A stretch of 64,000 bases of DNA from contig NEEC01000008.1 of the NCBI GenBank assembly GCA_002189035.1, forward strand, positions 2,728,001 through 2,792,000. The letters run 5' to 3'. This document shows, in pieces, positions 1 through 64,000 of the stretch (its first letter is position 1; each line of letters begins with the position of its first letter). The DNA comes from Utricularia gibba (lineage: Eukaryota > Plantae > Magnoliophyta). A program made the position numbers and the translations under genes. Under the pieces are notes generated by a model. The model did no database searches, was not told where the DNA came from, and was given only the letters and a program-made list of their open reading frames with translations.

Positions 1-325
1 AAACCTATGCAGGATCTGTCTGTCCACCCACACCACTCATGCATCAAGATTCAAACTTTCAATCAAAACAACGTAATTGAATTAGGGTTTATATTTTTTT
101 TTCTTTTTTGAAAAAAAAATAATTGATTTATTTTTGTGGTAATTTTTTTGGGAAAAAAACAGAGGAGAAAAGTTTTTGCCGTTTACAGGTTTTGTTGCAA
201 AAAGTCAGTGCTGTTGAGCACGAAGAGATGGGGGGAGTGATTTAACGTAGACTTTGTCGTCTTATGCTTCTCCTGCATTCAATTCCTTCATTTGCTATCC
301 CTTCCTTTCAACCGCAACTGAAAAA

Positions 326-395
326 CCCTCTTCCCCTCTCCCTCCCTCTCCTCTCCCTCTCCCTCTCCCTCTCTCTCTCTATCTCTATCTGTCTC
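326..395. repeat. CT/CCT-rich microsatellite in the 5' leader of the TGA gene
   Basis: Pure pyrimidine low-complexity tract (ccctctctccctccctctc...ctctctctctatctctatct) directly visible. Confidence 0.85.
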
Positions 396-448
396 CTTCA
401 CGTCTGCGTCCTGGGATGGATTCTCCCTATTTTTTCTGATCGACCGGA

Positions 449-3049
449 ATGGATTTCGCTTCCTCTTCCGCTGCTTCAGTAGACGAAGAGGAGGAGGAGG
501 AAGAAGAAGAAGAAGACGAAAACTCCACTGCCCACCCAAAAGCCTGTTGTTCTCCAACACCCAAAACGATTCCTTCGCCAGAAGCAAGGACAGCGGCGGA
601 GCTTACAACATGGGCGATTTGGATCAGTCCCTTCTGCAGTTCTTCGATGATCAGCAAAGTATGTTCGCCTTTTCTTTTCCTTTTTTTTTTGTCAGTTACC
701 TGAAGCCTGCGAAGATTCTCCGGCGGTAAAAAGCTTGCACTCCCCTTTGACCAGAAATTATCAAAAAAACTGTACTGTGAAACCGGGATGCGGCACCACT
801 TTATTGCACAAAAACGGCAAAAGAAATAGTCTTTAACCCCTTTCTTGCTTTCAGGGACTTTCTTGAATTCAGCATAGACATGTAACAAACTCTCACATAT
901 TCTGTTTCATCCTTTTTTCCTCCATTATTGCAAATCATTTGTCTCTTTTTTTTTTCAATTCAAATAAATTATTGATTTTTTTTAAAAAAAGAATCCATCT
1001 TGTTTGTGTTGTGAGCAGAAAGTGGTGATATGAGGCCACACACCCTCAACATTTTTCCTTCAGAGCCCATGCATGTGGTGGAGCCATCTTCTTCTACTTC
1101 AAAGGGAGCTGAAGCAACAGCAGCTGTGGTTGTCACAGAAGCTCTTTGCAAATCTTTTACTGCTGTAAAAAGTTCTCTTTAGGTGACTAAATGGATGAAT
1201 TCTCCCTGCAGCAGAGTCTGGGCTTGGTTTCTCCATCTGCCAGCGACTCCCAGAAATCATCTCAGCCGTCCATGGACTTAGCAAACCCTAGATATGAACC
1301 TGCTTCTGCTTCAGTATCTACCAAGGGAGTTAAGGTTCGGGCGTAAAATATTTCCATCAAAAGTCCAATTCTATTATTAATTTCCCTTTCTGCTATGTTG
1401 TTTCAGCGTGAGGGGAACCCCAAGGGACTTCTCACCTCAGGCTCCGAGCAAGAAGGCAAGCTGAAAACCCCCGATCCGAAGGTGCTTCCCATTCTTCCAA
1501 AAAACTCGCACAAAATCGTGTTTTGACTGTCGTTTCAATGTTACAGACACTGCGGAGGCTCGCCCAGAACAGAGAAGCAGCTAGAAAAAGCAGGCTCAGG
1601 AAGAAGGCGAGTCCCCCTCTTCTTTCTTCCTTCTCAACAGATTTTACAGTTTCTCATCAGATTGCAATCACAAACGCAGGCCTACGTCCAGCAGCTTGAG
1701 TCAAGCAGGATGAGGCTCACACAACTAGAGCAAGAACTTCAAAGAGCAAGAGCCCAAGTAAGAATTACCCAGTATTTAGAAACCCTAAGAGATGATCCCG
1801 CAATGGGACCAAGCTCCTTCCTTTTCGCCATTGATCACTGTTCCTGATCAGAGCACTTGACAATGCAATTATCAAACCCCATTTTTTAATATTTTATATA
1901 ATAATTTTGACAATCTTTCAGGTGTGACATTAATTTCATTAGACAGGTGATGATTATATGGTGAAATAGTTACCTAATTATTTTAAATTATTTTTTCTAG
2001 GGTTTTTATTTAGGGGAGGCTGCTATGTTGGGGGATCAAGGCCTTCAGTCTACCGTAAATATGAATTCTGGTAAATGTTTTTTTATTAAATTATTATTTT
2101 AAAAAGTCAACTGTTGCTATTTTATTGGTGTAATTTTTTTAAAAAATTAATAAGATGCCTATTGCCTTGGATTCTTCAACTCTGTGTATGTCAATTGGTT
2201 AATAATTATAGATGCGGCCGTCTTTGATGCCGAGTACGGGCGATGGGTGGAGGAGCACCACCGCATCACGGAGGAGCTCCGCCACGCATTCCACGACCAT
2301 TTGCCGGAGAACGAACTCCGAATCTACGTCGACAACTATCTGGCGCACTGCGATCAGATTATTCACCTCAAGAGCATGATCGCCAAATCCGACGTCTTCC
2401 ACCTCATCTCCGGCGCATGGTTGACTCCCGCGGAGCGTTTGTTTATGTGGATAGGTGGATCCCGGCCGTCCGCAATCATCAAGGTCAGCCCATATCTTCA
2501 GATCTTTAGAAAAAAAGTTTTAATCACAAAACCTGAAACCACCGATTTTTAATACCGCTTTGCCTTGCTACATACAGATTATAATGAGCCAGATCGAGCC
2601 GGTGTCGGAGCAGCAGCTGATCGGAATATGCGGACTGCAGCAGTCGACTCAGCAGGCGGAGGAAGCTCTATCACAGGGGCTGGAGGCGCTGGCTGAGTCC
2701 CTTTCAGAAACCCTAATCTCCGGCTCCCTCGCAATCCCGCCTGATGTCAACCACTACATGGTTCAAATGGCTAACTCCATTAACAAGCTAGCAGCTCTGG
2801 AAGGCTTCGTCCGTCAGGTACATTTTCATTCCATAATTTCCAGTCCCCACTTCCACATTAACTCAGTCTTTTCCCTGCTGCTCTTCCCCTCAGGCTGATA
2901 ATCTGAGGCATCAAACCCTCCACCGGCTGCAGCAGATCATGACGACTCGCCAGGCCGCCCGGTACTTCCTGGCGATCGCGGAGTACTTCCATCGCCTCCG
3001 GGCACTGAGCTCGCTGTGGCTGGCGCGGCCAAGGCACGAGCAGCTGTAG
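449..3049 (+). CDS. TGA10: TGA-family (group D) bZIP transcription factor with DOG1 domain, TGA10-like
   Basis: Spliced exons give GAYNMGDLDQSLL, MRPHTLNIFPSEPMHV, DPK|TLRRLAQNREAARKSRLRKK|AYVQQLESSR, AAVFDAEYGRWVEEH, and end ADNLRHQTLHRL...SSLWLARPRHEQL* (TAG 3047-3049). The start is uncertain: ATG 449 needs a +1 indel, while ATG 610 is in frame. Confidence 0.9.
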
Positions 3050-4503
3050 AAAGAACATGGGGGAAGTGGGAGGCGCCATGGATCATGTAGCTAAAGTTTA
3101 ACCTTACTACCCACAACAACACATTTGACTTGCGTTTGGACATGATTGTTGTAAGGACTCATTACAGGGGGGATGTAATATTTATTGTTTTAAAATACTT
3201 TCCCTCAAAAAAAAACAGACCATTTTATTTGTCCAATAAGAAGGTGACGCGTAGCAAGAGGGTAGAATTTCCGTGATGCATTCCAAAGGGGGAATGATTG
3301 ATTCTTATTCCGTTTTAAAAAAAAGAGGGAGATGGAGTTGGCGTTGGTACGGACGGATGATTGTCAATGTGTACGGGAGTGCTGGGCATCTCAAACAAAA
3401 CCAAAAACTGAAAGAAACGGCGACGTTTCAACTCCCCTGATCATCAATGCATTTACTATCAATGTTGTCGGGTCGGGTCAAATGATCATTTTATCAGTCT
3501 TGTTTGCAGCCAATCTACAAATGCCGCGTGGCACGAAGGTAAAGTAGCCCTGCTAGGCCACATTATTTCTTTAAAAAAATGGTTTTGTAGAATTATAATT
3601 AAAATGAAGTCAAAATTCCCGTAGCCATTTAAATTTTGAAGGTTGTAACAAGGGAAGACCCCAAAACTCCAGCTTCGGCACAACATATGTTTTCAGGCCT
3701 AATTTATTGGGCCCGGCCTACAACAAGGCCCAGTATATTTTGATACCAACTTCTCGTGCCTGCATGAATCGGGGTTGGAACCCCCCGGTTCATCCGGTTA
3801 ACCGATTTTAAAAAGAAAACTTAAAAAAAAAAACCGGAGCCGCTGAAATAATAATAAAAACCATCAATTGAATTAGGTTAATTATATAAATAAATAATTT
3901 CTTAAAGTTATAAAATATTTTTAAATTAAAAAAATGCTTGAGCTCCTCGAATGTGCATCCGTAAAAAAAAAAGAAATGGGGGAAATGAGTTGTGAATGAT
4001 GAGGGGCCTGGCGACGAAACCCTAGCTGGGGAGGCTCGCTCCCGCTAACCTCCCGCATTTATTCCATTTTCTTCTGGTAGCGACACATGCGTCGAAGTGT
4101 CGTTTCAATCTACAGTTCGCGCATCCACCGTCATGCCTCCTGCTTCGCCTCGTGTGTTCATTTTCCAGGCATTCCACCGATGGTCTCCCGCATCAAAACG
4201 ATTTGCAGGGGTGAGTTTTGAGATTTAACCCCACATTGATTGAGTGAAAGGCGGTTGATAAAAGATTTCACTATTTTAATGCTGTGTTTGATAGGATTTT
4301 TTAGGGTCTACATACGTATTTGTTAATCAAACATTTTAATCTCCCAAAAACTTGGTTTGTACATCTTGTTTTGTATGTTTCTGAGTCTTGGAGGAGGTAT
4401 TTTGTAGTAAAAAGCTCTTTTTTACTGCCCCATTTTGTTTTCAAGCTCCGGTGTTTATTGGAGAAGGCATATTTGTTTCCTAGCAATGAAGGAGAGAAAA
4501 GCG

Positions 4504-6182
4504 CTATACGTCATCGGGGGCTAGAGCTCCGTGGCCGGCGCCAAATGCCTTGATGTGATCCTTGAGGGATCTCTTGTGTTTGAAGTCGGAGCCGCAGACG
4601 CAGTACCACAGCTTCCCGCAGTTCTTCTCGTGCGTTCTCCAGTCACCCCTCACTGCCAGGGCCTTACCACACTTTCTGCAAACGAAAGGCTTGATCCCAT
4701 GCTTCCTCTTGTAGTGTGTCTGCAGGGTTCTGAAATCCTTCAGTGGCTTCGCTCGTGGAGTGTCGATGTTGTTCCTGCAGCCAGGCGCGCAGCAGTAGCA
4801 TGGGAGCCTGAGCATTGCTGTGGGCTGCGTTCCTCTTAGAGACTCATGGCCTTTTCTGTACTGTGATCCGTGCCCCCACATGTGCATCTGCCAAGGGAAG
4901 AAAGCCAGTATCACAACGGAGGATCGCCAAATGGACAAAGGAATCTGATAAGGATTTCCCTCATTCTTGTTTTGCGGAATGATATCATGAAGTGCCCATA
5001 AACAATTAAAGAATGGACTTTCATGTCACTTTTTTTTCAGCAGAAGACAGTTCAAAGGTTTCACCCTCAAAAACCCTGGTAACAGATAAAAGGCTGGTAC
5101 TGTGCCTTGTGTTCCATTTCTTTTACTCATCTGTAAAAAAGTTTGCCTAATTTTATTTCCCATCAATCGTATTCTCCCCCTTAAGCACTCATGAAAAATC
5201 AGGGCTGATTTGAACTTCTTTTCGGCATACGCATCCCCAAAATTCACTTGCACACGGTAACCAGATTTCAATGCACAGACTCCAAGAAGGCAGAAGGAAC
5301 ATTGACTACTGACTTCACATAAATGAAAGAACCAACCAAAACCCACTGGTTAAATCAGAAAAAAGCAAGCTTTGCTCCATGAAAAAACTAAAGATTCGAT
5401 TTTTAAATTATATATATAATAATAAACACAACAATAATGTCTTTTCACAGACCTAGCCTGGAACCTGGAGATACCCACTCAGCTTGCCAACGAAAGCAAG
5501 AACCCAATGCATCCAACTTTTGAGTCTATCTTTCTTGGAAAAACAGTTAAATTGTTCCAATCTATCCCCCCCTACTCATCTCAACTAACACAATAAAAAC
5601 ACATGCACAATGTGGTGAAAAAGAGTTTAGTAGACTGTCTAGCCAAATGGATCAAGGGAGAAGAGGATAATTTGTTTCGAAACTTTCACTCACCTGCATG
5701 TTGTTGTATCTGTTGAAGGTTTTGAGGCAAACTGGGCAAGAAAACTGAGTTGGGCCAATGAGAATCTGTGAAGGAGTAGGAATCCAGTATTGCCCCTTGT
5801 TAATTCTGCTGATTAACAGCCCTGAGAGATCAGGATAAGACTCCTCTTCCTCTTCTTCTTCCTCCTCCTCCTCCTCCTCCTCTTTATACTCAGAGCTGAT
5901 GAGAGAAGCAGAAAGATCAGGGTTTGGTAAGCCAATATGGAGAGCAACCGTAACTCCATTATCAACACTAGCAGCTTCAGCTTTGCTGTCAAAAAGGGTG
6001 GTCTTTTCATCTGATCCGGGGGGAGTCAGTCTCAGAAGAGGAAGAGCTTCAACAAGGGGAGGCGCAGTGAAGGAAGAAGAAGGATGGAAATAGGAGTTTG
6101 AGTTTGAGAAGAATTGGGGATTTGGTTTGTGGGAGATGGAGAAATGGGGTTTGCAGAAGAGGGAAGAGTGGGGATCAGACAT
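4504..6182 (-). CDS. WIP2: WIP-domain C2H2 zinc-finger transcription factor (WIP2/NTT-like)
   Basis: Exon 1 (6182-5694) has poly-Glu and [34 protein letters not shown]. Exon 2 (4887-4504) has [13 protein letters not shown]...CYCC...HYKRKHG...[14 protein letters not shown]. The GT-AG intron is in frame. The paralog assignment is approximate. Confidence 0.92.
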
Positions 6183-7013
6183 TTCCTTGATTGTTGAGAG
6201 AGCAAGTGGAAGGAATAGTGAGTGTGTAAAACAGCAACTGGTAAATAGATAGAGATCAAGTGAGCTGCTGCTACTGCTGATACAAACCAAATAAATACAA
6301 TCCATCAACCTGATAACAAAAAACAAAGAAACAGGAGGAGTCTGTCCCCCTTCAGTTTTTTTAATATTAAACTATGAGAAACACAGGCCTATGCTACTGA
6401 TTTTGTTACAGACAAGTTCAAACTCATAGTTTCACTCCACAACTTGGAACACTTTTAACCAAATGTTGCCTCCAAATAAAAAAAAAAAAAGGTCTTTAGG
6501 GTTCTTTTTGGTCAGAATTCTCACCACACACTTGATATCTTGGGGGCTTCAATTACAATGAGCATCCTTTATTCTGCATTTTGAAGCATTCAAGATAAAG
6601 TGTTGGAATGGAAATGAGAGAATGATAACAAGAGGGCTTTATTTTCATTTAATTAGTATTTGATAGGTTTTTTTTTGCACCTCTAAATGTGTTTGCATGC
6701 AAAATACTTTTTGTTCAAAAGACATTATTTACCAAATAAACACTTTCAATTATAACTATAATACGTATTTATTTAAATATAAATAATTCAAACGTATAAT
6801 TAAATAAATGTATATTTTATACAAAAATATTAAATCAAATTCAAAAAATCATAGATTTGAGTTGAACCGGGTCTAATCCCTAGTTCAATCTCGAATTTTA
6901 AAACACTATGGCATGGTAGGATCCAAAATATGGGCCCCTGGAAGAAAGAATTTCACTGCTGTTTCTTGGGCCGGGGCCCAAAAATACAAAGATTCTTGAA
7001 AAAACAGGATTCA

Positions 7014-7076
7014 AGATATTTTTGCCCAAAAATACTAAAATTCAGAAACACATAGCACAAGAACACAAGATATTTT
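7014..7076. promoter_or_regulatory. Two evening-element cores (AAAATATCT on the minus strand) in a 13-bp direct repeat
   Basis: caagatatttttg occurs twice; AGATATTTT at 7014-7022 and 7068-7076, in the divergent WIP/CPK intergenic region. TGGGCC site-II motifs lie just upstream. Confidence 0.45.
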
Positions 7077-7750
7077 TGTTCCTCTGTAAATAAAAAACTT
7101 CTGATTGCATAATTTACTGAAATATATCCTAATTTAATAATCTCATTTTTTAATTATGCTAATTATGAAATATATCTTTAAAACATCATACTTGCCCACA
7201 AGTACTTCATTATTTACTAATAATAAATTATTTTTTTCCTTGATTGCCCTCTTGTATTTTTACTATTTTTGTATTATTTTTTTAAAAAAACAAACAACAG
7301 TAAAGGTTAATATTCCAATATTGGTGCTATATAAATGTCGAAATTAATTCATTTATTGAGATTAATGCGAAATTAAAAATGTGTTTGTTTGAGGAAATTA
7401 TGACGTGGTCAAGTCAAAGAAGTAGGCATTTGGGAACTCAGAAGTAAGAAATGGCGGTATCAGCATGGGCGTGGAAAGCGATACTCCTGCCTTCTGAATG
7501 CGAAGGCCCTTCGCATTTGACTTCGTCTCCATTTGTGTGATTCCGGGTGTCACTCCCACCCAGAAAACGTCGTTCTGGGGAAAATTCTCATGCCCTTCAG
7601 GGTTACCTTTGTTGACTCTTTGAAAGAAGCCTTCCTGTTTTCATCTGGCTTTGTGCTTTCTTGATTGTTTTCTTCTGGGTTTTGGACGAGGGTGCTGTTC
7701 TGGTAGAGAAGGAAGGCGGGGGAAGTGAAAGTATTTGTTTGTCGATCAAG

Positions 7751-10031
<2,281 letters not shown>

Positions 10032-11039
10032 CTAAAGTACCAGCAGAAACCACTCCATATACAGCAAACACAATTCAAGTGTCAAAATGACACAATTGCC
10101 AGTGTGTTCTCTTCAGGGGTATTCTTGTAATTCCACGTAGAAATAGGGGAAACCAATAGTCCATATTTGTTTAAACCTTTAAATAAGCTCATGTTAATAC
10201 CTTTGTACTTTTTTTAAATGTATTTTTCAATATATGTGTGATTATCAAAAATATTTTTCATAATTATTATAATCATATTTATCAAAATTCTTTTTTATAA
10301 ACATTTTAAACATAAATTTATAATATATGTATATATATGTAATTCACGTTTATCTTATATGATATTGTTTTTTAGATCATTCAATTTTTAAGATTTTACG
10401 TTTTTCTCATTTTTAATTAATAGACTCTCATGTATTCACTCATTCTAAAATTATCTAGAATCAAGCATGTTTAACTTTAAAAAAAATTATATAAGATTTA
10501 TACAATTATTCTATTTAATCTTATTATTTAATTCATCCATAATTGATATGTGATTCGTCTAAATTGATTTTATCATTATTACTTCGGGGTTTACTATTTA
10601 TAAATAATTAATTAAGAAGAAGGATAAACATGTAATTCACTTAAGTTTTTTTTAATATATATATTATCGTAAATCACGATATACTCCACATGCAAGCGGG
10701 AGAGGTACGGGGCCTCATAAATGCTAGGGTTGTGGGTTGTTAGATGCTAATTTTGCTTTATTTTGTATTATTTATTTATTCTATTTTTTCTGTTGAAGAG
10801 AAGTTCCCTGATGCGAGGGTCGTTCACCTTATCATCTACATCGTATTGTCCCTGTCGGGTCCAATCACGGTGCAAATACGTGTACCCACATTTGGACGAC
10901 TATCATCAAAACTATTAAAAAAATTATAGTTTATAAATTTTGTAAGTCTAATTATAAAATAACAAAAATGTTTAGAATCATTAAATTTCATTTTCATGTT
11001 AATTTAAATACTCAAGTAGTTGTACAACAGTTGTCTGAA

Positions 11040-11230
11040 ATGAGTCTCCTTGTAATGGGACAGTGTTGATGGAATCCATTGATTCAGTGGAGGAGGATAA
11101 GCTTAAGAATTTGGGGGCGATGGCGTGGAGCAGCACGTGCCGCATGAGGATTGGACAAGGGCGGTTGGAGAAGAAGAGCATCCCTCGTACCTTCGCGAGT
11201 TGTCGGCTCCCCAACACATCTGCTACCCTC
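11040..11230 (-). pseudogene. Isolated coding-like fragment of unidentified origin
   Basis: GC-rich island in AT-rich DNA. The minus frame VADVLGSRQLAKVRGMLFFSNRPCPILMRHVLLHAIAPKF has strongly C-ending codons, but there is no start, splice context or recognisable domain. Confidence 0.35.
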
Positions 11231-11479
11231 ATATTGAATATATATAATTTATTTAATAATATAAAGAAAATTAACAAAATAGATGTATAACGATATAGAA
11301 GAATTATGAAAAGTGACATAAAATAAATTATTTATTGTATTGCAAATTATGTAACAGAATAAACAAAAAGGTATGCATGTGTGAATAATAATGAATAGGC
11401 GCATAGGTGGCGAGTCCTCTTGAATGCACTTCCCTCTCTATTAATAAATAAAATATGTTTTTATATAATAAAGTTATTG

Positions 11480-11993
11480 TGGTTGAAAATCGATATTAGG
11501 TCAGGAGTAGATTTTCGAGTTATGAATACGACCGGATGCATCGTACCCGATTTAGGTTCACGTGTTGTGTAGATTGTGGTGTGATTAACATTAACAATGA
11601 AAGACAAGTATTTTTACGTGGAAGTCGTCGAAAAACGAAAAAAATCACGTAGTTATTGGAACTCATCGAAAAATGATCTTTACCAGATGGAGGAGAAGAT
11701 AAAATATAAGTTGAAGGGCTTGGAGTTCAACTACTCTTTCTTTTTCTAAATTTCTTACATTTATAAGAGAGTTTGATATTACCAAATTCTGAATTCTGTA
11801 TGTGTCAGTTGTTTTCTATACATGTAGTATATATTATGATTCTGCTTTTCGGATAACCGTTTTCTACTCTATCATTACCGTAATTCGATTACTTTTAACA
11901 CTGTTCAAAACGGCCATTATTGACAATTCTGACACTTATCGTTTCACTAGACTGTACCAATTTGTAAGAACAACTTTTGACTCATTTTCAATA
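11480..11993 (-). mobile_element. Degenerate Ty1/copia-like solo LTR
   Basis: Imperfect inverted termini (gttgaaaat...attttcaat). The minus strand has CTCTCTTATAAAT followed by ttccacgtaaaaatacttgtcttt, resembling a U5 motif common in copia LTRs. No TSD found. Confidence 0.5.
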
Positions 11994-12371
11994 ATCGATT
12001 AACTAAATTCAATTTGTATCTCATCAAAATTAAATAAGCAAAGATTTTATTTTCATTTTGATATTTATTTATATTCGAAAAAACTGAAAAACTCGAAATT
12101 TGAGTTAGGGGTTTAGGGAATTTTGGTGAAATTTAAAATATTGATATTTATATGTATGTATGCAACTAAATCATGTAAATGTTATTAATATTTTAGTATA
12201 GAATAAATTACATTGTACGTAATCGTCTTCCTCACGAGTCACGGCAAAGGCAATTAATTATAAAGGACGCCCTGGACAGGCGCCAGCACAAACTGATTCC
12301 ACACTCTCTCTGTCTCCCAGTGGCGCTTTTGGGTAGAAAGATTCTTTCTGTGAGTAGTTCAGTTGAGTGGC

Positions 12372-12866
12372 ATGAGGGCAATACCTTACTCGCTCCCCGG
12401 GTCGGCTGCGGCCCGGCCGGAGTTAGATACCCATGTGACCCCTCCGCCGCCTCCGTGCGATGCACGGACGTGCCCCTGGTGGCCGTACTCCAGCGCCAAC
12501 GACTTCAAAGCAAACGCGGCGATAATCGTCGTGGTCCTGTTGCTGGCCATGGCCTTAGCCCTGGCGCTGAACATCGGGATCCGGTACTTGATCCGATGGC
12601 AATGTCGACAGATTCAGGAGGCGGAGCGCGGCGGCGGAGAGGGGGACGCCCCGGAGTCCGTTCCGACTATTGTCTACACGGAGGCGATGCGGCGCGACGG
12701 GGGGGAAGTGGAGTGCATCATCTGCTTGTCGGAGTTCGTGGTGGGGGAGAGAATGAGGGTTCTGGAGAAGTGCGGGCATGGGTTCCATTTGCAGTGCATT
12801 CAGCAATGGCTGGTCGGGCACCCTTCTTGTCCGACCTGCCGAGATGAGTGCTCTTTCCTTCCCTGA
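12372..12866 (+). CDS. ATL79: ATL RING-H2 E3 ubiquitin ligase (ATL79-like), single exon
   Basis: [18 protein letters not shown]-terminus, hydrophobic TM helix, RING-H2 CIICLSEF...[23 protein letters not shown]. The first ATG is at 12372. Confidence 0.9.
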
Positions 12867-13283
12867 ACACTTCATTTCAAACCGGAAGGACAAAAATTGC
12901 AGCATCGGGGGATTGCTTCTCTTCCTCCCGTTTTGTAATTGTAGTGAAAATTTGTAAAATCGGCCTCCATTTGTGCGAAGGACAGGCGTTCACGATAGTG
13001 TCTGAGTTAGACCGCAATCTTCTTGCAATAGAAAAAAGGGAACCGTTGTCCAATCGCCATTCAACCAAAATAGTGTTTAATATATATTTTTTAAAAAACA
13101 ATTATTTGAATTACTTTTCATAATTAACCAAGTGTTTATTTATTTATTTATATTATATAATATCAATTTAAACAAAATTTATATATAAAAAAATATATTT
13201 TCAATTTTAACCATGTTAATGAAGTAAACTTAAGAAGAAGAAGATTTAGTAACATCACCATTCACCACTTGTCTGAACATTAA

Positions 13284-13559
13284 AGGAATGTTTGGAAAAA
13301 TTTTTAATGTTATTTTTATTTTGAAAAATTAAAAAGTATAAATTTTTTGAAGAATTAGAAATATAAATAACATGTTTTGAAAAAATTATATAAACAGAAA
13401 TGAAAAATAGAAATAACTGCTTTTTTATTTCTATTTTGTCTTATTTTTAACTACATTTAAAAAATTATTTTTATCATAAATAGAAACAGATTATCTGTAA
13501 AATTATTTTTGATAAAAACAGAAATAAAATAATATCGAAAAATTTTTCAGAACATAATT
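13284..13559. mobile_element. Degenerate Tourist-like (PIF/Harbinger) MITE
   Basis: taa|aggaatgtttggaaaaattttt ... aaaaatttttcagaacataatt|taa: 17/22 TIR identity, TAA flanks on both sides, AT-rich interior of 276 bp. Confidence 0.55.
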
Positions 13560-14160
13560 TAATTGCTTACGTAAGTCTTCACCCGAAGGTTCTTGAAAAT
13601 CGGGACCCGGTTCGCCTGTCGACCGGCCGGGCCCGTGGTCTTGAAGTCGGGGTGCCCTCAAATCTCCAAATTGAATTTCTGATAAATGAACAAAATGGAT
13701 GACAAAAATGATATTAATTTTTACTATTTTATTTTTACAGTGGAAACTGTGAAAATGTATATGAGCCGAGGCCCAACACTCTGCACTTGGGTCCATTCAT
13801 TTATGTATTTTATGTATGAAAATAATATTAAATAATTATTTGAATAAATTGAAGAAGCGAAAACTCAACGGATTTTAACTGAACTGAAAAACGAAACTCG
13901 GGAGGATGTTGTGGAGTTGAGTTGCCCTTCTCCACCTTGACCGCCATTGAATTTGGTGTTCTTGCTCACGTAGGGATGGTGGGTGCAACTTCACTTCAAC
14001 CAGAAGGCATTGTCACTCCACTTCGCCACCCACCTCTCTCTTGTGGCTTCTGACTTGCAATCAATTCTGGACGGGAGCTGGATTGGGGACCCACTTCGTC
14101 TTCACCGCTCTCAACTTCCTTTTTCTCTTCGGAGGCGGCAAATCAACTCAGCCGACAAGA

Positions 14161-16840
14161 ATGCTGGTCCAGGATCGGGTCGTTCCTCCCTCCGATGTGC
14201 CAAAACCACGCAATTACCAGCTGCGGAGGAAACCTGTTCTGATTCCAGCCAAGAATCTTGATTTTTCGACATGGGCTGCCGACAATCCCTTCAAAATTCT
14301 AATGGTTCTCCTTATTTTCACGGCGGTGGTCGCCGTACCTTTCTTCCTGAATCATTCTACCTCCGGTGGGGATGCGACGGCGCTGCTCTGCTTGGAATCG
14401 ACGCAGTCTCGTAGAATGCACCCCAAATTTCCCAAGGTTGATTGGAAGTCTATTGATCCAATTGTAGACAGATCGACTCCGTTCTCTAGCTTTCGATCAG
14501 AGAAATGGATTGTCGTCTCCGTTTCCGATTACCCCTCTGACTCGTTGACTAAAATGACTAGAATAAGAGGGTGGCAAGTGCTAGCTGTTGGGAACTCAAA
14601 AACTCCAACAGACTGGAACTTGAAAGGTATCCTTTGTTCAATGTATTTTGAAATATGCTTTATGTTCAATGTGGATGGTTATGCAGGTTTTACCAGTAAA
14701 GAGTTGGTGTGATGAATAATGTTTTCTGATACCCAGAAGTACGCGAAGTTTGCTGATTTAGGTTCGTTTCTGAAACAGGTGCCATTTATTTGTCACTGGA
14801 GCTGCAAGCTCAATTGGGATTTAGGGTTACTGATTTCCTACCATATGATTCTTATGTTCGAAAAACTGTTGGTTATTTATTTGCTATACAACATGGCGCC
14901 CAAAAGATTTATGATGTTGAAGATCGAGGCTATGTCATAGATGATAATATCGAGAAGCATTTTGATGTTGAGCTGGTTGGTGAGGCTGCTAGACAAGAGG
15001 TTATCTTGCAGTACAATCTTGAAGAGGCCAACAGAACGACTGTGAACCCTTATATACATTTTGGTCAGCGTTCTGTTTGGCCGAGAGGATTGCCATTGGA
15101 ACATGTAGGTGGTATTGGACATGAGGAGTTCTACACAGAGGTCTTTGGAGGCAAACAGTTTATTCAGCAGGGCATATCTAATGGCCTACCTGATGTGGAT
15201 TCTGTGTTTTACTTCACTAGGAAGGCTTCATTAGAATCATTTGACGTGAGATTTGATGAGCGTGCCCCGAAAGTAGCACTGCCTCAAGGTCTAATGGTTC
15301 CTGTTAATTCATTCAACACTATTTTTCATGCATCTGCCTTCTGGGGATTGATGCTTCCTGTATCGGTTAGTACAATGGCTTCTGACATCTTGAGGGGCTA
15401 TTGGGCACAGAGGATTTTGTGGGAAGTTGGTGGGTATGTTGTTGTATATCCTCCTACAATACATCGTCATGACAAAGTTGAAGCATATCCATTTTCAGAA
15501 GAGAAAGATCTTCATGTGAATGTTGGCCGCCTAGTTAATTTTTTGGTGGGATGGAGATCAAAAAAGCACCGGCTATTTGACAAAATACTTGAGTTGAGTT
15601 ATGTGATAGCTGAGGAAGGATTTTGGTCAGAAAAGGATGTGCAGTTTACAGTAGCATGGCTTCAAGATTTGATTGCAGTTAGGTACCAGCAGCCACGTTT
15701 AATGTCCCTCGAACTAGATAGGCCGAGGGCATCGGTTGGCCATGGGGACCGTAAGGAGTTTGTTCCACAGAAACTACCTTCTGTTCATCTTGGGGTTGAC
15801 GAAACAGGAACTGTAAACTATGAAATCGGCAATTTGATAAGATGGAGAAAACATTTTGGAAATGTTGTGCTGATCATGTTCTGCTCAGGTCCGGTTGAGC
15901 GTACTGCCTTGGAGTGGAGACTGCTGTATGGAAGAATTTTCAAGACAGTTATTATTCTTTCCAGGGAGAAGAATGCTGGCCTTGTTGTGGAAGAAGGCCA
16001 GTTGGAATATATCTACAAGTGAGTTAAAGTCTATATAAAGTCATCATCAAAGCAACTCAAATGCCTTTCGTTGATAATACTTTGAATGGACTACTGAGCT
16101 TGCATATGTCTGATCTTATTTAATCCAACCTGCGTTTAACATTTGGTTTCTGGTCCTACTGCAGGTATATAGCAAAATTCATTGAGCGATACTCGAGCGC
16201 AGAAGGGTTTTTGTTTCTGCAGGATAATACTATTCTCAATTACTGGAACTTGCTCCAAGCTGATAAAAATGCGCTCTGGATCACAAACAAGGTAAAACGA
16301 TTTATATCAACGTACTCGTTTTGATGCTGCATCCTGAAGGAGCGGCCTCATTTTTTAACTTTTCTTGCCGTAGATCACCAAGTCTTGGGCGCACATGTCA
16401 TTAACCAGCAATTCAGATTGGTTCTTTAAGCAAGCAGATCTGGTGAAAAAGGTGGTCGCATTGCTGCCTGCTCATTTTCAAGTCAACTACAACGAGAACA
16501 TGGAAGATAAAGAAGGGATCACAGTTTGCGAGTCAGAGGTCTTCTACATTCCCCGACGTTCTGTATCAGATTTCATTGATCTTGTTAATCTTGTGGGTGA
16601 TCTAGAGATCCACCACAAGGTAGCCATACCCCTGTTCTTTCTGGCGATGGACGCTCCTCGGAACTTTGACCCGGTGCTGAGTTCCATGAGATACGAGCAG
16701 ACACTACAGAGTAACTCGACGACCTTCTACTCTGCTGAAGTTCCTGCTATCCGACCGTGGAACGTATCGAGCGAGCAAGACTTCATTTTGCTCGTAAGAC
16801 TGATGGCTGCTGGTGATCCCTTCTGATGGAGCTCTTCTGA
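14161..16840 (+). CDS. STL1: STELLO glycosyltransferase-like protein (DUF288)
   Basis: MLVQDR start, TM anchor, SEKWIVVSV, LPYDSYVRK, QQGISNGLPDVDS, LLYGRIFKTVIILS. Four exons (14161-14626, 14779-16018, 16166-16291, 16374-end). One extra C at 16818-20 restores the family C-terminus GDPLLMELF* (TGA 16838-40). Confidence 0.93.
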
Positions 16841-17200
16841 CGTCTGATGCAAGTAAGGGTGGAGGTTGATGGGCATCATATAAAGTCAAATGAAAAGATT
16901 TACATTCAAATGGAACATACATACCTGCAAGTGTTCATTTTTTCTGTTAAAGTTGTCTTCTACCCATTGTAGATGATGCAAAGAAGCATGTGTTGAAAAC
17001 TGCTACTGGTTTTAGCCGCCTTCTTCATGTTCGCTGTGATGAAATTTGTACAGAGTTTCTTACAGGAGCTCACGCTTCAAAAGTGTGCTACTGGTCTCCT
17101 CCAAATTTTGAAGCGGGTTTAGTCTAGTTGAAGGCCCAAATGGGGGAGTCAACTATTAGGTCTCCCCAAATGGAGAAGTAAACACTGACGAGAATTAGCA

Positions 17201-19604
17201 ATGACGTGCAGCAGGAGTTCTGTGTCGTGCGAATCTGGTTGCGGAGAAGAACGCGCCGCCGTCGACGGCGAGGATGAAAATCAACAGCAGGCTCCGAGTC
17301 CTGGTTGCAGCATGTCGCGCCGGGGCGGTTCCGATGGAATCTGCATCAAGTGCAAAATCAATGAAACCATCGCTGCTGCTACAAACTCTGCTTTTTCCGG
17401 AGATGCTCTCCGGTTCTGTAGTGACTGCTTCCGGTCTAACTTGTACGCGAAGTTCCGCTTCGCTGTCACTTCGAACGGCATGATTTCCCCGTCAGATAAT
17501 GTCCTCGTCGCATTCTCCGGCCATACTTCCTCTAGGTAACGCGTTTATCAACGGTTTGCTTTGTTATTTTGGGTCATAATATGGACACGATTCTGCTAAT
17601 TTTTGCGGACGGTCTTATGCGAGCGTTTCTGTTGCTGTAGTTGGGTTCCTGATTTTGGAGGGTGCTTTGAGCAGTAAAAAATTTAATCGGCTTCATTGCA
17701 TGCATTGGTGTGACATACAGAGAGCTTTGACAGGCTTATATGTGCATTTATGTTATACTCAGGGTGGCACTTCAATTTGTTCATGAGATGCAACAGAAAG
17801 CGCAACAGAACTTTGATGCCAGTAGAGATAGATCATTGACCGTGTTTGGAGTTACCGTTGCTCATATCGATGAATCTGCCATTTATCCAGTGTCCCCCCG
17901 GATGAATTTGACAAAGCAGTTGATGGGATGAAAGACATCGTGTCAAGTTTAATCCCTCCAGCAAAAAACTTCGTCGTTGTTCCTATTGAGAGCATTTATT
18001 TACTTGATTCTGCTGCTGGTAGAGAAAGACTGAGAAAGTTAGTTTCTTCTGTCAGCGATGTAACTGGAAAAGAAGATCTATTAGACCAGCTACGTCAAGC
18101 ATGCCTTCAGAAGGTATGCTTTTTTTTTTACCTCTTTATGAAAAACATGGTACGCTGAAGACAATAGAAACTGTTTAGAGCCTTCTGAATACTGTTTATA
18201 GGCAGCTGTGGACAATGGATGCACCAAAATCGTTTTGGGTAGCAGCACATCAAAAATTGCTTGCCATGTGCTTGAGGAAACAGTAAAGGTAAGCCTTGCT
18301 CTTGCTACGAGGGGTTGCGTATGTTTTCCACATTCACAATGTATAAAAAACCTGGAGCACTTTAATGAGCATTGAAATTAGTGAACTTGACGCTGGATAT
18401 CTTGCTGTTTGTTCCCGGTTTCTGTTATTGGGGTCTTTGAAATTCTTCCTTTTTATGTTTTTTTTCCCAGGGAAAGGGTTTTTCTTTGGCTGCTGATATT
18501 CAATATGTTGATGCGAGATGGGATATACCTGTTATGCTTCCCCTCCGTGACTGTCTGTTTGAGGAGTTGAAGATGTTGTGTGCTGTCGACCGGTATGTAG
18601 GATGGGATATCCGTTTGCAGTGATGTTGTTATTTTTGCTTCATCATTGGCCTTCTTGTTTTCTTGTCAGGGCAGTTTAAAGACAGTGGAAGCATTTCAAA
18701 GACCTCGATCAGGCATCAACAGCTTAGTATCTTCATTTGTAAAAGTGTTGAAGGTAGATATCTAATTTATATGTCCATAATGAGCAGTTCTTGTCAAGCA
18801 AGTAGCATCAACTGTACTGGAGCTCTTAGTAGAACAGTTGATTAAAATTTTATGGGTGCCAAGTGTTTTTGGCTCCCTGAATTTTCAGTTGTTGCGTCTA
18901 CATAAATGAGTGCACCATGATGGTATTTCTATCAAGGGATGAACATTGACATGATATGACTCGTAGTGTTCTATTTTTGACTTGTTTGAGAGAAGTGTTT
19001 TACTTTGTATATTTGTATATCCTATTTTGATGCGTTTATGGTCATATGCTTTAATGAGTTTGCGAATTTGTTTCATTTGCCTCAGGAGGAAAATCCTTCA
19101 CGAGAAAGCACAATAATGAGGACGGCAGGGAAGCTCACTCCTTTTGCGTTCAACAGTATTCCAGAAGGCAGTGCTAACGATAGCATAGCTTCTAAGCGGA
19201 GGCAAAAGAAATATAATTTGAAGTCAGATGATTCTTTGACAACAGTATCTCATTGCATCATATGTTCTAGCCCGCTGAAACTGCCTGCCAGTCCGAGTTC
19301 AAACAACTTCCACGATTCGGAAGCAACTGCTGGAATATATGCAAACACATGTTCAAGTTGCCAGTTTCAAACTCTTCCGCAGGACACTTCACTACTTGGT
19401 AACTTTGTTTCCCTGCTTCCACAGTCCATGACGAAGCATAATTCTCACATGCAGCAGGCCTTAAGGTGACACCCTAATCTCAGCTTACATGAAACCAGAC
19501 TCCGCTTCTGATCCACCAGACCTTGGTGTGTTTTCTTCCCCTTTTGCCTTTTCAGGGAACAAATCCAGGATCTTTTGCTCTCTGACAGTGATGATGGAAC
19601 ATGA
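17201..19604 (+). CDS. CTU2: Cytoplasmic tRNA 2-thiolation protein 2
   Basis: CIKCK...FCSDCF, SPSDNVLVAFSG, DASRDRSL, TGKEDLL, DIQYVDARW, EENPSRESTIMRTAGKLTPF, CIIC...CSSC; last exon EQIQDLLLSDSDDGT*. Apparent frameshift at the C6 run 17894-99. Confidence 0.93.
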
Positions 19605-20150
19605 AACCGGACTTGTTGCAAGCCTTGGGGAAACCGGCCGTGCTGTGAAATGCCAAATCTAACAAGCTCTATATCCGGAACCTCTCTTGATAGCATTGTG
19701 TTTCAGGTATCAAACCCGCGCATTCTTCTTTCTTATCCTTCCTGAGATGAGGATCCACGCCTCATCTCGACCGCCACCAACACAGACCCCGCGCATTATA
19801 TGCTGTGGCCAAAGCAATGGGAAGCTGTGGGATTCTGTTTTCAAGCGCTTAGGATCAGTTACATACAGCTCCTTCCAAAGGCTGCATTTTTCCAGACAAA
19901 CCCCAAGATTAGTGCTTGTCCGCATTTGGTATTTGACATTTTGTTGTCCGACTCTCTTCTTGATCGTGATTTTTCAAGTGCTTTGCATAGATGGAATTTT
20001 AATTTTATATTTTAGAATCATATTAAACAAATATGAAAACATCAAAAATTTATGATAATATATATATATTTATATATTAATCCTAATATATTATAATGCC
20101 TATAAAAGCTTGATGCAGTTATATTTAGGTTCTCCCTTCTTCAACCCTCT

Positions 20151-20310
20151 TCCGTCGCCGTCTGTCCGGTAGGCAAACGAGAGGAAATCTGCTGGACGCT
20201 CAAGGAAATGGAAAGGTGCAGAGAGTCCGGTTTTCTTAGTCGGAGAGTTGATTTTTTTGCTGAAACTTTGCAACGTAGTTTAAAAGGATTGAAATTGAAA
20301 AGCACTCGCA
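20151..20310 (+). repeat. Internally deleted duplicate of the 5' end of the mS23-like gene at 33084-33700
   Basis: Shared blocks ccgtcg.cgtctgtccggtaggcaaacga / gga aatctgctggac / gctcaaggaaatggaaaggtgc.gagag / ttttctt.gtcg.aga / tttaaaagga. The original ATG and about 47 bp of exon 1 are deleted in the copy. Confidence 0.9.
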
Positions 20311-20439
20311 TTCTTTCTCCTTTTGTTCGGTCGGTTTTCAGTTCTCCAAACAAACGACTTGTGTAGTGGCCTAATCTGTTTATTACTGAAATTTGGATGA
20401 AATATTCTCGAACTTTGAAGGTCATCTGTTGTTGATGAG

Positions 20440-23400
20440 ATGAAACCAAAGTTGCTGCGATTGCTTCTCAAAGAGTACATGCCCGATGAAAGGCATCCAT
20501 GTACTGACATGTCTGTTTTATCCGATGTTGTTTCAAAAGTCAAGACTCACAAATTGCTGTCCGAGCAAGCGCTTCCAGACATGAAAGAAGGTTTTTTTGA
20601 CGAATGGAAATCAGCAGTTGATTCGTGGATCAACCGTCTCCTCAGTCTTGCGTCTAGCCCTACGGTACAATTCCCAATCTTTGCTTGTATAAGCAAAAAA
20701 TTATTTGATTGCCGCTGCTGTATGTTGTTGATGCAGTATGCATTAGATGACCAGTGCCTAAGGTTCTAAAAATTTGTATAGGTAGACAATGCGTGGGTCG
20801 GAATTTGTTTTCTTGGGTTGACGTGCTATGAATGTTCTGAGGAGCGGTTTTTCGCATCATATCCTCTCTGGTTAAACCACCTTCAGTCGTGTATCCAGGT
20901 ATTTTTGTCATCGGAAGTATGATGGTTTCAAGCCCAGCCTAAGTGGGATCCATTCATTATTTTCCCCTTTCAGCCTCTTCAGTTTTTATACATGGTTTTC
21001 GGTTGTTAGGCTCCGGAGGCTTCATATATTGTGAAGGGAGCTTCATGTGCCTCAATATCAGATTTGGTTACCAGGTACTCGGACCTATTAGATCGAATGC
21101 TATGATGTATCGTTGATCATGATGCAATTGGATGTTGTAGTGCATAAGGACTATGTTTGATATTTTGTTTTTTTTTTCCAATTTGCTTTAGGTTGAGTCG
21201 TTTCTCGATTAAAAAGAAGGATGGGATATCAAAGCTCACAGGCATTATTCAGTCGCTGCTAAATTTTCTTAATGAAGATGTTCCTACTTATATTTTGGTT
21301 GGTAATTCCTGTTTATTGTATCACGAATCTTACATCAGCTAAATTTCCTATTTTGGTATTATGTTTATTGGCTTGCAGGAAAAAGCTCTATCTCTCTTGT
21401 GCAACCTGGTTATTTTGTTTCCATCATCAGTGGGCCAGCATTATAAAAGTGTATGTGATCAATCTTGAACAGTAATTAGTATGTTTTTTTGTATGCCGAA
21501 CTTGAATGCTGTGAATTAAGTGTTTTAGTGATATTAATCTAAAAAAACATGAAAGGGCATTGGATTTATGGATACAGGTTAAATCGGCAATATTGCTGAA
21601 GATAATTTCTGGAGAATGCTCTGCATTTATGATTGAGGTGTGGTTAATATCAATAATATATTGTATATTACTGCTGATATAAATCTGATGACTTCCTAAA
21701 ACGTTCTTAGAGGCTTGGTCATGCGCTAGTGGTGCTGCCTAAACCAAAGGGGGTTGAGAACACTGGTTCCCTGATATTTGAAGAAATTATGGTGTGTATA
21801 AACAGTCTACTGAACGAGGCCTTCCAAGGCCTTCAAGAAGGTATTGTTGTTGGTAGCTTTCCGTGGTAATTAGTGAGACAGATTGGGCTTTTTTTATTTA
21901 CTTGTTGTCGTCATAGAGGAAGGAGGAACAAAAACTTTGAAGGCATTGCTTCCTTTGGACAATGATCCTCTGCAGATGCTTTGTGGCTCAACAATGTCTG
22001 AACAATCAGCATTTTCAACCCGGTGGCCTGAGAGGCATCTGTTATCTAGGATTTCAAGTCTAATGCTGTGCTGCTGCAGCATGCTGAGACATGTCATGGT
22101 ATATCCCTCTGCATATGTTATTTTGAATGTTTTCAGCTTTTTTTTTTCTAATGCAACTTAATATTGACTGGCAGGTTCCTGATTTGATGTTTGTTTTTGT
22201 TGCCCTTGTTGAAAGAGTACTGATGGTTGGTGGGATGGGCGGTCTAGCCCCTTGCTCACTGATGACCGTGCTCAGACCAGAGCTTATTTTCTCAGAAATC
22301 CCACGTCTTCAGTTACACAGCTTAGAAATTCTAGAATCAGTCATTGAAGGATTGAATGCGATGTATGGTCATAACCATGTTTGTGTCATTTCCACTCCAA
22401 ACTATTTAACCCCAACTTGTTGGATGGGTATTCAAATAGCCTGTTTTATGTTTTTGCTGCAGTCAACTGCTCCAGTGTGGACCAACTATTGCCAAGCTAC
22501 TCAGTGGATACTTGTTGAGATGCAAAGTCACAGACCTGAGGATAAAAGCATACTCTGCTTTGAAACGCCTGCTGAATTCGTTGGGTGCTGGTAAGGATTT
22601 TAAGTCAGTGAATCATTCAGTGGGTGCTTGTGAGGATATGAATTCGGTGAATCTTTCATGCCAGTTGAAGTGAAAAAAATTTATATTCTCTTAATTATAA
22701 CTCTTGCAAAGCGTTTTGCCATTATTTTGTTAAAACTGAAATGATTGCCTGTCAAGTTGTTGGCGCTCATTATTTGACCACTAAACCTTTTTTCCACTCA
22801 ATGTATGTGGATACTTGTATTATTTAGCATTTTTCCCACACATATTGGGATGATTGTTTCGAGTTATGTGTGTGATTAGTTTTTTATTTTTTTTTGTGTT
22901 TTACCACTCATTATGCCGAGGACTTCTATTAACTCTTACTGCCTGATTTTTGGATAGGTGGGGTACATCATGCACTCAAGGATAAAATCAGGAATATCTT
23001 TGCAGATCTACATTTCACTCTTATGGCTGGGAAGCATTCAGATATGCAGAAAAACGCTGAGGCAGAACAGTTGCCATTCAGTCCCTTATTAAAGAAACGG
23101 AAGGTTTCTGGTGCAGCAGAACAGTTAGCACACAGCACTGTCAAAGCCAAAATGCCACATCATTCAGCTTCATTTCCCCTCAAACTAGCTGCTATAGAGG
23201 CATTGGGGCTTTTCTGATTAGGGTATCCTCTTCCTTTTCATATCCATTCTTGATATTCCGTCCATTTTTCCCCACACTTGAGTGTTTTTCAACATTTGGA
23301 TTCCTGATTTACAGGGTGGTTATATGATAAACCAAGAGTTGCGCCGAGATATTGGAAGCATGCTCATTAATGAAGCTGCGAATGCTCGTAAAGTAGGATG

Positions 23401-24286
23401 GTCAGAATTGCACCTTGGCTCCCTGCGTGCACTTGTAGCTTCCTTCATTTCTTCAGTCAGGGAACGCTCACTATATACATCCATATCCCAAGCTCTACGT
23501 GAAGGTTTGTGAGCTTATCCTATGCTTTTTTCTGTCTGTTGTGAAGGTTTTAACCGACACTTGAATCACCTGGTCGTATATGTTCATTAGTTATCCTGCT
23601 GCGCAGGCATGCACCCCCATGGCACGAAAGTTTCAGAGTTTTGCCAACACGCGTTTTACATCTTGAAGCTACCTCCATATCCGAACAAGAAACTCCATTA
23701 TGTAGGCTGGGACGAGGACCAGCAGATCCCCGCTGTAGATCCTGCTGCACAATCTGGGAACCTCAGGTTTGATGAAAGTGTATTCGACCATGACATGCTA
23801 GATGTTGATTTTTCCAGTAATGATGAAGAATCTGAAGTTCCAAGCACCCGCATTGATGAGAATGCAAATCATTCCCAACAGCCACCTGCGTTGCCAACCG
23901 TCATATTGCAGGATGAGCCCCAACATGTCAACACGCAATGTCAAACGCTCAAGACGATGAATGAGTGTGCCCCAGAGTCCACTGTTGATGGTGATGCTGC
24001 CAATCTGAAGTCCCTGGATTCAACAGATCCAAATGACCAAACAAAAGGGTTGGTAACTGCATCCGCAGAAGCGACGAGGAGCAACAGTATGTTGCAGAAT
24101 GTGACAATGCCGAGAGATGAAGCTATGCACCCTGCACCAGATCAGAATGATTCGGAGACAGGGACATCTTTTGCCTTAGCATCTATAGTGGAGAGCATCG
24201 CTGCGACGTTACCAGATTCAGATGAGGAGTCAAGTGATGATCAGCTTCCTGACATAGTAGACGCAGATCCTGATTCGGATGATTAA
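20440..24286 (+). CDS. RIX1/PELP1-like pre-rRNA processing protein (At1g30240-like)
   Basis: MKPKLLRLLLKEYMPDE, VKTHKLLSE, KSAVDSW, AWVGIC, LLSRISSLMLCC, ERVLMV, KKRK NLS, FPLKLAAIEAL, acidic C-terminus DQLPDIVDADPDSDD*. Multi-exon; a G4 run at 23205-08 needs +1. A possible upstream coding exon lies at 20208-20215. Confidence 0.88.
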
Positions 24287-24506
24287 TCCAAATTTTGTTT
24301 GGACCTCATGGGGTGCCAAGGGGTCTTCACTCTTGCCATGGTTGGTTCTTAGGTATTTATTACATGAAAATTGATTCTCTTAATTTTTGAACTTGGAAAA
24401 TCATATATGCATTATGTCGGCATCAGACACCTTATTCCCAAAGGCTGTATCAATCATGGATAAGCTTTTGGGACGACCCTGTGTGGGTATAATGGAATAG
24501 GAAACT

Positions 24507-25805
24507 TCACTGGTAGTAAGGGTGATACTGGTATACAGTTCTGCCATGCAGCTTCTGGATTGGCCTTGAATTTTTCTCGAAGCCCTGAAAATCACCAAGA
24601 CATATATATGGTAAGATTTTCTGACTGGAATCATAAAATTTCTGGAGTTACATCGTGTATGTTTTCACTTACATCATGTACTGCTTCTCTGATTGCTGTT
24701 ATTTGCTCCTTGGAGACGGTCCTGATTTTGTATTGTATGGACCACACAACTCCTTCAGCGCAAGGTGGGACTGTAAGTGATCCTGTATACCTGAAATACT
24801 TTCTGCTTCCGAATTTGATCTCCCAGGGGCTGAGTTCTCCCAATTCCAGACTTGTTCCATTCTCCTTGCACTTTTTGATGTTGCTCAGAGCCTGCATTGG
24901 GGAGTACTTAATTTTTTTCATTGGAATGCTTCTACTGATGGCAGTAGAATATGCTGCAGTAAGATTCTAGTAGTGCACTATGCCTGGGCTATGAAGGGGT
25001 CTGGTCTTCCAAGTTTGTAGAGAATCCCAATTACAGCAATTTGGCCATGGGCATTGGTGTGCACCAAGTGCACCTCCATCTCAAACCTGCTGCCAGTTAC
25101 ACCTTGAGACAAATTGGTCCAAAACCCTGCTCCTCTCGTTCCTAAGAAATCAACTGAACTATGGGAATCTCAACTGCACCTTTTGTGGTCAATTGTGTGC
25201 TCCGATGGAGTATGCCAATGGCACTGCTGCAGAGCGTAGGCCGTTCCATTTATGCAGATTCCTCCGGCATCTCCCTTCCAATGCACCTGATGACAATACA
25301 GGACACAATATGCAGCAAAGCTAAGTGAAGATTGATTCATGTCTGATTGGAGACTGTTAGCCATTACCATGATGTCATGTCCCCTGTTGAGGACAAAAGC
25401 TGGAGATGGTTTGTATCTTCTTTCTATCCCGCCAAGAGATGGAAGCACAGCAACCCTGCGCCGGTTTATGTTAATGGGAGACTGGTACCTTCCTTCCCTA
25501 CACTTTTCCCATTCTGGTTTCAATCTTCCCCAGTTCCCTGGCCCTTTCTCACCACCTTCTTGGTACGTGAATTCCTGTTCATCATCTGTTACAGCCAACA
25601 ACTCCATTCAGAAACACACCAGAGGAATGATCTCGAAAGAATCGTTCTGTGCATTGCTTGTTTCTCTGGAGAAAGAATCCATTACATGCTTTGAGAATCA
25701 GTGATGAAGAAAAAGGGGAAAGCACGCACCCGCCTCAGCATCGTGGGCTTGCGTTCGAGAACGGAGAAGAATGAGGAGGAAGAGGATTTGAAGCAGCCTG
25801 CGCAT
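24507..25805 (-). CDS. Secreted alpha carbonic anhydrase (ACA4/ACA7/nectarin-3-like)
   Basis: Signal peptide MRRLLQILFLLILL, FTY...GPGNWG, QSPINI, NRGHDIM, zinc ligands HWHTPSEH and EVHLVH, YFRYTGSLTVPPC, NSRPIQ. Six exons: 25805-25730, 25585-25369, about 25289-25176, about 25086-24984, 24891-24673, 24584-24507. Confidence 0.95.
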
Positions 25806-26520
25806 GATTCCCGCCGGGAGGAGTCGCCGGAAGTCCGCTTCTTCCGGTGACGAATCGCTTATTATGCATCCAAATTCATTTGCGTATATATAGACAGAGA
25901 TGTCCGAAGGGTAAGGAAGAACAGACCAGGCAAAGGATTCTCGTAACCATGCAACAAGAATATTAACGTACACGTACGGAATCCTTTTTTCTTTTAATTA
26001 CAATATTAAAAATCTTTTAAAGCGATTCAAGTAGATTAAAAAAACGGTTACTGTTTTATATCTTCATTTGGAATTTTAAAATTTTCATTACTTTTTGACA
26101 GGATATTGACTTTTTAACTTATTTTTAAAATCGGATTGTAGTTAGATATATGTTATTTTTTCAATTTTTATAATATTTGTATTACGTATCTGTTAATTTA
26201 AATAAAAAATATTTCTAATACAATAATCAATTTCAATATCAAAAATAAAAAATCATATTATAAAAACTCAAATAGGTTTATGATAAAAATATTACAATAA
26301 AATAATTAAAAATATTTTTACGGAATATTCATAAAACAATTACATTTTTATGAAATAATTTTATATTGTTTAAATATTGACATTATTACCCTTCTCCCTT
26401 TGCCGTACGTTTCGACACGCCTCCTCAGCCCCCCTCCCCTCCAACGATCAGCGCTGCCGTACTTTCGATTTCTCTGTTTAAATTGGGTTTTGTTGATTGT
26501 TATTTCTTCCAGTTGTTTCT

Positions 26521-27090
26521 ATGGAGGGACGGAGGAACCAGGAGTAATTATCGAAGATCAAGAAACGGAAGACCTCCCCGGGGTATGCGGGGGTGTTGTG
26601 TTTCCTCTGAAATGAATTCCTTTCTTCTTCCGTTTTCTTTTTAGATGGTCATTTTTTTGTTGTGCGCGTTGAGTCTCTTATGTTTCAGCCATGAAAGATC
26701 CTTTTTGCAGGTAACTGGAAGCCCGCGATTCCATTATGGGAGGGCTCACTAGATTGGGAAACGCTGCTCCAGAGTAAAAAGTTCATCCATCTTTGCGAAA
26801 ATGTGATAAGCTGGGATGACTCTGCTGGCGAAGAGGCCTTCTCTAATGCCAATAAACGTTTTTGGGCTAAAATCAACAGCCTTCTGTGTGATATATCGTT
26901 GCCTGACGAAAAGCACGAGCCAGTTATTATTTTTGGAGATTCTCTTATTCCCACAGAGTTGTCTTCTGGCTGGGGTCAGAGGATGATTATAAACCTCCGT
27001 TGAGTACCTTGCCTTCCAATGCTCCTGGCGGGCAAATTAATGGTGATTTTTTTGATAAGGCTGCTTCTAATCAATGGCTTGGGCATAAAT
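26521..27090 (+). pseudogene. Damaged copy of a plant-specific uncharacterised gene (W-rich 'VxWDDSAGEEAF' family)
   Basis: Spliced across the 26583-26710 intron: ...RPPR|GNWKPAIPLWE...ENVISWDDSAGEEAFSNANKRFWAKINSLLCDISLPD. It lacks an in-frame ATG, appears to have internal deletions, and has frameshift or stop codons. Confidence 0.6.
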
Positions 27091-28071
27091 AATCCATGTT
27101 TATCATGAGGATCTAGCCGGGACACTGGTTGGGGCTGGAACTCCTCCAATGGCAATCACATAGATGGGCAAACACCAAGTAATAGATACAGAGTAGCTGA
27201 TAGTGGAGCACCGTACGGAAAAATTATGAGCATTATTTTGTGCCACCAAAAGCTAGTGGAGTACACCTATCGAGCCAAAAGTCCAGGAGAGCTCGAGGAA
27301 ACCGCCGGTACGTGAATCATAAGCCAAGGCACCATGAAACGCCCACTGGGAAGAACATCCTGCAACATACAAAAGAAGCAGTTGGGATTCATTGAATCCT
27401 TGCACACGCCTGATTGCAATGAATTAGCAGTCAGAAAGAGACAGAAGATCCCCAGTACAAGTCATATATAATAAATGCCGCACGCCATTTCATTCGCTTG
27501 TTCAATAAATAAATGAGCTTGCTGCTTAGAGCATACATTTAGGTAAAGTGAGGAGTGAAGTGCCTGCCCTTTTCCTTCCAAATTTTTGAGATATCTTTCA
27601 TTGGAGGAGATCAAATGATTTCACATGGGCTTGCATCCAATCTTTTGTATATATATATTTTGATGTCCAGACTCGCGCCTGTTACCAACATAGATTTCCG
27701 TAAAAGGAAATGAAAAGTTGTATTTTTGCTATACCGGCTTTTGGTGTTGGCAGTTGGCATATGAATTGTTGAAGACACCAAAAAGAAATAGAAAAGTATG
27801 AGAAAATGGGTCACGGGTGTAGGAATGTGTGGTGGAGAATTTCTTGTTTGTCTTTTGGTGCTGTAAATTAGGTAACTATAGGTTTGAGATGTCGAAGCCT
27901 GTAACATGTATAGAACCATCATGTGAGTTCACATGTTCTACAGTTGTGGTGCATCCTTTTCAGTTGCAGTATTATTGAATGTGGTTAGTTTGTAACCATG
28001 CTCTCTCTGTCTATAAAATGGAGCATAAGCTGATCATCTTCTCGCACTAACACATCTGCTATCAATTCAGA

Positions 28072-28698
28072 ATGTATCATCAGATTGTGATCATCGTGCT
28101 CCTGCTCCTTGCAGTTGACAACCATCTACATGTATCTCTATATCAGTCTGTTCACTTCATTGCTCATCTAGGAAACATGTAAAACAACTGCCCTTTTCAT
28201 GGCTTATTTGTCCAGGCAGCAGCAGCAGTGGTGAGAGTGCAGCCTCCTTCCCGTGCCCCTTCTCCAGCTCCAGCTCCAGCACCAGCTCCTTTCCCACATC
28301 CCACCCCGGAAAACTTCTTGTTCAAGGTATTTCTTCACGCTTCACCATTTTTATGATCTTTCATTACTAAATGATGCGGACTTTGTTTGTTGCTGTGTTG
28401 ATGATCAGCATGGGACGACACCTGGGAGTCTTCAGCCTCAAGGTATGAATAACATACTCAGAAAGTAGAATGCAGCAGCACCAAACATGAACGTGAGTGA
28501 GATTGTTTAAACGCAGAGTGCGGTGATCGGTGCACAATGCGGTGCTCAAAAACACAATACAGGAAGCCGTGTTTGTTCTTCTGCAACAAATGCTGCGCGA
28601 AATGCCTGTGTGTGCCGCCGGGAACTTATGGGAACAAGCAGAGTTGCCCCTGCTACAACGAGTGGAAGACCAAGAGAGGTGGTCCAAAGTGCCCTTGA
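28072..28698 (+). CDS. GASA: GASA/Snakin cysteine-rich peptide with a Pro/Ala-rich insert
   Basis: Four exons (28072-28131, 28216-28326, 28409-28442, 28517-28698) splice in frame: signal peptide, PSRAPSPAPAPAPAPF, HGTTPGSLQPQ, then the complete 12-Cys domain ECGDRCTMRCS...CLFFCNKCCAKCLCVPPGTYGNKQSCPCYNEWKTKRGGPKCP*. TATA-like ctataaaa at about 28012. Confidence 0.95.
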
Positions 28699-29018
28699 TA
28701 TGGCAATGAGAGGCTTGTTAGAAGCTGGGATGACGTTATATTCCCCTTAATACCCATTTTCAATCTTTGAAACTGTGTTTCATTGTTACTGTTGTAATTT
28801 AACGAGTTAAACACAAAAATGCTTTTCTCTTCGTTGAATGTCAAGGATTCTATCTAAACCGTTGGCTTTGCTGGTTGGGTTGGATTTCAATTCAAAATTC
28901 ACATCCTAACGTAGAGGTGCTTCCATTGATGCTACAAGGAAACCAAACCATGTCATAAACAAACAGTAAATGCAATCACCAAAAATGTGAAAGGATCATG
29001 GGAGCTGAATGTCATCCT

Positions 29019-31790
29019 TTACGTCCCAGGAAATGGAATGACTGCTTCAAAGGCTTCAACAAGCATGGACACCCTTGTTTTTCTGGCGGGAGTTAGCTTT
29101 TTGACCATGTGCTGAACTGTGTAGTCAAGCATCCATTGCTCTGCCTTCTTCCTTTCATCTGTCACTAGAGACTTCAACTTCACTGTATCTGGTTCTGGAT
29201 CAGCTTCTTTCTTGTGCTTCCTTGCTTCATCCAACGCTTTGATGGATCTTTTTACTAGTAATGCATTCTTCAATTTGCTCCAGTTTCTGGGCGTTGGCAA
29301 CTCAGGTCTTGCATCCACAGCTGCTTTTGTTTCTGCTTTCAGTGGAGATCTCTGATCACTTGAAATCGGTTCTTCTGAAACGAAACCATCTCTCAAGGAT
29401 TGAGCTCTGAAAGTCTCCTCTCGTGCAAGAAGAATTTCATTGACTGTCTCTTTTATGAGTTTCACCACTTCTTCTTTGGTAAGCACAATCCTCACATTGT
29501 TTGACTCCAAATCCTTTTCATGAACCTTATCTGATGAATCATCATTTGTTACTGGAATATTCTCATTTTCAACTTCCTCAGCTTCTGATCCATCAAAAAG
29601 ATTATTTCCTACTCTCTCAGCTAGAGTTGGCACCACATGCTGATAAATCATATGCCACATTTTAATATGGTTGGTTCTCCCCGTTTGTGAAGAGCTTCCA
29701 CCATTTTCCATCTTTGATTCCATACATTTTGAAGCAAAGCCAGCATCTTCTATCACTGAAAGTTCAGCGGCATTTCTATTGTTTCTTGAGGAGTCAGATT
29801 CAAACTCCATGGATTTCACAACATGATTGGCACCTTCCGCAGCTTCTTTTATACTCCCTTGTTTGAATTCACCAGATAAGCTTCGTATCCTAACTGATGG
29901 TTCGAGGAATTCATTGTTTGAAACAGAGATGTCTGCAGCCTCCTTGGTAGACTTATTTCCACTTGCATGCTTTTCCAAGTTTAAAGAAACTTCGTCACCA
30001 CTATTAAGTCTAGCCTTCTGATCACCAGGCGCAGAAGCTTCTAGCCTTCCTTGTTGTAGCTCAGATGTAGAATCTTTATCTAGCCCATTTTCATTGATTC
30101 CTGTCAAGATTTGAATACGAGTATGAGTGTCTTCATGTGGAGGAACTACTGATTCAAATGCTTTTACTAGCAATGCCACTTTTTTCTTTTGGGATGGAGC
30201 AAGCTGACCTACTACTCGGGAAAGAGCATAATCCAGCATCCATTCTTCTGCACTTTTTCTCCCACCAAGTACCGGCGACCTCAGGGTACGCTTTTCAGCT
30301 CCAGGCTCAAAATTCAAAGGTTTTATCTTTGGGCTCCTGGCATCAAAGGGTCTTACTTTCTCTAACTCCTCGATGAATTTTTGAAGAAGAACCCACTTCT
30401 TCAAACCACTCCAATGATTCAATGCTGCCTTATTTTTTCTACTTATACCTTTCAATACTTCACTTCCAGAGTCGCCAGACAAGGGAACTTGCTCCGGTTG
30501 ATCAGATGCTGCCATAACCTCACATTTATCAGCATCAGGTTCTTTTTCTGGCAGAAAATCTACATGAAAAAGAAAAGTAGTGGTGATACAGTCAGCTGAA
30601 GCAAGGTCAGGATTTATATCTGTAGATACATATAAAGATCACCGCTTACTCTCTTTTTCATGTTGTTCGATGCACTCACTTCCATTTGAGTAGTGGCCAG
30701 TCATGGAGTGATTCAAGTCCTGAACTTCAGGCAGAAGAATCTTGTCTATTGCGTCCCTGACATGCTGGACAACCATTTGTTTCCTGTCTTCAACATCTTG
30801 AGCTTCGTATTCACTGTTGATCACAGTATCTAAGTCAGATAATTCCTTGGAGAAAACTGAAACTTCCTCCACAGCAAGAGTAGTGGCTTGTGTACTGGAA
30901 CTTTCAGCATCAGATTCTGCAACTGGCTTGTGTGAAGATTCAGCAACAGAATTTGAAAAATTCTGATGTATCAGTTTCCAAAGGCTGGCATGCCCTGGTT
31001 TGCTGAATTGAAGCTTAACATTATCATAAGTAAAACAATCAGTTTTGGAATCCTCAACATTATAAACTTTTTTATCTCCACAATCTGCAGAATCAACTTC
31101 ACTAGAACCACCAGAATCTGTCGTTAGGCCATCTTTTGTGGGATATTGATCAATGGACTTAACTTGTTCTTCTGAATGATCATTCAAGAGACAGTAGCAG
31201 CTCAAACAATATCCCTTCATGCCAAATGCCTTTCCAGTACGTTGCTCGTACTTGGCCATGATTCTGAGACTGTCCTGGTGAGCTCTTTCAGGGAATGAAG
31301 TTTCACCAAATACAGTTTCAATAAGACTCAAATCATGCATCTGAGTAGAATCAACGGCAGCTTCATCATGCTCCCCATACAAAGGAACAGTAACAGATTC
31401 AGCCTCTACTCTGCACCTCTTTTTAGGTGAACCACCCTTCCACCTCCGGTTATATTGTCCTCGTTTGACTAAGAAATAGTTGGATTGGTAAGTTGAATCG
31501 TGATGACGATGTCCATGTAGAGAGCAGTGATTGTATCTACAAAATTTGATGGCTGAAGCATTTTCAACTTGTGCCCCTCCATCATCAGCAAAATTGGAGT
31601 TCTTTAAAGCAGAAGAATGTGTTGCCTTACTAAAAGCAACACCCTCTGAAATGGTGCAGCATTCCAATGAAGCTTCTTTGTTAGGCTTGAAACTTGCCTT
31701 CCTTATAAGAACCCCAACATTTCTGGAACTCCTTGAGACAGATTTTCGCCTTATCAGCCATGAAACACCAGAACAGCTCTTGTTCTCCAT
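29019..31790 (-). CDS. PICBP: Plant calmodulin-binding protein (PICBP-like)
   Basis: Two large exons (31790-30650, 30547-29019) join in frame. N-terminal YNHCSLHGHRHH; two CaM_binding repeats ending AEEWMLDYAL...KVALLVKAFESV and AEQWMLDYTV...RVSMLVEAFEAV. Confidence 0.88.
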
Positions 31791-33112
31791 TTTTTTGCTC
31801 TCTGAGCTGTTTGTTGCCTTGAGATAATGAGGATGCTGCTCAGATGAAAAGAAAACAGAATGTGTGTCATGATGAGATTCATCCCCTGTCTCCAGATCAA
31901 CAAAAAGGTGATCACAAACACATCAAAGTTTTCATCTTTTCTCAACGCCAACGAAAACCCAAATAGAAACGTGACAAAAACCAAGAAAAAGAACCGAATT
32001 CATATATTTCAATAAGTGGGGAACCGAAACACCAATTACCAACCATGGTGCTTCCAATTATCGGCCCAAAATGTGCACAATCCCCAGATTCAGATGTAAG
32101 ACGACGCTTTAAGCGTTGCGTAAAGACAAGAACAACAGCGATTCTAATTTTGTGCCCACTGCAAATCAGACTGTACTGGTCAACAAGAAAAATGGTCAAG
32201 TACGCCATTCTTTGGCTTCAGCATCAGTTCACATCAAACCGCATTAATTACCTGTCAGCCATCAACGTCTCTGTGTTACACCGATCCAAATGAGGCTGCG
32301 TTACTGGCAACTGCAAATCAGATAGAACTCAAAACCCCTGACTTCGTCAGCTTACATGGATGCCCGTGACTCTCCCCATTCTGCACAGATGAGTGCTTTA
32401 CTGGGTCACCGCCATTATCACAACAAAGTTTATTCCAATGAAAGCGATCAAAATGTACGTATAATGCAACATTTGATGTCAAATTCACATGAAACTCATT
32501 TATTCTTATGAATCTGTAGTTACAATCCCATACTAATAGCACATTTTTTACGAAAATGTGACTACACTGAATAATGCATTTGATGATCAAGTTATGTTGA
32601 GATGAGACAAAGGGTGCAAACACATGAAACTTGATTTCACAGTATTAGAACAAATAATATTCCAACAAGAAATTAAAATGAAATAATTAAATATATAATA
32701 GATTAAATATTAAAATTAATTGATTTGCAAATTTTTTATTTTTTTAATATAATCTATATTTATTGTATACTTAAATTTTATAAATGATCATCTAATCTAT
32801 CAAATATTTAATTTTAATATAAATAAGATTCTATTAAAAATAAGATTAAGATTAATATATCTATTAAAATTTAAATTCATTTTGAATGATTGACTTTTTC
32901 CTCTCTGTAGTAATCTTCAAGATTATAAATTAATAATAGAAATTAATTTTACATTTATTATACTATTGGGCTTTTTAAGAGGATTGGGCTGATGCTGGTA
33001 TACGGTTGATCTTGGACTGAGCCTGAGAACGATAAAAGCCCGATCCATATATAATTTGGTTCCCCCTCGCCTTTTAATTCTCCTCCGTCGGCGTCTGTCC
33101 GGTAGGCAAACG

Positions 33113-34549
33113 ATGTCGTTTATGAGGGGAAATCTGCTGGACAAGAGCCGGAAGCTTGTGAAAGGGTTGGCCATGGCAGAACCCATATGGCTCAAGGAAA
33201 TGGAAAGGTGCGGAGAGGTTATTTTTCTTCGTCGTAGAATCGATTTTATTCTGACGTTTTACCGTCCTGCAGGGAGCCTCCGGTGACCTTTCCCCGATCG
33301 GAGAATAAGCTCAAGCCCATTATACTTCCGGAGGATGATTATGTAAATAAGTTCATCAAGAAGCATACGGATTCCAAGCTCGTGGATTCTATCAAGTAAT
33401 TGGCTCTTTTTTTTTTGATATCTCTCCTGTGGTAACGTTTAATATTATGGTGACATTTGTGTCGTATTGGATGAGAATGTGTGAGCGCTCAGTTTGCTTG
33501 TAGCATAATTGCGATCTGAAGGTGTTTTTTTTCTGAATTTAATACGGGGATTCGATGAAATTTTATAACTATGTATGAACTTGGTAGGGGGTGTAGCTTT
33601 TCAGAAAGCGTGGACTTTTTGATGCAGTTATTTGGAATTTATTCGTTGCAGCTGCCTAGCTTTGTGTTTAAAAGGAATAAAAATGAAAACTCGTGATTTT
33701 GAGGCTGTTTGCACATGTTAAGAGTGTAGCAAATGACAATCAGACTTCGATGTGTGTACTACTTGCGAGTGAGAGCTTGCAATGAAGTATAAAATGTTCT
33801 GCACCCAAAGCCATATTCACACCAGAACCTTCTTCTCATGTCGACCCTGCTTTTCGTTTGTGTTTCAGATGGATTTTAGGTAGCTTTGTAGCAAGAGTTC
33901 TTTCTTCTCCTTTTGTTGTTTGCACCATATTCAGTTTTCAGTTCTCCAAACACACTATTTGTGTTGTGACCTAATCTGTTTGTTATTGAACTATATGAGC
34001 ATCCCAAATTAGCAGAAGGGGATGAAGCTTCAAGTTGTTCACTTGACTTTAGGCTTATGATAGTTATGTGCATTCCTCCAAGTTAATACCTTGTGACAGT
34101 ATTTTCCATTTGCTTAGGAGTAATGATTTGTCCCTTTTTCTAGTATTTCTGGTTTCGATCCTCCCCCAGCCCGTGTATTTGCTTGGAGAGTCCTTGAGTT
34201 GAAGGAACAGGGGCTAACGGAAGAGGATGCCATGTCTATTGCAGATGTAAGTATAGTTTGTTTTCGTCTTGTGTTTTTGTCGTTCCTCATATGCTTTGAT
34301 TGTGTCCAGATGGAGTATCGAGCCGACAAAAAAGCCAAAAGGAAAGCATATCGTAGATTGAAAGAAATTGCAAAACCCCAAGGAAAGCAGCGCCCTCCAA
34401 ATCCATATCCAAGTGCTGTAAAGGAGATACAGGCTGAAGAAAAGAAGTATGTTCATGACAGGTTTTTTGATCCTCAAACACTTCGAGTCCTTAATAAACT
34501 GAAACAAGATCGATTACAAGGGATGGCAGATAGAAGAGGATTCATATAG
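33113..34549 (+). CDS. Plant mitochondrial ribosomal protein mS23-like (At1g26750-like)
   Basis: Four exons (33113-33207, 33273-33395, 34144-34246, 34310-34549): MSFMRGNLLDKSRKLVKGL..EPIWLKEMER|EPPVTFPR..LPEDDYV..GFDPPPARVFAWRVLELKEQG..MEYRADKKAKRKAYRRLKEIA..PPNPYPSAVKEIQAEEKKYVHDRFF. The mS23 identity is from recall. Confidence 0.85.
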
Positions 34550-34658
34550 TGAAAACCCCCCTCAGATTTCATTGCTAGTTTTCCTGTTTGTCATGACTTT
34601 GGATACCCATAAAGGTTCTATGGTGACACAAATCCAGATTATGGGATATTTTGAAATC

Positions 34659-36357
34659 CTAAACTTTCCATGTGTTAGATAACATGGCTGCTACATGCTC
34701 TGCAATTGCCATGCTTGAAGTTAGCCCTGGTGATTCGATGCCGAAAAGGTTTATCAGCCCCGGAACTCCATGAATCTCTTCTCCCTAGGAATTATTCCAA
34801 GAAAACAAACGTGCATCATCCATCAGTTTATTGCATGACAGAACTAAAGCCTCGCAGGTTGAAATGAATGGCCTCACCTGGATCACAAAATCAGCAGGGG
34901 GTTGGTTGGGGCCAGTGATCTTTGATCGAATGCCGGCATATCCTGGTTCTAGTGATCCATCTTTCAGATTTGGGTAGTACTTTCTGATCTCAGTGTAAAA
35001 TCTGTGCGCCCTTTCTCCATCAACGGAATAGTCAAGCCTGATCGAATCACAGCTCAGATGCCACACATCTACCTTGAATGACTACTACAATTATTCATCA
35101 GGCTTTTTCCAATACAGAGAGAAACAGCAGATGCCTAACTACATTGTTTGGAGACTTACAAGTTGAGGAAGCTGGAGATATCATCCACACTGTCGATCCA
35201 TTCAACATCTGGGCCAAACTTGACTTGCCCATTTAAGTCTATCGTTACATGCACTCCAAGTCCACCATCTTCAGGAACAGGGTATATGAGATGTTGAAAA
35301 GGGGGAGTTTTCATGTTTGAGAGGGTGAAGTAGCACCCTCGAGCGAAGCAGGATTGAGGAATGGTTCCAACGTGGAGGCCAGAGATGCGCTTAGCAAGAG
35401 CAACAGCACCCAAACCAGCAGAATTCACAGCAATCCTTGGGGTGATGATCATCATATCTGGATCAAACTCAGACTCTTCTTCCATGCTTTTCAGTTTCTT
35501 ACTTTCAGAAATGCAGAGATGGAGCTGGCCTTCTTGGTATCTTCCACCGGTTACAGTAGTGTTGTATGAGAAAATGGCGCCATGGCTCTCTGCTTCTGCC
35601 TATAAATTACACTCCTATCAGTATCCATTGGATGAAGAAACAGCCACTCCCGAAAAAATGAGATTAAGAGTATGAACCAGGAGAGACAGCATGAAGGAAT
35701 GACTATCAACTATCCCGGAGACAGGGGAGAGCAGTGCTTTCTCGCACTGCAACTCAGGTTCCATTCGACTAGCTTCTCGACCATCGATCATCTCAAGACC
35801 TTCCACTCCATTCTCGATCCCTCGTTCCATGAGTTTGCTCAGTTTCAGGATTTCCGAAGTTCTAGTAGCAACTATCAGCTTCCCAATCTGCCTATTGGGA
35901 ACACCATGTTCTTGACAGTATTTGTACATTAGTTGCCTCCCTTTTACACATAACTGAGCCTGCAACAAACACTCTTGTAAGTTGGGAAGTTCGAATTCTG
36001 TAAAATAGAAGGCAAAGCATCAACAAGCCAAGCACATAGCCCTAGGAACTCCAAGAAATGAACAGAGCAAAGGTGGTTTGCCTTGAGAGAATTGGGAGGA
36101 TAATAGATACCCCCATGAATAACTTCACTGTTCCGAGAGCTCGAGCCATTTCCAAATGTCGACGCCGATTCAACAACCAGGACTTCCCTCCGGAGCTTCA
36201 GAGCTAGTTCACGCGCCACGGCTATCCCCACAACTCCGGCACCGATCACCACCGCATCCACCCTTTCACTGTGCAATCCTCTGCTATGTACATTGGAAAA
36301 ATATGCGGGGTTTTTTCCGATACGGGAAGACTTCATCAAGGTCGCCCAACGCATCAT
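34659..36357 (-). CDS. L2HGDH: L-2-hydroxyglutarate dehydrogenase, mitochondrial
   Basis: Transit peptide, [12 protein letters not shown] (FAD binding), [71 protein letters not shown]; stop at 34659-61. Confidence 0.95.
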
Positions 36358-36459
36358 CGAATTGATTGAGTGATACCTTCGTTGAAAACTCCGATGAACG
36401 CAAAAGAAGCCCATCAATGCACCCGGTTTTTTCTCGATCCCACAGGCTCAAGAAACTGG

Positions 36460-37200
36460 CTACAAGGGTTCCCAAAAGTCGCTTGCTTCTATCAATAGCG
36501 GAGAAATCGACGCCAAAGAAATCAAAGATGCAACCTCCCACTTGCAACAAGATAACGAAATAAAAAAGAGGGACAGAAAGAGAAAGAAAATATGATTACT
36601 TACTTGGAACTTGGTTGTTCCATTGAAAATATTAATCGTTTTCAGGACTCGTAAAGGGGATTGAGGATCATGGTATTCACTGAACTGGGGAGATGCAGTA
36701 CCCAGGTTGAAGAAACACAGCACCGCCACCACCCGCAGTCGTTCAGATAAAACACATAACCTTTCTGCACGAACACCTACTGTGGTTAGAGGGCGGACGA
36801 CGCCCGGCAGCAGAGCAGACTCGTTCCGTAACGTATTCTTTTCCGGCACGACGAAGGCCGCCGTTAGGTAGTTGTTCGCCATATCTTGCAAGCCTCTTGA
36901 GAAAGCAGAGACAGGACTCGTCTTTTGATCAAATATACAACGAATTCTCACCAGCTCCTATAGCTTTTCCCGGTATCAAACCCGTAAGCGGTAGGACGGA
37001 AATTCAGCACCGGCGCAGGAAAACTTGTTCCGTTTTGAATCCGAAGACTCTCATCAAAGATCTTGTTTCTTTCCGTATAGTAGTGGAGGGTATGTCAGCC
37101 ACATCTGATACCTTGCACCAGAAGGAGATGGTGTGGCGGAGAAAGATGATACAGCTGCAAAAAAAACTTTCATTCATACCAGAAGAAGATGGTGTACTGT
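36460..37200 (-). other. Unexplained exon-like region upstream of L2HGDH (long leader with uORF, or a decayed gene)
   Basis: Balanced GC, an open frame 36951-36460, and a strong donor (caa|GTAAGT, 36603) with acceptor (gcaag|, 36541) defining a 63-bp in-frame intron. No confident homology. Confidence 0.3.
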
Positions 37201-37435
37201 GTAAAAAATAACCGTTTCCGTTTCCTTCCGGAGCCTGTGCCGATTGAGCCGAATCCTTCATCCATTGGGCCTTTGGGTATTTGGGCCTCAACAATTAGTG
37301 GTCCAATTGTTTCAATATGAGCATGAGAGTACCAATTCAAATTGTCTAAGCAATTCAAAAGCAAATCATTCATTTATTTTTATATTTTCTTTTTTTTTGA
37401 AACCAAGTATGTAATATTTCAATATTGGAATGTTG

Positions 37436-37650
37436 ACTAATCCTTTCTTTGCATAAAAACTAAATTTAAATGATTGGATCATAGACTAATTATGATTAAA
37501 TTGTTATTATAAATGATTTGTGATCCAAAATGATTTAATTGTGATTGAACTACAAATCAATACTAGAAATTAAACATCAGATGTAATTAAAATTAATAAA
37601 TATTGAATGTTTGAATTGTACAATTTTTAGATAAAGAAATGAGGATTAAT
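37436..37650. mobile_element. Degenerate MITE-like element in the HMA6 promoter
   Basis: Imperfect terminal inverted repeats actaatcctttctttgcataaaaa / tttttagataaagaaatgaggattaat with an AT-rich interior. No clear TSD. Confidence 0.4.
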
Positions 37651-37748
37651 CCATACGAGGCTTTTTTTTAGGGTGACACGGGGGCAAGGTCTTTGGAGAT
37701 GATATTAGGGGATAAGGTATTTTTACGAGCTTGAAGAAGACGGCGGTT

Positions 37749-40700
37749 ATGGAGTCCGCTTTGCTCTCCGCCGCTGCCGGCGTTTCGATTTTGTCGATTT
37801 ACAAGTCCCTCAATCCTCATTCCTCCTATCCACTTATAATTGCGCGTCTCAACCGCCGCTTCTCCACGGCTGCTCGGATTCCGCTCTCTTTCCTGCATCT
37901 CAGCCGAAGCTGCTCGTTGCAGGGCCCCTTGCTGCGCCAAGATGCTAGATTAGAGAATCTCGGCCGTGGCCGGGGTGGTTGTGATTTTGCAGCGCGGTAC
38001 ACGTCGTCGTTTGTTTCTGGAGGCGGAGGGCCTGATGGGATTGATGGAGGAGGAGGCGATCGTCGGGCGGATGTTGGGGAAGCTAACCCTGGTGGTGCCG
38101 CAGCCGGAACGGGTGAGGGCTTCGGGTCAAGTTCTGAAGTGATCATTCTTGAAGTTGGGGTAAACACTGGTGTTAATGCAGTACTGTTTTGGAATTTTTT
38201 GGCCATTTTGTCAATAAGCGTTTGTTCGAATTTGATACACCCAAAATAGCGTCTTGATATGGCGCTTTTCTGAATGTGGATTATTTTGCTGACTATCTTA
38301 TTTTCTGCGATCGGGATTTTCACCACTTCAGTGTTTCAGGGGATGTCATGTGGGGGATGTGCAGTGAGTGTCAAGAGAATATTGGAAAGTCAAGTAAGTG
38401 CCTTTATAGGATATACGTCTTCATAGTTGCCTTCAGCTTTTCGCCCTTTTTCGTATTTCATTCCGGGTTTTCTTTATCCTATAGTTTATTCCGTGAAAAT
38501 GAAAATCATGAATGAATATTCCTGAGTAAAAGTATAATCTTGAACTGATTCTGGGAAGGGATGAAATTATCCGTAAGAACCGATTGAACCACTTTTTGAC
38601 CGTCTGTTTAATCTTGCATGTTCCCAGTTAACGTTCGTTGATTTCTTTGGAATTATTTTCATCCATCGGTTAACGTGCCTGTTTTTTTTAATAAATTACA
38701 ACAAAAAAAAAAGGTTTTTATTTTAAAGAACTTGTACGTTTCTGTTCTTGTATGATACGATAGGATGGAGACATGCTTTCGTTTTGTGCACCGAAAAGGT
38801 ATTTTAGCTTGACCTTTAAAGAGTTGTCATTAATAAGTATATTGTAATCATCTCGAGCAGCCACAGGTGTCATCAGCGAGTGTAAACCTTGCAACTGAGA
38901 CAGCTATTGTATGGCCTGTATCTGAAGCCATGAATATACCCAACTGGCAAAGGGACATTGGAGAAGCTCTTGCAAAGCATTTGACTAGCTGTGGTTTTGA
39001 ATCCAATCTTAAAGGTTTGAGGTTTTTCATCTATATAATCTTTTTATTTTGCTTACAAGATTACTGCTTCATGATGACCACGTTGAGCATAATCCAAAAC
39101 CTATATTCTTGTCCATCATCGTGCTTTTCGTTATGTTTTTGCTGGCTTCCACCTAGTGCGCACTTTGGGGAATTTTCCCTACTTGCTACCCTGAGAAAAT
39201 TTTTGAGTTTCTTTTTAGCGCTTTCTGGAAAACGCACCTTACCCATACGTTAAGATAACTACTGGATTAGGCATACTGATGGAGGTCTTGATGTTGAGAT
39301 TCTGTAATTAATCACTATATGTATAAGGAAATGCAAGATAAATATGAAAAATAAAGATCATAAATCGACAAACAAAAGGGGTGTGCAATGTGTAGCTTGA
39401 GAACGTAAGTATTAAGGACTCATCTCAGAAAGGACGCAGACGAATAGGAAACTGAGGTTGTTTACCTGGAAGTAAATAAGAGTATTCGTAGTGCAGTGCT
39501 ACAGATTGTCAAAAGTGAGCTCTTGTCTCAATGCTTATCATCATTAGAAAGATGGTAGTTCTGGAATCCTTCTCAAATTCAAACCTTAATCCCACTGGCT
39601 ATGTTAGCCTATATTGATTGTGTTATTGCCTTCCTATTGTAAAATCCATATTTCCTGGAGGGTTTTTTTTCTTTTTAACAAGAGGTAGCATGTTAGAAGC
39701 CTGTGCTAGGCTCTTAAGGTTTTTCTTTGACGTAGAGGCATGTCTGTCCCATATATTTCACCAATGTGGTATATCTCACGTATAGCTTTTCGGGAATGGC
39801 AGATGTGGGAGCAATTGATGGGGATAATAAACCATAGGTGCAATGGATTCCTGTTACACCCACTATTCTCAGTGATGGTGAGTGCTGATCCTACTGCGTT
39901 GTAGCATCTGTACATTCCATTTGTGACCTTCCTTTTTTCCATCCGTAGGTGCACCTTTCTGGTTCTTTGTGTTTTCTGGTGGAGGGCCGTAACTTTCTTG
40001 GTACACCAATATGAATATTAGATTGTTGAGAGGGTTATGTAACAATCTGATAGTCTGTATTAGGTGGTTGGCTTTGGTACTTTACCTTCCATCGTGTAAG
40101 ATTTCTTGTTGTAATACTTTCATTGGTGTGGCATCAAGGAGAAGTTGAAGTCATATTCTGAAATGGGAATAAAGGCCCCATAATTCACACTAAAGTTAGA
40201 AACGTTACAGCATGAAGGATGACATAAAAAATTGGGTGCTTACAAATGGCCAAACTCCTTAAAACTAACAGCATGTTGTGGTTTTGTAAAGTACGAATAA
40301 TGCCATCTACTATCATACAGATTCACTTGAATTTTTTATATCTCTTGAAACGTGGATTCGACTGCTCGTTTATAACTATATTTAAAGTTATCTAAAATGC
40401 AATTCCTTTATCGCCTGGATTATTCATGTTTCTCTGTTTTGCAGATTTTAGAAAGGGAAAATCCTACCAAACCTTCGAGAAGAAAATGCATGAGAAGCAG
40501 GCACTCTTGAGAGAAAGTGGTGAATTTTTTTTCCTAGCTGTTCTCTTCCTGATATGAATATCATTGATGCTGAAAAATGTGGCAACAGAGACTACATGAT
40601 CACCAATATATGAGCATTTCAGGCATAATTTAGATGTGTCTTGAAGTGTTGGAAGACACCCATAAAATATCTTTTTATCAAAGATTATTTGTTGAAATTA

Positions 40701-43700
40701 AATCAACATAGAAATGAAGACTTAAGTTTCATTTCTATCAAATTTTCATTCACAATTCGATGTACATAAGGTGTTTCCATGTGATCGAGGTTTACCATAT
40801 TTTTCCACCAAATGCTAGTAAGAGAAGTGTATTACAGGTCGTGGGCTTGTTCTTTCGTGGGCGCTATGTGCTATTTGTGCCATCGGCCACCTCTCCCACT
40901 TTTTGGGAGGTCAGGCAGCTTGGATCCATGCCTTGCATTCCACAGGATTCCAGATGTCTTTATCCCTCTTTACACTGCTTGGTCCTGGGCGTCAGCTTAT
41001 TACGGATGGTCTGAAAAGTCTCATCAAGGGGGCTCCTAATATGAATACGCTTGTTGGTCTAGGGCTTTATCATCCTTTGCTGTCAGCTCTTTGGCAGCCT
41101 TTTTGCCAAAACTGGTATTTGTTAACTGCATCCTTCTCAAACTCTATGTATTTGAATGTAGTTTGTAGTTTAAGTTACTTGCTATTTCTTCGGTGCTCTG
41201 CAAGATAGTTTTGATATTTTTACATAGTGTTCAAATGACGAGGACAGATGTATGGCCTTATATTGGTGATTTTGATCGTTCTATGATGTGTTTCTTGATC
41301 CAATATTTTGAACGAGATTTTTTGATAGGATTTTCATGCTGCTTTTCTGAATGGAAGTCTCTTTCTAGGGCTGGAGCACATTCTTTGAAGAACCAGTGAT
41401 GTTGATAGCATTTGTCTTACTTGGAAGAAACCTCGAACAGAGAGCCAAGATAAGGGCTACTAGCGACATGGCTGGTCTTCTGAGTATTTTACCATCTAAA
41501 GCTCGGCTTATAGTTAATGGCGATTCCAAGGGAATGAGCTCAGTTGTCGAAGTGCCTTCCGATAGTCTTTCTGTTGGAGATCAAATTATTGTTCTTCCTG
41601 GCGTAAGCAACAGATGAAATTATTCATCAATCACACCATGTTTGCATTTTAGGTGAATGTTATCATCTTTTTCTCAAGATGATGATTGTTCCAGGATCGA
41701 ATTCCTGCTGACGGGATTGTTAAGGAAGGCAGAAGCAGTGCCGATGAGTCAAGTTTTACTGGTGAACCTTTACCTGTCACTAAGTTACCCGGGGTAAACA
41801 TAATCCACTTATTTCTCCCCCAACCCCTTCCCACCCTTCATATGAAATTCAGAAGGGTAAATTCCCTTTTCGCTATTGTATTATGAGTCTTAGAATGGAG
41901 GAATGAGCTTACCTTATGTTCAGCAACAATTCTTGAATGTGTTCCATCTGTTAGTAGTGTGAAGGAAGCCATGTACTCAAAATTGCTGAAGCATTATTTC
42001 GAGATCTTGTTTCAGTCATTTCCATTTACTTTTTTCAAATTTTCAAAATATCAAGTGAGGTGCTCTTATAGGCATTGTTGTTTAACTCAGGTTGCATTCC
42101 TGTGATAGGCTGAAGTTGCAGCCGGAAGCATAAACCTAAACGGAAAAATTACAGTTGAGGTGCGGAGACCTGGTGGTGAAACTGCAATAGGAGATATTGT
42201 ACGTTTGGTTGAAGAAGCACAGACTAAAGAACCTCCTGTACAACGGTTGGCTGACAAGGTTCATTGCTTTCATCGTTCAATTGATTATTGATACTTAATT
42301 AATATCTGGAACTGTTTAATAACATTTCCTTGCCATTCCTTCACTCGACTTATCTGCTTTCCTTGCACATTAATGTTCTCTCCTGCTGGGTTAATGCTTT
42401 ACCAAGGCTCATCTATTTCCTAGGTTGCTGGACATTTTACATATGGAGTAATGGCACTCTCCGCAGTCACATTTCTTTTCTGGAATATATTTGGTAGACA
42501 AATTATTCCCGCTGCACTTCAGTATGGAAGTTCCGTGTCATTGGCCCTACAACTCTCCTGCAGTGTTCTGGTAAAAAGCATAATTAATCCTAATTCTTGA
42601 ACTTCCTTCTTGTGTGTTCTCCTACCGTTAGAAAGTTGTAATTTTTTTGCTATCTTCTTCTTACACACTAAATGCTCTTTGCTCAAGCTAGTATTTCATA
42701 CTGAAGTAGCCCGTTAGTTGTTTGGTGCAGGTTGTGGCATGTCCTTGTGCACTGGGACTGGCAACACCTACTGCTGTGCTGGTAATAGTTTTTAAAAGCA
42801 TATGCTACGGCCATGAATGTGGTTCGTCATGTTCCTCGGTTGAGTTGCTAGATTTTGCATTAGGTTGGAACTTCACTTGGGGCAAGAAGGGGACTCCTTT
42901 TGCGTGGTGGAAGTATCTTGGAAAAATTTGCAGCTGTTGACACCATTGTATTTGATAAAACAGGGACATTGACCATTGGAAAACCTACAGTGACGAAAGT
43001 TGTGACAAAGGACATTCAAGCAAATGCAGATACAGAGTTGAGTATGAGCATCTATCAATTTTATTTCTAACTAAAGAGGCTGCCGGACACTTAATTTCAA
43101 AGCGCATTGATTGATATATATGCTAATTAATTTTGTTTTTGCTGTCATTAAATATGATAGTGCTGTTGGTTTCAAAGTAATTGTAAGCTAGGTACTTTGC
43201 AGGAAAAATCCAATTTCAAATCACGTCTGGTCTGAACCTGAAGTTTTAGAATTAGCTGCTGGAGTGGAATCGAGTACTATCCATCCAATTGGGAAAGCAA
43301 TTGTTGAGGCAGCCACGGCCTCAAACTGCTTGAATGTGAAGGTTTTTTCCTCATTTGTGCTAGCATGTGAAAGAGAATTGAGTAACATACAGCCACATGA
43401 AAATCTATTGCTCTGTAATCTGGTTGCTTAATCAACTTTTTTACAACAATGGTTGTGTATGGTGGACTTGGTCTAACGTGTGTTGCATTCTTGCTTGAAC
43501 TTTTATCATGTAATTGCTGGATGTGCTTTGCATTCGAACTCATTCAGGTCATGTTTTAATGTTTGCATGATTGCTGTTATTGTGCATAGTCATTATTTTG
43601 TATTGGAGAATAACTTTGTTGAAGTATATGAAGTCCAAATTGAATCTTCTCTTTTGGCTTCTAGGTGGAGGAAGGATCATTCTACGAGGAACCTGGATCT

Positions 43701-44826
43701 GGTGTAGTAGGAACCATCAGTGGCCAAAAGGTGACTGTTGGTACAATGGAGTGGGTTCAAAGGTATGTTACGTGAAAAGCTGACTTGTGTGGCATTTCAT
43801 CTGTCAACTTTTTTTCCTCTTCACAAATGAACATTAAAGTTTCTGATGCATTGGTGTCCAAAATCAGGCATGGAGTTGGCTGCCTAGGTCCTTCCGTAGA
43901 AGTTGAGGAGTTCAAAAATCAGTCTGTTGTTTATGTTGGAGTGGATGATGCTCTTGCCGGAGTAATTTATGTTGAGGATAAGGTCAGGGAAGATGCCAGG
44001 CTCCTAATCGAGTCACTGAAACATCAAGGAATCAGCACTTATTTGCTTTCTGGTGACAAAAAGGGTGCTGCAGAGTATGTTGCATCAGCTGTTGGTATTC
44101 CAAATGACAGCGTGAGTTCTTGTGCTCTTTACTCATCTACCAAACCATATATCAAGAAAGCAAACTAAATGAGCTCATACTTCCCTTGGATTCCAGGTGT
44201 TATACAGCGTCAAGCCTCATGAAAAGAAAATGTTCATAGAGGAACTTGTGGCTGATGGTAAGATCGTCGCCATGGTGGGTGATGGTATCAATGATGCCGC
44301 CGCCTTAGCATCATCCCACGTCGGCGTCGCCATCGGCGGAGGCGTTGGTGCTGCTAGTGAGGTTTCTTCTATTGTACTGATGCAGAACAGACTCTCCCAG
44401 GTACACACACTCCACCAACTGCTTGCTTTGCAATAATGCCTCTCAGTTCACTGTTCCAATCCCAACCTTTCCATCTCCAGTTGCTAGATGCTCTGGAGCT
44501 GAGCAGACTAACCATGAAAACAGTGAAGCAAAACCTGGGGTGGGCCTTTTTGTACAATATAGTAAGTTCCCCTGCTGCTCTTTTTCAAACTACTCACTGT
44601 TCACTCCTTATCATCAGCTTCTCTGATTTCTCTCCCACAGATTGGGATCCCAGTAGCAGCTGGGGCGCTTCTACCCCTGAGTGGAGCCATGCTCTCACCT
44701 TCACTTGCGGGTGCACTCATGGGCCTGAGCTCCATCGGTGTGATGACCAACTCCTTGCTTCTACGAGCCAAATACACAGCGTACCATAAACGAGCACGTT
44801 CCCCATCCTCGCACAGATCTGTCTGA
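37749..44826 (+). CDS. HMA6: Chloroplast envelope Cu-transporting P1B-ATPase PAA1
   Basis: Transit peptide with Gly-rich stretch, GMSCGGC metal-binding domain, PNMNTLVGLG, FFEEPVMLIAFVLLGRNLE, DESSFTGE, VACPCALGL, DKTGT, GDGINDAAAL, WAFLYN, ALMGLSSIGV; stop at 44824-26. A G3 run at 41062-64 needs +1. Confidence 0.96.
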
Positions 44827-45461
44827 ACTTCTGTCACAGCCACATCATTTGCAGATTCTGGAAGCCACTCTGCATATAGAGAGGAAGCCTGAGGTGTGTG
44901 CCCAAGTGCACGCCAAATTCTTGCTTTGGTCGGCTTCGGCTTCTCCGGCGAGGAACCCAACCCTGCTTTTCTTTATCATGTCAACATTTCTCATCACAGA
45001 GGGGAATATTGATTGATATGCCTCTGCTTTCACTCAGCACACCATCTCTAAAAATAGTCTTATTTAAAACGTGGAATATTATTTTAAAAAAAAAAACAAT
45101 GTTTCATGATGGCTACATGTTTAATTTTTAAGAAATGAGAATATGCTGATCTAATAATTTGGTATGAATTGATAACATATAGCCATTGTTACGTTCTATC
45201 TCACATTTAAATAAAAAAATACATATAGTATGATCATTTTTTTACACAATGTTTAATATGTGACTAAATTTCTAGTTCATTTTATTATTATATTAGAATA
45301 TCGAACCGCGGTGAAATTTAGGACGAATCCCGTGCTGAAACGTGGCGCCGAGAACCAATGGGAGGGGGGAAGAAATCGTATCTGGACGAGCGATATGGGC
45401 CGTGTTTTTCCCAAGGTAGGCACCCACCTGCTTTCTCTGCCACCTCAATGCTGATCTTATA

Positions 45462-45471
45462 GCCACGTGGC
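45462..45471. promoter_or_regulatory. Perfect palindromic G-box GCCACGTGGC upstream of LNK
   Basis: 10-bp palindrome about 430 bp upstream of the LNK ATG; consistent with a light-induced clock gene. Confidence 0.6.
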
Positions 45472-45893
45472 GTCCTCTCAACGGTTCTCTCATTTTATTA
45501 TTATTTTTTTCTCACGCAAAAAGTTATTCTCGTTGAAAAACAACTAATTGTTATTCTCTCAGCCTTAACTAAGATTCTGGAACACTTTCCCGAACTTGTC
45601 TCCGGGGGCTTGAGCTCGTTGATCGCACGGTTGCTTCCGTCTTCTATATTCGCGCACTGGTTTTCGTTTTCCGGTGAGTTTTCTGGGAGCTTCAGCTATT
45701 CGTCACGGCTGTGTAGATCGCTGTTCGTCTTTTCAAGATTATCCTAGCTGGACTCATTATATATTTCTTTTTTCGCAGAAGGTGGAAGGTTTCTTCATCC
45801 TGTTAGAGGAAGGTCGACTTATTCTTGGATAGATCTCTGTATTCTTTCCTATTTACTGCTGGACTTTGGGTTCTGGGTGAATACTGGAAAGGA

Positions 45894-47935
45894 ATGTCCG
45901 AGTTGTGTGTTTATCAGGTGAGTCTACTGCGACCGACTTTGGTTTGAAGGGAATAAGTATACGTGATTATTTTTTATGTTTTCCTAGAAGTGTTCCTACG
46001 ATGTTTATTTGATAGATTTGGTTAATATTTTGTCGGTAGGGTGCTTCGAGATTTTATACGCAGATCAGACTGTTGTGCCAAGGTTATGTTTATTGTTTTT
46101 GGTAGCGAATTATGGTTTTGGATGTTGTCATTTCTATCAATATTTATGTTTCACTTATTTTCTGGAAGTATCTTCTGTTGTCCTTAGAGCGATACTATTT
46201 GCTTTTACAGGTTGAGGACATAGTTTGGAATGACTTTCTTTGGAGTGATGATCATATGATGATGCATCCTGGCGTCCAACAGCCTGATGCTCATTCTGTT
46301 CAAGGTGATAGCCTGAAGAGGCGTTGGAACCAAATGGCAAATGATTTTAATAGCCATGGAGATATAGATGCAGCTGAAGATGTTGATTGTGAGGCAGAAT
46401 TTAATGGGGAATGTTTATCGCTGGCCAAAAGACGAAAAATGTTGGGAATAGATTCTGATGCTTATGCCTCGTTAGACAATCGTGACAATGAAATTTGGGC
46501 AAATGAAAGTGTTATGGACGATGTGGCCAGAGCAGTTTGTAACAACTCGCTCAGTTGTCCTGGTGATGGCATTGCCAGCCCACTGGATGATCTGCAGTTT
46601 TTTGAGAATATTGATAGCAAAGACTCATGTGATTATTACGGCTTGCCTGAGATGGTAAACTTTGAAGATGTCGACATGATATTTAGGTAGTGTTCAACTT
46701 GTCGTACTAATAATCGTTCTTATTACATTTTCATCTTATACGGTGTACTCTTTTTTCCAGAACTTGTGATTCCACATTCGGGATTGAAACCGGAAAGGAA
46801 GATGAGCTGGCTTTGTATCCAACAAAATCTGTTGTAGAGTCTGGGGATTGTGACATGAATTCCCTTCACAAATCCACTATTCTCTTGCATCCAACCAATT
46901 ACCTACCTTGGAAGGCACCTATGACCCTCCGCATCAGGATGCTGATTTCTCAAATGGAAGTAAGGAGAAAAGTCACTTAGTACTTAAAGTAGTCTTTTTT
47001 TTTTCCCTTTTTTTACAATGAATATAGAAATACAGGTGAGTACGAGAGTCGTGTTGGCAAGCGTGGAGCCGACAATAATAGCCTTCCTGCATCTTCCTCA
47101 AATACACAAGACAACTCCACAGTGATCACTGAGGTGAATGATACTTGTTTGGAAGCAAGCAGTTTTCACCAGCTTCAGCTTGTTGTGGAAAAGGTATCAT
47201 TCATCCCTTTGACCAGCTGCCTTTCCGGTAGTTCTTGCTCTGCGATGTCGAGGTTCTGCCAATTTGATAGCCCTATAGCTACTTCCGCTTATTCTAAGAT
47301 GACTGAAAAATGGGTTTTAGCATGCAAGGTTGTTTGGTTAATGATATTTAGTTAGTTTGAATTAAGAAAACGATTCAGTAAGTTTTTGTTACATTGCTAG
47401 TGGATATATTTAGGATTTCTGTGCTGATGGCGAGTTCAGTGGCACTTGCTTCTAATCTTCATGCTTGAAAATGAAGCATCTTTCATCTCTTTGTGTTGCT
47501 TCTATTATACTCCAATGGGCTACGTCGGGTCAACTTTAATTATGCGAATTTCATCCAATTTTGTTTAATAAACACTGATCGCTGTTGCCTCCTGTATGTA
47601 TCAGTTGGATGTACGGACAAGGCTGCGGATAAGAGACAGCTTGTGTCGTCTGGCCCGTAGTGCTGAACAGAGGCACAATGAATCGACACCAAAGAGCCAT
47701 CTTGATGACGAGGATGACACAAGTGAATCTTTCCTCTCTGAAGCTGCACACAGGCATGAGTCTTCAATGCCATCTATGGTTAACATTCTGTCATGAGCTT
47801 TGTCTCATCAATCCATTTTGCTTTGGGATCTACAGTTGCATAAACATAGAAGCGGATACGAACCCCATCGACAGATCAGTAGCCGACTTGCTGTTTTCTC
47901 GGCCGTCTGAATCGTCATCACACAGACCTGGTTAA
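45894..47935 (+). CDS. LNK1: NIGHT LIGHT-INDUCIBLE AND CLOCK-REGULATED protein (LNK1-like)
   Basis: MSELCVYQ|VEDIVWNDF..SDDH, NFEDVDMIFR|TCDSTFG, LEASSFHQLQLVVEK|LDVRTRLRIRDSLCRLARSAEQRH, EADTNPIDRSVADLLFSRP. The 3' end is uncertain; there may be a tiny extra exon near 48014. Confidence 0.88.
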
Positions 47936-48729
47936 GATCCAGTAAGTTCTCAAAACCCACAGCAGATAATCAGGTCAATCCACCATTCTCATTCTTTTAT
48001 TCTTTCTTCACAGATTCATGATCCGCCACGAAACCACCTGTTTTCAGTTTCCAAGGGAAAGCCTTTGAATCAAGGTAGAACCCTGAATCCGGAGCTCAAT
48101 CTTGAACTTTCACTCTGTGCACCCGAGTTTTGATTTTGTTTAAGGTAACTCCCAGGAACGACCTGATGCATATATATGCTGTAAAATAGGGTTCACACTG
48201 TGCAACATGTTTCACATCATTGAGAATTGGTGTTGAAATCTGTTTTAGACAGCAACGGGGAAGCAAGGGGCAACGACAGATTTCCTAGTAAGCAGCTGAA
48301 CTCAAAAAGGCAGATGTCCCGGCGCACATCCATATCCCCATTTCCACAAAGCTCCACCCTGTCATGCCCTCCAGCTTCTTCCAATTATTCCAATCTTTAC
48401 ACCATACCATAGTCTGCATGAGCTTACATGATCTTTACACCCCGTTCTCTCTATTCTACCTGCTTCTAGAATGCTCTAGAACATCAGTTTAGTACCAAAT
48501 GCTTTGTAGAACTGGAATGCTCTAGGAGGAATGGCTACAAACATTTGATGATGCAAATCAAAGAGTTCAGTAACAGGACGAGGTGGGCATTTACCATTAT
48601 GACCACAGTTCAAAAATTCAACGCACAAAAACCAATCAGGTACACTCATAGAAGGCAAAGAGAAAAATTTGAGCTTGGACACCGGGATGTTTGCAGTGAC
48701 AAATAAGCAGGCAGCATGCGGTATTCTTG

Positions 48730-50099
<1,370 letters not shown>

Positions 50100-50938
50100 C
50101 TCCTTGTCTTACCTGAGGCAAAGAATTACATATATCCTCAATCTTTTCATGTATCACAAGTTTGCGGCATATAAGATATCACTTCTGGGAACAAATCTCA
50201 TTTCCCATATTCCATACACAGTGCCGAAACTCAAGCACAAATTCAATTCAGCGGCGTTTATGAGTGAACCCATTAAATGACAACCAAGATCGCTACTAAC
50301 ACACAGCAACTGACATTTATCTACATAAATTCAACTGTTCACGCACAGGTCAGGAAAACGAGACAGATCCAAGAATCAACAATATACGGCACAGCATTCC
50401 GCAACACACTCATTATGAACTTACACAAAACGAAGATCAAGTTGCGAACCTGGTAAATCCAAGACTAGATTGGCCTCCAAGAATCCCTTTGGAGGGTTGA
50501 TGTGAAACTCAACTGTGGAGGGTCGATGTGAAGCGGGTTCTCCAGTGGAGTTGGAAAGTGATAAAATGGATTCTGGTGCAGGCGCCATGACCTCTTTAAA
50601 AAACTAAGGAAAAAAATGTACGCTTTTCCTGAGATGCAAATGGAATTCAAATTCAAATGCAGGGTGTGAGAGTGAGGGCCGTTGGATTGATGCGTTACTG
50701 AATCGGACGGTGGACATCGCATGGACAGGCTCACATTGATTCAAGTGGTGGACATCCCTAGCTTTAAGCCTTTTGCCATCTCATCTACTTTTGAGGTCAT
50801 CCCCATGTGACAATGTGACCATCTTTTTATTTCTTTTTTCCTAAGTCAATTATTGCCAACTCCAACTGTTAAATTAATGTATTTTCATTATTTTTTTAAT
50901 TTTTTTTAGTAAAATTCTGGATCATTGGGTTCCACAAT

Positions 50939-50965
50939 TGGGCCTAACGAAACCCATTAGGCCCA
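50939..50965. promoter_or_regulatory. Inverted pair of site-II (TGGGCC/GGCCCA) elements in the ACT/PHL divergent region
   Basis: TGGGCC at 50939-44 and GGCCCA at 50960-65. Confidence 0.45.
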
Positions 50966-51542
50966 TTACGAATAAAACGGGCTGAGAAATGAGATGCCTG
51001 ATTCTTGCTCGGCACTGCCCAGTTGGAGATCACCAGATTCTTGCTCAGCTGCTACATCTTCAAGATGCCTGATTGATTCTCGGGTTCTTGAAACCCAGAA
51101 CCGAATTCTTCATCCCTTTTTGACCAAGGGAGAATCCACTTCTTTTGCAGTGGGAGCAAGCTCGCTTCTTTATCATCAGACTTCCCGCTTTCTGTCAGTG
51201 CTGTTTGTACTCTTCCAAGGACGATGAAGTTCCCAGATTCTATGTACGTGAAAACAGACAAGAAAAGAATGATAGCTGCTAAAACCTTGTGCTCAACAGC
51301 ATTAACACATGCTTGGAACTGAGATTAAAGTTTTGGAGTTTCTGGGAATCGTGATACTCCAAGAATATATGCTGATATGACGTATAATATGCGTTTTAAC
51401 AAAAAAGGAAGCAATGTTCTTCAATATCTTCAAACATTATCTTTACATGTAATATTGGAAGCAAGAATCTTGTGATGATAATGGAGACAAGTGTTTCAGT
51501 GTTTCAGGTAGTTGGTGCAAGGCAGGCAAAAGGGGGAGGAAA

Positions 51543-52840
51543 ATGCAACACAGCAGAAGCTTTGGAAGCGCGCTCATGGCCCAAGAACTTGAGAGCCGTC
51601 TTCTTCCTCCAAAGCTAACAGGAAATGAGTTGGAGGAGCGAGATGCCTGCGTTTCTTCTCACAGGGGGCTACTTTCTCATATGAACAGTGGGGCTGTTTT
51701 TAGAAACGGTGTGGAGGACCTTTATGGCAGACCGTACCCGGTGCTTGAGCCCTGGACCTCTCATGGCTTCCATGGCAGACATGTCATTAGGTTGAATATG
51801 CCCCCATCATACTGTAGTAAAATTCCTCCCATTTGTGAAACTGGGCTCCTGAAGCTGAAGCTACTAGATCACTCAAAGACCCCAGATCATCCTGCTGTTA
51901 CCTTCTGCTTCAGAGATTCCCAAGTAAGCAAGCCACTCCCTTCATATTCACAGAGTATGATCCATGGCGCCGAGTTTAAGCATCGGATGCGTCGCAGGGG
52001 TGCACATCAAGCAAACTGAGAATAAGGTGGACGCAGGATCTTCACAACAGGTTTGTGGAGTGCGTGGACCAGCTCGGAGGCTCTGAAAGTAAGTTCAGTT
52101 TTTGTTGCAGCTGCTGTTGCCTCGGGTTTCCCAGACTGATCTGCTTCTGGTGTGCATAGAGGCTACGCCAAAGCAAATTCTAAAGTTGATGGATGCTGGG
52201 GGACTCACAATCTTCCATATCAAAAGCCATTTGCAGGTCCATCCCAGCTCAGCTTAGTAAATTTCTCCTGTGTAGTAGAGTTAAGCTTTTTCAAGTTGGT
52301 TTTCCTGCAGAAGTATCGGAATGCTAAGAGCGTGCCTAGTTCATCCCAAGGTACAAGAAACAAATTCATAGCAAGTGTCACAAGCCCCCATAATCGTGTC
52401 TCACTGTAATCAATGGCAGGTAAAAGAAGAGAAACAGGAACTGGTTCAAGTTCGAATATCTCTACCCAAAACGACAATCACAAGTATTTTCAATCGCAAG
52501 TTCGATTTACAAAATGATTACTTTAGTAGCAGAGGGAGACTAAAGTAAGTAATGCACTTCCTCCCAGTAGGTTGCAGATCAAGGAGGCGCTTCAGCTGCA
52601 ACTGGATGTTCAGAGGCGTCTTCACGAGCAACTAGAGGTAACACTGATAACAGTACATCATGCATTCAAGTTGACGTATGTTTATTTTCATTCTGACCAC
52701 CAAGAAATGGAGTGTCATATTTATGCATTGTGGAGATGCAGATACAACGGAACTTGCAACTAAGGATCGAAGAGCAGGCGAAGCAGCTGAAGCTCATGTT
52801 CGACATACAGCGGAACGCAGCAGATACCCACCAATCATAA
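51543..52840 (+). CDS. PHL5: MYB-CC (PHR1-like) transcription factor, PHL5-like
   Basis: KLRIRWTQDLHNRFVECVDQLGGSE|KATPKQILKLM..LTIFHIKSHLQ|KYR and coiled coil QIKEALQLQLDVQRRLHEQLE|IQRNLQLRIEEQ; stop TAA 52838-40. A +1 indel is needed at about 51978-52000. Confidence 0.88.
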
Positions 52841-53665
52841 AGATAGAAGGGCATGTTTATATCAGAAACACCATGAATGATCATGTGTATATAAACTGTA
52901 GTTGCATATTTCTGCCAAACCGTCTAAATCCATCCCATTCCCACAAAACTTTATCATCCCGACAAGGCAAAGGTGTACAAGAAAAACGTGCTAGTTATTA
53001 CATTTTCTGACTCACGTTTATCCTAAACAGACTGTAGTGAAAGTATGACGGACATGACCGCAACTATTCAGGAAGTTACCTAACAGTTGTCCTAAAGCGG
53101 TTGAAGTAAGTTTCATTCTTGAAGGGGCGAACACAGAAACCTGCAGGTTCAACGTCTGAATTTTTATACACAAAGATCAATTTTTTTAATGTAAATAATT
53201 CACAATTTTTGAGCATCCACATTTTTTAGATACTTAAAATTATAAATTTCTATTATTATTATTATTATTAAACAATAAAAAATATAATATAAAAATATCA
53301 ATGATATCCCCAATCTTCACTATACCATCGAGAGCGTGTGAGGGTATTTTGGTCAAATGACTACTACGATTGTGCATCTTCTGGGATTTTATAGCATATA
53401 GTATCTTGAAAAACCTGGACATGGGAGGATTTCCTGGGGACCCGATTACCTTTAATCTGCTTCACTGTTTTCGAATTCGATGTTATGGCATGAAATCGGA
53501 CATGTCTTTTAACCTGAGATAATTTGAATGAAATTTGACTTCTTTTAATATTTTAAAATCGACTGATAAATCTACGAATCATGTCGAATGATTAACGGTA
53601 AGTGATTCAATATTTTTCTACTAGCATAATGTTGTTTGGATAACATTATGTTGAATAAACATTAA

Positions 53666-53904
53666 AGCAATGTTCCGGAATATTTCTCCGGAGTATTTCT
53701 ACTCCCCGAAAAATATAAAGTAGAAATAGAAATAATTTGTAGAAGTATGACTCTTGTTACTTTTAATTTCTACTGTTCGTATAACTTGATTTTAGAAATA
53801 TTTCTACTATAATTAAAAGTAGAAATTAATTGTTTTTCGTATAAAAATTATTTTTATTATTTCAAAAGTAGAAATATTAACCAGAAATATTCCGGAACAT
53901 TGCT
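53666..53904. mobile_element. Intact Tourist-like (PIF/Harbinger) MITE, 239 bp
   Basis: Perfect 22-bp TIRs agcaatgttccggaatatttct (53666-87) / agaaatattccggaacattgct (53883-904), flanked by TAA on both sides. Internal AGTAGAAAT motifs occur in both orientations. Confidence 0.88.
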
Positions 53905-54228
53905 TAAATTTACATAGCTAAATTTATTTTTATTATATATTCATAATGGGTTCAATCAGATTCCATTAATTATAAAAAGAATTCATTTATAAAGCACTGA
54001 TGGCAGGTTTATATGGATTGACAAGTTAGGTCTTCTTTGGTATCAATATAGAAAATTTAAAAATAATTTTACTTTTATTAATTATAAATTTAATTATTAA
54101 TATCTATAATCAAATATATTATTTTAATAAAAGAAAACCTACTCATCAACCCCTTATTCCGTTTTTACCCTTTCCCCGATTTCAAGTTTTAACTACGATT
54201 TTGCTTATCAGGAATGTTTAAGGCATCT

Positions 54229-54386
54229 CCTTCTGAACCTGCCCTCTTCCCATTTCAAGCAGACTGAAATGGGAAGCTCTGAGCTACAAGACGATGGCGA
54301 CCCGGATGCCTTGTGCTGTGCAAACCCGATGCAGCGTCGGATCCGGGTCGCCATACTGTGGCCACTTAAACGATGGTTCAGGAAGG
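54229..54386. ncRNA. Candidate structured non-coding RNA or MIRNA-like foldback (unassigned)
   Basis: Three nested or adjacent stems: a perfect 12-bp stem (54246-57/54265-76), a perfect 14-bp stem (54294-307/54341-54), and an enclosing 11-bp stem with one bulge (54229-39/54375-86). GC-rich in AT-rich DNA. Confidence 0.4.
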
Positions 54387-54696
54387 CTTCTTGCATTAGT
54401 GACATCGAAATGCTTGATATTGATTAGAGGTTAGATGCTCCTTGGAGGAGCAATCATTTAGATTTATTAGTAGAACAGAGACAAATGATTTCAGCATAAT
54501 CCTATGCTCTTGATAATTTGGAATAGACTACTACATCATTGATCAGTACAACACAATGCATCACAAATCAAGCCATGGAGCCCCATAGCTTCATTTATTC
54601 CAAGTTCCTAGCTTTTCAAGTCAAGTATGAATGTGTGGAGAGGTGGAGGTAGGCGAGAGCGGATGGCTGTGGAGCGATGCAGGAGTAGTAGTTCCG

Positions 54697-54941
54697 TTAC
54701 GGGGGAGGAGGAGGTGGCGGGGGTCTGGGAGCCGGTGGTGGTGGCGAGGGAGGTGGTGGCGGCGAGGGAGGTGGCGGCAGAGGAGTGAGGGGGCAAAACC
54801 ATGGCGGCGGAGGAGGGAACCATGGAGGGGGGAAAATCCGGGGGGCAAGGGAATGCATGGTGGCCAAGGACCAAACCCAAAGCCTTCAGAAGTGGCTACC
54901 AAGAGACCCAAAAAGACAACCACCACATGAAGCTTCTTCAT
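54697..54941 (-). CDS. Small secreted proline-rich (extensin-like) protein 1
   Basis: Signal peptide MKKLHVVVVFLGLLVATSEG. Adding one C at the G6 run 54827-32 gives FGFGPWPPCIPLPPGFSPPPWFPPPPPWFCPLTPLPPPPSPPPPPSPPPPAPRPPPPPPPP*, matching its neighbour. Confidence 0.75.
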
Positions 54942-54986
54942 CTCCTTCATGGTCGCTGCATGGCACAGACTGCTGAACTCCTGGCC

Positions 54987-54994
54987 TATTTATA
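54987..54994 (-). promoter_or_regulatory. TATA box of Pro-rich gene 1
   Basis: TATAAATA on the minus strand, 46 bp upstream of the ATG. Confidence 0.7.
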
Positions 54995-55675
54995 GGCAAA
55001 GGATGCAGCACTTTTCGCTGCTTCAGCAGTAGCATTTGATTCCGTAACATGATTCCACGTTGGAGGAGTATGTGTTGCATTAAGTGGAGTACGAGAAAAA
55101 TGTTCCACCCCATTAACACACAATCAATGCTTAGTCTCTGCTAATCTGCAAAAGTTTCATGTGTCGCCCACCGACATTTAAGCTCCACTGATACCTTCAT
55201 CGTCCCCTCAGTTGGACTTCCTGCAACTCAAATAAATAAGAAAGCATGGGGCAGCCCTGTTTCGTGCCAAAATCTCCAAGGATTAAGAATGATGTCTGCT
55301 GAAAGAAGGGGATTGCCTGGGGTGGGCATACCTGACTTTTAGGGCTTGTCATTTGAAAGCAGATGCCTTGGTATTTACTTCACTTTTTCCTCTCTTTTTG
55401 TCTTTGCAGATTACATAAAAGGAAAGTGTTTCCTTTGGCGAAATGAACTCTTCTAATTTGAAGTTGATAATTTGATGGATCGATTATGTGTGAAATTTAT
55501 GTACATAAAAAATGTATTATCATATTTTAAAAAATTAGATCAAATTGATTATAAATTATTCATAATTTTTTTTATTTTTTATTATTTCATTTTAACTTTC
55601 TAATATAAGATTATTTATTCTAATAAATTCTATATTTACAATTGTGTGACTTTTTCTATGTTCTCATATGGTTTG

Positions 55676-55985
55676 TGTAACGACTTATGTCCGACTTATA
55701 TTATATTATCGTTTTGGATATTCAATATTCATGTTTTTATGTTTTCTTCACTTTTGACTTATCTTTCGAGAAGTTTACCCATATTCATTTTACTGAAAGT
55801 CAATACACGCTTAATTTTAGAGTTTTTTATCAAGTATCCTTCATTTTATTTGAAAAAAATTTATACGATATTTGCATAATCATTCTATTTGATCTCATTT
55901 TTTCTCGCATTTATAATAGATATCAAATTCATCTAAAGATCTTCCATACTTCCATCGGGCGGGACATGACACCTCCCTCACTAAC
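55676..55985 (-). mobile_element. Cassandra-like TRIM remnant: PPT plus one LTR of about 296 bp carrying a 5S rRNA-like segment
   Basis: Minus strand: purine tract tagtgagggagg, then TGTCATGTCCCG...GTCGTTACA (TG...CA ends). The interior aaaactctaaaaTTAAGCGTG...AGTA...ATGGGTaaacttctcgaaag aligns with the 5S rRNA A-box to C-box region at near-correct spacing. Confidence 0.7.
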
Positions 55986-56832
55986 GTAGAATAAATAGGT
56001 TCTAAAATATCAGAAATTGTGGAGGTTTTAGAAAGAACTAGACTCATCTTCCGTTATTTTCCAGAGATATGGCCCCTTAGTTATGAGCTTAAGCCCACTT
56101 AGATTGCCTTTAATGGCGGCCTTTATTATTGAGAAATTGATGATGGGTCGGATCTTAGGCCCATTTTTGGTGGGTGGGCCAGCAACTCTTTCAGATTCAG
56201 AACATCAGGCCGCCATAAACTGACTACATATCGTTTCTTTCAAAATCAATTTTTGAAGAATAATTTTAATAAATATATAAAGAAAGCGTAGGTTACAGAC
56301 ATACTTCTTAAAAATAAGAAATACTTTCAAATTTTTAAATCATTTTCTAGAAATATATATTCAATTTAAACATGATGTAAGATTTATACTTTATTATTGA
56401 CACTTAAATTTTAAGTTTAAAAAATATTTATTTTTGATGAATAATGTATTATTTTAAATATGAATATATATATAAGTTTATGAATTTCCGTATTCGTATA
56501 TTTCGAGATTGTGATCACTGGGCCCACTGCGCACATAATATATCTTCTTACAAGTTAATCCCATAATGCAGTTTGGAGTTGATTATTAAAAATTAACTAT
56601 CTTCTTACTAAAATCAATTTACTAGTAGCCCGAGTCCGTACAGCACATCGCAGGGTGCAAGAAGAGAGATGAGAACCATGGATGGGGATTCGTATTCATG
56701 TTCCTAAGAATTACATGTTTACCAACACAACATGAGGAGGATGGAAGCTGAAGTGGAGAAGATTAATGCTAATGCGCTATTGAGATGTGTTCTGTTATGT
56801 GAAGCGGATGACGATGCTGTTGATCCGACGGA

Positions 56833-57267
56833 TTACAGACGAGGAGGTGGAGGTGGCGGTCTAACAGTAGCAGGCGGCGGCGGCGGCGTTGTCAGTGGCG
56901 GCGGTGGTGGAGGCGGATTTATGGGGCAAAACCACGGGGGCAGTGGCGGAAAGGGAATGCATGGCGTAGGACTGGGTGCAGACGGTGGCAACGGGATTGG
57001 AGGCCAGAAAGCAGGCGGCGGTGGACTTGGTGGCGAAGGACTTGGCGGCGGTGGACTTGGCGGCGGCGGACTTGGCGGCGGCGGACTTGGCGGCGGGGGA
57101 CTTGGCAGGGAGGGAGTTGGAGGAAGGGGAATCGGAGAGGGAGGCATTGGAGGAAGGGGAATCGGAGAGGGAGGCATTGGAGGAAGAGGAAACGGATTCC
57201 AGCCTCTAGACGCAGCAACGCAGAGGGCCAGAAGGGCACCCACAAGATGACTCTTGATCCCTCCCAT
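56833..57267 (-). CDS. Small secreted proline-rich (extensin-like) protein 2
   Basis: Intact 144-aa ORF with signal peptide MGGIKSHLVGALLALCVAASRG, SPPPP repeats and PCIPFPPLPPWFCP; TATAAAAA at 57304-11. Confidence 0.88.
   Translation of the reverse strand: MGGIKSHLVGALLALCVAASRGWNPFPLPPMPPSPIPLPPMPPSPIPLPPTPSLPSPPPPSPPPPSPPPPSPPPPSPSPPSPPPPAFWPPIPLPPSAPSPTPCIPFPPLPPWFCPINPPPPPPPLTTPPPPPATVRPPPPPPRL
57020..57180. repeat. Coding tandem repeats in Pro-rich gene 2 (15-bp SPPPP units and 30-bp PPMPPSPIPL units)
   Basis: ggcggcggacttggc-type 15-mers in tandem, plus two copies of ggaggaaggggaatcggagagggaggcatt. Confidence 0.85.
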
Positions 57268-58576
57268 GGATATGTTCCTGCTTCACATGCCAACTCTATC
57301 CCCTTTTTATAACCTGCAAAAAAAGTGTCTTTTTCTCGCGTAGGACTCCAAATTCATCTTAGGGCAATTACTCGAGTTCCATATTCCAACGCACTTTAAC
57401 ATGAAGAAAAAGCACGTGAAAAAATGCCTTCTCCAGCTCCAACACACGATCAAGGTTACCCAACTCCGGTGACTCAGGTCCCAGGGCTCGTCGGTTTCAT
57501 TCAGCCTCTTTGGACCAAAGGAAAATACCACAGTAAGCTTTTGGGGAGCAACCAAAGCGGATAAGCGCCATTGCGATTGCATAATTGAGAGCGATGGTGT
57601 TGCCATGGCGTCAAGGGGAGACTTATTGATGAGGGTGGAGTCGACATGGGGAGTCATGAGTGCGATAAATGCCATTGGAATAATAAGGTATGCACCACCT
57701 TGCTACAATTATTGGTAAATATTCCTTGAGACAAAACTTATTAAAACGAACAATATCGTATAACACAAGTGTTTTTTTTATGTTACAAACATCTCTTGAT
57801 TCAGCCATCCACTCTCTGTATTCTGTATTTGTGAAGTGGGTTTTACCCTTTCATCGCTGGTGTGCAGCAAAGAGTATTTATCAGATGCTTAAATGTGGTG
57901 GTCAACGTGCAGATTTGATGAGCCCTCGACGTTGTTGTCTTCTTGGGATTTTGCTCATTGACTCCGGCGCCGGCGTAGCAAAGACTATTCACTCCTGGAA
58001 GTCTGACTCGGAACACTTCTTTGAATGCATGGCGACTATTCCAGACGAGCCTTTGACCTTGCAGTGTGTGTTTCCTGGGAGTTGGCTTATTGACTTCAGG
58101 GTATTGTAGCGAGGACTATTACTGGTACTTGCTCCTACAGGTCTACTCTCTTCAGAGGAATCATCATCAAGGGACCTGTGTAAACAAGGGGTTTGATCCG
58201 ATCCTTGCTCATCTCTCAAAAACAACACTTTCGGCATCTAAATTCAAGGATGAATGCTTTTCAACACAGTTACAACAGATGGAAAGTCTCCCCAGACTTC
58301 ATTTTTTGTTCTCAAAATCCAAATGCTAGGAGAAGGAGCCGTTTAGGTGTCGTCCCAGGGGCAATGGCATCCCAACAGGGGAGTGGGTGAGTCTTGGCTG
58401 GTGCACCAACTCTGTACAAGTTTTCATTCTCCTGCAAGGGCATGCAGTTGATCCAATCATCTTCGGCATTCACAACTTGGGCGCTTGATCAGCAACGGAG
58501 CTCGGCTTGTTTTATTGCAATCAAAAGACTAGAGAAAGTCTTCTCTCATTCCAAGAACGCTACACTGTGGAACTTA

Positions 58577-61359
58577 CTATTCCAGCTCGGCATCAGCATC
58601 CTCCTCATCGGGTGGAAGGACTGTAAGTAAAGAATACTTCACCTTGAGAGAAATTTTCCCATTTTCAACTACAAGTCGAGCACCCGAAACAACCCAATAA
58701 CCAGGTGGCTCTTGGGGCCCTCGCATCATCTCAGTTGTATCAACAAATTTCAGGAGTTTTGGGGTTTGGATTGGAACAGGCGGGCCACCAGGGTAGACAG
58801 CAGAGTTTATATTCACTGCAGCAGGAATGGGGGGCTGCTTTTGAGCAACTGAGAAATGGTGGCTAAACAGAGTAGAAATACGTCCAGATTTGCGGGCCAA
58901 TCCAACGGATCCATCCCACTCTGGCTCTTTTACTGAGACAGCTCCAATAACTCGAGAAAATTTGAGCCTGAGGAGAAGAACATTCTTGAACCCATGAGCT
59001 GCAACCTGAAGCTGTGCTCCAGTGACAACTGAAAGTTCCTCATCTGACTCAACTGGAGCTGTGCACACGTGGGAAAAGTTCTTCCAATTCACTTTCTCAC
59101 AATATCTGAGATCATATGATTCCTCCCGGAAATTTCCACTTGCCTCATCCTCAAGTTGGAAAATACTTGGAAGGGAGGACAAATGCTGCAAGTGTATAGC
59201 CAAACGGTTGCTTCGTCTACCTTCAAGGTACAACCTTAGACCTGTGACAGGCCTCTTACCTACGTCGACCTGAATCAACTCAACATCATGCAATTGCAAG
59301 TAACGATTCTTATCATGGGAAGAGGGATAGGACACTTACAGGACTGATATTAACAAAAAGCCTTGGGCCGAGAAGACTGAACTGGAGTGAAGCTGTTGTT
59401 TGCTGTCGACGTTGAGGACCAAGTGGAAGGTCACAAAATACCGGTGCCCACTGCCTCGGTAACTGGAATTCCAGAAACTGATGAAGTTCTTCAATCGGCG
59501 GCTTATCTGTATCAAGGGTATTACATAAGGGATATGCTTGGCACAGACTACATCATAACTGAATAATGAGAAACCAAGTCATGGTTCCACTCACAACGCA
59601 TATACAGATTTATGGCATGAGTTAAATAACCGCTTCCAGAAACACCATTTAGCAGCGATGTTATTGGGATAAAAGACATCGAAATGACATCAGGCTCCAT
59701 AAAAACTGTTTCTAGCCACTCCTCATGAGTCAAATTTGCATTGTCACTCCCACCCCTTCTTTTACAAACGCAGACAGTGTCCTGTTAGTTCACAAAGGAA
59801 GAGAATATTAGAAGGCCACGCCCACAGAAATACACAAAATAATAACAAGGATGAAATTCCTACATCATCACGAGAACAATAATTTGATGTTCCATGATCT
59901 TCAAACCGTAACTTTCTCTCTTGTACTACAGCCTGAAGGATGAGCCATAAAGCCACAAAATACACACATCAAGTCCAATACCAGAAAAAGTGAAAATATC
60001 CACATCCTAAATCAGTTATTTCAGCTGCTTGGTTCATTATTTATTTACCACGAGTTCAACTGCATCAATATGAATGATAATACTACGTAAGCATAAACAT
60101 TTTTTTCATGGATATACGCATTAGGAGTTTATAACGTTAAAAACCAAAACATTTCAAAACCTTCTCAGAACCCAACAAATGCCGATAATGCACTTCATTA
60201 CGCTCGCTTGTTTCTGAGAATCTCTTGTCAGCCAGCTCCTTCAAACGCTGCTGCACATCAGCAGGTTGAAGAGCTGAAGAATGCTGTTGTTTCATGTAAA
60301 GCACATCTTTCCCACCCATCTTCAAACCAACAATGATATGAGTACCAAACTTAGCAATAAACCTGGAAAGCATGCATATATCAGCCAAACCATGAAAGAG
60401 TAAGCAATTTACCATAAATAAAAAACTTGCTACTCTAATGCAATTCTTCTAGCATACAAAGTACCAATCAGACGTGATTACCAAAAGAGATTAACACGTT
60501 GAAAATGAATCCAGTTGAAGTTATAAGCTTACAAAATTCCATTGTCCTCCCTGACTGTAAAATCGACTTTACTTTTTTTTTTTTTTTTGGTTTTCTGGAA
60601 TAAAACGAAGGAGCAAATGGAAAGACAAAATAAGGATGAAACTCAAGCTGTTTGCTGCACCTTGCCAATGCAGCAGGATCCCAAGAAGACGGAAGTTCTT
60701 GTCTCACTTGATCTTTCAGAACAACGTGAGACTTATCGAGTGCAACTGTGTATAGTGTAATAAACATTCCATCAAAAGCAAGTATTTTTGAAGATGAGGC
60801 GTCTCTTTGCCAACAACCGGAAAACTCAAACATAGCGTTAAAAAGCCCGGCAGGGATCTTTCCGCCCAACGAAAGCTCCTGATTTATTTGCTCCGCCATC
60901 TGCAAAAATAAACAAGGTGAAAAAAAGAAAGTGTAAATTCCACTAAATCTCTGGGTAAAGCGCATGAAGCGATATACATGTGCACTTATTTGTGGTGATG
61001 AAACAAAAGACATCAACAAAGCTCGAATTCATATAACTTAAAGATCGAACACATCTTCAAACAAAAGTCAATCTGGAAAATGAAAGTCCACTAAAAATAA
61101 CCTGTTGGAAACTCAGAGTATCCGAATGAAACCGAATCCTCTCCCCTTTATCACATTTTATTGATTTGGGCACATCAGGAATCAAGATTCCTCCTGGAAG
61201 AACAACGTCCGTCACACGTGATTGATCCCCATCAATCTCAATAATTGGTGAATCCCCTTTACGATATTTCAGCCTAAGATCTAGGCAAACGTCATATCCA
61301 TGACCAATGGAATGAATCGCAAACCTAGCAGCTTCCGTAGCAGGAAGCTTCAGCGCCAT
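58577..61359 (-). CDS. MACPF-domain protein (At4g24290/CAD1-NSL1 family)
   Basis: MALKLPATEAARFAIHSIGHGYD, KCDKGERIRF..FQQ|MAEQINQELSL, SWDPAALA, MACPF motif FGTHIIVGLKMGG, KPPIEELHQFLEFQLPRQWAP, GPQEPPGYWVVSGARL. Confidence 0.93.
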
Positions 61360-62068
61360 TTTTTGAGCAGCGCAGACGCGTTTCAAGAGTCACCAAAGCT
61401 GGCTTAGTACAGAAACAACAACCGCCCAAAATTCTCCCACACACCCATGAAAACCTGCGCATCGAGGAACGCCAGCCAAACAACGACACCTGACATCAAT
61501 CAAAACCCTAATCCAAACTCACAAGTTTCACAAACCACCACCCCAAAAAACCCATGCTGGGCAACTGTAAATATTGCTCAACCTTCACTCAGAGATGCAA
61601 AAACTCAACACCCTTCACAACCCAAGGTTCCTTCCGCAGATCTCGAAGAAGAGAAGCATGATAAGTACAACTTTTTCAACTGTTCACTCCAGTGAAGCTA
61701 AGTGGAGAATGCAGATTTCCACACCTTGAATTATGTTTTTACCAGCGCCCCATCAATTCCTTTTTTTTTTTAACATTTTCCCCCTCAAGTCTGATCCCAT
61801 TTGAATACAACGTGCCTGGTAATTATTCTAAAATAAATTCATTATAAATTCTGAAGAAAATTTGGCTATATGGTGCTTATGTGTTTACATACATTTTTAT
61901 TTTTAAAAAATAAGAAATTAATAATCATACATAACATATATATTTCTCTATTGCGACTTATTTCTTTAATTTTTCCCAACTTTTTATTTTTAGAATTTTT
62001 AAAAATTATTAAAAATATTTATTCTATTTTTCAAAAAAAAAATTAAAAAATATGTACGAAATATAAGT

Positions 62069-64000
62069 TTACACTTGGGGCAATGATGATCTCATCAGCT
62101 GAGCAAAATTTTCTGCCTCCTCCTTCCGGCCCAGACGAGTGAGAAGTTGGATAATGCAAGAGTAGTGTTCCTGGGTTGCTCTGATTCTGTACTTGCGAGT
62201 CATCAAGTTGAAGTACCTGATCGCATCATCCGCGAATCCGCCTGCGTTGCAAACATTCAAGATCGCTTTGAGAGTAAAATGGGTCGGAGAGGACCCATTG
62301 CCATCTGCTAGCATCTGCTTGAAGAGGTTCATAGCTTCCTCTGGTTGGGAGTTGCATTCATGAGCCTCGATGATGGCTGTCCAAGCCATTGACCCCTTCA
62401 CTGGGATGGTGTTGAACAATGACAGTGCCTTGTCTATTTTGCCGCATTTCGCATACATTCTCATCACTTCGGTGTAGACGAAGGGGATGGATTCCAGATT
62501 CTTCTTCAAAACCTGTGCATGTATCTCTTTCCCAAGGTGCAGAGTTTTGAGCTCGCTGCAGATGCTTAGTGATCGCGCGACTGTAACGGAGTCTGGTCTG
62601 TGCTTGGAGGTCTGCATTGAGCGGAAGACATCTAGTGCATCATGGAAGCGCTTACCTGCTATGAGACATTCAATCATGGCTGTCCATGCAATCACGTTCT
62701 TCTTCTCCATGGTGTTGAATAGCTTTGAGCAGTAGCTATGGCTACCGCACTTTGAGTACATCATCATGAGACATGTAGATATGGAGACATCAGGAAAAAA
62801 TCCGTTCTTTACTGCATAAGCATGTAATTCTTTCCCTTGCTTCAGTGCTCTTAAACGACCACAGACTGGTAGCACTGTGGCAAGAGTGACAAGGTCAGGT
62901 TTGAATCCTTCTTGCTGCATCCAGATAATGGACCTCAATGCTTGCTCAAGCCTCCCATTTTGGACATAACCAGAGAGGAGAGCAGTCCAGGAAACAGTAC
63001 TTCTCTGCTTCGAGCCATAGAAAACCTTTCTTCCGGAAATCATATCACCACATTTGCAATACATGTCGATTAATGAAGAATGAATAAACGGCTGCATCGA
63101 GTACCCTTTTTTCTTGGTAATATAAGCGTGAACCTCCTTCCCTGTTCTCAGGGCAGAGATTTCTCCAATGGCAGGAAGAATGATTGTAAGTATAACAGAA
63201 TTGACCTGTATGCCATCGTCAACCATCAATTTCGTATACCTCAAAGCCTCCCGGGGTAGCTTATTATGTGCAAACCCTGCTATCATTGCACCCCATGCCA
63301 CAATATCCTTCTCCTCAATTTCCCTGAAAATAGCGCTTGCAAGTTTGATCTTGCCACATTTAAAATACATGTCAATTAAGCTAGTTTTGAGTACGGAACT
63401 CTCAAAGAAGCCATTTTTTATCATGATACCATGCGTTTTCATGCCTTGTCGCAGGGAATGATTGGCTCCAAGACTCTTTATCAAAGAAGAAAAGCTGTAA
63501 ACATTCAAATCCACACCAGAAAGCTGCATTTCTGAAAATGAAGTTAAAATTTCACGGTGACTACACCTCCCCATCATGATATTACCCCTGAGCAGTGCAT
63601 TCCAAGGGTACACACTTGTCACAGGCATAGTCTCAAACACCCCCTTTGCATCATCAATTGATCCACAACATGCATAAAGCTGGACAAGCTTTGTCTGCAA
63701 GAACTCATTTCTCTCCAAACCATTCACTCTAATGTAGGCATGCACCCTTCTCGCGAAATCAATTGATTTGAGTCTGACACAGGCGGTAATAAGAGAAGTG
63801 AATGTGGTGACATTGACAGGAATGCCACGATGATCCAGGAAATCTAAAATCTCTAAAGCTTCATTCAGCTTCTTTTGGGAGGCAAGTCTCTGAATCTCCC
63901 TGTGGATAATATGGGGATTCTTAGTGTGGATAGAGAAGACGTTTGAAAGTACATCCCTTTTGTAAGAAAATTTCGGCTTTGTGTTTGACACTGCAATGGG
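62069..64000 (-). CDS. PLS-class pentatricopeptide repeat protein (At1g71460-like), 5' end beyond the window
   Basis: Intronless ORF of over 640 aa that is open to the window edge. Alternating P/L/S motifs (LIDMYFKCGKI...WGAMIAGF; WTALLSGY), N-terminal SIHTKNPHIIHREIQR, and no E/DYW extension. Confidence 0.93.
   Translation of the reverse strand, partial: PIAVSNTKPKFSYKRDVLSNVFSIHTKNPHIIHREIQRLASQKKLNEALEILDFLDHRGIPVNVTTFTSLITACVRLKSIDFARRVHAYIRVNGLERNEFLQTKLVQLYACCGSIDDAKGVFETMPVTSVYPWNALLRGNIMMGRCSHREILTSFSEMQLSGVDLNVYSFSSLIKSLGANHSLRQGMKTHGIMIKNGFFESSVLKTSLIDMYFKCGKIKLASAIFREIEEKDIVAWGAMIAGFAHNKLPREALRYTKLMVDDGIQVNSVILTIILPAIGEISALRTGKEVHAYITKKKGYSMQPFIHSSLIDMYCKCGDMISGRKVFYGSKQRSTVSWTALLSGYVQNGRLEQALRSIIWMQQEGFKPDLVTLATVLPVCGRLRALKQGKELHAYAVKNGFFPDVSISTCLMMMYSKCGSHSYCSKLFNTMEKKNVIAWTAMIECLIAGKRFHDALDVFRSMQTSKHRPDSVTVARSLSICSELKTLHLGKEIHAQVLKKNLESIPFVYTEVMRMYAKCGKIDKALSLFNTIPVKGSMAWTAIIEAHECNSQPEEAMNLFKQMLADGNGSSPTHFTLKAILNVCNAGGFADDAIRYFNLMTRKYRIRATQEHYSCIIQLLTRLGRKEEAENFAQLMRSSLPQV

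What the first reader, a model, noticed from the sequence alone, without database searches (positions are those of the whole stretch)
20151..20445. A deleted copy of the mS23 gene's 5' end appears recruited as promoter or first exon of RIX1/PELP1
Seen directly: 20151-20310 matches the 5'UTR, exon 1, intron 1 and a piece of intron 2 of the gene 13 kb away (33084-33700). Intron sequence is retained, so this was a DNA-level copy. The copy lost the parental ATG and about 47 bp but kept the internal ATG GAA AG and the GT donor (20208-20217). Splicing that donor to gaag| at 20420 gives M-E-R-S-S-V-V-D-E-M-K-P-K, in frame with RIX1. RIX1 homologs extend upstream of the KPK motif, yet here that frame has stops at 20398 and 20416 and no native upstream ATG. 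Inference: an essential 60S/rixosome gene swapped its N-terminus or promoter for a fragment of a mitoribosomal gene, making a young chimeric gene. The alternative acceptor at 20341 would instead make the copy a uORF-bearing 5'UTR.
Basis: partly seen in the sequence, partly recalled or inferred. Interest (0 to 1): 0.8.

Follow-up and report, generated by a model that had tools for sequence, protein, structure and literature searches.

The report
Ribosome-assembly gene runs on borrowed first exon

Summary
Window 20100-20390 is a collinear, four-times-deleted copy of 33030-33990. That region holds the core promoter, 5'UTR, exon 1, intron 1 and two pieces of intron 2 of an intact mS23 gene. The alignment scores 150 against 25±3 for shuffles.

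RNA contigs from three samples of one study carry the joint 20215|20421, with 59-64 nt of copy-specific sequence upstream of it. So the copy supplies the transcription start (about 20149), the leader and the splice donor of the RIX1/PELP1-like mRNA. The intron between them is almost entirely mS23 intron debris.

The only AUG left in the leader (20208, mS23 codon 29) has a strong context and is in frame. It would give M-E-R-S-S-V-V-D-E-MKPK. Its use in translation was not tested.

Two deletions removed exactly the other four parental ATGs. The exon part is 95.5% identical to the parent, against 79% for the flanks, which suggests constraint.

The copy is not young: non-exonic divergence is about 0.25 substitutions per site. 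It is absent upstream of the Genlisea aurea and Sesamum orthologues, which keep a telo-box promoter and an ATG in one exon.

This is a new member of a known kind, 5' exon and promoter capture by partial duplication. This scan found another such case elsewhere in this genome.

The parts
20100..20148 (+). Copied mS23 core promoter (matches 33030-33081, 71% identity), with TATAAAA at 20101-20107
   Evidence: It lies directly upstream of the 5' ends of the RNA contigs.
20149..20215 (+). Exon 1 of the RIX1/PELP1-like mRNA. It is a copy of the mS23 5'UTR plus a truncated exon 1, 64/67 identical to the parent, with no ATG except 20208-20210.
   Evidence: contigs start at 20149-20154 and the joint is at 20215|20421. 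Also.
20208..20210 (+). First AUG of the mRNA. It corresponds to mS23 codon Met29, has A at -3 and G at +4, and is in frame with RIX1 through the splice.
   Evidence: Its use in translation is inferred, not shown.
20216..20420 (+). Intron 1 (205 nt, GT..AG, 62% A+T). It is built from remnants of mS23 intron 1 (20216-20263) and intron 2 (20278-20301, 20305-20390), plus about 30 nt of non-copy sequence.
20421..20664 (+). Exon 2, holding the N-terminal RIX1 domain. A second in-frame ATG lies at 20440 (MKPKLL...).
20421..24286 (+). Remainder of the RIX1/PELP1-like coding region: 13 more exons, 811 aa from ATG 20208 when read from the RNA contigs.
33030..33990 (+). Parental segment of the mS23 gene that was copied: core promoter, 5'UTR, exon 1 (33113-33207), intron 1, exon 2 (33273-33396) and part of intron 2.
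33082..34549 (+). Intact mS23 gene, a protein of the mitochondrial ribosome small subunit, with four coding exons.
   Evidence: matches to PDB 9evt_U, 9evs_U and 6xyw_Bu.
23205..23208 (+). G4 run in the assembly where the RNA contigs of both studies have G5. As assembled, the RIX1 frame breaks here.
   Evidence: (tables 4 and 5c)

Best explanation
A DNA-level partial duplicate of the 5' end of the neighbouring mS23 gene lies directly in front of the coding region of a RIX1/PELP1-like gene. The duplicate was about 1 kb when copied and is now whittled to about 290 bp by four deletions. It serves as that gene's transcription start, leader and first exon.

Shown:
- Transcripts begin at or just upstream of 20149, inside the copy.
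- They use the splice donor inherited from the mS23 exon 1/intron 1 boundary (20215|GT).
- They splice over 205 nt, mostly mS23 intron remnants, to an acceptor (AG|20421) 19 nt before the conserved MKPK.

Inferred:
- The copy's TATA-containing core promoter sets the start site.
- The old telo-box promoter and start codon seen in relatives have been displaced or lost.
- Translation starts mostly at the single remaining, mS23-derived AUG (20208). It is the first AUG, has a good context and is in frame, so the protein begins M-E-R followed by S-S-V-V-D-E-M-K-P-K. Leaky scanning to 20440 could give a form nine residues shorter.
- The leader was shaped by selection. Two deletions removed exactly the four other parental ATGs, and the exon part stayed far more similar to the parent than its flanks.
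For: Copy and its extent.

Splice 20215|20421: three RNA samples show it, with 59-64 nt of copy-specific sequence upstream of the joint. That stretch spans both copy-specific deletions. Only 18-19 nt in a row are shared with mS23 mRNA there, too few for a 31-mer assembly chimera.

Direction of copying: exon 1 of the parent aligns to residues 1-31 of the solved plant mS23 and exon 4 to residues 114-184.

Recipient family: PF08167, plant PELP1-like, collinear over about 800 aa.

Reading frame and ATG content. About 1% of random placements of the two deletions leave only the last ATG.

Constraint: exon part 64/67 identical against 164/208 in promoter plus intron parts, Fisher p = 0.0012.

Relatives: Genlisea aurea (EPS62365.1, locus L003) and Sesamum indicum (L002) have a telo-box, a short leader and the ATG in one exon, with no trace of the copy. 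No telo-box or site II motif lies upstream of RIX1 here, and a TATAAAA sits at 20101.

Transcript separation: upstream-gene contigs end by 19989, so the transcripts are separate.
Against: - All three RNA samples showing exon 1 come from one study. The only other study with coverage (X5, a variant about 2-3% different) has fragmentary contigs that start at 20507, so it says nothing either way.
- Contigs drop rare isoforms, so a minor downstream start site or use of the 20341 acceptor is not excluded.
- Promoter activity of the copied 50 bp is inferred only from position. The parent's site II motifs (32967, 32985) were not copied.
- Start-codon use is untested. Genlisea and Olea orthologues have short N-termini, so a start at 20440 would probably also work.
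- Whether the acceptor arose from the old start codon cannot be resolved. Alternative nucleotide alignments are about equally good.
- A second RIX1 paralogue elsewhere in the genome was not excluded.
Confidence: 0.8

Rival explanations
1. The copy is a non-coding leader only. The captured exon gives the transcription start, 5'UTR and a promoter-proximal intron, but the protein starts at the second AUG (20440, MKPK...). On this reading the in-frame upstream AUG is incidental or contributes a minor isoform.
For: - N-termini upstream of KPK vary widely and are short in Genlisea (MSDPAK...) and Olea (MDDILKPK...).
- Being in frame has a 1-in-3 prior, and only six codons need to be stop-free.
- The ATG at 20440 sits where some Lamiaceae orthologues have Met.
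Against: - The AUG at 20208 is the first in the mRNA and has A at -3 and G at +4. Under the scanning model it should capture most ribosomes.
- All other ATGs of the parental exon were removed, but this one was kept.
Confidence: 0.3
2. The copy was passively inserted into an existing 5'UTR or promoter. The native RIX1 promoter upstream of 20100 still drives transcription, and the copy merely happens to lie where transcription starts and to contain a usable donor. It would then be tolerated rather than recruited.
For: - Only about 50 bp of parental promoter was copied, without the parent's site II motifs.
- An A+T-rich 110-bp stretch with TATA-like runs lies between the upstream gene's 3' end and the copy.
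Against: - The telo-box elements seen just upstream of the ATG in Genlisea and Sesamum are absent here.
- The contig 5' ends lie 41-53 nt downstream of the copy's own TATAAAA.
- The exon part is unusually conserved, and its upstream ATGs were purged.
Confidence: 0.2
3. Artefact: the copy or the junction results from mis-assembly of the genome or of the RNA contigs.
For: The assembly does carry at least two 1-bp indel discrepancies against RNA, at 19714 and 23205-23208.
Against: - Independent RNA contigs from three samples reproduce 59-64 nt of the copy without mismatch, across both copy-specific deletions.
- The exact sequence shared with the mS23 mRNA at the junction is under 31 nt, so a k-mer chimera is not possible.
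Confidence: 0.02
4. Reverse direction: the RIX1 leader is the original, and mS23 acquired its 5' end from it.
For: None beyond the symmetry of any pairwise similarity.
Against: - mS23 exon 1 encodes residues 1-31, conserved in the solved plant mitoribosome proteins.
- The RIX1-side version lacks exon 2 and most of the intron sequence.
- Genlisea and Sesamum RIX1 loci lack the segment.
Confidence: 0.01

Closest known systems
Chimeric genes, or partial duplicates with recruitment, formed by DNA-level partial gene duplication (exon shuffling at the 5' end). Reviewed in PMC3449122; fusion genes in Oryza in PMC9199173.
   Same: A fragment holding the promoter, first exon and intron of one gene is duplicated next to another gene's coding exons. 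The donor's splice donor is joined to a recipient acceptor, the parent stays intact, and intron and promoter sequence in the copy shows a DNA-mediated origin.
   Different: The recipient is not a new duplicate. It is the resident copy of an ancient housekeeping gene, whose own promoter and start codon were displaced. At most 8 nt of donor coding sequence (Met-Glu plus two bases) reaches the protein, so the change is mainly regulatory and structural rather than a new protein.
Another captured-first-exon gene in the same genome: scan finding s1-186719, an epimerase promoter and exon 1 on a membrane-anchored ubiquitin-like gene.
   Same: According to that note (not re-tested here): same genome, a nearby donor, a copy of promoter plus first exon, transcribed and spliced as predicted.
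   Different: The donor and recipient are different. There the copy is 480 bp and reportedly intact. Here the copy is heavily deleted, and its upstream ATGs are gone.
Filler-DNA or templated patch repair of double-strand breaks in plants.
   Same: A short stretch from a locus on the same chromosome, 13 kb away and in the same orientation, is copied into a new site as a patchwork of collinear blocks.
   Different: The mechanism is not demonstrable here. The four gaps could equally be later deletions, and no diagnostic microhomology or target-site feature was found.
Yeast Rix1 and human PELP1, scaffold of the Rix1-Ipi1-Ipi3 / PELP1-TEX10-WDR18 complex in 60S maturation. The function is established knowledge; it was not tested here.
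   Same: PF08167 N-terminal domain, a length of about 800 aa, an acidic C-terminal tail, and collinearity with plant proteins named PELP1 or RIX1 N-terminal domain.
   Different: The sequence is very divergent: 44% identity or less to any plant orthologue, with a very long branch. The first exon is foreign.

Membership tests
Chimeric gene by DNA-level partial duplication (5' exon/promoter capture) | An intact parental gene exists, and the fragment is clearly derived from it | tested here: met
   The mS23 gene at 33082-34549 is intact, and its exon 1 matches residues 1-31 of the solved mS23. The fragment lacks the ATG, 47 nt of exon 1 and all of exon 2.
Chimeric gene by DNA-level partial duplication (5' exon/promoter capture) | The copy contains promoter and intron sequence, so it is not a retrocopy | tested here: met
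   Blocks match 50 bp upstream of the leader, intron 1 and two parts of intron 2.
Chimeric gene by DNA-level partial duplication (5' exon/promoter capture) | A mature transcript joins the donor-derived exon to the recipient's exons | tested here: met
   The joint 20215|20421 appears in contigs of X9, X1 and X10, with 59-64 nt of the copy upstream.
Chimeric gene by DNA-level partial duplication (5' exon/promoter capture) | Donor-derived sequence contributes to the protein | tested here: inconclusive
   The first AUG (20208) is in frame with a good context, but no translation data exist. At most Met-Glu plus two bases of an Arg codon come from the donor.
Chimeric gene by DNA-level partial duplication (5' exon/promoter capture) | The arrangement is derived, that is, absent in outgroups | tested here: met
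   There is no similarity to the copy or the parent upstream of the Genlisea aurea (L003) and Sesamum indicum (L002) orthologues, both of which have a telo-box and the ATG in one exon. Closer relatives were not available.
RIX1/PELP1 family (PF08167) | RIX1 N-terminal domain | tested here: met
   Exons 2 and 3 hit PF08167 collinearly at profile positions 12-57 and 61-96. Each is below the cut-off alone because they are pieces. All full-length homologues carry PF08167.
RIX1/PELP1 family (PF08167) | Full-length collinearity with named plant PELP1/RIX1 proteins | tested here: met
   Residues 10-810 align to residues 12-889 of Lamiales orthologues at about 39% identity.
RIX1/PELP1 family (PF08167) | Role in 60S maturation; essentiality | not testable with these tools
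   Inferred from yeast and human knowledge only. In the 25 listed differences from a divergent accession, 11 are synonymous and 14 non-synonymous, which suggests moderate constraint.
mS23 (mitochondrial small-subunit ribosomal protein) | Sequence match to mS23 chains of solved plant mitoribosomes | tested here: met
   Exon 1 matches 9evt_U/9evs_U at E 1.2e-7 and 6xyw_Bu at 1.9e-7. Exon 4 matches 6xyw_Bu at 4.3e-12.
   No contig shows that joint; only 20215|20421 is seen. Rare isoforms cannot be excluded from contigs.

The most novel reading that the evidence does not exclude
In this compact, fast-evolving plant genome, replacement of promoters and first exons by short local partial duplications may be a recurrent route of promoter turnover. 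It may reach even ancient housekeeping genes. Selection would then sculpt the captured leader afterwards, purging upstream ATGs and keeping the donor and one in-frame AUG. At least one other transcribed case is noted elsewhere in the same genome.
Probability: 0.25. Interest if true: 0.6.

Novelty: new member of a known kind. Interest (0 to 1): 0.45.

Why it matters
This case documents how an old, conserved gene can change its promoter, leader, first intron and probably its start codon in one step, by borrowing a fragment of a neighbour.

The intermediate traces are still readable: remnants of the donor's introns, four deletions and purged upstream ATGs. That makes it a good teaching and test case for promoter turnover and for how captured leaders are cleaned up.

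It also matters for annotation. An ab initio model would start this gene at 20440 and miss exon 1, and the assembly's 1-bp error at 23205-23208 would break the frame.

It does not reveal a new kind of mechanism.

Tried and rejected
1. Finding the window's own protein or close relatives. The search for homologous proteins with the 109-aa unspliced ORF found nothing. A profile search returned only distant plant orthologues. The exhaustive representative search gave nothing above 68% identity to exon 2. The event could therefore not be dated with congeners.

2. Showing that the acceptor AG|G derives from the ancestral start codon (ATG to AGG). I rejected this as a firm claim. In the DNA alignment with Sesamum, Genlisea and a Logan contig, the window's GAAGG aligns equally well with the Sesamum GAA-GGA codons or with the Genlisea GGAAGG just before its ATG.

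3. Synteny. mS23 is not within 10 kb of the Sesamum orthologue, and the flanking genes differ in Genlisea and Sesamum.

4. The run from a second study (X5) gave no information on exon 1.

5. No other copy of the segment exists in the window.

6. A larger segmental or tandem duplication as the origin. No similarity was found between the regions upstream of the copy and upstream of the parent, beyond weak A+T-rich matches.

Searches by exact protein identity were therefore not run.

Full report
**1. The observation**

Reading both places and aligning them shows real similarity. The local alignment scores 150.5, against 25.2 ± 3.2 (maximum 36.9) for 200 shuffles.

The core blocks are:
- 20102-20197 ~ 33032-33142
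- 20198-20263 ~ 33190-33254

Two exact 22-mers are shared and occur nowhere else in the 64-kb window.

A search of the remaining 157 nt before the RIX1 coding region against the rest of the parental gene found a further strong block. This is 20331-20390 ~ 33931-33990, 87% identical, E 2e-16. None of 300 shuffles and none of 259 other window slices reached its score. The block extends leftwards to about 20305 with a 10-nt gap.

The copy is therefore about 290 bp (20100-20390). It corresponds to about 960 bp of the parent (33030-33990), minus four deletions:
- 12 nt, containing the start codon
- 47 nt of exon 1
- about 411 nt: the rest of intron 1, all of exon 2 and the start of intron 2
- about 210 nt of intron 2

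It ends about 30 nt before the acceptor.

**2. The two genes**

The parent's exon 1 aligns with residues 1-31 of the mS23 chains of solved plant mitoribosomes (9evt_U and 9evs_U at E 1.2e-7; 6xyw_Bu at 1.9e-7). Its last exon aligns with residues 114-184 (E 4.3e-12). The four-exon gene reads through intact. That fixes the direction of copying: mS23 is the source.

The downstream gene's exons hit PF08167 (RIX1) collinearly. A profile search returns several hundred plant proteins with PF08167, named 'Pre-rRNA-processing protein RIX1 N-terminal', 'proline-, glutamic acid- and leucine-rich protein 1' or 'like AT1G30240'.

The protein assembled from the RNA-supported exons is 811 aa. It aligns end to end with Lamiales orthologues at about 39% identity. 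In a maximum-likelihood tree it sits on a very long branch next to Genlisea aurea, inside Lamiales. The usual long-branch caveat applies.

**3. RNA evidence**

Two index searches found RNA runs of the same species. The single read-laying run placed Logan contigs of four runs on 19001-24900.

Runs X9, X1 and X10 come from three samples of one study. Each has one contig of 2.5-2.6 kb that covers all RIX1 exons with GT..AG joints. Each also carries the joint reported as 20212>20418 'cut +3', which is donor 20215|GT and acceptor AG|20421.

The contigs extend 64, 59 and 62 nt upstream of the joint, so they begin at 20149-20154. That stretch crosses both copy-specific deletions. It shares at most 18-19 consecutive nucleotides with mS23 mRNA at the junction, so it cannot be a k-mer assembly chimera or mis-laid mS23 RNA.

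Contigs of the upstream gene (CTU2-like) end at 19920-19989, so the two transcripts are separate and the intergenic gap is only about 160 bp.

The alternative acceptor at 20341 is not seen. The fourth run (X5, another study, about 2-3% different in sequence) has only fragmentary contigs starting at 20507, so it is uninformative for exon 1.

**4. Anatomy of the new 5' end**

- A TATAAAA at 20101 lies 41-53 nt upstream of the contig ends, and it is inside the copy.
- The leader (20149-20207) has no ATG.
- The first ATG (20208) corresponds to mS23 Met29. It has A at -3 and G at +4.
- Through the splice it reads M-E-R-S-S-V-V-D-E-M-K-P-K, in frame with RIX1.
- The intron is 205 nt and 62% A+T.

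**5. Signs that the captured leader is under constraint**

The parental leader plus exon 1 has five ATGs, at 33113, 33122, 33173, 33187 and 33200. The 12-nt and 47-nt deletions remove exactly the first four, leaving the last. Only about 1% of random placements of two deletions of those lengths do that. This test is post hoc.

The transcribed part of the copy is 64/67 identical to the parent (95.5%). The promoter and intron parts are 164/208 identical (78.8%), a Jukes-Cantor distance of about 0.25. Fisher p = 0.0012.

If only the parent were constrained, about half the neutral divergence would be expected in the exon part. The observed three differences are fewer than that. The same numbers show that the duplication is old, not recent.

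**6. Relatives**

Lamiales orthologues begin MSASEGMYDVALKPKLL.

In Sesamum indicum (L002), telo-boxes (AAACCCTAA) lie directly upstream of an ATG in the same exon as KPK. In Genlisea aurea (EPS62365.1, L003), a telo-box lies about 70 nt upstream of ATG TCG GAC CCT GCG AAG, again in one exon and with a short N-terminus. Neither locus, nor a Logan contig (L001), has any similarity to the copy or to the mS23 5' region.

The window has no telo-box or site II motif upstream of RIX1. The parent's site II motifs (32967, 32985) lie outside the copied segment. So the ancestral architecture was replaced in the window's lineage after it separated from Genlisea.

A nucleotide alignment cannot decide whether the acceptor AG|G is the mutated old start codon or an older GAAGG. 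I leave that open.

**7. Interpretation**

Shown:
- a DNA-level partial copy of the mS23 5' end
- its use as the first exon and splice donor of RIX1 mRNA
- its absence in two outgroups

Inferred:
- The copied core promoter sets the start site.
- Translation starts at the captured AUG. I give this about 0.6-0.65.
- Selection cleaned the leader.

The origin is unknown. It could be templated break repair from a site 13 kb away, or a larger duplication followed by deletions.

The phenomenon belongs to a well-described class: partial or chimeric duplicates with recruitment and 5' exon shuffling (PMC3449122; PMC9199173). Earlier notes of this scan describe another transcribed captured-first-exon gene in this genome (s1-186719), and one case that did not hold up (s1-216408). 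I did not re-test them.

**8. Verdict**

This is a new member of a known kind and of moderate interest. What is unusual is that the recipient is a resident ancient housekeeping gene rather than a new duplicate, and that the traces of later tidying are so legible.

Noticed in passing
window 23205-23208: The assembly has GGGG where the RNA contigs of both studies have GGGGG. As assembled, the RIX1 reading frame breaks after 'AAIEALG'. With the extra G it runs to 811 aa. This is probably a homopolymer error in the assembly.
   Followed up: partly
window 19714: RNA contigs of X9, X1 and X10 have an extra C after a CCC run, in the 3' part of the upstream CTU2-like gene. This is a second 1-bp discrepancy between assembly and RNA.
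   Followed up: no
window 19084-24465 (run X5): Contigs of run X5 carry the same species label but differ from the window at about 2-3% of exon positions. In RIX1, 11 of the 25 listed differences are synonymous and 14 non-synonymous. X5 is a divergent accession or a closely related taxon.
   Followed up: partly
window 20421-24286: The RIX1/PELP1-like protein is extremely divergent: 44% identity or less to any plant orthologue, with a terminal branch of about 1.8 substitutions per site. The Genlisea aurea orthologue is also on a long branch.
   Followed up: partly
window 21450-21581: Run X5 shows a second joint, 21452>21581 (AT..TT with one extra G), beside the GT..AG joint 21450>21578. It may be a contig variant or an alignment artefact.
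   Followed up: no
window 24631-25607 (-), 28537-28698 (+), 29019-30515 (-): The neighbouring genes are an alpha-type carbonic anhydrase (PF00194), a cysteine-rich ORF that looks like a GASA/Snakin peptide (judged by eye only) and a plant calmodulin-binding-domain protein (PF07839). Gene spacing is very tight throughout.
   Followed up: no
I did not examine it.
   Followed up: no
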